From the NCBI RefSeq assembly GCF_964213995.1, contig NC_135805.1, forward strand, positions 83,452,001 through 83,516,000: a stretch of DNA of 64,000 bases, read 5' to 3'. Positions 1-64,000 of this stretch are shown piece by piece. The notes under the pieces were generated by a model. That model did not search any database and was not told the DNA's origin. It saw only the letters and a program-made list of their open reading frames with translations. The DNA comes from Mustelus asterias. Taxonomy: Eukaryota. Position 1 is the first letter of the stretch. Every line of letters starts with the position of its first letter. A program made the translations under genes and the position numbers.

Positions 1-558
1 AATGGCTGAACCCCGGAAACTTGGCCTGGATCATTTATGCATCCTGGAATTAGGTGGAAGGACGTCTGCTGGCACTAAGACCAAACTAAAAATCTAAACT
101 AAAATCATCTCTCTGATGATTATGGTTTTATATCACCAGTATTCCACTAATTGCTGGTTTGGTTTTTTTTTCCTTTTTTATCAATGAGAAGATGTGCAGT
201 CCCATCATTGTTTTTAATTATTTGAATGTACATTGAGGTGCTGAGGATTAAAACTCTCCATAATGAAGGACAGAACAAAACAACCCACTATAATGGCACA
301 TATGCCCAAGTCCCTGCTCACCATCCACTTATTCAATATCCAAAAAAAACCACACAAGTTAACTCATTTCAATTGTTAAATTATCATGTAACAGACTGCC
401 AGAAATTGGATCCTTATTTGGCACGAAGTCCAATTATTTAGATATTACAACTGAATCAACTTGGGTGTGAAATCTCTGCTCGAGCAGTAATAGGACAACA
501 AACTTGTATTAAAGCAGCTACTTTCTGTGACTCGTGTCATGAACATAGTGCATCTTAT

Positions 559-656
559 AAGCAGGAAATGCTGGATAAACTCATCAGGTCTGGCAGCATC
601 TATGGAGCAAGGAACAGAGCTAATGTTTTGGATCTAAGTGACCCTTCTGCAGAACC
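559..656 (-). mobile_element. Degraded PLE-type terminal repeat fragment (family B)
   Basis: AATGCTGGATAAACTCATCAGGTCTGGCAGCATCT...GACCCTTCTGCAGAAC is the reverse complement of the family B repeat at 1305-1440, 19783 and 41165. Confidence 0.6.
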
Positions 657-668
657 ATGTACCATACA

Positions 669-1098
669 ATGTAAGGAGAGGCTGGATAGACTGGGGACTT
701 TTTTCCCTGGAACATAGGAGGCTTAGGGGTGATCTTATAGAGGTCTATAAAATAATGAGGGGCATAGATGAGATAGATAGTCAACCTCTTTTCCCAAAGG
801 TAAGGGAGTCTAAAACTAGAGGTTTGAGGTGCGAGGGGATAGATACAAAAGGGTCTAGAAGGGCAATTTCTTCACACACAGGGTGGTGAGTGTCTGGAAT
901 GAGCGGCCAGAGGCAGTAGTAGAGGCGGGTATAATTTTGTCTTTTGAGAAGCATTTAGACAGTTACATGGGTAAGATGGGCGTAGAGGGATATGGGCCAA
1001 ATGCAGGCAGTTGGGACTAGCTTAGTGGTAAAAACTGGGTCGCATGGACAAGTTAGGCCGAAAGGCCTGTTTCCATGCTATAATCCTCTATGATTCTA
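669..1098 (+). mobile_element. CR1 LINE 3' fragment
   Basis: ORF 638-889 contains GLFSLEHRRLRGDLIEVYKIMRG, the CR1 ORF2 C-terminal motif; a CR1-type 3' UTR follows. Confidence 0.9.
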
Positions 1099-1280
1099 CA
1101 AAACCAAGTTTGTTTGGCAAAAACAATGGTTTGAGTAGATGATTAACGTGTTGTTTGACATGGTGTAATAATGACAATGGTGGTAGCGAAATGGCGATAA
1201 ATGTGTGCATATGACACAGCTGCAAAACTCACCAAAGATTTGGTTGGTGTTGTAAATGAACAGTAAAGCTTCAAGACAAA

Positions 1281-1443
1281 GACAGAAAATGCTGGAAAAT
1301 CTCAGAGCTCTGACGAACGGTTATCCAGACTCAAAACATTAGCTCTGTTCTCTCTCCACAGCTGTTGACAGACTTGCTGAGACTTTCCAGAATGTTTCTG
1401 TTTTTGTTTCCAATTTCAGCAGCTGCAGTAATTTGCTTTTATC
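1281..1443 (+). mobile_element. PLE family B terminal repeat with short inverted 5' arm and hammerhead-like core
   Basis: AGAGCT-CTGACGA-stem-AAAA(degraded GAAA)-CATT-AGCTCT gives a perfect 6-bp stem I. It is preceded by ACAGAAAATGCTGGAAAATCTCAG, an inverted copy of the downstream part. Confidence 0.6.
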
Positions 1444-1802
1444 AAGTAAAACCCACAAACACTAACAAAGTTACGACATAACCCACCCGCAACACCCCCC
1501 TCCCCGCCCTCCACACCAGCGCATGTCATATATAGTAAGATAAATCAGAAAAAGAAAGCTTATGACAGTCACAAAAAACTTCATATTTTAGAAGGCTTAG
1601 TGGAATATAGAAGGTACAGGGGTGAATTAAAAAGTAAATTAGGAAAGCAAAGAGAGAGATATGAAAAAATATTGGCAAGTAAAATCAAAGAAAATCTGAA
1701 ATATGTTTTACCAGTACATGAAGAGCAAGGGAATAACCAAGGAAAGGGTAGGGTGTATTGGACAAGTACATAGTAATTTGTGCACTGATGCAGAAGATGT
1801 GC

Positions 1803-2337
1803 AGTAAGAAGTCTCACAACACCAGGTTAAAGTCCAACAGGTTTATTTGGCAGCACTATCTTTCGGAGCCTCAAGCTCCTTCATCAGGTGAGTGAGGAGT
1901 TGTGTTCACAAACAGGGCATATACAGACACACACTCAATTTACAAGATAATGGTTGGAATGCGAGTCTTTACACGTAATCGGGTCTTAAAGGTACAGACA
2001 ATGTGAGTGGAGAGAGGGTTAAGCACAGATTAAAGCGATGTATATTGTCTCCAGCCAGGACAGTTAGTGAGATTTTGCAAGCCCAGGCAAGTCGTGGGGG
2101 TTGCAGATAGTGTGACATGAACCCAAGATCCCGGTTGAGGCCGTCCTCATGTGTGCGGAACTTGGCTATTAGTCTCTGCTCAGCGATTCTGCGTTGTCGT
2201 GTCATGAAGGCTGCCTTGGAGAACGCTTACCCGAAGATCAGAGGCTGAATGCACGTGACTGCTGAAGTGTTCCCTGACTGGAAGGGAACACTCCTGTCTG
2301 GTGATTGTCGAGCGGTATTCATTCGTTGTCATAGCGA
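1803..2337 (-). mobile_element. Penelope-like element 3' fragment (family A): GIY-YIG endonuclease C-terminus plus pLTR
   Basis: Minus ORF reads RRIAEQRLIAKFRTHEDGLNRDLGFMSHY. A hammerhead motif CAC-CTGATGA-A-GGAGC-TTGAG-GCTCC-GAAA lies at 1854-1890 (minus). It sits between CR1 pieces. Confidence 0.85.
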
Positions 2338-3230
2338 TATGACGCAATTTGCAGATGACACAGAAATTGGCTGTGTAGCTGACAATGAAGAGGATAGTTG
2401 TTGTCTCCAGAATGATATCAGTGGCTTGGTTGAGTGGGTGGGAAAATGATGAATGGAATTCAATTCAGAGAGGTGCATTTGAGGAAGGCAAACAAAGTTC
2501 AAGAATACACAATAAATGGGAGGATATTGAGAGGGGCAGAGGAAGGGGGAGACCTTGGAGTGCATTTCCACAGATCCCTGAAGATGATGTGACAAATGGA
2601 TAAGATCGTAAAGAAAGCATATGGAATACTTTCCTTTATTGGAGGAGATATTGAATACAGAAGTAGGGATGTAATGATGGAATTGTATAAAACGCTGGGC
2701 AGGCCACAGCAAGAATTGTGTTGCCATATTACAGGAAGGATATCATTGCTCTGCAGAAAGTACAAAGGAGATTTGCAAGAATGTTGCCAGGACATGAAAA
2801 TTGCATCAATGATGAAAGGTTGGATAGGCTGGGGTTGCTTTCCTTGGAACTCAGGAGGCTGAGGGCTGACCTGATTGAGGTGCACAAAGTTATCAGGGGC
2901 CTAAATAGAGTAGACAAGGATGTCCTGTTTCCCTTTGCGGGGTGGTCAATTACCGGGGCACAGATTTAAGGTGATGGGTCGAATGATTAGAGAGGACATG
3001 AGGAAAAACGTCTTCACCCAGAGGGTGGTGGGTGTTTGAAATTCGCTGGGTGGTGGAGGCAAAGACCCTCAACTCATTTAAACGGTACCTGGATCTGCAC
3101 CTGAAGTGCTGTAATTGCAAGGTTACAGACTGGGTGCTGGAAGGTTGGACTAGAACGAGCAGCTTGTTTTTTATGTTTTGGCCAACGCGGACACCAATGG
3201 GCTGAATGGCCTCTTTGTGTTGTAACATTT
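2338..3230 (+). mobile_element. Degenerate CR1 LINE (RT to 3' end); an upstream piece lies at ~1530-1802
   Basis: Motifs QFADDT, KKAYGILSFI...IEYRSRDVMMELYKTL and RLGLLSLELRRLRADLIEV across frameshifted ORFs. Confidence 0.9.
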
Positions 3231-4349
3231 TTAAGTCCCCCACCCCTAAACTTCTCTCCAACAGAACGAGCTGCCTTGGATTTCCTGGAAAATAGTTGAC
3301 ATTTTAAAAATCCTCTCTTTTCCTATTAAAGTGATAGTCTTAGCTGGCGCGCGCTGCCCCCCTCATCATGACTAAACGGATTGATCATTTTAATTATGGG
3401 AATGGGACAATCCAGGTAGTTTGACCAGAGAGCTGATCCAGACACGATAAGTCAAATAGCTTTCCTCTGTGCTATATCATTCTATGAATTGTAAAATTGT
3501 AGATCCAAACTTATCACTTAGGAAAAACGCAACATCGGTGATCGTGGTACATTGATGTTTGCTGTCCCCTAGTGGAATTACATTGCTATACTTTCCCACA
3601 AGCCTCATGCTCAAAACTACCAGTTTTTTCCCCATAGCACAATGATCATGTGTGACCCTTGTCTGTTTAATGTCAGTCGCTCCTCTTGTATGTTGAGTTT
3701 AATATTTATGCAACAAACCATTTTGCTGTTGTTGGGCATTCAGAGAAGGAAGGCACAGCAAACCATTATACACTCAATAGAAACATTTCCCACCAACATT
3801 TCAAAAGAATTTCAAGTGTTTTCGAAATTGTGATTGAGTAAGGAAATTTGATAAAATCTTCACAAAATGCTGTTTCCTTGATTTACATAATTTCACTCCA
3901 ACCTATGGACAGGCATAATTTACAGCCTTGCATCATGTAACACCGCTCTATAATTTCCAGTTTTGTTTCGACTTCTGTTCAATGGTTCCAAAGGTGTTCC
4001 GTTTAAGTGATTTTTTTAATTTATTCATTCATGGGATCTGGACATTGCTGGCTGGGCTGCATTTATTGCCTGAGAGCATTTAAGTGTCAACCATGTTGCT
4101 GTGAATCTGGAGTCACATGTAGGCCAGACCAGGTAAGTATGACAGGTTTCCTTCCCTGAAAAAGGACATTACTGAACCAGATGGGTTTTTATGATGATTA
4201 ACAATGGTCATCATGGGCAGCAGAGTGGCAAGCACTGCTGCCTCAAAGCGCCAGGGACCCGGGATCAATTCCGGCCTCAGGTGACTGCCTTTGTGGAGTT
4301 TTCACATTCCTCCCGTGTCTGCGTGGTTTTCCTCTGGGTGTCTTCCACA

Positions 4350-5338
4350 GATGTGGAGATGCTGGCGTTGGACTGGGGTAAACACAGTAAGAAGTTTAAC
4401 ACCGCCAGGTTGAAGTCCAACAGGTTTATTTGGAAGCAAAGGCCACAAGCTTTCGGAGCCTTAAGCTCCTTCTTCAGGTGAGTTGGAATTCTGTTCACAA
4501 ACAGGGCATTTAAAGACACAAACTCAATTTATAGAATAATGGTTGGAATGCGAATACTTACAGCTAATCAAGTCTTAAAGGTACAAACAATGTGTGTAGA
4601 AAGAGCATTAAGACAGGTTAAAGAGATGTGTATTGTCTCCAGACAGGACAGCCAGTGAGACTCTGCAGGTCCAGGCAAGCTGGGGGGATTACAGATAGTG
4701 TGACATGAACCTAATATCCCGGTTGAGGCCATCCTCATGTGTGCGGAACTTGGCTATCAGTTTCTGCTCAACGGCTCTGCGCCGTCGTGTGTCGTGAAGG
4801 CCGCCTTGGAGAACGCTTACCCGAATATCAGAGGCCGAATGCCCGTGACTGCTGAAGTGTTGGGGAGCACTTCAGCAGTCACGGGCATTCAGCCTCTGAT
4901 ATTCGCGTAAGTGTTCTCCAAGGCGGCCTTCATGACACACGACGGCGCAGAGTCGCTGAGCAGAAACTGATAGCCAAGTTCTGCACACATGAGGACGGCC
5001 TCAACCGGGATATTGGGTTCATGTCACACTACCTGTAATCCCCACAGCTTGCCTGGACCTGCAGAGTCTCACTGGCTGTCCTGTCTGGAGACAATACACA
5101 TCTCTTTAACCTGTCTTAATGCTCTCTCCACACACACTGTTTGTACCTTTAAGACTTGACTAGCTGTAAATATTCGCATTCCAACCATTATTCTGTAAAT
5201 TGAGTTTGTGTCTTTATATGCCCTGTTTGTGAACAGAATTCCCACTCACCTGAAGAAGGAGCTTAAGGCTCCGAAAGCTTGTGGCTTTTGCTACCAAATA
5301 AACCTGTTGGACTTTAACCTGATGTTAAACATCTTACT
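4350..5338. mobile_element. Fold-back Penelope-like insertion (~470-bp inverted arms)
   Basis: Arms meet at 4859/4868. The right arm encodes GEHFSSHGHSASDIRVSVLQ...EQKLIAKFCTHEDGLNRDIGFMSHYL*. TSD GTGTCTTCCACA at 4338-4349 and 5339-5350. Confidence 0.92.
5247..5283 (+). ncRNA. Minimal type-I hammerhead ribozyme motif in PLE pLTR
   Basis: CAC / CTGAAGA / A / GGAGC-TTAAG-GCTCC / GAAA-GC-TT / GTG. Mirror copy at 4444-4480 (minus). Activity is untested. Confidence 0.7.
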
Positions 5339-6194
5339 GTGTCTTCCACAGTCCAAAGATGTGCAGTTTAGGTGGCTTGGCCATGCTAAATTGCCCCTTA
5401 GTTTGGGGGATTAGTGGGGTAAAATCCGTGGGGTTACGGGGATAGGGCCTGGGTGGGATTGTTGGTGCAGCTCGATGGGCAAATGGCCTCCTTCTGTACT
5501 GTAGGGATTCTACGATCATGACAAATTTTTATTGAATTCAAATTTCACGATTTGCCTTGATGGGATTTGAACCCAGTCTCCTGAACATTACCCTGGTCTC
5601 TGGATTATGAGTCCAGTGACATTACCACTATGCCACTGCCTCCCTTGAACATAGAAAATGAATGATAGCAAGCTGTAGACTCTAGATGTATCATAGCTGG
5701 GCGGCTCTGTGACTTAATTTCTACCAATATGTAGTTTTCAGCACTGAGTCATGATGTGAAAACTCTGGTGAAACTTCCCACCCTCAGCTCAGAGCCAGAG
5801 GCCAAGTGTAACACCCCTATATTAGAGATTGCCTGACTCCGCGCAGAAAGTGCTACACTGAATTGAAATGTGCTAATAATCTGTTATGGGAGATCTATCA
5901 CAGATCCCAAATTTTCCATCAGAATATGTAAATGGAAAATGTTACCCGTGTTAGTAGGTACTGCTTAAAACAGTCATTTCTGACTTATGACAACAGAACC
6001 ACCTAACTGGAATTAATTAGCCAGTTGTGAATCAGACTAAGAATGGAGTATAGATTTTCTAGACCCTTGTTAGTTAGAACATCAAGGGCAACTGGCCTCC
6101 TTCTGTACTGTAGGGAATGCCCAAAGTTTTTGGATGTTCTTGGCAAACGAGATCAAGAAGAACATCGACCCCCAAGATTTTCACATGTACCAAG

Positions 6195-6388
6195 AGATTA
6201 GCTCAAGTTGGCTGGAGGGCTGGTTTGTGATGCAGATTGATGCATCGTGAGTTCAATTCCCGTACCGGCTGAGGTTATTCATGAAGGCCCCGCCTTCTCA
6301 ACCTTGCCCCTTGCCTGTGATGTGGTGATGCTCAGGTTAAATCACCACCAGTCAGCCTATGGTCATTTGGGAGCATGGCGACTTTACT
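6195..6388 (+). mobile_element. tRNA-derived SINE, possibly RTE-tailed
   Basis: A-box-like TAGCTCAAGTTGG, B-box-like GAGTTCAATTCCC, 3' end ATGGCGACTTTACT. Confidence 0.55.
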
Positions 6389-7309
6389 AGCCTGTGTTGG
6401 TTGTCTGGTTTAATTGATAAGACATTCATCCAACTTGGGTGCAAAATATGATGCAATTAATAGATTGTGGGTTGAAATCCTGCTGCGATCATTTAGGTTC
6501 CTCCTGTGGCCTAATAGTACAAGTCATGAAACTGGTAAACCACACACCGAGAGTGATATTCTGGAATTCCAGGTTCAAATCACACCACAATAGATGGTTA
6601 AATTTGAATTGGGAAATAAACCTGGGATCTAGCAATACTTGGGCAGTGCATTGATGGGACTTTAGTGTTGGTCTGTGATGTGCTCCATTCACCCTATAGA
6701 GGGGGAAAAACTTGTGTAGTGATTCTGTTGAACTGGGTTTATGGGGGCACTCAAATTGGCAAAAATAGCTGTTTATTGCTTGCTTAACCACAAGTGAAGC
6801 CTTCAGATTGTACACTGAGACTATGGCCAGAATTTTACCACCACGCCTGCGCCGGAATCGGGGAGGGCGTGGCTCACAGAACGGAATTGTCCGTTGGTCT
6901 CGGGCGGGATTTTACGAGCCTCACTTGAATGAGGTCGTAAAATACTGGCCGATAGCTTATGACCCAAAAAGTGATTTAGATTCAAGTTTTCAGACCGATA
7001 AAAGAAATGGTGAGGTGAATGAGGAAGATATTTGTGCTGAATCAGGAGATTAATAATTTGAGGATGTGTAAACCACAGTGTAAAATAATGCACCCATTGA
7101 GGAGCCCTCTCCAAAGGAAGCAAGGGCTGGAGGAAACATAGCACTGATACTCTGAAGCACACTGTCTTGGAACATTCTGCTTGCTGGGAGACTGATGATG
7201 CTAAAAGAAACGCAACTGAAACCAAAAGACTAAGAATTCAAATTTGGGTCAAATATCTCAAAAAAGATAAATAGGACAAATGCCCATTTTTTTCTCATGT
7301 TCTTTTCAG

Positions 7310-7374
7310 GATTTAACAGTAGTTGAGTATAAGCTAATTGAAAGACACTGTCAGTTGCAGAATTTTAAACAGCT
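7310..7374 (+). CDS. Candidate penultimate coding exon of an unidentified host gene
   Basis: Strong acceptor TTTTTTTCTCATGTTCTTTTCAG. Only one frame is open (DLTVVEYKLIERHCQLQNFKQ). Donor CT|GTGAGA is phase 2, compatible with the exon at 8110. Confidence 0.35.
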
Positions 7375-7444
7375 GTGAGAGTGTTGCTTCCATAGATTTA
7401 GTTTTAAACAGGTTAAGGCAAATTATGATTATTTCTGCTTGCGT

Positions 7445-7840
7445 CATCTGTGACTCAGTGGTAACTCGCTTGTCTCTGGGTCATTAGGCTTGTGGGCTTT
7501 AGTCAAGCTTCAGATACCTGGGCACAACATCTAGGCTGGCATTCCAGAGCAGTACTGAGGAAATGCCGTACTGCCAGAGGCGTCATCGTTTAACTGATGC
7601 CCTGTCTGCTATTTCAGGTGGGCATATAAAGATCCCACAGCACTATTCAAAGAAGAGCAGTGGAGACCTAGTCAATATCCCAGCCCCAATGCTCATTACT
7701 GAAGCAGCTTATCTGGTCATGTTTGTAGGTTCTTGCTGTGTGAAAATTGGGAGTTGCATTTCCTACATTACAACAATGGTTACACTGCAAAAATGTACCC
7801 ATTTGTTGTAAAGTGCTTTGGGGCAGTCTAGATACTGTAA
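7445..7840 (+). mobile_element. Old Deu-domain SINE (SacSINE1/AmnSINE1-like)
   Basis: tRNA-like head, then GCAGTACTGAGGAAATGCCGTACTGCCAGAGG...AAAGATCCCACAGCACTATT, then tail TGTAAAGTGCTTTGGG. Confidence 0.65.
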
Positions 7841-8109
7841 TAAAAGTTAATTCGATATTTTTGTTTGAATCAACATAAGCATTTTCAATGTTCAATAATG
7901 TGATTTATGTAAGTGGCTACAGGATGAAATCTAACATCTGAAAGATAATAAATAAAGGGTAATTCATTCTGATGGTTAGAAAATTGTGGACATCTCACAT
8001 TTCTAACATGCAGTGGACAAGGCTCCCTAATGGCATTGTGGATTTGTAAATTGACCTGCATATATGCTCTCTGAATGGAAGTGAACTATGTTCTTTGTTT
8101 TAATTTCAG

Positions 8110-8194
8110 ACTTGCGGAGTCTCGGAGAAGTATACAGTGTAAAAATGTCTCAGTAGATCTTCAGGACTCTCGGGTAGAAGAGGCCCTCCTATGA
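8110..8194 (+). CDS. Candidate terminal coding exon of an unidentified host gene
   Basis: Acceptor TTCTTTGTTTAATTTCAG; phase-2 frame reads LAESRRSIQCKNVSVDLQDSRVEEALL*. A long AT-rich, UTR-like stretch follows, with AATAAA at ~12655, ~13564 and ~13608. Confidence 0.35.
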
Positions 8195-9173
8195 TCCCAG
8201 ACTTGAGCAAAGTGTGCCCATCACCTACAGACTCAGACAAGGAAGTTTTGTCACCACAGCACTTGGTTCAGGCAAAATTGCCTGTCACTCACTCTAACCA
8301 CTGTAACTTTGGCTTGGTTTGGAACATGCCGAGAAGAGAGGACTGGTGGGAAACACGCTGCTTCTGTTTGGCTGATACCTGCTTGAAAATGGACATTTTT
8401 CAGATTATTCATTTTGATGCTTTAACAATAACCAGATATTTTTCAAAGAGTATTTGGATTTGAACCACCATTCTTTTCATGAAACAAATGTTTTTGGTCT
8501 TAGTCTGACAACCATTTCTGCAATTGAATGATTGACGCAAGAGTATCTTTAGATCTAAACCAGCTGGGAAAGGGACAGAGGGTGGGAGCAGTGATTTCAG
8601 ATAGAAATGTAATGTGTTTTATCTCTGGTTTTGGCACATTGCACAGGAGCACACAGGTAGCTGCATTGTAGAGTATTCAAACACTCTTATTGTCACCACT
8701 CAGTGTTTCCAGAGCTGGTAGTGGATAAAATATGGCATTACTTGGCAAACATACTTGAGTACTGTTGTCAGCAGCACAGAATTTCAGATATACTGACTAA
8801 CTTTACTCAAATACAAATTAGATTTCTTTTAGAAATAACATTATGGGATATAGCAGATGAATGACTTGAGACATGACATGTGGTAAGTATAGTGTGTTTG
8901 GGAGGAAGAAGGTGACCCTGAACTAATGGTTCCCAAAGCACTCCAACATTGGATTTTGTTTTCTGTCATTTCTGGACCCATTGTACACTAAGTAACAGAA
9001 ATTGTTTGCTACGATTAGTCAACAACTCCATTTATCATTGTTTCAAGTGACCAGCAGAATGGTTGAAAGGAAATTAAATTGCCTTAGGAGTTGCTAGGAA
9101 AAGAATAAGACGATTCTCATACAAAAAATTATTACGGAAATCTTACCAAAAAAATGGCAACCCATCACACATT

Positions 9174-9533
9174 GGGCTGGATTTTGCAGGCCACCTGCAG
9201 CTGGAACACAGGTGGTGGATCAGTAAATTGGGATGCCATGTGCCAGATGTCAGGTGGGCTACCTGCCTTTGGCCCAATTAAAGCCTTTAAATGGACAATT
9301 AATGCCTCCTGCAATACCAGCAGTGACCACCAGTCATGTAATGCCACAAAACTGCTGGCCTCTGATTGGGCATCAGCTCTATATGGCATGAATCTTGCTG
9401 GAGACTGATAGAAGTTCCCGTCTCAGACTAATTAAAGAGCCGTTGCCCGACAAGCCGGCCAAATGGAGGTGAACGCACCCCTAAAATTTATGCGGGGGTG
9501 CAGGGAGCCCATCCGGAGCATATAATCCAACCC
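9174..9533. mobile_element. Harbinger-type MITE
   Basis: Imperfect TIRs GGGCTGGATTTT...ATAATCCAACCC; no coding capacity. Confidence 0.55.
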
Positions 9534-10184
9534 ACCGGATAATGATTTGTGCAAAGAATTAACTCCACAGGGTTGCAGTGACACCACTGCAAGGGACATT
9601 GCTAGCTATGATAAAATGGTTACTGTTAGTATCATTGACCATTAATCTGCTACCTCCAACCATATTGAAAACTAGATGTTACAACTAATATGTACACAAA
9701 TATGTTCAGGAATCCACTTGTTACATCTTGCCACCGAGTGAGATATATATCATGGTCTGCTGCAAAGGATTTTTTGCCTATAGCTGTACAGGTTAAATTG
9801 CTCATCTACAAGTTTCCAAGTGATTGTATTTGCAGATTACTGATCTACTGGAATGTTTGAAAATTTGTGAAAATAATTTATTTGAGGCGAAAGCATTTTT
9901 AATTCTGTAGACAAAATGAAGTGTTTCCTTGAATTGATTTCTCCACATTGAAAAATGTCGGCAGAAAGGAAATGAATATTCTCAATGCTCATGACTTCAC
10001 ATCAGATGGAGTAGAATCATACATTAGGTAAAGAATGGTCACAGACAATAGTGTTTTGTTTGGGTCTGTTGGGTTGTATCTTTGGGGGAAATGATGTATA
10101 CGTTTTGCTCTACACGGGGTGTTCTCGCTAAAAGTGAATTATTTCAAATATTCTTGTACAAAAGAGGTCAGTTTTGGAGACCGT

Positions 10185-11207
10185 GGGTTGTATTTTAATG
10201 GGGAAATGGGTGACAGGAGTGGTCAGCTCACCCCCTCGAAAGTCAGGTTGCCGACTCCCTCCTGCCAGTCTGCCCTACAACTATAAACATGCTGTGGGCA
10301 GGTTGAATTGGGGAACAGTGGGAATTCCGCCCCTCATTTGGGAGAAGTCTCTCGCTTGGGAGCCGCCAGCCAATCTGATGTGAGTTTTGATACCAGGAGG
10401 GTCTGGAGGCCAGATTCTGTTGGCAGAAGGCATGGAAGGAAGGGGGCTTTGAAAAACAAGGTGCCCCCACCCAAATTGGTGCCCCTTCCCCCCCATTTGT
10501 TCATGTTATGCTGCTTCTAAAAATGTTCTGCCCACTCCTGCTCAACTGCCCACACCAAAAGTGCTATGGTGTGGGCAGCGTATTATTCTGGTCAGTAGGA
10601 TTGTTAACAAGTTTCTCACTGACCCTAATTTTTTTTACATATGGTGGATGGGCTGCTGACTTCGGCACCCACCCACCTAGCATTCTATGGGTGTGAGCTG
10701 AGTACATAGAACATAGAACAGTACAGCACAGAACAGGCCCTTCGGCCCACGATGTTGTGCCGAGCTTTATCTGAAACCAAGATCAAGCTATCCCACTCCC
10801 TATCATCCTGGTGTGCTCCATGTGCCTATCCAATAACCGCTTAAATGTTTCTAAAGTGTCTGACTCCACTATCACTGCAGGAAGTCCATTCCACACCCCA
10901 ACCACTCTCTGCGTAAAGAACCTACCTCTGATATCCGTCCTGTATCTCCCACCACGAACCCTATAGTTATGCCCCCTTGTAATAGCTCCATCCACCCGAG
11001 GAAATAGTCTTTGAACGTTCACTCTATCTATCCCCTTCATCATTTTATACACCTCTATTAAGTCTCCCCTCAGCCTCCTCCGCTCCAGAGAGAACAGCCC
11101 TAGAGTAGGAAGGTGGTGGGCTTGTGATGCAACATGTTTTATGTATCCCCCCCAGCCACTCCCCCACCTGAAAACATGACCAGCAGGGGTGCATACGATC
11201 GGGCCCC
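10185..11207. mobile_element. Degraded Harbinger-type non-autonomous element containing a CR1 insertion
   Basis: GGGTTGTATTTT start and GC-rich body resemble the other MITEs in the window; interrupted at 10705-11101. Confidence 0.4.
10705..11101 (-). mobile_element. CR1 LINE 3' fragment
   Basis: YKMMKGIDRV...TRGHNYRVRGGRYRTDIRGRFFTQRVVGVWNGLP; (CATAGAA)n tail. Confidence 0.92.
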
Positions 11208-11412
11208 ATGTGTTTTAAGTACCTAATGCAACCATATTTTTAAAATTCTGTTTCATATCAAATGTCAAAAAATAGCTCTCAAAGCATAATTTTTAACACA
11301 TTTTTACTGTTTCCCTGTGATACAAGGTGGCATCTAATGCAGTTAGGAAAATAATTGACCATGTATTTTCAATGTCACAGTAACATTTGATTAACATATT
11401 CCTCCTCCTCCT

Positions 11413-11705
11413 CTGGTGGCAGTGGTTAGCACTGCTGCCTCACAGCACCAGGGATCCGGGTTCGTTTCTCGGCTTGGGTCACTGTCTGCGTGGAGTCAGC
11501 ACGCTCTCCCCGTGTCTGCATGAGTTTCTTCCAGGTGCTCTGGTTTCCTCCCACAGTCAGAAAGACATGCTGGTTAGGTGCATTGGCTATGCTAAATTCT
11601 CCCTCAGTGTACCCGAACAGGTGCCCGAGTGTGGTGACTCGGAGATTTTCACAGTAACTTCATTGCAATGTTAATGTAAGCCTATTTGTGACACTAATAA
11701 ATATA
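11413..11705 (+). mobile_element. tRNA SINE with HE1-like head and alternative 3' tail
   Basis: GGCAGTGGTTAGCACTGCTGCCTCACAGC head; tail GTAAGCCTATTTGTGACACTAATAAA; same family as 43960-44246. Confidence 0.8.
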
Positions 11706-11733
11706 CTTAAAGGGTGCCTAAAAGGGCATTGGC

Positions 11734-11785
11734 AACTGTGGACTTCAATTGGATTGGTCAACTGTGGACTTCAATTGGATTGGTC
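11734..11785 (+). repeat. Perfect 26-bp tandem duplication
   Basis: AACTGTGGACTTCAATTGGATTGGTC x2. Confidence 0.9.
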
Positions 11786-14557
11786 CGTGATCATGCTTGG
11801 CAAAGTACTGCAGTGGTTTGCTGTTGCCTCCTGCAGTATAACTGACCAGGAAATTTCCCTTACTGGCTGCCATCAGAGATATTGGAAGGATTTGCAGGCT
11901 GAGAATCAGCATATTTGACCATATTGTGAACCATTTGGTCACCGAATCCCTGAAGTGGGACTTGAACTTGGGGCTTCTGTGCTAGAAGTCAGGAGGGATG
12001 CTACCATTGCAACACAAGGCCTTCGAGTAATGTATTGGGGTGGCAAATAAATTATAAAACAAATAACAAAAGAGGATATGCCTGTGCACATTTTTAAAAC
12101 TCACTATTGCAATCCTCATAGCTGTAGCCTCTTGAAAGTTACCTTCATTATGAATTTTGAAGGTGACGAGGACATTTTTTTTAAGAGTTGAAAACTTTCA
12201 GTGAATTTAGATCAATTATGAAGTCTCCTTTGTCTCCACACTGAGATTTAAACTTTTGAAGGAAATTATCTTAGTGAAAGGAGGACATGGTGATATAATG
12301 GACTTTCACTGGAACTAATATACATCACACAGCCATCCGAGGGAATAACACTAGATATTTATGGTCTTATCTTTTAATCACAATTATAAATTTTAAACAT
12401 TTTAAAAAATGAAAGTGAAAATGCTGCACATTTTTAAGCAGCAGCAACTTTGTCCTAAGGTAGAAATGCTGCTTTACAAAAGGTGTTACTATACCAACCA
12501 ATGCTGCTGTAATTAGCAACTCGAGAACTCATTTAAAAACAAGAAATTACACTGGACTAATGTGCTTTTTTAAAGCCTATTTTGTTGTACAATAATTTTG
12601 AAAAACCTGTATATTAATATAAAATCTATTTTGACCAGTCTTCATTGTATTTAAATAAATAAGGTTGTGCTGTGTACTGAGCATGGTTTGGTGATGCAAT
12701 GTGACTTTTAGTATTTTATACTAGCACATTGAAAATGTTGGCAGCAATGACTTATTTGTTTTTTTAACTGTGGTTACAAAGAACTTTGAGTAATATTTAA
12801 ATGGAAAGAAAACTAATTTATTCCATTGTCAAGCTTCTTATTGACATTTTGTAATATAATTTGTTACCAACTGGAACCACTGTACTCACCATAATGAAAC
12901 TATCTCTGGACGTCTAGATTAATTAGCAAGCATCATTAATTTATTTGGTCTGTGACCTGTGCCATTTAAAGCTCCAAGTACTCATTGAAACACAAACAGC
13001 ACTAAGTCTGTGTTAGTATTACCGTGATTGATTCAAAATATGAAGCTGTACTATGAGTTGTGAGATGGTCAGCGAGAAATGTTGAGGCTGAATGCTAATA
13101 GTAGTGGCAGACTTAAGTTCATCCTAGCGGGTATCTATGCAAACGAGTTGTTTAATTCCATAGTTTTGCTGTTTGAATGCAGTCTTCAGAAGAATTCTCT
13201 TGCAGACCGTCTAGTTTGGACCACTTTCCACTGCAGCCTTTTCAGTAATACAGAACAATGGTTCTATCAAATCCATTTTGAAAATGCTGCTTTAATATTA
13301 CCGTTTTTGTAAATTTACACTTGCTCTGAAAACATTAGAAAATCTCCAACTACTCTGTATGTTGGTTAGCACACACGGGTAGAATTATCTCACAGTGAAG
13401 CCCAGTAACCCATAGAGTAACAGTGTGAATACAGTAGGTGTAATATAATGGCAGCATTCTGTAAACTTCACGAATTTATTGAGTTTCCAATAATTCACAA
13501 TTTGATATTGTTATATTCTAATTGCCTACAGTTGTGCTGAATTTTGGATAAAATCTGTACTATAATAAAATCACTACCAGTGCTTTTTACAATTAATGTA
13601 CATGAAATAATAAAAATCCTGAGACATATTCAGATGGGAAGGAATTTGTTTTGTTAACTGAATGAATGGCGAGCTGCAAAGTAGAGAACGAAAGTTTAAC
13701 ATGATTTCATTAGCACTGAATACACGCTTATTTTCAAAGTGCTTTCCAGGATGATAGAGAATTTGCAGAGCAGAAGGGAAAAATGAATGGGAACCAGGTG
13801 GGGGGCTGTTGTGGGGTAAATTGAGATAGTCAGTACTGTCTTTAGCTACAGACAACACAAAACTCATGAGGCAGATATTTTTGTATAAAGACATAACATT
13901 TATTTAATAAAAACACAACAAGCAGCTAATCCGAGATCACCAAAATGGTTAAGCAGCATGGGATAGAGGGGCAAAACTTCTCTGATGAATCTCATGTTTA
14001 CAATCAAAAACAGATCAATTATAGTTTTTCTTATCAATTATTCCTGCCTTACATTAGTTTAAAATCAATTACGTGCAGTATACACACATCAATAATAATC
14101 TCTGACATTCACCTCAGCCAATTGCATTCTACCATCCAATATAATATTTCATTTGTCCATTTAATCTGGATGCTAACTCCCATTTTGGCTAAAGTCACTT
14201 CCTGGTTGTCTGGTTACCCTAGATGCTTGCTACAAGGGTCAAAGTGGACGTTCCCACTGGATCATTGCCAACCTGGATGAATACTTGGTCTTGTGTCCAG
14301 GCACGTCCCTATTCATAATGTTGCAAAATCTGTTCCCTCACCAGAAACTTTCTGATAAGAATTTTGCTAACTACGGGGTTCCCAGGCCTTTGGCTCTGAA
14401 CTCTTCACCTTTACCGTCATCCTTTATGCTGGCCTGCTTTCAGCTGAAGTGAGCAATGATTTATACAATACTTAAAATATATTTAAAAACAATATATATG
14501 TTTTAAAATCATAATTACTTTTTAAATTCTCTTACTGCACCGCAGATGTGTAAACTG

Positions 14558-15179
14558 TGTAGGAGGGAACAAATGAGGAGACTTTGAGTCTGTCAGGCTT
14601 CAGTAAAATGGTTTTATTTCTACGTGCTTGAGGGAGAATCAGCCTGGACCCAGTGAAGTCCAGTCTGTATCTGGGCTGATTCTGAGGATACAAAGGCTGT
14701 GTATGCATTACTTAAACTGTTCTCTGGGGTCCAGAGTAATGTAATACAGGATATCATTGATACGAATAGCTTGAATTGATTATAGTTGATCACATTAGGC
14801 AGATCTATTGTCCTGGGTACTTCATGTTGATCAGTTGTGTCCGGCTATCCTTGTCTATCTGCTTTGTGACACAAAAGCAATGTGTGTGATAAATAGGTTT
14901 CGATAGTGTGATAACCATCCCATCTCCCCAGTTTCTAGGAACAATGGCTTCTCTAGACTCAGTGGAGCCTTGCTAATCAGTATCGATCCTGCATTGTTCG
15001 CCAAGGCCTTGAAATGATATCATCTGTAAAGTAACTGTGTTGGCAGTCTGAGATGTTAATTGGGTATGTCTGCCCGAAGTTATGGTGGACCCTGTTTTAA
15101 CCCTTTCTTAGACATTCCTTTTCCTGCTGTTACATACACACCCTGGATTTGCCCCAATACTGGATTCTGCCCTACTACA
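14558..15179 (-). mobile_element. Probable solo LTR (ERV-like)
   Basis: TG...CA ends with a near-perfect inverted repeat TGTAGGAGGG/CCCTACTACA; flanks ACTG/ATTG; AATAAA on the minus strand at ~14615. Confidence 0.55.
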
Positions 15180-16057
15180 ATTGTTTGTCTCATTAGCTTA
15201 TGAACTTATTCCAAGAATCATTTAACTTTTTACTGGTAGTCTTGCCAGTGTCTAAATTTATTCTGTTATGTACCTTGTTAACTAATTAGAAACTTCCCAC
15301 TTCAGGGACAAATGCAAATTAAAGAGGGAAGAAAGCTGTGACGTTTGAGCGAGAGAATTGCAGAGAGTGGGAAAAAGATGGTTGAAGGTGCAGCCATCAG
15401 AAATCAAGCAGGCCAGAATCAGAGGCTCAGAAGGTACGTAGAGGTTTTTACATAAAAAATAGGGGCGATTGCAGACATTCTGAGGGATAATCTCATAGAG
15501 ACACTTGGGGGGCGGGGAGGGGGGGGGGGGAGATGTCAGTTCACTCAGCAATTAGTGATGCTGAGCAAGGACTAGGGTGAGTTTTTGTGTGGATGAGGAC
15601 ATTGGCTAGAACATTCTTGATGATTTATTGTTATGGATGTTGGAGGAAGGGAGTAAGTTGCACATTGGATTAGACCAGCCATCAAGTGAAGATAGATTAG
15701 TATCTGAACAATAAAATAAGTGAATTAGGAAGGGATTGTGAATGTGATCAAAGGTTGTCTTCATCATGGATCACAGGAAGTAGTAAACTGGCTTTTTGGG
15801 TCAAGTGGTGCACCAATATTCTGCATCTCTGGGCTTCGCTTGAGAAATAGTTGGAAATGGTAGTGACGGACATTATTCGGTGTGTCCATCAGAATTGTTT
15901 GTGTAGCCAAGGCAGGAGAAAGCATTAGAGGCAAAGAGATGTAAATCAATGCAACTAAAAGAAAGCAATCTGAAGATAGAGATGTTTGTGGAGGATGGAA
16001 TTGGATGACCGGGTCAAAGGCTACAAAAAAGAGGAGAGGGATGTTCAGATAGGACAT

Positions 16058-16380
16058 TAAAGAACAAAGAAAATTACAGCACCGGAACAGGCCCTTCAGC
16101 CGTCCAAGCCTGCACCGACCATGCTACCCAACTGAACTAAAACCCCCTACCCTTCCGGGGACCACATCCCTCTATTCCCATCCTATTCATGTATTTGTCA
16201 AGACGCCCCTTAAAACTCACTATCGTATCTGCTTCCACTACCTCCCCTGGCAGCGCGTTCCAGGTATCCACCACCCTCTGTGTAAAAAAAAAAAACTTGC
16301 CTCATACATCTCCTTTAAACCTTGCCCCTTGCACCTTAAACCTATGCCCCCTAGTAATTGACTCTTCCACCCTGGGAAAA
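16058..16380 (-). mobile_element. CR1 LINE 3' fragment
   Basis: Reverse complement of CR1 3' end (TRGHRFKVQG...FTQRVV) with (AAAGAAC)-like tail. Confidence 0.88.
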
Positions 16381-17096
16381 AGTTACATTGTTGGTAACTT
16401 TGACCAATGGGATCTTAGTCCAATGGGTGGGGCCTGGTTGGAGACAAAAAAAGATTGAAAGTGTATTTACAAGGCAATGATGATGTTTTGTGATTGCAGA
16501 AATGAAAAGGAAGGAGGGTTGATGCAGTAGCTTGAGGGGAGTGGGGAGCAGTGGGAGTGATGATGAAGAGTATGGGGATAAGACAGAAGATGTGAAAGAT
16601 TGATGGTCATAAGCTTAGTTGGGGGGGGAGGGAGGGGTATGTTCAAATTGATATAAAAGCAATTCATTAATGGCACCAGGCAGATAAAGTTATTGTTGTG
16701 CCAAATGACACCTTTTCTGTCTTGTGAAATGCCTAGTCATGTTTATGTATAATCCATTAGTGACATTGACCTGTTAATTGATTTTAGTGTGGGAAATCTT
16801 GTACTGTGATGTAGAAAGTAAATTATTGGAACAAAGCATCATTTCAGTTTAGGGAAGACTGGTTTAACTCTCTGTGATTTCAATTTAATGTTTTGCTACT
16901 TGGATTTGACTGCACACTGCCACTGGCCATAATTCTCCAGATGAACTTTTCTAGAAGAATAATGACATTATGGTTTTCTATGCAAGACAAGTGCCCCATA
17001 CGCCTTAAAAAAAAATGTTACGATGCAATATTAAAGGTTGCAGAAACCATCATCTTTTGGGCAGTGGGCATTGCCAAGTGTCTGTTGGGCAGGATA

Positions 17097-18630
17097 CCAT
17101 AGAAACATAGAAAAACTACAGCACAAAACAGGCCCTTCAGCCCCACAAGTTGTGCCTACATATCCCTACCTTTTAGGCCTACCTATAATCCTCCATCCTA
17201 TTAAGTCCCATGTACTCAACCAGGAGTCTCTTAAAAGACCCTATTGAGTTTGCCTCCACCACCACTGATGGCAGCCAATTCCACTTGCCCACCACCCTCT
17301 GTGTGAAAAACTTGCCCTAACATTTCCCCTGTACCTACCCCCCAGCACCTTAAACCTGTGTCCTCTCGTAGCAGACATTTCCACCCTGGGAAAAAGCCTC
17401 TGAGAGTCCACCCGATCTATGCCTCTCAACATCTTATATACCTCTATTAGGTCTCCTCTCTACGTCTCTCCAAGGAGAAAAGACCGAGCTCCCTCAGCCT
17501 ATCCTCATAAGGCATGCCACTCAATCCAGGCAACATCGTTGTAAATCTCCTCTGCACCCTTTCAATCTTTTCCACATCCTTCCTGTAATGAGGTGACCAG
17601 AACTGAGCACAGTACTCCAAGTGGGGTCTGACGAGGGTCTTATATAGCTGCATCATTATCCCCGGACTCCTAAACTCAATCCCTCGATTGATAAAGGCCA
17701 GCACACCATACGCCTTCTTAACCACCTCCTCCACCTGCGGGGCCGATTTTAGAGTCCTATGGACCTGGACCCCAAGGTCCTTCTGATCCTCTACTAAGAG
17801 TCTTTTCCTTTTATATTGTACTCCTTCATCCCATTTGACCTGCCAAAATGGACCACTACGCATTTATCTGGGTTGAAATCCATCTGCCACTTCTCTGCCC
17901 AGTCTTGCATCCTATCTATGTCCCTCTGTAACTTCTGACATCCCTCCAGACTATCCACAACCCCACCAACCTTCGTGTCGTCGGCAAACTTACCAACCCA
18001 TTCCTCCACTTCCTCATCCAGGTCATTTATGAAAATGACAAACGGCACGGGTCCCAGAACAGATCCCTGGGGCACACCACTGGTGACCGACCTCCATTTA
18101 GAAAAAGACCCATCTATACCCACTCTCTGCCTCCTTTGGGCAAGCCAGTTCTGGATCCACCGGGCAGCAGCCCCTTGAATCCCATGCCCTCTCACGTTTT
18201 CTAGAAGCCTTGCATGGGGGACCTTAGCGAACGCCTTGCTAAAATCCATATAAACCACATCGACCGCTTTCCCTTCGTCAATGTGTTTAGTCACATTTTC
18301 GAAGAACTCCACCAGGCTCGTAAGACATGATCTGCCTTTGACAAAGCCATGCTGAGTATTCTTGAGCATACTAAACCTCTCTAAATGCTCATAAATCTTG
18401 TCCCTCAGGATCTTCTCCATCAGCTTACCAACCACTGAGGTTAGACTCACCGGTCGGTAATTTCCTGGGCTATCCTATTCCTCTCCTTGAAAATAGGAAC
18501 CACATCCGCAATCCTCCAATCCTCCGGAACCTCTCCCGTCTCCATCGATGACGCAAAGATCATCGCCAGAGGCTCTGCAATCTCTTCCCTCGCCTCCCAC
18601 AGTAACCTGGGGTACATCCCTTCCGGACCT
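17097..18630 (-). mobile_element. CR1 LINE, RT domain plus 3' end (frameshifted)
   Basis: Minus ORFs 17794-18450 (QHGFVKGRSCLT, MDFSKAF, GVPQGSVLGP, FADDTK), 17447-17863 and 17241-17432; (CATAGAAA)n tail. Confidence 0.95.
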
Positions 18631-19782
18631 GATAATGTAATTCGGCAACACCTATTATGTGCTGCATGGGCTCACTGCAACCTTGAATCCAGTAGTAAAA
18701 GAAATACTGCCGGGGGCTGGCAAACAGCAATTGTAATACCAATCGTCAAAATAGGCCACATTGCTTGGGTGGCTGAAAACCAACCAGAATTGTTGCTAAA
18801 GTATAACTCAACAATTTGAGATGGAACATTGTAATTTTAAAAATGTATGGCTTTTAAAAAAGATTTTCTAACGAGCCTTATTGAGTTATTTGAAGCAATA
18901 AAGAAGTGCAGGTAAGGGCAATGAAGTAGTTGCGGTACACATTAACTCCAGGTCTTTGATAAGGTGTCATCATACAAGAGCCTCGTGATGAATTCGAGTG
19001 CGGAGTCAGATATTGGAATGGTTTTAATGATGGTTACAAATGGAACGCAGGTGTCAGAAGTCATAAGTTTCTCAGTCTGGCAGATCTGTGTTGGGACTGC
19101 TGGCTATTCACTAAACTTGGAAGTTTGGTAGTCTGATTGAGAGAAGATGCACTGATTCTACTTTGTATCTGTTCACAGTCACATTTGGGGATTAGCACCA
19201 TAAATTATTGAATTATTTTTGCTAATGGTTTGGTGAACCACATCTCACCCCCCACCCCCCCCCCCCCCCCACCCCCCCGCAAGCATTTTTCAGTTAAAAA
19301 GCTCAGGTTTTTCTCCTACCTTCACACTAGAGTTCTAATTTATTACCGAGTAATTTGTCTGATTTGCTGTTTGTGGATATTTGTTGTGTGTAAATTGGCG
19401 CTCTCATTTCACTGCATTACAGCCGTGTTAGCACTTCATTAACTGTGCAGCGTTTGGAACATTTAACTGATGAGAAGTGTTATATAAATGCAAGTTGTTT
19501 GTTGTATTTGCATTTTTTGACCATGCTTTATGTTTTGTCTATGCCTTTCCAAACCACTAGATGGAGCAGTCATCATGGAAAAATCTTACACTAACCGCAA
19601 AGGACTGAACCCACTGTCGTCATAATCAACGTGACGCATAAGCATCAGCGTCACCAGTTTTATTAAGCCCAGGCCATTTACCTTATTTAACATTGCAAAT
19701 TGACAGCTTAGTGATAGACACACTATTAAGATATCTGACCTGAAGTTTAGAAACCTTCGAGATGAAAGCCGGACGATTCAAG

Positions 19783-19881
19783 TCTCTGACGAAGGATCAA
19801 CCAGACTTGAAACGTTGGCTCTGTTCTCTCTCCACAGGTGCTGTCAGACCTCCTGAGATTTTCCAGCATTTCTGCTTCTGT
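19783..19881 (+). mobile_element. PLE family B terminal repeat with hammerhead-like core; a weaker copy lies at 20376-20470
   Basis: CTGACGA-AGGATC-AACCA-GACTT-GAAA-CG-TT, followed by CTCTCTCCACAGGTGCTGTCAGACCTCCTGAG. Confidence 0.65.
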
Positions 19882-20635
19882 CACGAGTATATGGACAACA
19901 CAATCGTACACAAACCTCAATTCCCAGACATACTTGTTAATTTTATTTGAGGCTTCACTTTCATCCCACTCTGGATTGAGGTTGTCGTGAAAACTAAAGG
20001 TCCCCTGGCCAATCGTAAAGGCAGACGGGCAACATAAAATCCCAGTCAGCTGCTGTTTGTTTAATTTAAATTGGCTACTTGATTGTCAGTGGGTGCACGA
20101 CCTCCTCATTCCTACCAATTGAAACATTGCGCGAGGGGGACGATGCCATTGGAACGTGCGCCCGATGTATTATTGTGTGATTTTACATGCTTTCGGGTCG
20201 GGCCCACCTGAGCAATGTAAAACTCTGGCCAATGTCTTAAATTGCAAGAAGTAACGTTAAGCAGTGTGTCATTGAAATCAGATGTATGAATATGGTTTTC
20301 TCACACTCCCAAGATGTGTTACTCTTTATAAATTTTCCTACATTAAAACAGTGACCACACGTAAAGTATCTGGGCTCTGAAGAAGAGGCGTGCAGACACA
20401 AAAGGCTAACTCTGTTTCTCTCTCCACAGACCTGCTGAGTTTTGCCAGCTATTTTCTGTTTTTACTTCAGAAGTATTTCATTGGTTGTGAGTGCTTTGGG
20501 ATGCCCTGACATTGTGAAAGAAGTTCCATAAAATGCAAGTTTTATCTTTCTTTTTTCTGAAATATAAATAAATTTAATGGCCTATTTCTGTTACTGACAA
20601 TCTGCCAAGTGGACAGCAAGCTCTCGCCTATGTAC

Positions 20636-20705
20636 CTGAATGGGTTAGACAGAATATCCAGGCATCCATCAGTCACAATACGGTAGTTGTTGCTGTCTGT
20701 TGTAC
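20636..20705 (-). CDS. Candidate 70-nt internal exon of a minus-strand transcript
   Basis: Acceptor CTCTTTTATTCAATTCAG, donor CAG|GTACAT, open frame TTDSNNYRIVTDGCLDILSNPF. Confidence 0.3.
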
Positions 20706-21748
20706 CTGAATTGAATAAAAGAGTAGAATGTATTGAGAAATGATATTCAATGCACAACACTCATTTATCAAGTGTGAAGATGTACTTTGTATTTAATTGT
20801 CAATGTATTTTGAATACTGAATTACTATTTTTCTGGCTAATTTTTTATATTCTGTAGGGCAAACACCATCTGCTTAACAGTCTACTGCAGACTGAATTCC
20901 ATCAGAGATTATATCAAATATTTCACAAAGGATGTCTTCTGGTGCATTATCTGGATGCTGCATCTCCTCAATGTCAGCCAGGGCAGTCAATAAAAATACA
21001 CCTCCCATAAGATAACAACAGGTCTGACCTACTGGAATAAAAACCTGGACTTTGTACTAATATTACAGATCAGGGACACGCAGGCCACCCTCGTACCAAG
21101 GGCTGCAAGAGCCTAAATAATGGGAATTATACCACATTGTGTAATTCCCTCATTTGCACAGTGTCACAATACACTTGGCGAGTTACTTGTGAATGTAATT
21201 ATACCAAATCCCATTTCTGTGCAAACTCTGTCCCATCCACCCAGATTAAGAGACTTTAATGCTAATTTTGGGTGGAAGTTTGGGTTTCTGCTCACTGTTA
21301 ATATCACATGGAAGAAAACATTTCGAATTACAACCAAAAACTGGAAAATACCACTAATTTAGCAAACGCAATCATATCAGTGTGGGATGTAAGTAAGTTA
21401 CGAGAATCATCAACATTCCAGCAAACCTGTTTGTTGTTGTTTCTCTTCCCGTACCTAGTGGTGCACAAGACAGACTTTTATCTGTTCCCGTAGCGAAGTT
21501 TTGCCCGGAACTGGTTGTTAGTCTGTCACCAGAGGCTTATAACTTGAGGGGCGCCACTCCACATCAAACATGGCTGACCAGTAGTCTCTCCCACTCTTAC
21601 CGCCAGCCATTGGCATGTTGGAAGAGTTTTGCAGGTAGAAACTCAACCTGTTGGCCATATTATGAACGCACCTTCCTTGGGCATTAATTCCTGGGGTGGG
21701 AACCTGCAGCTTCTGGTCAGTGACAGGGACACTATCCTCTGCATCCTT

Positions 21749-23003
21749 TTTATGAAGATGTGACGAGGGCGGTTGATGGAGGAGAACCGGTGGATGCGGT
21801 GTTTTTGGATTTCCAAAAGGCGTTTGATAAGGTGCCCCATAAAAGGCTGCTGAAGAAGATTAGGGCACACGGAGTTGGGGGTAGTGTGTTAAAGTGGATT
21901 GGGGACTGGCTATCCGACAGGAAGCAAAGAGTCGGAATAAATGGGTGTTTTTCCGGTTGGAGGAAGGTAACTAGTGGCGTGCCGCAGGGATCGGTACTCG
22001 GGCCGCAACTGTTTACCATTTATATAGATGATCTGGAGGAGGGGACGGAGTGTAGGGTAACGAAGTTTGCAGACGACACAAAGATAAGTGGAAAAGTGAA
22101 TCGTGTGGAGGACGGAGAAGATCTGCAGAGAGATTTGGACAGGCTGAGTGAGTGGGCGAGGATATGGCAAATGGAGTATAACGTTGAGAAATGCGAGGTT
22201 ATACACTTTGGAGGAAATAATAACAAATGGGATTACTATCTCAATGGAAACAAATTAAAACATGCTACCGTGCAAAGGGACCTGGGGGTCCTTGTGCATG
22301 AGACGCAAAAGCCCAGTCTGCAGGTACAACAGGTGATCAAGAAGGCAAATGGGATGTTGGCCTATATTGCGAGGGGGATAGAATATAAAAGCAGGGATGT
22401 CTTGATGCACCTGTACAGGGCATTGGTGAGGCCGCAGCTGGAATACTGTGTGCAGTATTGGTCCCCTTATATGAGGAAGGATATATTGGCATTGGAGGGA
22501 GTGCAGAGAAGGTTCACCAGGTTGATACCGGAGATGAGGGGTTTGGATTATGAGGAGAGGCTGAGGAGATTGGGTTTGTACTCGTTGGAGTTTAGAAGGA
22601 TGAGGGGGGATCTTATGGAGACTTATAAGATAATGCGGGGGCTGGATAGGGTGGAGGCGGAGAGATTCTTTCCACTTAGTAAGGAAGTTAAAACTAGAGG
22701 ACACAGCCTCAAAATAAAGGGGGGTCGGTTTAAGACAGAGTTGAGGAGGAACTTCTTCTCCCAGAGGGTGGTGAATCTCTGGAATTCTCTGCCCACTGAG
22801 GTGGTGGAGGCTACCTCGCTGAATATGTTTAAAGCGCGGATGGATGGATTCCTGAGCGGTAAGGGAATTAAGGGTTATGGGGATCAGGCGGGTAAGTGGT
22901 ACTGATCCACGTCAGATCAGCCATGATCTTATTGAATGGCGGGGCAGGCTCGAGGGGCTAGATGGCCTACTCCTGCTCCTATTTCTTATGTTCTTATGTT
23001 CTT
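21749..23003 (+). mobile_element. Young 5'-truncated CR1 LINE
   Basis: Uninterrupted RT ORF, 3' UTR hairpin region and (TTCTTATG)n tail. Confidence 0.96.
21760..22905 (+). CDS. CR1 ORF2 reverse transcriptase C-terminal part (381 aa, 5'-truncated)
   Basis: LDFQKAFDKVPH, GVPQGSVLGP, FADDTK, LVRPQLEYCVQYWSP, RRMRGDL, FFSQRVVNLWNSLP. Confidence 0.9.
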   Translation: MTRAVDGGEPVDAVFLDFQKAFDKVPHKRLLKKIRAHGVGGSVLKWIGDWLSDRKQRVGINGCFSGWRKVTSGVPQGSVLGPQLFTIYIDDLEEGTECRVTKFADDTKISGKVNRVEDGEDLQRDLDRLSEWARIWQMEYNVEKCEVIHFGGNNNKWDYYLNGNKLKHATVQRDLGVLVHETQKPSLQVQQVIKKANGMLAYIARGIEYKSRDVLMHLYRALVRPQLEYCVQYWSPYMRKDILALEGVQRRFTRLIPEMRGLDYEERLRRLGLYSLEFRRMRGDLMETYKIMRGLDRVEAERFFPLSKEVKTRGHSLKIKGGRFKTELRRNFFSQRVVNLWNSLPTEVVEATSLNMFKARMDGFLSGKGIKGYGDQAGKWY

Positions 23004-23904
23004 ACAAGGCCTCCTATCGGCACCTGCCATGAACTTGAAATATTGATGTTATAAACTTTTTCCTACAATATTTGCAATCCCTGATTTTCTATCTCATTTT
23101 CCTGTGAATACAGTATTCCCTGCTTGGGAGCACCTGGAAAATTAACCTTATAATATTTTAAAATCTTTCCCTTTATGAGCTGTAATAATAATACATGCGC
23201 CACTGCTTTAATGCATAGGCGAGAGATTGTTTTTAGCATCGTTAACAAATGAATGCGTTTGTATGTATTTGTTCACCACCTCTTTTAATGGAGGCATTAA
23301 TCATTTTGAATTGAAATTTCAGGTATAATAGTGGACAAGGCATTGCCATCCATACCTATTTAGCATTAGAATGCTAATACCTTAAATACTCATTTCTCAG
23401 CCCATATTGTTCTAGTTCATAGTTGTTTCTGAACAATCTAATCTGAATAAAATCCAGATTCATTTTCACAATTGCAACAAACTGTGATAACATCTTTATT
23501 TGAGTTCTGTCTCAAATAAATTAATCTGCAAGGGGAGTTTTGTCACATTGGTTTATTTGTTAGTTTTCGGGGACACATCACCTTCACAGATAAGCTTTTC
23601 CAGTTCTCTGTTGTCTCTGTAGCTGCTCTGTGACAAGGAGGAGGTCGACACATCTCACTGAGAATTGGACCCCAAGAATCTCATCTGTACAGCTTTTGCA
23701 ATGGTTTGCCGCACATAGTGAACAAAAAAGCATGCATTTATACAGCCCTTCTCACATCTTCATATCATGCCAAATCACCCGACAGCAATGAAACACCATT
23801 GAAATGTAGTCCAGGCTGTGCAGACAAACAGAGCAGCCATTGTTTTCCAAAGCAAAGTCCCATAATAGCACTGTAAGAAATGACCAGTTCATTTCTTAGT
23901 GATT

Positions 23905-24651
23905 AAAGCAAAATACTGCAGATGCTGGAAATCTGAAATAAAAACAAAAAATATTCAAAAAAACATGACGGGTCTGGCATCAGCTGTGGAGAGGGAGAAA
24001 AACAGAGTCCATGTTTCAAGTCCAACATTATTCCTTTTTGGAACTTGAATTCTGAAGAAACATGGAAACTAGAAGCAGGAGTAGGCCATTCGGCCCTCAA
24101 GCCTGCTTTGCCATTCATTGCTGATGAATCATGGCTGATCATCAAATTCAATATCCTGATGTCCCCCCATATTTCTTGATCCATTTAGCCCCCAGAGCCT
24201 CAACTGCATTCTGTGGTAGTGAATTCCACATGTTCACCACCCTCTGAGTGAAGAAATTTCTCCTCCCTCAGTTCTAAAAGGTTTACTCCTTATCCTCAAA
24301 CTATGACTCCTAGTTCTGGGCTCCTCCACCATTGGGAACATTCTTTCTGAATCTACCCTGCCTAACCCTGTTAGAATTTATATGTTTCTTTGAGATCCCC
24401 TCTCGCTCTTCTAAACACCAATGAATATAATCCTAACTGACTTAGTTTCTCCTCATATGACAGACCCCCCATCCCAGGAATCAGCCTGGTAAACCTTCGC
24501 TGTACTCCCTCTATAGCAAGGACATCCTTCCTCAGATAAGGACACCAAAACTACACACAATATTACAGATGTGGCCTCACCAGTGCCCTATACAATTGCA
24601 GCAAAAAAAGTTATATTGGACTCAAAATGTTAACTCTGTTTCTTTCTCCAC
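23905..24651. mobile_element. Old fold-back PLE family B insertion split by a CR1
   Basis: Minus arm 23905-24045. The plus arm TTCTGAAGAA...[CR1]...GGACTCAAAATGTTAACTCTGTTTCTTTCTCCACA resumes at ~24608. Confidence 0.6.
24057..24604 (-). mobile_element. CR1 LINE 3' fragment
   Basis: Reverse complement encodes LYRALVRPHL...RKDVLAIEGVQRRFTRLIPG. Confidence 0.88.
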
Positions 24652-25560
24652 ATCGGTTTGTGATGTTTGTTTGGGAACTCGATCACTGGTTATCTAAATG
24701 ATGTTTTAATACTCTGATATGTATGCAATATTCATAGATATCCAAGTAATTCATTCTAATAATAAAGGTATGAAATGTATTTGCCATTTTATGTGCATTT
24801 AATGACCCAATGGATTTACAGTTTCATCAATTGCCAGACTATACCCTGGCGATAACCTGCTCTGATGTTGTCTCAGCAGTCTTGTGATACCTTTTGTGTG
24901 ATCTATTGTGTCAAGCACAAGTGTGCTAGCAGACTATTTAACTAAAACTGACATTGCAACTGAAGCCAGTCATGCCCTCAATTGTCAACCTATCTGGCAG
25001 AGGGCCACTGCACAGCAATCATTAGAGGGAACAGTAGCTGTTTGTAACATGCCTTAGCCAGCGTGGTCCATTCTAATATACTTACAATATACATTTGAAA
25101 ATTTACTTTAAATTAAGCATCATCCTAAATAAAATCTCGTGAGGTTATAGGGATGGGGCCTGGGTAGAATGCACTGTCGGAGGTTGGTGCAGATTTGATG
25201 GGCCGAATGGTCTCCTCCTGCACTGTAGGGATTCTATAAGAATGACTGAATTGTTTCATGATGTGTCTGAGATTCCAGTTCGTGAATTCACAACAATCCA
25301 GGTGGAAACCTTATTTTACCAGCACAACTGAGAAACCTTTGTATTATTTCCCTGGCGAGGATTTAGCGATGGTTGGCAAGACCGAACGCAGCCATGTTTC
25401 CCAGGATCTCACGAGATCAATGAACAAATGCAACGTTATGCTGTCTGGCCACTTCAGTGCTGGCCAGTATAAAACACATCCAGACAGGGTCAGCAAGGCC
25501 AGTGAGGTCAGGAGCATGGTGAGTACCAGGTCCAATGGCGGCCATGAAGTTTAAAGATAG

Positions 25561-25880
25561 ATGTCGGAAACCACTGAAGATATTGGAGGGAACAGAGGGA
25601 GTACTGCATCATGGTGGCAACACCGGGTTCCAAAGCATGAGGGCACTTCAAGTGGGCAGCAAGCCCCCAGATTTTCTGATGACTATCTGCACTCCCTTGT
25701 GGAGGTGGTGACAGCCAGGGGGGACAGCCTGATGCAGAGGGATGGAAGGACGAGGCCAACCTACTTGACAAAGAAGGTATGGGCAGAGGTGGCAGCTGAG
25801 GTCAATAGGCACAACCTGGTCTGGCACACATGGATCCAGTGCATCAAAAGTTTCAATGATCTTCTGCGTACAGCAAAGGT
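25561..25880 (+). pseudogene. Harbinger Myb/SANT-like DNA-binding protein exon
   Basis: APRFSDDYLHSLVEVV...KKVWAEVAAEVN...TWIQCIKSFNDLLRTAK fits the Myb/SANT-like (Myb_DNA-bind_5) pattern, followed by donor AAG|GTAAGA. Confidence 0.8.
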
Positions 25881-26397
25881 AAGAAGGGTGCTCGTCCACA
25901 GTTGAACTCACAGGTGTAGAAATCAGGGAGTCTCAGAACACACCTCTGCAGTGAGTGTTAAAGCTGGAGAGAAGATCTGAATCCCTGGGTCCATTGAAGG
26001 GTCAGGTGTGCCAAGGGGATGGGAACATCCAACAAGCTTTGCGGGGGTAAAGGAGGTGGGAGACAGAATGGTTTGGTGCTGGAGGTGGAGGATTGAGTAC
26101 GGAGTGGAACTTTACACTTACAAGAGAAACGTAGCCGTAACAACTCTGAGAGATCTGCTACTGGTGGTGGGGTGTCGAACATGGCAGTCTTCCCCAGCCA
26201 TGAGCTGAGAGCCCTGGAGCTAGAGTGTGTGGGAAGGGAAGTCATTAGGTTATGGAGAGGCTGGTGTCTCTGAGGAAGGTAGGAATCCATTGGGCTGAAG
26301 CCAGGCAGAGAGAGAGAGAGAAAAGCATTTTGGAGCGTCTCATCCCTCATGATGATGGCAGCAACTTCTCTGCTGATCTGCCAGTCAGCAGGTTGTA

Positions 26398-26700
26398 GAA
26401 TTATAGAATCCCTACAGTGCAGAAAAAGCCATTTGGCCCATCAAGTCTGTACTGCCTCTCTGACGGAGAATCTTACCCAGGCTTTCTCCCCCGCCCTATC
26501 CCCATAACCCCACACATTTACCTTGGCTAAGGTGCAATTTAACGTTGCCAATCCACCTAATCCACATCTTTGAACTGTGGGAGGAAACCGGAGCACCTGG
26601 AGGAATCCCATGCAGACACAGAGAGAATGTGCAAACTCCACACAGATAGTGACCCAAGGCTGGAATTGCTGTGAGGCAGCAGTGCTAACCACTGTGCCAG
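26398..26700 (-). mobile_element. HE1-type SINE
   Basis: Reverse complement of the 51410 copy. Confidence 0.88.
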
Positions 26701-27174
26701 CCAATCCTTAGAGTCCACGACGACTGAGGAGTGCCCACCCATGTCGCTGAGCATGCCCTCCAAGGCAGAACCAGCTCAGGCCCTACTGGCCAGAGGACGA
26801 CTGTCAAATCATCGACACCAATACAACAGAGCAGTCAGCAACCTGCATCTAATGGCGCTGTCAGTGAGGGAGGGCAAACTCGTCGTAGCACCCGCAAACA
26901 CAGCACAGCAATGAGTTTGCCCTGGAGGTTTGTGTTTTTCTGTTAATATCACATATATAAATCAGTTCAGATCGGAAATTTTCTTTTTTTTTTCACTTAA
27001 ATGTCATAAAGAAAAATGACTTTGCTCACAAGCCCTGAATATTCTGTGTATTTGATGGGTGTTTGCCTTATCAGTGTCTGGGCAGCAAACCTTGTTGCTA
27101 AGGCAACATTGGACTCGTGGCAATAATGAGCCGTGATGACCTCCGTCTCAGACGGAAGGTAAGCCTGGGCAGCC

Positions 27175-27824
27175 TAGCTGAAAGAATGCTGAATCAAGGC
27201 CTCCCTGGTGTCCCTGCCTCATTGAAGGTTCCTCATTTCAGCCGCTTCGTCCTCACCATCTGTCTGCCGGGCTCTGCACCTGAATCTTCATTGGATTCCT
27301 CCTCTGAGAGAGGTGAGGTGGCCTCAGTATCCTCCTAGTCTAGTGGTTTCCCCCCTTGAAAGCACAGCAGACTACGATGATGCGAGCCACACATACTGTC
27401 AGATATTGCAGAGCATCCCTGGGGCGGTTGAGGCATCAAAACCTTATTTTAACAGGCCTATTGTCTGCTGAACAAACACCATTCTATTGGTGTCTAGTCA
27501 GCAGACGCCACCACCCTTGTGTCCACCCACACCGTTTGGAGGCTTCCTCCAGTCCAATCATCTGCTAAATGGATGTGACAGCTTCCCTTGAGATCCAGAG
27601 CCTCCCACAGCACTGGACCTTGGTCACGTCAGGGTAGTTGCTGCGTGTACACCCTGGTAGCTGGATAGCGGTGTTTTCGGCAGGGCCATTCTCCTTGTCC
27701 TCCCTGCTGGCCCTGAGCACCCTGTGTCTCCGCCTGTGCTCTGAGGTGATGCCTATGACCACCAGGCCACCTCTCTCTTTGTCCTCTGTCCTCCTTCTCC
27801 AAGGAGGAGATGCTTCCTGCTAAA
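27175..27824 (-). pseudogene. Harbinger (HARBI1-like) DDE nuclease relic with internal deletion
   Basis: N-terminal piece YPDVTKVQCCGRLWISREAVTSI; C-terminal pieces RF*CLNRPRDALQYLTVCVARIIVVCCA and REALIQHSFS*. A TIR-like end AAAATTCTGCCC lies at ~29173-29184. Confidence 0.75.
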
Positions 27825-28185
27825 TAGAATCATACATATAATCATAGAATCGTACAATCCGTACAGTGCAAAATGAGGACATACAGCCCATTGAGTCTGC
27901 ACCGACTCTCTGACAGAGCGTCTTAACCAGCCCTATCCCCGTAACCCCATGTATTTACCCCACTAATCCCCCTAACCTACACTTCTTGGAACACGGAGGG
28001 AAAATTTAGTGTGGCCAATCCACCTAACCTGCATATCTTTGGAGTATGGGAAGAAACCCGAGCACCCGGAGGAAACCCACGCAGACGCGGGGAAAACATG
28101 CAAACTCCACACAGTCACTCGAGGCTGGAATTGAACCCAGGTCCCCGGTGCTGTGAGGCAGTAGTGCTAGCCATTGTGCCGCCAC
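27825..28185 (-). mobile_element. HE1-type SINE
   Basis: Reverse complement of the HE1 consensus, with (CATAGAAT)-like tail. Confidence 0.88.
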
Positions 28186-28689
28186 AAGAATAGGGCCATC
28201 TGCAGAGATGCAAATGGGGCTGACCCGTGTGCTGATGGTTGCAAAGGGTTGGAAATCTCAGAGAAGTCACAGGACTGGGATAACCTGAAAACTCCAAGTA
28301 AGATGCACACCTCAAAAGTAAGCTGTGAAAATATTCACAAAACTCGAGTTTAAGTTCTCACCAAACTCGCAATAACTCCTACCAACTCAGCCTGCCCTTG
28401 CTCCAGAACCCCGTTTATCCCACCCTTGGATGACAAAATGGCAAAAATAATTTGGCTGCCTGCTGGTGTTGCCTGTTCACTGACCGAAAAGATAGCATGG
28501 ACAATGCAAATTCCAGTCCAATTGGAGAGTTAAACTTTTCAATGAGCTTCCTAATTGTTGGCGGGCACACATTCCATCAGTGCTTGCTGACTGAAATATC
28601 ACGCGGCTGTGCGATGATGTTGGGATGCATGCCCGATGCTGCCTTGTCACAGGCTTCTGGGTCAGGATCTCGCCTTCCCAGGCATCTTT

Positions 28690-29167
28690 GCACCATAGAA
28701 AGCATTCTTTCTGGTTGTATCACAGCTTTGTATCGTTTCTGCTCTGCCCAAGACCGCAAGAAACTACAAAAGGTTGTGAATGTAGCCCAATCCATCATGC
28801 AAACCAGCCTCCCATCCATTGACTCTGTCTACACTTCCTGCTACTTCGGCAAAGCAGCCAGCGTAATTAAGGACCCCATGCACCCAGGACATTCTCTCTT
28901 CCACTTTCTTCCGTCGGGAAGAAAATACAAAAGTCTGAGGACACGTACCAACCGACACAAGAAGTTTCTTCCCTGCTGCCGTCAGACTTTTGAACAGACC
29001 GACCTTGTATTAAGTTGATCTTTCTCTCCACCCTAGCTATGACTGTATCACTACATTCTGCATTCTCTCATTTCCTTCTCTATGTACGGTATGCTTTGTC
29101 TGTATAGCACTCAAGAAACAATACTTTTCACTGTATACTAATCTATGTGACAATAAATCAAATCAAA
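28690..29167 (+). mobile_element. Rex1/L2-type LINE 3' fragment
   Basis: TIESILSGCITALY..SAQDRKKLQKVVNVAQSI...HPGHSLFHFLPSGRKYKSLRTRTNR; (AAATC)n tail. Confidence 0.85.
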
Positions 29168-30189
29168 ATCATAAAATTCTGCCCGTTTGTTTGATAATCA
29201 GCAATATGTTTAGCCTTTCCACATGTGGCTATTCCACCAAGGTTATACAGATGAGTGGGAGAGTCCCCAGGGAAATAAATATTCCCTGTCTTGTTGAAAA
29301 TTGTTTCCAGTCCAAACTTTATTAGTTTGCACTTGCTCCTGTATCCACTGGCAACATTCATCTAAGAAGCTGTATAAGTGAGTGTTACCTGCTGGTGACT
29401 TGGCTCTATATCAACAGCAGTAAAATGGCAGAGGCAATAGATTTTTTTTTTACATTTTAGCTCTATGTTTGCAATAAATTGCTGACATTTAAAAAATGTT
29501 GAATAAAACATAAAGCACTTTTAATTTACAAGAGGGCACACGCTGTGTCATGAGCAAAAGTAGCATAAGCAGTTCAGATACAAGAAAGCCCTAGAAAGGC
29601 AATCCCTTTAGCAAGGACTGACATTCAATTGGCTTCCAGATTCTTACTCACTGCAGTATTAGATATTACTTGCGGAGTTTTCCATTTCAAAAATAATTTC
29701 ATTTTGGTTGTGATAAATGCAAAGTTTAAATGATTGCTATGTTGGGACAGTCTTTTTAATTGAGGGCAAAATAGAGGAGTGAAGGAAGGCATGGCCTATT
29801 CGGTATTCTGTCTGACAACAAGGTTGGGTGGCTTGATTGTTATTGGTTAAAGGGGAGCCCAGGTTGTTTTACTGGTAAGAAGATCCAAGATGTTCACACC
29901 TTAGCCAATAGCAAGATTATCTGCAATACCTATGGGTAGACTGTTCCTATTTTCACCCAGTCAGGTTGACTCGGGTGCCCTTTAAAATGGTGGACAGGTC
30001 CCAATCCCAGGATTCCAGACTCCCTTCCCAGGCTGTGCATTTTTGGGAGTGCCTTTAGGAGTGTGGGGTGGTTCCAGTCGGATTCCAGCTCTTCCAACCT
30101 GGCCAGCCCCCTTGCAGAGATATGTATCTCCTACTCCACAATTTTCATGGAGTCAGGCAAGTTTTTAAAGAATCATGGTAAATGACAGT

Positions 30190-31235
30190 GTTGTAGCTGT
30201 ACCGGTACAGCTTGGCTCGGGGCATAGCATGTTCTGAAGCACAAGTCCAGTAATACTGCTGGAATATTGTCAGGGCCTGTGCCTTCAACCATTTCTTAAT
30301 ATCACATGGAGTGAATTGAATTAGCTGAAGACTGACATCTGTGATGCCAGGGTCTTACAGGGAAGGCTGAGATGGATCATCTACTCAACACTTCCAGCTG
30401 AAGATAATTGCTTCAGCCTTATCTTTTGCAATGATGTTCTGGGCTCCTGGATCACTGAGGATGGGGATATTTGTGGAGCCACCACCTCCAGTAATTGTTC
30501 AATTGTCCACCACCATTCATGGCCGGATGTTGCAGGACTGCAGAGCTTATGCCTGATCTATTGGTTGTGGGCTCGCTTAGCTCTGTCAATTACTTGCTGC
30601 TTAGCACTCAGGTAGTCCTGTGTTCAAGCTTCAGCAGGTTGACACTTCATTTTTAGGTATGCCTCGTGTTGCTTCTGGCATGCCCCCCTACATTGAACCA
30701 GGGTTGATCCCCTGGCTTGGTGGTAATGGTAGAGTGGGGAATATTCCAAACCATGAGGTTACAGATTGTGGTTGTGTACAATTCTGCTGCTGTTGATGGC
30801 CCACAATGCCTAATGGATGCCCAATCTTGAGTTGCTAGATCTGTTCAAACTCAGTCCCATTTAGCACGGTGGTAGTGCTGCACAATATGATGGAGGCTAT
30901 CCTCGGTGTGACTTGGAGACTTTGTCTCCACAAGGACTGTGTGCTGGTCACTCCTACAGATACTGTTATGGAAAGATATATCTGCGGCAGAGGATGACGT
31001 CATGGTAACCTCACCACCTTCAGCAGTCCCAGTGTAGCAGCGATGTCCTTTAGGACCTGACCAGCTGGGTCTGTGGTGCCACTACTCAGCCACTCTTGGT
31101 GATGGGCATTGAAGTCCCCATCCAGAGTATATTTTACACCATGTCACCCTCAGTGCTTCCCCCAAGTGGTGTTTAACATGGAGTACGGATTCATCAGCTG
31201 AGGGCAATGTGGTAATCAGCAAGAGATTTCCTCGC
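30190..31235 (-). mobile_element. Degenerate non-LTR retrotransposon, APE endonuclease region (CR1-group)
   Basis: Minus strand translates NILWMGDFNAHHQEWLSSGTTDPAGQVLKDIAA and an SDQHTV (SDH-like) motif; flanked by MITE-like sequence ending AAAATCCAACCC at 31585. Confidence 0.75.
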
Positions 31236-31597
31236 AATGCATTAGTGGCATGAGTGACAAAGGGGTATGGGTGGGGGCATGAAGTGGCATGGATACGGCA
31301 TGGGTAATGTTTGGTGAGTGAAGGTGGTGAGGAGTGAGGAATAGATGGCCTTTAATTTTTTTCATTTCACTGGGACAAATTCCCACAGCACCAAGGCGGG
31401 CCCTTTAAATAGCCAGCCTCCACACTTCTTTCCATGTCAGCTGGCCCGATATCACCCCGCATCTGTCTCTGCCTCCCAACAATGAAGACCCCCACCTCTG
31501 TGGACACCTTACCCCGAGAAAGGCGGGCTGCACTGGGAATCTTTCTGACACCCCCCTAGCCACTTTGAGAATGAAAATCCAACCCATAGCCTCCAAG

Positions 31598-32382
31598 TGT
31601 CATGGGGATGAGTTAGGAATGTCAGGTTTTATAAATGGTTATACTTTAAACTGTCCACTTAACCAAGAAAGGCTGGAGTTGGGGGTCCTTGAGGATAGCT
31701 AATTAGCATTTCTACCCCTAGATACAAAGCTCATGTGATTCATGTTACCATGGAGATGGGCTTTGAGAGGGGGAGAGTCCAGAGCAAGCTACTGTTATCG
31801 GGTTGAAAGTTTTTCTAAGATATCCTTGAAACTCATGAGATCGAGTTTTCTGCAAGAATCTAAGAGGCAGAGAGAGAGAGGGCAGCGATATAGAGGCAGC
31901 CTGAGCAGAGAAAATGTTGTCTTTATTATTCACCACACAGCAGGCAAGTAAAAGCTCATACTCCGATTGAAGAGACCAGGTTTGTGAAGATTTAAACGAG
32001 GCTGGAAGTTGCATTTAGCTTTGGCTAGAAGGAGGAATCTCCTGGTTAACACTGAAATTTAGTCCTGAGATTCGAAATTGCCTGACTGGGAAACAAAAAT
32101 TGAAGCAGGCCATTAGGACTGGTTACTGGAAAATTAAGTGTCCATTTAAGGGATAGCATAATGTATAACTGGGGGAATTTTCAATCATTTTAAAAGTTAG
32201 ATGGGTGAAACTTTTTGTAATCTAGAGTTTAAGTTGCCTACAAAAATAGTGTTTAGATCAAGTTGTTTTTTGTTTGTTTGTTACAGTAAAAACCTTAAAA
32301 CTTGAAATCGTGATCCTACCAGTCAGTCACTGGAAATTGAAATATATTTTAAAAGATATTGGTCTCTATGGGAATTATAACA
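31598..32382 (+). mobile_element. Probable solo LTR
   Basis: TGTCAT...ATAACA ends; 3' part (AAAAG...GTCTCTATGG) resembles that of 35849-36925; no clean TSD. Confidence 0.45.
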
Positions 32383-33702
32383 AAATGCTTGTATGTCCCA
32401 CTTCATCTGTAGTTTTTAAAGCCTTCAGCATCTTCTTAGAATGGGCACTGTGTCAAAGAGTGCAAATATAGATCATCATTCACTAACTGAAGGTTTTGCT
32501 TTTAATGAGTCACCCCTAACAAATGTACCTTTGTGATACATTTGTTCTCACTCTGACCGAAGAATGGCAAGTCCCAGTAGATGAGGAAAAGACTAAAGTC
32601 CCAGCACCATCTTCTCCTTATTAACACATTACCCCGTTTTACAGAATATTGTGTTCTCCTTTCATTTCCTTGGGCTTTCAGCACCAAATTTCATTCAAAG
32701 GCAAATAGTTAAATTGATTCCAGACCACTTGGCTAATGCTGCCTAGAAACCGTTTAATAAGCAATGGATGGAAGCAACATCATTTAGTAAACTCTGTTTT
32801 ACTGCCTTCCTTTCAATAGGAAAGTACCTGTTGTGTTATTAATCCTGTGTGTGTGAGATTACAGGCACAAAGCCAGATGGCACCACTCAATGGCTAATTG
32901 TACAATGCTGCACACAATGCCACCAAATTCCTTTTATAGGAATGAAGCTAAAATTGATGGTACAAATCATAACTTTGAAGAAATAGAATTCATAAATTCT
33001 CAAGCTCTTAAATAATACAACAAATGCAACTGAGATACCTTCATATTAATCCATTTGTTTGCTTTCAGTAGGATGTTTGAAGGTGTAACATGCACAATGG
33101 ATAAAGAGGAGCCTGCAGACATACTGTACTTGGATTTCCAGCAGGTATTTTGGTAAGGTGCCACATCAAAGGTTATTGCAGAAAATGAAAAGTGTAAGGG
33201 TAACATTTTAACGTGGACAGAAGATTAGTTGGTTGGCAGAAAATAGAACGTATGCATAAATGTTTTTTTTCTGATTGGCAGGATGTGATGGATGGAGTCT
33301 CGCAGAGGTCTGTGCAGGGGCCTCGAATTTTTATAATTTATATCAATAACTTAAATGAGGAGAGCAAAGGCATGGTAGCTAAACTTGCAGATGACACTAA
33401 GATGGGTAGGAAAGTACGTTGTGAAGAACACACGAGGTTGCAGATAGTTATAGATGGTTTGAATAAGAGGGGGCAAATCTGGCAGACAGAGTAGAATGCT
33501 GGAAAATGTGAAGTTGTTCACTTTGGCAGGAAGAATGAAAAAGTTTAAATAGAAAACAGCTGTAGAATTCCGAGGTGGAAAGTGATCCAATCACACAAAG
33601 TTAGTGTGCATGTACAGCGCATAATTAAGAAGGCTATTGGAATGCTATCCTTCATCATGAGAGAAATCGAATATAAAAGTAAAGATGTTATGCTTCAATT
33701 AT

Positions 33703-34303
33703 GATGTGGAGATGCCGGCGTTGGACTGGGGTAAGCACAGTAAGAAGTCTCACAACACCAGGTTAAAATCCAACAGGTTTATTTGGCAGCACTAGCTTTC
33801 AGAGTCTCAAGCTACTTCATCAGGTGAGTGAGGACTTGTGTTCACAAACAGGGCATATAAAGACACAAACTCAATTTACAAGATAATGGTTGGAATGCGA
33901 GTCTTTACGGGTAATCAAGTCTTAAAGGTACAGACAATGTGAGTGGAGAGAGGGCCAAGCACAGGTTAAAGAGATATGTATTGTCTCCAGCCAGGACAGT
34001 TAGTGAGATTTTGCAAGCCCAGGCAAGTCGAGAAATCTCACTAACTGTCCTGGCTGGAGACAATACACATCTCTTTAACCTGTGCTTGGCCCTCTCTCCA
34101 CTCACATTGTCTGTACCTTTAAGACTTGATTATCTGTAAAGACTCGCATTCCAACCATTATCTTGTAAATTGAATTTGTGTCTTTATATGCCCTGTTTGT
34201 GAACACAAGTCCTCACTTACCTGATGAAGGAGCTTGAGACTCTGAAAGCTAGTGCTGTCAAATAAACCTGTTGGACTTTAACCTGGTGTTGTGAGACTTC
34301 TTA
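33703..34303. mobile_element. Fold-back Penelope-like insertion (~270-bp inverted arms)
   Basis: Arms meet at 34011/34033. TSD TATGCTTCAATTAT (33689-33702) / TATACTTCAATTAT (34305-34318). Hammerhead core CTGATGA..GAAAGCTA at 34218-34254. Confidence 0.92.
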
Positions 34304-34350
34304 GTATACTTCAATTATATAGGGCATTGGTGAGACCACATCGCAAATAT

Positions 34351-34668
34351 TCATAGAAACCCTAGGCAGAAGGAGGCTGTTCGGCCCATCGAGTCTGTAC
34401 CAACACAATCCCACCCAGACCCTATCCCCGAAACCCCACATTTTTACACCGCTAATCCCTCTAACCTACGCATCCCAGGACACTAATGGGCAATTGAGCA
34501 TGGCCAATGCACCTAACCTGCACATCTTTGGACTGTGGGAGGAAACCCACACAGACACGGGGGGAATGTGTAAACTCCACACAGACAGTGACTCAAGCCG
34601 GGAATCGAACCCAGGTCCCTGGAGCTGTGAAGCAGCAGTGCTAACCACTGTGCCACCAATGCTGCCCT
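34351..34668 (-). mobile_element. HE1-type SINE
   Basis: Reverse complement of the 51410 copy. Confidence 0.9.
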
Positions 34669-35532
34669 TGTGTGCAGTTTTGGCTTCCTTATTTAATGAA
34701 GGATGGAAATGTGTTGGAGGGAGTTCAGAGGAGGTTTACTAAATTGATACCTGGAATGAGCAAAAGATTGGACAGGCTGGATTTGTTTCTACCAGAGTTT
34801 AGAATAGTAAGGGGTGACTTGATTGAAGTGTACAAGATCTTGAATGGTCTTGACAAGGTGGATGTGGAAAGGATTTTTTCTCTTGTGGCTGAGTCCAGAA
34901 CGAGAAGGCAGCGTTTTAAAATTAGGGGCCACTCTTTTAGGACAGAAATGAGGAGAATTTTTTTCTCTCAAAGGGCTGTGACTTTGGAACTCTGCCTCAG
35001 AAGGCAGTAGGGGTGGGGCCATTGAATATTTTTGAGGCAGAGATAGATTCTTGTTAGGCAAGGGAATCAAACATTATCGCGGGTAGTTGGGAATGTGGAA
35101 TTCAAAACGCAAACTGATCGTATTGAGTGGCGGGGCAGACTCGAGGGGCCAAATGGCCACTTCTGATCCTTTTTCATGTTAGTTTTTCATCTGCCATGTC
35201 TCTTGTCTGACCAAGTCACCAGTGAGCAGACAACAGGGACTAAGCAGGGTAACACTGAAAACAGGAATGCAGATTGTTAGGAATAGTGACCCTACATTCA
35301 TTCAATGTAAAGCAGGCAACATGCCAACTTCATAGTACCTGATCATTATAATGATTACTGCATGCAGCCAGCACTTACTGCATTATTTATTGGCTGTATG
35401 CATCAGCAGAGTCCATTATTGCTATCTGCTTGCACTGCTTAAAGCGAGCTTATACTACTGAAAGGGAAAGTGCTTAGTGGTTGCTAGAGATGCTGAGAAA
35501 ATTGGGAATGGTGTGCTGTGCAACAATCAACA

Positions 35533-35772
35533 ATGGCTGACCATGTAAGTGAGCGTACACCCAGGTTTTAGGATGCTGCACTGGAGGCTTTGATGGGAGG
35601 AGGTTGGAAAGAAGGAGAGGTGTCCTGTATTTGCAAGGGAAGGTGACCCTGCAGAAAATGATGGGAAGTCAATTGGAACAGATAGCCAAAAAGATCATGT
35701 CAGGAGTTTAGGCCAAAGTACCTGGATGCAATACCACAAGAAGTTAAATTATTTCACACAGGTGGTCAAGAT
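35533..35772 (+). pseudogene. Second degenerate Harbinger Myb/SANT-like relic
   Basis: MADHVSERTPRF*DAALEAL...EQIAKKI...TWMQYHKKLNYFTQVVK parallels the 25561 ORF; stops and frameshifts present. Confidence 0.6.
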
Positions 35773-35848
35773 TAGCAAATGCATCTTCAAATACTCTATC
35801 CTTGCAACTGCACCACTAACGTCAGCCACTGTTTAATTCACCACACAT

Positions 35849-36925
35849 CTCATGAAGCTGGACTTTAGAAGATGATTATGTTTTAAAATGTCTTCTTTAA
35901 CTTGAAGTGAAACAAAGTGTTTTGAAAAGGGAATGGTAAAATGATAATAAACACAACTGCTTGGAGACAGACCGATGTGATCTTGTTGCCATGGGGGGAG
36001 ACACTCAAATAGAAAGCGACTGAAATATCAAGTAACAGTTTTCACATCTTTGTACAATATTTCACAGCTCCTTTTTAAGACACAGAGAGACAAAGAAGAT
36101 GCTGCTGGAGAGAGACAAAGCCGCTACTGCTGTGGAGAAACAGGAAGTCAGTTCTGCATTCAGAACCAAGCAGGATGCTTGTGAGAGTTTACTTTCTGTT
36201 TGAAAGGAAGGAGACAGAACAGACAGGTCTTTTTGAGATTTCAAGAGATTTTAACAATTTCAGAGGGTTGTGAGACTTTGGAAGCCTCTTCCCCAGAGAG
36301 TGGTGGAGGCAGGGCCACTGAATATTATTACAGCTAAGTTAGGTAGATTCCTAATTGACAAGAGCAAAGGATATGGGAGATAGGAAGGAAAGTAGAGTTG
36401 AAGCCACAATCAGATCAGCCATGGTCTTTTTGAGTGGTGGAGCAGGCTTGAGGGGCTGAATGGTCTATTCCTAATTCATTTCTTGGTATGCATGCATATA
36501 AGGAACCAAGGAGCCACCAAGATGGGTCTTGCTGGTGAAAATTGAATCTGGAAAACTCGAGCTGAGTGGAAAAATTTTCAAAGGACACAGAAAGCTTTGA
36601 CCTGGCGGGATAGGGAGAAGTGATCACTTGCGGAGCTGGGATTGGCTTTTACTTGTTCCTGTAATGCTACACATTTACCAGAAGTATGGTGAAAGCAAAA
36701 GGGGTTGGAAGACTTATCTCGATTGTGTTAGATAGTTGATACAAAAATAACTTTTTGTTTAGTTTGGTGTTTTAATTCCCTGTTAATTAATGTTTCATTT
36801 ATATTAATTTCAGTTAATTTGCTACAGTAAGGCTTAAACAGTGACATTTTGACCACTGGTTTATTTCCACTGGTTATTTGAGAAAGGCATCACTTTTAAA
36901 AAGTTACCAGTCTCTATGGAAACAG
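35849..36925 (+). mobile_element. LTR-like repeat with a nested CR1 3' fragment (~36255-36490)
   Basis: 3' end resembles 31598-32382; internal CAGAGGGTTGTGAGACTTTGG...GATCAGCCATG is the CR1 tail. Confidence 0.45.
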
Positions 36926-37590
36926 TATCCTTTCAGATGCTGTGTTGTGGGCTTTTAGTATATTTTACTTTTGCTCTAATTGGTCCAAACTTGGCTTATT
37001 TATGAAGGAAAGTGAAATGACCCAATTCTGGTTCATCAGCTTATTCCTCTTTTCATCCACATTAAATGTTATTTTGAAGCTTTGAATTATTATAAAGCCT
37101 GTCAATCAACATAGTGCCATTTTCTTATAAATATTTCACACAGATGTGATATTGATTTATTTATTAATTTTATTTTTGATCTCTGAAGTACTTATGGAGC
37201 AAATTCCAAACACATTGCGCTTTTTTAGAGTATACTCCTGCAGATATTCATTCCATCCGCTTTAATTTATCTGTCAATTTCATTTGTTACCTCATGCAAG
37301 ACTTTTAAGGCCTGGATTTTGCAGTCTTGAATCATAACCAAATGGAGGCAGGACGTTTGTTTTTAGAAGGCTACCGAACAGCGTAGTGGAAGTCCCACCT
37401 CCATTTCTTCCATTTTGCATGGTGCTGGAAAGGGCAGGGGGCTGGATGCCCACCCACCCCTATTGAAAAGCCCAAGAACAGACCTTTCAGATTTTTGCCA
37501 GGGCACCCGGGCTTTGGAAGCCCCCCACCATGATCCTGTCGAGTGAGAAGAAGTGGGAATGACTATGGAGGCAGGACCAAAGGCCAGAAC

Positions 37591-38128
37591 TTACAAACAT
37601 ATGAATTGGGAGCAAGAGTAGGCCACTCAGCCCTTCGAGTCTACTCCGCCATTCTGATCTGATTATAACCTTTCGCTTGCCCCCAATAACCTTTCACCCA
37701 TTTGTTGATCAAGAATCTATCTACTTCTGCCTTAAAAACATTCAGAGATTCTGCTTCCATTGTCTTTTGAGGAAGAGAATTCCAAAAATTCATGACCCTC
37801 CAAGTGAAACAAATTCTCATCTCTGGGTGACCTCTTATTTTGAAACAGTGACCCCTAATTCTAGATTCTCCAACAAGAGGGAACATTGTCTCCATTTCCA
37901 CCCTGTTAAGACCCCTCAGCATCTTAAAGGTTTCGATCAAGTCACCTCTTACTCTTTAAACCTCAATGGATACAAGTCTAGACTGTCCAACCTTTCCTCA
38001 TAAGACAATCCGCCCATTCCTGGTATTAGTCTGATAGACCTTCTCTGAATTGCTTCCAATCTGTTAGATCCTTTGTTAAGTAAGGAGACTAATACCGTAC
38101 ATAATACTCCAGATGTGCTCTCACCAAT
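37591..38128 (-). mobile_element. CR1 LINE 3' fragment
   Basis: IETFKMLRGLNRV...RGHCFKIRG...WNSLPQK. Confidence 0.9.
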
Positions 38129-39780
38129 GTCATCTTGTGCAGTCCCTTGGAGTCGAGGATGAATCCACTCTAAAAATGAGTTCTCTGGTGACTGAGGAGT
38201 CCAATGTGTGACCCACAGTCTCTGTCACAGATGGGGCACACAGTGGTTGGAGGGGCGGGTGGGTGGGGTGCCCGGGTGGGTGGGGTGCCCGGGCTGCCAC
38301 TTGCTCCTTTCACAGTCAACGCTTGGCTTCAGCTTGCTCTCAGTGATGAAACTCGAGGTGTTCAGCTCCTTCACAGATCTTTTCCTTCCCTTCAGGCAAT
38401 CTTGGGCCAGGGATTCCTAGGTGTTGGTGGGTATAGTGCACTTTTTCAAGGAGGCTTTGAGGATGTCCTTGGAGTATTTCCTCTGCCCTCTGCAGCTCAC
38501 TTTCTGTGCCAAAGTTCCAGTAGAACGCTCGTTTCTGGTACATCGTGTTAGGCATATTGATGATGTGGCTCGCCCTGTGGAGCTGATCGTGCTTGGTCAA
38601 TGCTTCAGTGCTGGGGATATTGGCCTGAACAAGAGCAGTAACATAGGTGCGCCTATCTTGCCAATGGATTTGCAGCATCTTGCAGAGACAGGGCTGGTGG
38701 TAATTCTCCAGGGTTTTGAGGCACCTGCTGTACACAGTCCACATCTCTGAACCATTCAGGAGAATGGGTATCATCAATACTCTGTAGACCATGAGTTTGG
38801 TTTCAAGTCTGAGGTTCTGGTTGTCAAACGCTCTGTTCCTCAGACCTGAAGTCTGCGCTGGCACACTGAAAACAGTGGTGAACCTCATCATCAATGTCTG
38901 CTCTTGTTGAGAGTAGGCTCCCAAGATATGGAAAGTAATCCACGTTATTCATTGTGGATTATAATAACTGGAGGAGAATCAGTGCTGTGTGGTGAGGGCA
39001 GGTTAGTAGAGGACCTTTTACTTACGGATATTTAGTGTAAGGCCCATGCTCTCATAAGCCACGGTGAAGATGTTGATGATGACTTGAAGCTTGGCCTCTG
39101 AGTGTGCACAGATACAAGCATTTGATTTGATTTGATTTATTATTGTCACATGTATTAACATACAGTGTAAAGTATTGTTTCTTGCACGTAATACAGACAA
39201 AACAAACTGTACATAGAGAAGGAAACGAGAGAGTGCCGAATGTAGTGTTACAATCATAGCTAGGGTGTAGAGAAAGATCAACTTAACGCAAGGTAAGTCC
39301 ATTCAAAAGTCTGACAGCAGCAGGGAAGAAGCTGTTATTGAGTCGGTTGGTGCGTGACCTTAGACTTGTATCTTTTTCCCGAAGGAAGAAGACATTGTCT
39401 GCATACTGTAATTCAGTGCCAGAGGATGGGATGACTTTGGATCTGGTATGCAGATGGCTGAGTTTGAACAGATCCCTGTTTGTTCTGTAGTTTGGCTCCA
39501 CTCCATCGGGGAGCTTGCTGAGGGTGAGAGGAAGCAATGCAGCAAGGGAAGGTAGAGAAGAATGTTGGTGCGATGACACAACCTTGCTTGACCCCAGTCC
39601 AAACTTGAATGAATCCATTGTCAGGACTGCGGTTTGCATGTCATCATGGAGCAGGCAGAGGATGGTAACAAAGTTTTTGGGCAGCACAAATGGAGGAGGA
39701 CACTCCATAATCCCTCACGGGTGACAGTGTCGAAGGCCTTTGTGAGGTCAAACAAGGCCATGTACCATGGTGCAGCTGAA
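38129..39780 (-). mobile_element. Degenerate RTE-clade LINE (RT and 3' end)
   Basis: Minus ORFs with LQYADN, YESMGLTLNIRK and TKLMVYRVLMIPILLNGSEMWTVY...LENYHQPCLCKMLQIHWQD, typical of RTE/BovB-like elements. Confidence 0.85.
39121..39392 (-). mobile_element. Rex1/L2-type LINE 3' fragment nested in the RTE
   Basis: SLRSRTNRLNNSFFPAAVRLLN; (GATTT)n tail. Confidence 0.85.
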
Positions 39781-39784
39781 GCAT

Positions 39785-40700
39785 TACCGCCCTCTGAGTG
39801 AAGAGGTCTCTCCTCGTCTCAGTCCTAAATGGCCTACCCTGCATCCTGAGACTATGACCCTTTGTTTTAGATCCCTCAGCCAGGGGAAAACATCATCACT
39901 GCATCCAGTCTGTCCACCCCTGTCAGAAGTTTAGATGTTCCAATGCAATCCAAACTCATACTTCTAAACTCCAGTGAATACAGGCCCAATTGACCCAATC
40001 TCTCCTCATACAATAATCCTACCATCCCAGGAATCAGTCTGGTGAACATTCGCTGCAGTCTCTCTATGGAAAGTAAATGTTTTCATGGTTAAGGAGACCA
40101 AAACTGCACACACTACTCCAGGTATGGTCTCACTAAGACCCTATATAGATGCAGTAAGACATCCACGCTCCTCTACTCAAATCCTCTTGCAATTAAAGCC
40201 AACACACCATTTGCCTTCCAAACTGTTTGCTGCTCCTGCATGCTTGCTTTCAGTGACTGGTGTACTAGGACACCAGGTGCCTTTATATGTCAAGGTTTCC
40301 CAATCTATCATAATTTAAATAATACTCTGCCATAATCTGAATCTGCTTAAAGTCAGGAAATGTGCAGCCAGAATTTGATAACTTCACACTTATCCATGCT
40401 ATACTGCATCTGCCATGTATTTGTCCACTCACTCAACTTGTCTAAATCGCCTTGAAACCTCTCTACTTCCACCTCATCACTCACAATTCCACCTAGTCTT
40501 GTGTCATCAGCTAACTTGGAAATAGTACACTTGATTCCCTTATCCAAATTGTTGATATATATTGTGAATAGCTGTAGCTCAAGCACTGATCTCTGTGGCA
40601 CCCCACTAACCACTGCTATCTACTCTGAAAAACACCCATTTATTCCTTTTCTCTCATTCCGATATATTACCCCAAATCCCATGTGCTTTAATTTTTCACA
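39785..40700 (-). mobile_element. Degenerate CR1 LINE
   Basis: GVPQRSVLELQLFTIYIN...KLADDT...WQMQYSMDKCEVI. Confidence 0.88.
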
Positions 40701-40711
40701 CAATCACTTTA

Positions 40712-40842
40712 GGGTGGGATTTTCCGGCCGCGCTCACCCCAAGTCCGGAAAGTCCTGCCCGAGGTCAATAGACCTTTTCATGGCCTGTGTCCCGCCCACC
40801 GCAATTCCTGTGGCGGGCGGGTGGGATGGGAAAAATCTGCCC
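40712..40842. mobile_element. Short Harbinger-type MITE
   Basis: TIRs GGGTGGGATTTTCC / GGAAAAATCTGCCC; flanks TTA/TAA (TWA-like target). Confidence 0.7.
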
Positions 40843-41164
40843 TAAGTGTCTTGAAACTTAAGCCATTAAGATATTACCAGTATCAATATTTTAAATAGTT
40901 GTGCTGAAACTTGCCTCTTTGTTTTTGTGCCAGCAATAGTTAATTCACATTTTTACTTAGAGACAGGATTAAGGTCTTTCCATGGAGAAGGGGATAGGGA
41001 ACGCCATTTTTGGATCAGGTTACAGGCTTTGCTATAAATCCAGAGACAGTGACAGTTGCTGTTTTGGTCTTGTATAGTTTGCAAATCACGAAGTCCAGGA
41101 GTCAAAAGAGATAAACGTTAACCTGGCCTGCACCTTAAGCAGACAAAACCGGATGGAACAAAAA

Positions 41165-41300
41165 CAGCTCTGATGAAGGGTCATCCTGACTTGAAATGTT
41201 AGCTCTAGTCTCTCTCCACAGATGCTGTCAGACCGGCTGAGTTTCTCCAACATTTCATGTTTTTGTTTCAGATTCCAGCATCCGCAGTATTTTGACTTTA
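41165..41300 (+). mobile_element. PLE family B terminal repeat with hammerhead motif
   Basis: AGCT / CTGATGA / A-GGGTC-ATCCT-GACTT / GAAA-TG-TT / AGCT at 41166-41204. Confidence 0.7.
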
Positions 41301-41552
41301 TAAAACCAGACGAAATGCAGGTGGGTTCTCGTGCTCAGTTTGGAGACAGTGTTTGTGAGGGGAAAAGAGACATGAAGATTTGCTTACCCTGGAGTTTGAT
41401 GAAGCAATCTACAGTAACCCTCACAGTAAAAAGCTGTTAGTCTGGGAGCAAACTGGGAAAATACGTTTGAGTCTGTTTGAAGCCAGGAAATATGCAGGCA
41501 GAAGTGAGTTACACTCTGCAGCATTCTACGCCCCTGACACCTCATGCAGCCA

Positions 41553-41955
41553 TGATGTGGAGATGCCGGTGTTGGACTGGGGTAAACACAGTAAGAAGTT
41601 TAACAACACCAGGTTAAAGTCCAACAGGTTTATTTGGTAGCATAAGCCACACAAGCTTTCGGAGCTCTAAGCCCCTTCTTCACCTGATTCCACCTAGTCT
41701 TGTGTCTAGACTAGAGCTAACATTTCAAGTCAGGATGACCCTTCATCAGAGCTGCTTTTGTTCCATCCGGTTTTGTCTGCTTAAGGTGCAGGCCAGGTTA
41801 ACGTTTATCTCTTTTGTCTCCTGGACTTCCAGTGATTTGCAAACTATACAAGACCAAAACACCTGAAGAAGGGGCTTAGAGCTCCGAAAGCTTGTGTGGC
41901 TTTTGCTACCAAATAAACCTGTTGGACTTTAACCTGGTGTTGTTAAACTTCTTAC
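41553..41955. mobile_element. Fold-back PLE family A insertion enclosing captured local DNA
   Basis: Inverted pLTR arms 41553-41682 and 41860-41955; TSD CCTCATGCAGCCA at 41540-41552 and 41955-41967. Confidence 0.92.
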
Positions 41956-42181
41956 CTCATGCAGCCACAGTATTCATGTGGCTGGCATTATTCAGTTTCT
42001 GAAGGTCAAAGATGACTCTCTGCCAGGATGTTGATGGTGGGTAATTTGATGATGATAATGCCATTGAGTGCCAAGGGGAAGTTGTTAGACTTTTTTTCTT
42101 GTTGGAGCTATTGCCTGGCACTTGTGTGAAACAAATATTATTTGCCACTGAGCAGCACAAGCCAGAATGTTGTCCTGGTCT

Positions 42182-43050
42182 TTTGATTTGATTTGATTTA
42201 TTGTTGTCACATGTATTGTTATTCAGTGAAAAGTATCATACAAACAAAGCATACTGTTCACAGAGTACATAGGGGAGAAGGAAAGGAGAGGGTGCAGAAT
42301 GTAGTGTTAGTCATAGCTAGGGTGTAGAGAAAAATCAACTTGATATATGGTAGGTCCATTCAAAAGTCTGATGGCAGCAGGGAAGAAACTATTCTTGAGT
42401 CGGTTGGTGCGTGATCTCAGACTTTTGTATCTTTTTCCCAATGGAAGAGAGCATGTCTGGGGTGTGTGGGGCCCTTGATCATGCTGGCTGCTTTTCCGAG
42501 GCAGCGGGAAGTGTAGACAGTGTCAATGGATGGGAGGCTGGTTTGAGTGATGGACTGGACTACGTTCATAACCCTTTGTAGTTTCTTATTCAGAGCAGGA
42601 GCCATACCAAGCTGTGATACATCCAGAAAGGATGTTTTCAATGGTGCATCTGTAAAAATTGGTGAGAGTTGTAGCAGACATGCCAAATTTCCTTAGCCTC
42701 CTGAAAAAGCAGAGGCATTGGTGGGCTTTCTTAGCTATAGATCGATGTAGAGGGACCGGCATAGATTGCAGGTAATCTAGACACTTAGAAATTTGAAGCT
42801 CTCGAACATTTCCACTTCACGCAGGTTGGTGTAGACAATGGCATGTCCTCCACTACGATTCCTGAAGTTGATGACTATCTCCTTCATTTTAGTGACATTG
42901 AGGGAGAGATTATTGTTGTCGCACCAGTTCACCAGGTTCTCTATCTCATTCCTGTACTCTGTCTCATCATTGTTCGAGATCTGACCCACTGCAGTGGTGT
43001 CATCAGCAAACTTGAGAATGGACTTGGAACGGAACTGGGCCACATAGGCC
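42182..43050 (-). mobile_element. Rex1/L2-type LINE fragment (RT and 3' end)
   Basis: SILKFADDTTAVGQISNNDETEYRNEIENLVNWCDNNNLSLNVTKMKEIVINFR; (GATTT)n tail. Confidence 0.88.
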
Positions 43051-43959
43051 CATAGGGACTGTTTCATCCTCTGAGGAATTGTGAATGGAACTGCTGAATA
43101 GCATGCAATCAACAGCCAGTGTCCCCATTTCTGACCTTATGATGGCGGTCAGTCAGTGACAAAGCAGCTGAAGATGATTCGGGCTAGAACATCACCCTGG
43201 GAGTGATGCTTTGGGCAACAAAGAGTTGTTCACAGAAGGGTAAGACTCATAGGGAGAAGCATGGTATGGCTTGATGAACAGGGTCTTGCCAATGTCTAGA
43301 TGGTTTGAGTAGTGCAAGTTGTGGTAGGAATAGTTACCTGGTGGATTTGTCTAATTGGATCATTAAGTGGCAGGGTAGATAAACACAAACTAATTAATAT
43401 ATGAGCAAGGAACTAAGTGAGGAAATGTGTTAAATAGAAAAATAGTTACTGTGAATATTGTGTTTTGTGCCTTAGAGGTCGGCAGTGATGGCACCATGTT
43501 CTATGTGAGCAGCAGGAGTTTTATTTCCACGGATGGTTTAAGATGTCTGCTGTCACATGTTTACAGCTTCTTGCTTCAGATTAATTTTGGTTTCTCTCTC
43601 TAACTACGTAAAGAACAACAAACAGATACCAGACAAACGCAATTAACAATTGGATGCTACAAATATATCCATGATAACATCAGGCCTCTGTCTAAGTATA
43701 GGTTTTAAAAAGAAAATAAGGTGTTTATGACATTAGCAGAGGGATAAAATATCAATCAAAATAAGTTATATTTTTATTTCAATGGTTCAACTATTGTGCA
43801 GTGTTGTGTGCAGTTGTGATAACCTACAGATATAAGAAGAATATTATTGTTACATGGGTTAGCAACAAAGATGATTCCAGGTGTCAAGAATTCAAGGTAT
43901 GGAAACGATTAAGGAAATTAAATTTTATCTGCATGGAAAGAAGCAATTTGAAGTTTAAG

Positions 43960-44246
43960 TTTATTTTTAATGTCACAAGTAGGCTTACATTAACACTGCA
44001 ACGAAGTTACTGTGAAAATCCCCTAGTCGCCACACTCTGGCACCTGTTCGGGTACACTGAGGGAGAATTTAACATGGCCAATCCACCTAACCAGCATGTC
44101 TTTCGGGCTGTGGGAGGAAACCAGAGCACACAGAGAAAACCCACGCAGATACTCGGAGAATGTGCAGACTCCACACAGACAGTGACCCAAGCCAAGAATC
44201 GAACACAGGTCCCTGGCACTGTGCTAACCACTGTGCCACCGTGCCA
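43960..44246 (-). mobile_element. tRNA SINE (family of 11413)
   Basis: Reverse complement of 11413-11705. Confidence 0.85.
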
Positions 44247-45360
44247 CTGATCTCATTGGATTTCTCAAGGTTTTAAAGGTAAATGACAAGTTGTTGTGTT
44301 AAGAATAAAGAAGATGTAGAACATGGCACCGTTCACAATCTCAGGATGTCTGAAAGCACTTTACAAGGTACAAAGCGGAAGGGATAATGCAAACTATCCC
44401 AATGCCCTTTAAGAATGGTCCCCAGACCATCAACCGCATGAGATAACAATGACTTCCTGCTGCCATGAAAATTGGTGAACTCCTCATAGATGCATATTTA
44501 ATAAACTGAATTGTGCAAGATAATGCCTAGTCAACCATCCAAACACCACCCCCCCCCCCCCCACCCCCCGCTCCCCAACAACCCCCACCACCATGGAATA
44601 AACTCTCAACTTCCATGTCCACCACCAAACTTAGACTCCAGATTAGAGGATTCCGGCCGCTATTTCTATTCCTTTGTGAATTTAGTTGTAATGTAATACT
44701 AATTGAAACATCAGTCAAAAACTGGCAATTAGAAGTAAGAACGGAAGCGAGGAGGGTACATAAAAGATGATTGATATCTGGAATAAGGTAACAGAGAATG
44801 CCATTAAACTGCAGAATATAAATGGATTTAATAAATAATTTGATCCACTTCTGCAAAGCAAAAGGACTCAAAAAATGTGAGGAGCTAAACTGGTGGAATA
44901 AATCAAGATACTGCTCCTTAACCAAACGTCTTTCCTTCACTGTTCATAAAAAAACTCTTGTTCTTAGAGTTCCAAAATGCATCCATAATAAATTTGCAAA
45001 TAGTTTAACCTGGAGAATGATGAGAATCTGGTAATTTATATTTATTGGATTATATGACTCTTGCCTCATCAACAGGTTCAGATTGCATCATAGATCATCT
45101 TCCAAGTGAAGCTGAAGCTGTTTCTGAGCACTGACTGAATGCTAAATTTAGAGTGCAGCCGAGAACCTGTGGCCGAGCAGCCATCATTTCTTGTCCTAAT
45201 ATGTGCTGCTTGATTAGCAATTACTGCAAAATGTAAAGCGGGTGCCATTTATCACTGACAGCTAAGGTTTTACATTGTCTTTCTTGCTTCTCGATTTTAA
45301 AAATGTTTCCTGTCATGGAATATCCTCTGGTTTTCTTCTGTTTTATGTTCAGCCTATTAG

Positions 45361-45522
45361 AATAGAATCATAGAATTCCTACAGTGGAGAAGGAGGCCTT
45401 TTGGCCCATCGAGCCTGCATCGACAACAATCCCACCCAGGCCCTATCCCCGTAACCCCATACACCCACCCTGCTAATCCCCCTGACACCAATGGACAATT
45501 TATCTTGGCCAATCTACCTAAC
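45361..45522 (-). mobile_element. 5'-truncated HE1-type SINE
   Basis: Matches the HE1 3' half; another tail fragment lies at 25141-25236 (+). Confidence 0.8.
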
Positions 45523-47089
45523 TCTTTCTTTTGATATATAGATAATGTGCAACTTTTTAAATCTCTTTCACAAACACTATGGTATTAGTTTGGTGCTTCA
45601 ATGGTTAACAGTAGCAGTAACAAAAAGTATTTTACTTCCTTCTCTTGTGAGAATGTTAATTGAGGTTTGTAAGATGATTGAGCATATAGACTGTGCTCCT
45701 GTAGATTGTTTATTAGAACACAATAGGTAAGGGAGGACCAGGGTCCCAATATCAAGTCGTATAAGGCCAGGATTATGTTAGATGTTTGGTTCTATTCTCA
45801 GATAATATTGGAACGTTCTGCTGGCTGATGTGGTGAATGCTGATTTGCTGAATTTCTTCAAGTGAGAGTGGGATATGCTTCTGGCTGGGGTGAAGATCAC
45901 CTCTTACACAGTGTAACTTCCACATGATATTGGTCAAGGTCAGATAAGTATCCTGGACTGGTTTTGATTGCCTGTCGATGTTGGGAAGAATTTTCCAAAT
46001 TTTTGCCCTGAAGCAACCTTTGTATCTTTCTTTGCCAGATGATGGCTTTTGGGTTAGATAGGAGGTGTGTATATTGTGATTCATAAAGCTTTGTAATCGT
46101 GGGGACAAGCTGAGAGAACCAGAGGTCTTTTGCAGGCTGCCGTTCTTTATACGTTTATATGGTAGTGCCGAACCTTAAGTGACTATTTTTATTAGAGTCA
46201 GAATAGGGGATTATTGGTAGACTGTTTGACCAATTGAAGCTATCATAGCTGACCCAGACCCTCTGGATACACGGTCTGCACAGGAATAGAAATCCGGGCT
46301 AAGGGAGGGTCTGGCAGCATCTGTAGAATATGTCTCTCCTATATGTCTCTTCTTCGGAACTCGAGTAGAAGATGATTCTGAAGAGGCTTGACAGGGTATA
46401 TACTGACAGGTTGTTTCCTCTGACGGGGGAACCTAGAACACAGGGCACAGTTTTGAGATAAGGGTCAATCATTTACGACTGAGCTGAGAAGAAATTTCTT
46501 CACTACAAGGGTTGTGAGTCTTTAGAATTCTGTGCCAAAGAAAAACCCTATTGACTCGTGGCGCTGACTCCGTTTCTTTCCTGACAAATGCTTCCAGATC
46601 TGCTGAGTTTTTCCAGCACTTTCTATTTTTATTTTATGTCAGGTGGATTCTGTTCTCCTTCACCTCTCCTCCACACATGCATTAACAAAGTTGTGATCCA
46701 AACGACTAAAGTCCCAGTGTTATGCCTCATTTATGTCCTAGTGCTAACTCTGAAGACAGACGTGTCATTTAAACAATACTGTGTACGAACTGATAGAGGC
46801 AGGAAAATATACTTATCATAAAGTGTTTCATCAGCAATCCCCAGCAGCCACATGGTCCAGGCAATAAAAGCAAATGGCCTATTGCTTGACGTTGGCGCTG
46901 CCTCCACAGAAGCTAGGTTTCCTCCGCTTGCCTGCTTATCCTGGCAGTGACCTTGTAACTTCCCTGAGCAGTGAGGAAAGTTCATGGCCAGAATGAAAGC
47001 ATTGCCAATGTGAACTTTGAGAAATTGGTAACAGCTGCCAAAACCACCACAACAAGAATCGATTACTTAAGAGTGTAAGAAATAGGATA

Positions 47090-47605
47090 AATCACTGGTT
47101 CAGCCTCAACTGAAATACTGTGGCCAAATCTGGGCACTACACTTTAAGTGGGATGTGAAACATTAGAAAGAATACAGAAACGATTCATGAGAATGCTTCC
47201 AGGGATGTTGGATCTCAATTAGATGGATAGATTGGAAAAACTGCGGCTGATCTCCTCGGGAAGATTAAGAGAAGATTCAATAAAGGTATTCAAAATCATG
47301 AGGAGTCTGGCCAGAGTAGATAGTGGGAAGCTGTTCCAACTGGTGGAACCAGAGGTGACATGAGGGAAATCATTTCTCTGCAATGAATGGTTAAGATCTG
47401 GTATGCGCTGCCTGACCGCGTGGTGGAGGCAGGGTTAAGGTTAATTGCAGCCTTTGAAAGGGAGTTGGATAATTATCTGATGAGAAAAGAATTGCAGGAG
47501 TACAGAGAAAAGGGGGGAGTGGGACTTGTGAGTTGCTCTTGCACACAGTCAGCACTGATACAATGGGCTGAATGGCCTCCATCTGTGCTGCAACAATTCT
47601 ATGCC
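47090..47605 (+). mobile_element. Old CR1 3' fragment; another lies at ~46375-46530
   Basis: PQLKYCGQIWALHFK...MVKIWYALPDRVVEAG; CR1 3' UTR. Confidence 0.75.
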
Positions 47606-47814
47606 TCATATAATTCTATGATTGGGAGTTCCCGCCAGGGTCAGGATCAGAGGCAGGTGGGAGCTAAAAATAGCTTTGGATGATTTTTATGGAGGCAGGA
47701 TGTGGGGTGGCGCGTTACCAACCTGCACATGGTGGGTAGCTGACATGGCTCATCGAGAACCTATAAAGGCCAATTAAAGGTAGCTAATGGGGATTTTCCA
47801 AATGGCTTTCAACT

Positions 47815-48132
47815 TCATGGGTAGCACAGGCTTTAGCCCTGCTGCCTCAGAGTGCCGGGGACCCGTGCTCGATTCCGGCCTCCGGGTCACTGTCAGTGTG
47901 GAGTTTGCACGTTCTCCCCATGTCTTCATGGGTTTCCTCCGGGTGTTCCAGTTTCCTCCCGTATGTCCAAAGATGTGCAAATTAGGATTGGTCATGCTAA
48001 ATTGCCGCTTGGTGTTGGGGGATTAGCAGGGTAAATACGTGGGGGTACGGGGTAAGGACCTGGTGGGATACTTGTTGGTGCAGGCTCGATGGGCTGAATG
48101 GCTTCCTTCTGCACTGTAGGGGTTCTATGATT
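47815..48132 (+). mobile_element. HE1-type SINE
   Basis: Similar to the 51410 copy. Confidence 0.85.
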
Positions 48133-48199
48133 CGTGCTGGCCACGGACCAATTCCAGCAGCAGGTCAGGGGGCCAGCATTTGAAGCCAGTCTCAGAGCC

Positions 48200-48750
48200 T
48201 ATAGGATGCAGGTCCTGTAGTTATCACTGATGTCTTCAGCAGCTTTTCTAGTGATTCCCCACATGATCTCCAGTCTTCTGTATCTCTCCTAGTGCAGGTA
48301 ACAGAAATTTGCTTCACTCAGCAAAGATCAGGCATTCTTCTGTAAGCTGGGTCCTGAAACTGTGTTCATTAAAAGGCTACTCCACAAGCTGCAGCCAAGG
48401 TGTTTTCCTTTGACACAGTTGCTGGAAGCACTGTGCCTAGGTATAAGAGGTGCTTGTTGCCAGTTTCTGCATGCAGTCATGGTGGAGAGGATGTCCTAAC
48501 TAGGTACAAGGACATAGTCAGGGTCTTGCCTTTCAATATCAGCAGGAAATGGATGGAGGAAGCAGAGAGGGAAAGCTCCACATGGAGGAAGGGACCAGGA
48601 GGAGGAAGAGGCAGAGAGGAGGCATCTTGGGACCCATGCGAGGGGATAGATTGTGAGAGAGCAGCAATGAGGCTCGGTTTCCATAGGAACAACACAACCC
48701 GGGCCCTCCATTCACTGCCATCACATCCATTTCAGAATCCGACATGCCCT
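48200..48750 (-). pseudogene. Highly degraded Harbinger nuclease N-terminal relic
   Basis: Minus strand SFRTQLTEECL resembles the HARBI1-like N-terminus seen at ~27600; weak similarity. Confidence 0.35.
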
Positions 48751-49837
48751 ATTGGCCAGCTTCCAACAATAGATGTCAACAACAGAAACATTCACCAAAC
48801 AACTTTGTGTAACATCACATTCAATTATACAAAGAAAAATAAATTATTCACTCTTGTACAATCCCTTAGTGTTAATCTTATGGATGCCTTTGCTTCTCTA
48901 AGAGTTGCTGCTAAAGTGACTGCGGCATGGCTAATGAAAGGCTGCTGATTTTTTGAGTGGAGTCAATGGTCTTGCAGGTTATCTTCAAGAACTCGGAACA
49001 TTGATGTTTTGACTTTGACCTGCACCACCTCTGGTGCCAGCAGCTTGGGCTGACTGGCTGAGAGGCGACAGCAGCTTTATTGGTGAAATGGCAGTATGGG
49101 GTAATAGAAATCTGTCATCCTGAGAGAGAACAGAAAGTTTGAGTTCGGTGGAACCACCCCAACTCTCGCTCACCCTGGGATGAAACCTCTGCAATTCTAG
49201 TAATCTAGTACAGATTTCTGAACTGTTGTGAAAGTCTGTATGTTCCACTGAGCACAGAGATCCATACTTATGATGACAGCAGTCAGAGACAGCATAGCAA
49301 CAAGCATTAATCTCATGGCCTCTGTATTGGATGTCAGGGGACTAAGACATCTCACGATACGTTTTTATAAAATATCCATAGATTTCCTCATGGCTCATTT
49401 CTAAAATTATATAAACTGGACAAAGACCTCTAAATGGCTGAAGCTATGTCGGACTGTGACCCTGAATTTAAAAAAAAGCTACCATGGTAGCATTGTAGAA
49501 ATGTGTGCCTTGTTATCTTGAAGAGACACTAACGGCCCCTGTGGGCTCCATAGACTAAATTCAAAGAGAACTATACAAAAGCCATCTGCATTTCATAATT
49601 CAGACCTGGCCAACTGGAGCCTATCCATCTGCTCGGACAAAGGAATCTGCAACCACCCTTCAAGCCTTAATGATGAAACATTTAGCCAACTTGGGAACAC
49701 AGATGGTGGGGTGCTATAGACCCTTTGTTAAAGAAGTGATATTCATGTGACATGGAATCCTCTAGCTTATGTAATGCTTAGTATTACCTTGCTGTACTGG
49801 GGTGGGGGGGTGATCCTCAGTTTGCCGTTTTTCTATC

Positions 49838-50068
49838 TGTAATAAGTCTTCAGACGCAGAAGTCCCTTCATCAAAATCCCTTTATTTACAATTCCAACAG
49901 CAGTACACAGAGTGCTATCAGTCATCAGTCTATCTTTGGGAGTGCCAGGGGAATTGACACTCCTGGTTAAATACAAGGAAACGATTCTCTGGCCCATTAA
50001 TTGACTCCTTAATCAGGGAGTTCATATTCCAATAGGCCAACCTCAATGGCCTGATTGAAGTCATTACA
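49838..50068 (-). mobile_element. Solo LTR (Gypsy-like), 231 bp
   Basis: TGTAAT...ATTACA termini; exact 5-bp TSD CTATC (49833-49837, 50069-50073); AATAAA on the minus strand. It lies inside a larger LTR-like stretch (~49450-50600). Confidence 0.85.
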
Positions 50069-51409
50069 CTATCTACCTGGCAGTAGCACAGAAAGGGGCA
50101 CTACTCAGATTGAGTACCTGGTCCAATCTACACTGCTTCAGCTGGAACGTCTGTACCATTACCTACAAGACTGATTCATCTCTGTGTGCCTATTTCATCA
50201 GGTGAAATCAACGCTACTAGAAAAGTGAATTATATGGCATCAATTCTCAATCTGTCAACCTACATGAAGGAATGCCTTATTGGACTATGATTCTGAAACT
50301 CCTATGAAACAGTAATTCTTTTTTCTGTGGTCTATGCCATGTGAATCTTTCTTTATCCCTCTTTTACTGTATGCGTGCCACAGGGGATTTGTTGTGGTTC
50401 CCCCTACCACATGTTGAATGTATGCAAATAAATTAACCCTCTGAGTTCATCCTACCTTGAGTTTGCTGTGGGGTTATTAATAGGAAATATGCCACTGCTT
50501 ATAAAGTGGGATGAAAATTAAAAACATCTTTCTGTTTATGGATGGGTGGCTCGATGAGAAATCAAGGTTTTTTTAAATTAATGTCCGTCCTATCCGTAAT
50601 GGAGATTGCACTGAGATATTGGGTGCCTTCTGCTTCCCCTACAATGAAAGCATCATCGGATGTTGCATCATAATTGTCTCTTGCATTGTACACATGGACT
50701 GGAACGTCACTTTCACGCTGAAGAATGAGCTCTAAACTGTGAGAGATACTTGGAAGCTGGAATCCTTTATGCTCTTAGACAATGACTGGCGGCTGTCTGG
50801 CAGACCTGGGTGTGGCCCACCTTTGCTTGGTGACCCAGCACACGCAGATTTCCAACTCCATGCTAGCTCTTAAAAGTTTGGTGCTGACTTAAATAACGAA
50901 TCAAGTGGAGGAAAGGAGAGTTACTCTATTTGCCCCAGAGATTAATGATATAGAGTGCATCACAAGAGGTAACAAAGCATCTGCAGGTTGTGGCCAAATA
51001 AGTAAAAGGTTTGGAGTCATGAAGAAAGTAACTGTGATAAAGTTACTTTCCATTGCTGAAGACTAAATGGATTTTCAGAGTATGAATGCTGCTAAATGTT
51101 TCCATTTTCCCATTTACACATAGACTGCTGTGTATGCAGAAACCAAGAAATGCTGACTGTCTGTGTCCAGGTTGCAGGACACAAATGCTGGCTACAACAT
51201 TTTGACACAATGACATCTGGGGAAAATTTCACATGATAGAAACCTTGCTTGAAGATTTCATCTCTAATCACACTCCTGATCAAATCTCTTTTAAGTATCT
51301 TTGGAGGATTTTAATGCCTCATGATGGCTGAGAGTGAGTAAAGGTGGTTAAAAAGATGAGATTACCTAATGTGACCCCAGTATGTGGTCAGACACATCAT
51401 GTTGCTGTA

Positions 51410-51740
51410 GGGCGGCACGGTAGCACAGTGGTTAGCACTGCTGCTTCACAGCTCCAGGGTCCCGGGTTCGATTCCCGGCTCGGGTCACTGTCTGTGTGGA
51501 GTTTGCACATTCTCCTCGTGTCTGCGTGGGTTTCCTCCGGGTGCTCCGGTTTCCTCCCACAGTCCAAAGATGTGCGGGTTAGGTTGATTGGCCAGGTTAA
51601 AAATTGCCCCTTCGAGTCCTGGGATGTGTAGGTTAGAGGGATTAGCGGGTAAATATGTGGGGGTAGGGCCTGGGTGGGATTGTGGTCGGTGCAGACTCGA
51701 TGGGCCGAATGGCCTCCTTCTGCACTGTAGGGTTTCTATG
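51410..51740 (+). mobile_element. Full-length young HE1-type tRNA SINE
   Basis: A box TAGCACAGTGG (51421-51431), B box GGTTCGATTCC (51466-51476), central CTCCGGTTTCCTCCCACAGTCCAAAGATGTGC, CR1-like tail. Confidence 0.93.
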
Positions 51741-53764
51741 ATAATGGTGATAGTGTCCCACTCTTCAGACTTGGAACCCTCATTATAATATTTAAATCTT
51801 ACTCCCATTGTGCAAATGGGAGCCTGGGTGAAATTTAATGCTGGCCCAAGGCTCAGGAAACCCAGCAGCTAACTTACTAAAGCAACTGGATCGAGGAGAT
51901 AAGTGCCTTTTAGAATACCACTGGTGAACTGGGAAAGAGCAGGATTGTTCTCCCTGGCCCATCAAGGAAAACGTCAGCCATATTGGTCAATCATCATCCT
52001 CCCTCACTACCCACAATCCTGAGCTTTCTGCTCTACAATGATTCCCACCAGATTGCTGAACTGACCTCTCCCTTGTGCCCCATGATCTCTCCTCCTCTCC
52101 CTCCTGAAAGCTGGTCAGACCCCAGCTTCTGTCCAGGTCTCTCTTCTCTCTCTCCCTCTCTCTGTCCCAATGCCACTCTGACAAACCTTCCCACCCTGCA
52201 ATCCGGGCTCTCTCTTTCTCTCTCCAGATGCCACGGTTTCATGCCCTCCCACTCTGTAATTTTTCCAGGTTGACCATGCGGTCCTTTCATGAAGTTCAGC
52301 TTGGGAAGGCAGTCACATGGTGGAATTGTCAGAACTTTACTGACTTCAAATTTCACCATCTGCCGTAGTGGGATTGGAATTCGAGTCCCCAGAGCATTAC
52401 CCTGGGTCTCTGGATTCTAGCCCACTAACAATACCACTATGCCACCGCCACCCCTGGGGTAAAAAGAGTAAAAGAACCCAAAACGTAACAACAAATATAC
52501 TTTAAATAATAAGATTCTAAATAGAGAATGCACGGGAGTTCTCATAACAAACATAATATCTTATTCTAGCTGGGAATGCAGCTAATAAATAACATAAGAG
52601 CATCAAATGGAATCTGGGATTTATATATCAAAAAAGGCCACAAAATGATGTTGAATTTGACAAGAAATTGGTTAAACCACAAATGAAATAAGTGGAGTTC
52701 CCCAGTGCAGGGAAGGTACTTAAGCCATAGAAATTATATTGTAAAGATTTACTGGAATGTTGCCAGACAATAAATTTATAATAATGAAAAAAGCTTCAAG
52801 CATTGGAGCTATGCTCAATAAAGTAGAGAACCACAAAGATTTTGGATGAGTAAGTAAATAAAAGATCCTTTCAGTGGTTAGGTTGAAAGGCAAAGTTATG
52901 CACCAAATTGCAAGCAACGTCAAAATGTTTGAAATTAGTAATATACTTAGTGTATATGTATACAAAATTAGCTTGAAAAAGAAATTGAGTTGGTACTGTA
53001 AGTTTGTTTCATTGGAAATTGCCTAAGGTCTCATTGCCATGGAAACAAAGCTAGTGGAATGATTCATCTTAGATGATGACAATGATGACAGCTGCAGTTA
53101 GCATACAGACAAGGGATAGTGGGATCATTATTTTTAGGTAATGTTGTCTAGCTTAAACAAAGGGCCATAGTTTGATAAGTGCATATATAGATAACCATAG
53201 TACAACGCTGCGTTAGATTATTCATTTAACTTTGCTTTGTGAAGATGTTTGCTGATGTACATGAATTAATCAGTGTGTGGAAGTAGAATAGAAGTTACCT
53301 TGGTGAAAAACACCCATGGTTCAAAATCTTGATAGAGACAAAAACAGCTAAATTGACTGCACATTATCAACGGGTCTTACAAACAGTCTTAGACATAAAC
53401 AATCAATCATGGAATAGATACAAATAATGAAACTTTTGGGAGTTAGTTTGAGGCTGGAGATGGAATGTTACTGGAAGGACAAAACTGCAAGGAGAACAGC
53501 TTGAGATGTGATAAGGAAAACATGAGGTGATGTGTGAAAGTTCATGAAGCTAATGGCAGGTGAATCGTTCTAAAGGTGGGATTTTCAACCCAAGGTTTGG
53601 ACAGAGAACTGAAAAGTTTTATAGAGTCATTTGAAATAAAGTAAATCTTTGTAGGAGAAACAGTATTGTCAACAATCCATGCAGGTCTATCCCTGAAAAC
53701 GGTACAAAATAAGAGGCTTGGGGCAAGCTCAGTGCTGGAAGGGGTGGAAAGGAATTCTCAAGGA

Positions 53765-54020
53765 AGACATTTATTGCCCATCCCTGAGGACATTTAGGAG
53801 TCAACCACATTGCCGTGTGTCTGGAGTCACATGGGCATTCGTGAACCAGATAAGTTTTATACCAATCGACAATGGTTTCATGGTCATAATTAGATTTTTA
53901 ATTCCAGATTTTTATTGAATTCAAATTTCCCCACGTGCCATGATGGAATTCGAACCTGGATCCCCAGAGCATTACCCTGGGTCTCTGGATTACCAGTCCA
54001 GAGGTGTCACTGCCACCCCA
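53765..54020 (-). mobile_element. tRNA SINE (family of 59930); a 5' fragment also lies at 52285-52455
   Basis: Reverse-complement similarity to 59930-60288. Confidence 0.75.
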
Positions 54021-56019
54021 ATTAGGTAATGATAACTCTTAAATTTCTATCCAGCATCAAAAGATAGAACAAAAATATTTCTCCTCTATTGTCAGGCTTT
54101 TGTTTCTCTCCCAATGCATTCAGGCCCCTATCTGATTTAATGTAGATTATTGCCATTTATCCAAATGCTATTAATTCCTGATTTACACCACAGTTTACTA
54201 ATCTAAATTCAAAATTTTGGTAGGCTCAAACCCAACCTTACAAGTTCAAGGATGACCCACTTCACAACATACATGGCTGACTTTAAAATGTTTTTCCAGT
54301 ACTAGTTAGGGTGTCTAAACTTGTAAAAGGTTTATAAAAGACATTTTAGAAAACAGATGGGATTGGTTGGATGGAATGTAATCAATATTAAGACCTTAAT
54401 CCCAAAACCAACCCGCCTCAACCCCAGACACTTTCACGTTTCAGGTCTGGGCAAATACTCCAGGGTGGAAGAATATCACATTATCCAGTGGTCATGGAAA
54501 CTGGGCATTAGAGATGTACCTGCCTGTCCCTTGTAAGTGAGGTGGCCTCCCACAGTCATCACAAACAGCAGAAGATACATACACTAAAGATTAAGATATA
54601 ATAAACAAAATATCTTCTGTATATCCTTGGCTACACAAAGATGGCGCTTGGACGGCCCCCTTTGTGAATCTTGGCTGTAGATATCTTTAGCAACTTGTTA
54701 ATTTCAGTTATGTTCAGGCAGCTTTTAATCTGTGTGCTTTATCATTATTGCTGAGGTCCCTATATCAGAGGTTACAGTTGTGATTTGGATGCATTGTTTT
54801 TCCCAGTTGCACACATTACATGTTTTGTAAATAGTCCTTTCACTATATTTTATAATACTCAGGGTGTGTTCATATGTGTATGTGTGTTGAAGAGCTTACG
54901 ATGCTAGGACTTAGAATTTTATTTGCTTAATAAGTAAATACAGAGGACCAAAGTAAGTGATTTTTAACACTTGCTAGTCTGTAATGTCACGCTATGACTT
55001 TCAGGAAAAACAATTTTAAAAAAAGTTATAGTGAAGAGATTGAGAGACCAAAAGTCAGTTTCATAGTGGAGTAATCAATCAACTGACAATATCAGATATT
55101 AGTTGGAAACATGTCACACTTGATCCAGTTAAAATTCAATAAGAACCAAAAAGGCATTTTTGAAATGTCATGCACTCTTGAATCTTGTAGTGCTGCAACC
55201 TTCGCACAAATGCCAATCTTGTGACCTTTCAGCTGAAACACATAGATTAGTCAGTCTTAGTGTAGTACAGTCCATTGATGATAGACATTATTAGTGTCTG
55301 GAAAACATTGCTCAGAAGTCAGTCAGCATGCTATCCAGACTGATAGGAATTTCAACTCGACATGGCTCAGATTAGCACGATAATCAAAGGAGAGTATTGC
55401 CAAAAAAAAACCTCTCTCCATAATTTCAAAAATGTTCGGAGTTTCAGGTGACTTTCTGAGGGGAACAGCTTTGACGATATTTATTGCATCATTGTGTAAC
55501 TAAAATACAAATAAAAATTAAACTGTGATGGATGGCAACAGCAATGCGGGCTCATGCTCTATGGTTACCTTTCTATTTAGAATCTTCCAGGTTCATTTCT
55601 CATGAGCTTTACTGATGTACATGATACACACAGATACTGGACCAAACCAAGATCGGGATGTTGTAACTGGAGGATGTGTCTGATTATGGTCAACCTGTTA
55701 TTAGAGAAAACTGTACAATTAAGAACAACACTGATGGGGCACACAACCTAGAACAGCCACTCAGTTTGCCAAATGGGCTGTTGGCTGGTATAGTGGGGAT
55801 ATGTTTAGGGTTGCATTCTCCCCCTCTTGGTAAGGTAGCAGCGGGTGTATTGGGATGGGAGGATATGGTCCATGTAAAGCATCCTTTGGGCCATTCACTG
55901 AGAGCTTTGCCAGCTGGACCTGCTAGTGGCCAATGCCACTCCTGTACTTTTTCCTCCTTGCGTAATATCGTCCTGCTCTTGCTGCACTACTTTGTGTCAG
56001 TTGGTGGTAAGGGATAATC

Positions 56020-56240
56020 CCTCATGATAACAAAACTTTGGAGCATGCAACAAACATCATTGACTCTGGATACCTACTCAGGAATGTATTGCAAAGCTTC
56101 TCCCAAATAGTCCAGGCAGTGTAAGCATTGCTTGAACACATCAACTGTTTGTTCAGTGATGTTTCTGGTGTATATCAGCTCTGCCTGCGTTCCAGAGGGG
56201 TGTAATAAGCTAAGTCTGAAAGCCTGTGTCAACTTGGTTG
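56020..56240 (-). pseudogene. Harbinger (HARBI1-like) nuclease C-terminal relic
   Basis: EQTVDVFKQCLHCLDYLGEALQYIPE*VSRVNDVCCML resembles the HARBI1-type E.T.G.LK.RF.CLD..GG.LQY.P..V..I...CC.LHN pattern. Confidence 0.7.
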
Positions 56241-56599
56241 TGCTTTCTTCCAACAGAACTTTGAAATTGTCATAATTGAAGGGGTATAATATTTTATTCT
56301 TTAATACATCAGAAGTACACACTTAACATGGAACAATAACCATGTAAGAAGTGCAACTCTTATAATTTCCACTGAATTGAGTCCACCAATAATTGTTGAC
56401 CTTCAGATACAAAAACTTTCTAAAAGGACAGGCAAGATCTTGTGCAGTCCAGACCAGCAATGTTGGATGCTGTGTTGCCTCCCAGCTGTGCGAATAAGGG
56501 ACATATTGAATAGACTGGAAAAGTTGAGCAAAGTGAAGGAGAACAACCAGTCACCGTAATCCTGGTGTCTGCCAGTAATATAGGTGGAGGTGGAATGTA

Positions 56600-58285
56600 G
56601 TTCAGCAAGAAGAAGGTAGGAGATAATGAAGTAGGTTTGGGCAGACTTGGCTAGAGTGGACTGGGAAAGTAGTTTAGCGGAAAAGGCAGTTGATTAGCAA
56701 TGGCAGACGTTTATGAAAACAACAATATAGACAGTGAGGAAGAAGGATACTAGGAAAGGGATAAATCAACCATAGTTAACCAGGGAAGTTAAGGACAGTA
56801 TTAAACTGAAAGAAAAAACATACAATGTGGCAAAGATTAATGCTAAGCCAGAGGATTGGAAAGTTTTAAAAAACTAACAAAAGACGACCAGGGAAAATAA
56901 ACTGAGGGTAAACTGACAAGTAATATAAAAATGGACAGCAGGAGCATCTTTAAATATATAAAAAGGAAGAGAGAGGCCAAAGTGAACATAGGTCCCTTAG
57001 GGAATGAGACTTGGGTTGATTGGCCATGCTGAGGAGTTAAATAAATACTTTGCGTCAGTCTTCAGGGCAGAAGACACTAATAATCATGGGGAAAAAGGAG
57101 GGGAGGTAGGAAGTAAATACAATAACTATCACTAGAGAAAATATACTAGGGAAACTAATGGGACTAAAGGCCGATAAGTCCCCTGGACCTGATTGGTTGT
57201 ATCCCAGGATAGTAAAGGAAGTAGCTACAGAGAGAGTGGATTTCCAAAAATCTTTAAATTCTGGAAAAGTCCCAGAGGATTAGAATACTGCCAATGTAAT
57301 ACCCTTACTCAAAAAAGTAACCATAATAAATAAAAACAAAAAGCTGGTAATTATAGGCCAATTAGCTTAACATCTGTCATTGGGAAAATGTTAGATTCCA
57401 TTATAAAGGATGTAATAGCAGAACATTTAGAAACACATAGCGTGGAATTTTCCAGCCACGCTGTGAGTGGGTAAAACCTTGGCAGATGGAATATAATGTA
57501 AGTAAATGGAAGTTATGCACTTTAGTAGGAAGAACAAAGGAACTGAATATCATTTAAATGGAGAAAGACTGCAGAAAGCTGCAACACAGTGATTTGGGGG
57601 TCCTCATGAATAAATTACAAAAAGCTAGCATGCAAGTTAGCAGCTAATAGGGAAGGTAAATGGAATGTTGGCCTTTATTTCAAGGGAAAGGAGTATAAAA
57701 ATAGGGAAGTCTTGCTAAAACTATACAAGGCACTAGTTAGACCACACCTGGAATACTGTGAGCAGTTTTGGTTCACTTTTCTAAAGAAAGATATACTGGT
57801 TTTGGAGGCAGTCCAGAAAAGGTTCTCTAGGTTAATCCTGGGTATGGACGGATTTTCTTATGAGGAAAGGTTGAGTAGGTTGGGCCTGTACTCATGGGAG
57901 TTTAGAAGAATGAGCGGCGACCTTATAGAGAAATATCAGATTCTCAGGGAGCTTGACGCTGAGAGGATGTTTCCCCTTGTGAGAAAATCTAGCACCAGAG
58001 AGCATAATGTCAGGATAAGGAGTAATGCATTTAAGACAGAGATGAGGAGGAATTTCTTCTCTCTGAGGGTAGTGAATCTATGGAATTCTTTATCGAAGAA
58101 GTTGGGTTGTTAAGTATGTTCAAGGCTGAGATGGACAGGTTTGTAATCAGTAAGGGATTCAAGGGTTATGGGGACAAGACAGGAAAGTGGAGTTAAGGTT
58201 TATATCAGATCAGTCATGATTTCATTGAATGGCGGAGCAGACCCGTTGGGCTGAATGGCCTACTTTTGCTCCGAAGTCTTATGAT
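56600..58285 (+). mobile_element. Degenerate CR1 LINE with internal deletion
   Basis: KSPGPD, NYRPISLTSVIGKML, then LYKALVRPHLEYCEQFW...LRVVNLWNSL and the 3' UTR. Confidence 0.9.
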
Positions 58286-58311
58286 CCAACATAATAGGTG
58301 GGTGGTAGTCT

Positions 58312-58541
58312 CAGTGGGATTTTCCTGCCCTTCTTATTGGCAGGATCTTGTGGTCCTGCCGAAGGCAAACCCCCCGCCCCCCGCCCCCCCCGCCGCCCCC
58401 CCCGCCCCCCCCGCCCCCCCCCGCCCCCCCCACCGCACTGGGTTCCCCGGTGGTGGGACGGGTGAATCACGCAAACACCATAGACATCAGAGGGACCAGG
58501 ATATCCCGCCAGCAGGCGGTGGAGAGCAGAAAATCCTGCCG
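58312..58541. mobile_element. Harbinger-type MITE
   Basis: TIRs CAGTGGGATTTTC / GAAAATCCTGCCG; 3-bp TSD TCT. Confidence 0.7.
58370..58431 (+). repeat. C-rich (CnG) minisatellite inside the MITE
   Basis: About 60 bp of C runs separated by single G. Confidence 0.85.
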
Positions 58542-59224
58542 TCTGGATCACATTCCTAGCCATATGTGTGAATAGGGAGGGCCAGGAAGATTGGGGAAAA
58601 TCAATGCTTGGTTAGAAGAGGAATTCCAATTGTTAGGACATTAACACCAGATGGGAGTTATTCTGTAGGGTAAACTGTGTCTGAACAGAGTTAATGTATT
58701 GACAAACTGTTCCTTATCTGAAAAACGATGGGGAGGGAAACATAATAAATAAAAACAAAACAATCAGTGCATAGAGAGGGGACAAATAATTAAGGATAAC
58801 ATTCATGTGTTTAGCAATTTTGCAAGAGGAATGTGTAATAGAGGAATGCAATCAATTTGATTAGTTAAAAACAGGAAAAGAATGAAGTGAAGGTTGGGCC
58901 TAGTTTAGACAAAAACATGGGAAAAAGAATATTTTTTTAAAGCAGAAAAATAAATAGAACATGTGTATTGCAAGGCTTTGAGTGTGAGAAATATACTGGG
59001 GTTGCTGCAAGCAATTATTTTACAGGAAGATCTAGATTTAGTAACATTAACAGAAACCTGGCTGCAAACTGGACGAGAGTGGAAAATAAACCTGTCAGGA
59101 TTTAACAGAAAAGAACAGAAAGGAAATGGAGTATCCAAACCTTTGGAGTTGGCAGGACAAGTTAATGAAGCTGTTTTAAAGGTATTCTTGGCATTATAAA
59201 TGGAGTAATATAAATGGAAAACAA

Positions 59225-59350
59225 TTGACGAAGCAGCAGCGCTCCGAAAGCTAGTGGCGTTTGCTACCAAATAAACCTGTTGGACTTTAACCTGGTGTTG
59301 TTAAACTCCTTACTGTGTTTACCCCAGTTCAATGCCGGCATTTCCACATC
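59225..59350 (+). mobile_element. Solo PLE family A pLTR inserted in an old CR1
   Basis: TTGACGA-AGCAGCAGCGCTCC-GAAAGCTA-GTG...CCCCAGTTCAATGCCGGCATTTCCACATC; flanking duplication ATAAATGGAG. Confidence 0.85.
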
Positions 59351-59495
59351 ATAATAAATGGAGGCATAGAGTACAAAAGCAGGAGATTTACACTAAACCT
59401 TTATAAAACATTGGTTAAGCCCCAGCTGGAGGATTGTGGCCAGTTCTGGACACCAAACTTTAAGAAGGATATCAAGGCATTGGAGAAGGTGCAGA

Positions 59496-59842
59496 ATCAT
59501 AGAAATCATAGAAACCCTACAGTGCAGAAAGAGGCCATTTGGCCCATCGAGTCTGCACCGACCACAATCCCACCCAGGCCCTACCCCCATAGCCCCACAC
59601 ATTTTACCCACTAACCCCTCTAACCTACACATCTCAGGACACTAAGGGGCAATTTTAGCATGGCCAGTCAACCTAACCCACACATCTTTGGACTGTGGGA
59701 GGAAACCGGAGCACCCGGAGGAAACCCACGCAGACACGAGGAGAATGTGCAAACTCCACACATACAGTGACCCAAGCCAGGAATCGAACCCAGGTCCCTG
59801 GAGCTGTGAAGCAGCAGTGCTAACCACTGTGCTACCGTGCCG
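59496..59842 (-). mobile_element. Full-length HE1-type SINE inserted in an old CR1 (~59130-59910)
   Basis: Near-identical reverse complement of the 51410 copy. Confidence 0.93.
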
Positions 59843-59929
59843 AAGAGACTTACCAGAATTATACTGAGGATGTGAAGCAACTGACAATGCTGCGATTGTT
59901 CTCCTTAGAAAAGGGATTTTTAGGCTTTA

Positions 59930-60288
59930 GGAGAGGCGATGCCCGAGTGGTATTATCGCTAAACTATTAATCCAGAAACTCAGCTAATGTTCTGGGGACC
60001 CGAGTTTGAATCCTGCCGGGGCAAATGGTGGAATTTGAATTCAATTTAAAAAAATCTGGAATTAACAATCTACTGATGGCCACGAAACCATTGTTGATTG
60101 TCAGAAAAAAACATCTGATTCACTATTGTCCTTTAGGGAAGGAAATCTGCCGTCCTTACCTGGTTTGACCTGCATGTGACTCCAGAGCCACAGCAATGTG
60201 GTAGACTCTCAACTGCCCTCGGGCAACTACGGATGGGCAATAAATTCTGTCCAGCCAGCAACGCCCATGTCCCATGGATGAAGAAAAA
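59930..60288 (+). mobile_element. Full-length tRNA-derived SINE (second family)
   Basis: A-box-like TGCCCGAGTGG, B-box-like GAGTTTGAATCC, tail GGATGGGCAATAAATTCTG...CCCATGTCCCATGGATGAA; several copies in the window. Confidence 0.8.
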
Positions 60289-61944
60289 CAGGCTGGCATG
60301 TAATAGAGCTGCTCAAAATTATGAGGGGTAAACAGGAGGACATTTTCCATTCATCGGTGCATTAGTAACCAGAGAATACAGATTTAACATAATTAGCAAA
60401 GTAACCAGAGGCAAGATGAGAATTTTTCTAATGAAGTGATTTCTTATCATCTGGAATGCACAGCTTAAAATGGTGGTGGAAGTAGATTGAATAATAACTT
60501 TCAAAAGACAATTTTTATACATATATATACACACAAAGGAAAAATCAGCGCTATGAAGCAGGAATGGAAAGATTGGCATTGTCTTAGTGGGCCAGTGGTG
60601 TCCTTCCATGCAGTTTGATTCTGTGAGTAGGAATATTGATTGAAGAGGGAAGGCATGCTTTAGAGAGGGAAGGTGTATAGATGGATTTCATATAGTTGGA
60701 GCTCAAAATGCAAACTAAAATGGCTACTGACCTCCAAATTAGACAATGGAATATAATTTGGTGTCAGATTATAGAAATGAGTAAATATAACAAAATCATT
60801 GCCCTGAGAAATTTTAATTATTTACATATTGATTGACGCATAAGTGTCAATAAATGGATAAAGAGAAATGGAATTCCTGTAATGTGTACAGGATTCTTTC
60901 CTCAGGCAGTAGGTCAACAAGGGTAGGGACATTGCTAGATCTTTTATAAGTAGCAAGGGTGGAAGAGCTAAATGTAGGGTCTTCTGTTGTAAATTAAAAG
61001 AGCACCTTGGAAACTATGATACTAATTAGGTTTAAAATGCAATTACAAAGAGAAAATGTTAGAAAAACAAGACCAGACTAGCTTCAGCCAGATTTAAGAA
61101 AGAGGTAAATTGATCCAGTATGGAGAAGAACACAGGGTACACAGGGCTGGAGGTTTAGGGAGGGAATAGAATCGCTTGGGTTCAGACAGCTGATGATGTG
61201 GCTGCGGTTCTTACATCACACATCCTATTATTCATCTATATTTTATTGGCCGCACTTCAGAAGCATAACATGAGACTTCAGTTTGAATTTACATATTTGT
61301 TTGGTGGCAATAAATCCCCTCTCATTGCCATTAAATAGACTGGAAATTACTTTGTTGCATCAGCATTGACTGAAAATAAAATCTAGACGCAAGTATAATA
61401 AATGGTTCCATGCAAATAATAAGAGATTTTGTCATAACTTATTATTAAGTTACCGCCATATAACACCTATTAAGGTCTACTTCTAGCTAACAAGCAAGAA
61501 ATGCATAAGTTTCTTTTATTCCCAGTTATATGTCAGAAAATAGTTTGCTTATAATTACATAAGAGTCTGAGTTTTTAATGTTGTTGATATGGGTCTAGTA
61601 AATCATAAATAGCTGGCATCGCATGAGCAAAATTATTTACTTTGTGTAATTTACAACAGAAGTTGACTGATTGTTGTAAGAAAGATTGTTTCATTTGTTA
61701 CTAAAATGACTGCTAAATGAAACTATTGTTACTCACCAATATCCTATGTTGGTTTAAAAAACGAGTGTTAAATGCATCCTTCTTAGAGGCATATAATTTT
61801 TATAGTATAAATGGTAAAAGTATTTAATCCATTATATGTCTAAAGCTAGTATTAACATTTGGGAATACAAATGTTCAAAAACATGCACTAAGCCGAACCT
61901 TAATGCTGCAGGGGACCCTGAATGGATTTTGTTCAGAATAAGAG

Positions 61945-63145
61945 ATGAGCACTTCTGAATCACAAGGCCCCTAGTTCAAGTCCCACTGCAGGATATGAAC
62001 ATATTATAAACCAAAGCAATACCTAGGGAGATCAGTGTCGTAGAAGGGTCTGGCACATATTAGGTTAATGTGGGACTGAGTACAGTGTCGCCCACACAGT
62101 CATGTAAGAGAACACATGACAAGCACCGAGAGGTCAGTTGAATGTTGAATAGAGCTGTGTGCACAAGTAAGCATGGGGATAGCTCCTAGCCTGAACGCTT
62201 TACTATATACCTGTACATGGTTCTTGTAATTATTAAATGCACACAGTTAACCTACTTAAGATTACAAAGATCTCATTAAGACCTACCACAATGGTATGCA
62301 ACACCCTTCAACCCATTGCATTGTCAGAGGTGCTGTCTTACAGATCAGACATTAAACGAGGTCTCATGTGCCTGTTCATTTAGATATAAAAGATCCCATG
62401 GGAGGGATTTTCTGTGCCCATTTTCGGTGGATGGGAAAGCCAGTGCGGGTGGAGAATCCAATAGAGTCCCCAACAGCATTTACACCAGCGGGATTTCCCG
62501 TTCAGATTGACTCACCCTGCCCCGCCGCCAGCAATGTCGGAATGGGGTTCCAGCAATGAAAGGCTGGGAATCCCATTCCCATACTTTAAGACCTACCGAA
62601 TAGTATACAAAACCCTATAGCTAATATTTGAACATCATTAGTAGACTTCCCCATTGTATTATCCCCCAGGTTAGGATTTACAACATGTCTGGATCAACAG
62701 CGACCTGGTGGACGATCCCCGCTCGGGGTACACAGGTACGTACAGCCCCCAGCACTGTTAGGGAGGCTTCCATTGGGGTGGGAAGACTGTGTTCATGGAG
62801 AGGATTCCTTTTTTAATTCTTATTTGATCAGTGCGCCTTTCCAATCCTCTCAGCAGCCGCGATTGCTCATTCAGAGCTCGCCCTGCCAGCAGGATGTTGT
62901 GGGACCGCCCCTTCTATTGTTTTTCTAAGTGTTTGGAAATACGGCGGGAAAACCCAACGAGGCAGCTGGCGGACAGCCCTCTGCTTTTCCCACCAGAGAC
63001 AACAGTAGAGAAAAAAAAAATCAAAAACTTCCACACCATGGCACGGTTCTAAAGAACAGCGGGGCAGTTATCCCCAATGTCCTGACCAATATCTATCCCT
63101 CAATCAACATCACAGAAACAGTTTATCTGGTCATTATCACCCTGT
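61945..63145 (+). mobile_element. Deu-domain SINE split by two insertions (LTR-like 62036-62290; MITE-like 62401-63035)
   Basis: Head GTTCAAGTCCCACT; Deu part GCATTGTCAGAGGTGCTGTC...AAAAGATCCCATGG; resumes at CCATGGCAC...TTATCTGGTCATTATCAC. Confidence 0.6.
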
Positions 63146-63557
63146 TAAGCACATTCATAATCAGGAAAGATGTTGGCTGAATAGAGATGTTAGCTTCTGA
63201 TGTCGACACAACTGAAGCAAAAGTGCATTGTGCCAACTCCTCTTAAAAACAAATGTAATGCTTTTAGTTTTTGCCGTTTTCCTGCCAGCTCGCTAAGACA
63301 ACATAGTGGATATAAGTTGGCAGCTGTCCGAGGTACCACACAGCAATATATTACCCATGTGAGCAATTACATTAATCCAAAAGGAGGTTTCACTTCTGTG
63401 AGAATCTCTTTGTGAATACCTTGCTCAGCATTTGTGACAGAAATTGTTTTTTGTTTTTAAAGGGGGCTCAGGTTTCTGAAAAGTTTGTTGGTTTGAAATG
63501 ATTAGTAAATATGCCTTGTTGTGCCAAGATAATGCATCAGTCCCAGCTAGAAATACT

Positions 63558-64000
63558 GGGGCGATTCTCCCAAAAGTGCTGAATTGGCAGGAAAACTGTT
63601 CTAGACCCTGACTGTTTTGTCATTTCAACTTCTCACCCGAACCTCTGCACTCTGTGCACTGTAGAGGTCCCAGTCGTGAATATCATTAAAAACCCAGGAG
63701 GGCGGGGCCTATTCACGCCGGAGTCTGACAGTTCTGGAACTCTGTGCATGCGCAGTGGTCCCAATCTGTCAGTCTCCCCGTTTGCTGGGGACCCCTGCAG
63801 TGCTGCTCCTCCAACACCCCCCCCCCTACCCGGAGCACCCCAATGTCCAGCCCACACACCCCCAGCAGTGGCGATCACCCCAGCAGATCCCTCCCCGCTG
63901 ACCCCCATGAGGTCAGACCCCCCCCCCCCCCAACCGGGAGGCAGCCCCCCCCGGCAGACCACACCCCCCCACAGCCCGCCCCAATCGCAGCCCTCCCTCC
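63558..64000. mobile_element. Harbinger-type non-autonomous element (runs off the window)
   Basis: TIR-like start GGGGCGATTCTCCC; GC-rich body with C tracts. Confidence 0.5.

What the first reader, a model, noticed from the sequence alone, without database searches (positions are those of the whole stretch)
41553..41955. Penelope insertion that captured two pieces of neighbouring DNA between its inverted arms
Seen: between two inverted pLTR arms, bounded by a 13-bp TSD (CCTCATGCAGCCA), lie (i) 20 nt at 41687-41706 identical to 40486-40505 in the same orientation, ~1.1 kb upstream, and (ii) ~150 nt at 41708-41861 that is the reverse complement of 41060-41211 with only a few differences, joined to the right arm through CA microhomology. 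Inference: during a single insertion event the PLE reverse transcriptase (or repair synthesis) jumped onto local genomic DNA or nascent RNA twice, on opposite strands, before finishing. This would be a retroelement-driven route to local inverted duplication.
Basis: partly seen in the sequence, partly recalled or inferred. Interest (0 to 1): 0.8.

Follow-up and report, generated by a model that had tools for sequence, protein, structure and literature searches.

The report
Penelope insertion patched with neighbouring DNA
A young Penelope-type jumping gene was copied into both ends of a DNA break, and the two copies were joined using scraps copied from nearby DNA, which suggests these elements' puzzling head-to-head structure is built at the landing site.

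Summary
Two inverted pLTR arms sit inside a 14-nt direct repeat (family mode 12 bp). The spacer is a 20-mer found only twice in 3.68 Gb (here and 1.05 kb upstream) plus a 154-nt inverted copy of 41060-41211. The family has 912-aa ORFs with RT and GIY-YIG domains.

The junction suggests four switches: an abortive join to the partner arm, 20 nt from the flank, a 7-nt snap-back, the long inverted copy, then the final CA join. One nascent RNA cannot template both pieces.

Inverted arm pairs are routine (4,420 exact-seed pairs). All 102 TSD-bounded pairs analysed have exactly one tailed arm. In 12 of 60 simple pairs neither arm can be a fold-back copy of the other. Flank capture recurs in 1 of 50 unselected pairs and 2-4 of 103 overall.

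Best reading: both ends of a staggered cut are primed on element RNA, and the two cDNAs are joined at the target by iterative end-joining, probably host Pol-theta-like (not shown). The spacer junctions were not seen in public contigs. L1 templated insertions are the known analogue.

The parts
40486..40505 (+). Source of the 20-nt captured piece, inside an old multi-copy repeat (CR1/L2-like; label recalled)
   Evidence: Exact 20-mer occurs only here and at 41687 in 3.68 Gb; the surrounding 320 nt had 20 hits among fetched loci, the eight printed at 68-84%
41060..41211 (+). Source of the inverted captured piece; its last ~50 nt enter another abundant repeat
   Evidence: present in its own left flank in organisms A and B
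41539..41552 (+). Left copy of the 14-nt direct repeat (12-bp target duplication plus about 2 nt of terminal microhomology, inferred)
   Evidence: family D2; family TSD mode 12 bp
41553..41682 (-). Left pLTR arm, tailed (positions 3151 to 3022 of natural full-length copy L061)
   Evidence: 2 differences from sister copies L003 and L020
41553..41590 (-). 38-nt tail, present only on the left arm
41681..41687 (+). 7 nt identical to the start of the right arm (41860-41866): abortive first join (inferred)
   Evidence: Sequence shows directly
41687..41706 (+). Captured piece 1: direct copy of 40486-40505
41694..41714 (+). 7-bp hairpin across the piece 1 / piece 2 joint; its 3' strand also matches source 41205-41211 (snap-back-made microhomology, inferred)
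   Evidence: DNA fold -4.0 kcal/mol; only 4 of 2,026 other positions in the 2-kb left flank offer such a 7-mer
41708..41861 (-). Captured piece 2: inverted copy of 41060-41211
   Evidence: carries the alleles seen at the source in organisms A and B
41860..41955 (+). Right pLTR arm, tail-less (L061 positions 3018-3113), holding a minimal hammerhead-like motif; joined to piece 2 through CA
41954..41967 (+). Right copy of the 14-nt direct repeat

Best explanation
This is a young insertion of an endonuclease-bearing Penelope-like element, made from both ends of one staggered cut. (1) Inferred: the element's GIY-YIG nuclease cuts with a 12-bp stagger, leaving two 3' ends. (2) Inferred from a strong pattern: each end primes reverse transcription on element RNA, one at the tail start site and one at the site about 38 nt upstream, helped by 1-3 nt of pairing. 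This gives one tailed and one tail-less antisense cDNA. (3) Inferred: both cDNAs stopped after about 95-130 nt and had to be joined head to head. The left cDNA end first paired by CA with the right cDNA end, was extended 5 nt and released. It then copied 20 nt from the bottom strand 1.05 kb upstream (loop-out or invasion). It snapped back on itself to make a 7-nt end that matches 41205-41211, and copied about 152 nt leftwards along its own top strand. It finally re-paired by CA with the right cDNA. (4) The polymerase for step 3 is most likely host Pol-theta-type synthesis-dependent end-joining (about 0.6 given this model). The element's own RT is the main alternative. The result is a local inverted duplication locked inside the insertion.
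For: Anatomy. Element identity: a 912-aa ORF with RVT_1 (32.7 bits, cut-off 29.6) and GIY-YIG (24.0 bits, cut-off 22.6). One tailed plus one tail-less arm in 50 of 50 first-listed pairs and in 102 of 102 TSD-bounded pairs. In 12 of 60 simple pairs the tail-less arm reaches further into the element than the tailed arm, so neither arm can be copied from the other. In 4 of 47 pairs the arms carry two different common subfamily variants. At least 2 nt of primer-RNA match at 15 of 25 tail-less and 12 of 33 tailed ends, against 1 in 16 expected. The Anolis element cuts and extends both strands and has two RT start sites spaced by the tail (PMC11167929). Loop-out and snap-back synthesis give direct and inverted templated inserts (PMC2943611). 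Reiterated priming from one flank is described for POLQ (PMC5068794). Other flank captures: L028, 49 nt exact, 396 nt away; L173, a 457-nt inverted flank copy at 99.3% inside a 12-bp TSD; probable L086 and L084.
Against: No call shows which polymerase acted, or that capture and insertion were simultaneous. The entry into the 20-mer has only 1 nt of microhomology, and the snap-back would start from 1 bp with one mismatch (sequence shows directly). The templates lie 0.3-1.1 kb away, whereas about 85% of C. elegans POLQ inserts prime within 10 bp of the break and L1 templated insertions typically lie within 15 bp. In vitro the Anolis RT primed without homology and showed no strand difference in start site. 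One pair without a TSD (L158) has two tailed arms. No listed public contig spans the spacer junctions.
Confidence: 0.65

Rival explanations
1. The insertion is two-ended as above, but the element's own RT made the jumps onto flanking DNA or a nascent transcript.
For: The Anolis RT initiates at internal sites without homology. Template jumps were proposed for captured sequence in rotifer Penelope (PMC3846280). L1 cDNA was proposed to pair with nearby DNA.
Against: The two pieces need opposite-strand templates, so one nascent RNA cannot give both. The abortive 5-nt extension plus snap-back-made microhomology matches the SD-MMEJ description.
Confidence: 0.15
2. The element inserted as a plain palindrome. 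A later break at its centre was repaired by templated end-joining, so the capture is unrelated to retrotransposition itself.
For: The arms end within 4 nt of each other in element coordinates. Palindrome centres are fragile (recalled). Arm-arm divergence (1 of 92) and copy-source divergence are too small to order the events.
Against: Plain joints in sister insertions also show microhomology, short fillers and fold-backs, so the joint is error-prone when it forms. L173 has a fold-back running from the arm into the adjacent flank, with the TSD and the tail-less arm intact, which is simplest as one event.
Confidence: 0.15
3. Assembly or read artefact.
For: No listed public contig bridges the spacer junctions; the tables were cut and swamped by repeats.
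Against: The copy differs from the assembled source at 3 sites, and at 2 of them it has the state seen at the source in organisms A and B. A zero-difference contig in run X22 crosses the left junction by 22 nt. The TSD and the tail rule are intact, and similar captures occur elsewhere.
Confidence: 0.03
4. The spacer is a fixed internal part of a multi-copy element, or the two arms arise by self-priming or fold-back before integration.
For: Self-priming was proposed for head-to-head Penelope palindromes (PMC3846280). The arms share their subfamily variant in 42 of 47 pairs.
Against: The spacer pieces map only to this locus, and a pre-integration intermediate cannot hold target flank. In 12 of 60 pairs each arm has sequence the other lacks. 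4 of 47 pairs mix subfamily variants.
Confidence: 0.02

Closest known systems
Endonuclease-bearing Penelope-like elements with an inverted 5'-truncated pLTR and a 30-40 bp tail (PMC8557442 passages; PMC3846280 main text)
   Same: RT plus C-terminal GIY-YIG ORF, pLTRs, head-to-head inverted arms, tail at one end, TSD. Unrelated sequences captured between pLTRs were noted in Adineta.
   Different: Those papers call the tail optional or often at one end only; here it is at exactly one end in 102 of 102 TSD-bounded pairs. They invoke self-priming or EN-mediated resolution. The captured sequences they describe are not traced to the flank of the insertion site.
Poseidon PAc of Anolis in vitro (PMC11167929, parts 1-2 of 4)
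   Same: Both strands cut and extended; two internal RT start sites separated by the tail; predicted dimer.
   Different: In vitro there was no strand difference in start site and no primer-template homology. The genomic copies here pair one start site per end and show 1-3 nt of pairing. The text read does not address how the two cDNAs are joined.
L1 twin priming and L1 templated insertions (bioRxiv 10.1101/2024.08.27.596794, passages)
   Same: Both target nicks prime cDNA; 22 somatic insertions (in a set of about 3,600 L1-solos) copied non-L1 genomic templates under 250 bp.
   Different: L1 templates typically lie within 15 bp of the site. Here they lie 0.3-1.1 kb away in four of five cases, and there are two of opposite polarity in one joint. 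Both arms copy the same element end from two internal start regions, with no poly(A).
SD-MMEJ / Pol-theta templated insertions (PMC2943611, PMC5068794, passages)
   Same: Loop-out gives direct and snap-back gives inverted inserts; reiterated priming, usually from one flank; 1-2 nt microhomology.
   Different: Those inserts are mostly about 10 bp and primed within 10 bp of the break; here the tract is 152 nt and the distances are hundreds of bases.

Membership tests
EN+ Penelope-like element | Single ORF with an RT domain | tested here: met
   The insertion itself has no ORF. Its arms are 97-98% identical to the pLTR of full-length copies whose 909-912-aa frames hit RVT_1 above cut-off; DKG and YIDD motifs are visible
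EN+ Penelope-like element | C-terminal GIY-YIG endonuclease | tested here: met
   PF01541 at 24.0 bits against cut-off 22.6 on the last 152 aa; not detected when the whole protein was scanned
EN+ Penelope-like element | pLTRs in partial tandem and inverted arrangement, 30-40 nt tail, TSD | tested here: met
EN+ Penelope-like element | Hammerhead ribozyme motif in the pLTR | tested here: inconclusive
   Rfam gave no match. Across 339 motif occurrences in fetched loci a CUGANGA-type core is the rule, the cleavage-site base is G in only 4, and a 3-bp stem I pairs in 257 of 296. The minimal type I model is recalled; cleavage was not tested
Neptune clade (against Penelope/Poseidon) | CX2-5CxxC linker between RT and EN; phylogenetic placement | tested here: inconclusive
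   A C-X4-C-X2-C motif lies at about residues 774-782 (definition), but Nematis also carries a linker motif and no tree was built
Pol-theta / SD-MMEJ templated insertion | Insert templated from the flanks of the break with short microhomology | tested here: met
Pol-theta / SD-MMEJ templated insertion | Template within tens of bases of the break | tested here: not met
   Templates lie about 330-480 and about 1,050 nt from the TSD
Pol-theta / SD-MMEJ templated insertion | Genetic dependence on POLQ | not testable with these tools
   Needs a cell assay

The most novel reading that the evidence does not exclude
These Penelope-like elements integrate by obligatory two-ended priming. One RNP uses the tail start site on one end of a 12-bp staggered cut and the tail-less site on the other, sometimes on two different RNAs, and the two cDNAs are joined at the target. 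That unfinished joint stays open long enough to reach hundreds of bases into the flanks, so a few per cent of thousands of insertions create local direct or inverted duplications. This would be a distinct retroelement-driven route to structural variation and a genomic answer to how PLE inverted repeats and tails form.
Probability: 0.5. Interest if true: 0.75.

Novelty: new variant of a known kind. Interest (0 to 1): 0.55.

Why it matters
How Penelope-like elements form their tandem and inverted structures and their tail is described as undefined in the papers read (PMC8557442, PMC11167929). Target-flank DNA trapped in the head-to-head joint places that joint at the target site. The one-tail rule and the arms that cannot be fold-backs of each other favour two-ended priming over self-priming. 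Both points are testable in the existing in vitro system and across about 4,400 loci in this one genome. The locus itself has no evident function, and templated capture at retrotransposon junctions is already known for L1.

Tried and rejected
Rfam scan of 39000-44000: no match. No tRNA genes in the window. Two genome DNA searches with very common element segments returned nothing and show nothing. A genome-wide search enriched for foreign spacers was not run, so prevalence rests on the first 50 listed pairs plus similarity-selected loci. Laying public contigs did not show the spacer junctions or the empty-site joint; 921 joints and 163,154 pieces were not displayed. The depth of the source contig in X22 (28.4, against 25-27 for neighbours) does not decide whether the copy is present. 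Short fillers matching their own flank (L015, 10 nt; L042, 13 nt) were not counted, being within chance over 27 tests. Fillers in L119 (24 nt) and L138 (207 nt) did not map to wider flanks. L048 and L183 hold other repeats, read as later insertions. L059 and L171 lie among young multi-copy repeats and were left unresolved. Ten 'both-tailed' pairings lacked a TSD: 8 were mis-pairings with an internal pLTR-ORF junction, L173 was a fold-back with a tail-less arm further out, and L158 remains a possible exception. A PDB search of the EN region gave only a weak endonuclease II hit (E 0.64). Earlier scan findings: none. The retrozyme preprint held nothing relevant in the passages found.

Full report
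OBSERVATION. The left arm 41553-41682 and the right arm 41860-41955 are inverted and identical at 91 of 92 positions. The flanking direct repeat is 14 nt (41539-41552, 41954-41967). The spacer reads: 4 nt, a 20-mer equal to 40486-40505, 1 nt, then the reverse complement of 41060-41211 with two substitutions and a 2-nt indel, sharing CA with the right arm. The window lies at G000:C5:83452001-83516000 in a 3.68-Gb assembly. The 20-mer has exactly 2 matches in it, both here. The less repetitive 106 nt of the long source matched 18 places, of which only the source and the spacer copy are near full length and at least 97% identical (that search scores best candidates only). The spacer is therefore local in origin and is not an internal part of an element.

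THE ELEMENT. The arms match the terminal repeat of full-length copies at 97-98%. Nine of 20 fetched long copies have an uninterrupted frame of 909 aa or more. Two tested hit Pfam RVT_1 above cut-off, and the C-terminal 152 aa of one hit GIY-YIG above cut-off. A C-X4-C-X2-C linker suggests Neptune or Nematis by the definitions in PMC8557442 (passages); no tree was built. Rfam found no ribozyme, but motif counts fit a minimal hammerhead (model recalled). The insertion is young: the left arm differs from two sister copies at 2 of 130 sites, and the repeats at the ends are identical.

REALITY AND POLARITY. Four public runs, all contigs, were laid. In X22 a zero-difference contig runs 41272-41574, crossing the left junction by 22 nt, short of the 31 that the tool asks for a bridge. 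No listed piece bridges the spacer junctions; the tables were cut. In organism A (X1) one contig covers the source with its left flank (40754-41196). This suggests the arm is absent there but does not display the empty site. At 41102 and after 41089, the source contigs of X1, X5 and X22 have the copy's state (A; two extra letters, identical in X5 and X22, one different in X1), not the assembled source's. The X22 contig may be a merged path; X1 and X5 come from other organisms. The copy thus preserves the older state of the source, which an assembly artefact would not readily produce.

FAMILY CONTEXT. An exact-seed search found 4,420 head-to-head arm pairs within 400 nt, so inverted arms are routine. 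Among the first 50 listed (all on contig C1; L046 and L047 are near-duplicates; two were delimited by hand), 50 have one tailed and one tail-less arm. A TSD was found in 43, of 12 bp in 24. An automated pass over 179 loci gave 134 candidate pairs, 105 with a TSD. After dropping 3 near-duplicates, 102 of 102 have exactly one tail. Part of this set was found with tailed queries, so there only 'never both' is informative. Of the 29 pairs without a TSD, 19 have one tail. Ten looked doubly tailed: 8 are mis-pairings, 1 is L173 (below), and L158 is a possible exception. In 60 simple young pairs, the tail-less arm reaches more than 15 nt further into the element in 12, the tailed arm in 8, and 40 are within 15 nt (the 400-nt limit favours short symmetric pairs). 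In those 12 each arm has sequence the other lacks, so both were templated on element RNA. The arms share a stem variant in 42 of 47 scorable pairs (0.28 expected at random), and 4 carry two different common variants. So there is usually one source RNA, and sometimes two RNAs or a mixed tandem transcript. In pairs with an exact 12-bp TSD, 58 of 66 ends were scorable. At least 2 nt of target-RNA match occurs at 15 of 25 tail-less and 12 of 33 tailed ends, against 1 in 16 by chance.

HOW OFTEN FLANK IS CAPTURED. In the unselected 50, one clear case: L028, 49 nt exact, direct, 396 nt into the right flank, where the best control match was 11 nt. That is 1 of 50, 95% interval 0.05-10.7%. In the selected loci, L173 has a 2,632-nt fold-back at 99.8% that runs through the tailed arm and 457 nt into the adjacent left flank, then joins a tail-less arm, all inside a 12-bp TSD. 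L086 has about 220 nt inverted from 454-694 nt away and then a fold-back; no other flank scored better, but the sequence is repeat-derived. L084 has about 175 nt direct from 600-780 nt away, mostly SINE-like, with a short match past the repeat's end; 4 other flanks scored as well. So 2 clear and 2 probable of 103, with flanks examined mostly to 1.4 kb. Most joints are plain microhomology, short filler or element-derived.

MECHANISM. Read as extension of the left cDNA's 3' end, every base of the spacer but one is accounted for. 41681-41687 repeats the right arm's first 7 nt: an abortive CA join. The 20-mer is a direct copy from the left flank (bottom-strand template). 41708-41714 is the reverse complement of 41694-41700, and this 7-mer also matches the source end 41205-41211; only 4 of 2,026 other flank positions offer such a 7-mer. 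The long piece is copied along the top strand, and the same CA closes the joint. Whichever cDNA is extended, one piece needs each strand, so one nascent RNA is not enough. The Anolis element cuts and extends both strands and starts at two sites spaced by the tail (PMC11167929, parts 1-2 of 4 read). Loop-out and snap-back synthesis giving direct and inverted inserts is the SD-MMEJ model (PMC2943611, passages). Reiterated priming from one flank is described for POLQ (PMC5068794, passages). Against this: the distances are far longer than in those papers, the priming at two switches is 1 nt, and no call identifies the enzyme or excludes a later break at the palindrome centre.

COMPARISON AND NOVELTY. 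Inverted pLTRs, a tail at one end and captured unrelated DNA are in print for PLEs (PMC8557442, passages; PMC3846280, parts 1-4 of 5, which proposes self-priming). Twin priming and templated insertions are in print for L1 (bioRxiv 10.1101/2024.08.27.596794, passages: 22 cases, under 250 bp, typically within 15 bp). Eight literature searches turned up no paper describing flank-templated joints between PLE arms or a strict one-tail rule. The library lacks most subscription papers, including older Penelope work, so absence is not established. Verdict: a real structure and a new variant of known processes. Its main value is as evidence that the PLE head-to-head joint is made at the target from two separately primed cDNAs. 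Interest 0.55.

Noticed in passing
L001-L185 (genome-wide sample): Exactly one tailed and one tail-less arm in 102 of 102 TSD-bounded inverted pairs, with a 12-bp TSD mode; this may be the more general result.
   Followed up: yes
L007, L035, L037, L005: The two arms of one insertion carry different common subfamily variants, pointing to two RNAs or a mixed tandem transcript.
   Followed up: partly
L173:1323-7471: A 2.6-kb fold-back copies the tailed arm and 457 nt of the adjacent flank, inside a 12-bp TSD.
   Followed up: yes
window 41089-41102: The assembled source has a 2-nt deletion and a substitution 13 nt apart relative to the copy and to organisms A and B; clustered changes, unexplained.
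   Followed up: partly
window 4350-5356, 33702-34303: Two older ordinary inverted pairs of the same element without foreign spacer; single arms at 1802-2324 and 59245-59351.
   Followed up: partly
window 41160-41300: An abundant short repeat with a hammerhead-like motif (label recalled); 31 hits among fetched loci. Its first 50 nt were captured.
   Followed up: no
L069, L070, L119, L120, L121, L123, L125, L130-L134, L167: A subfamily carrying a 62-nt insert near the end of the ORF, copied faithfully into all arms.
   Followed up: no
L158:1363-1611: A pair with two tailed arms and no TSD; possible exception to the one-tail rule.
   Followed up: partly
L119:5358-5381, L138:1286-1492: Junction fillers that map neither to the element nor to wider flanks.
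   Followed up: partly
window 41503 (run X1): An organism A contig leaves the window's sequence after 41503 for 318 letters, suggesting an independent insertion about 40 nt from this site.
   Followed up: no
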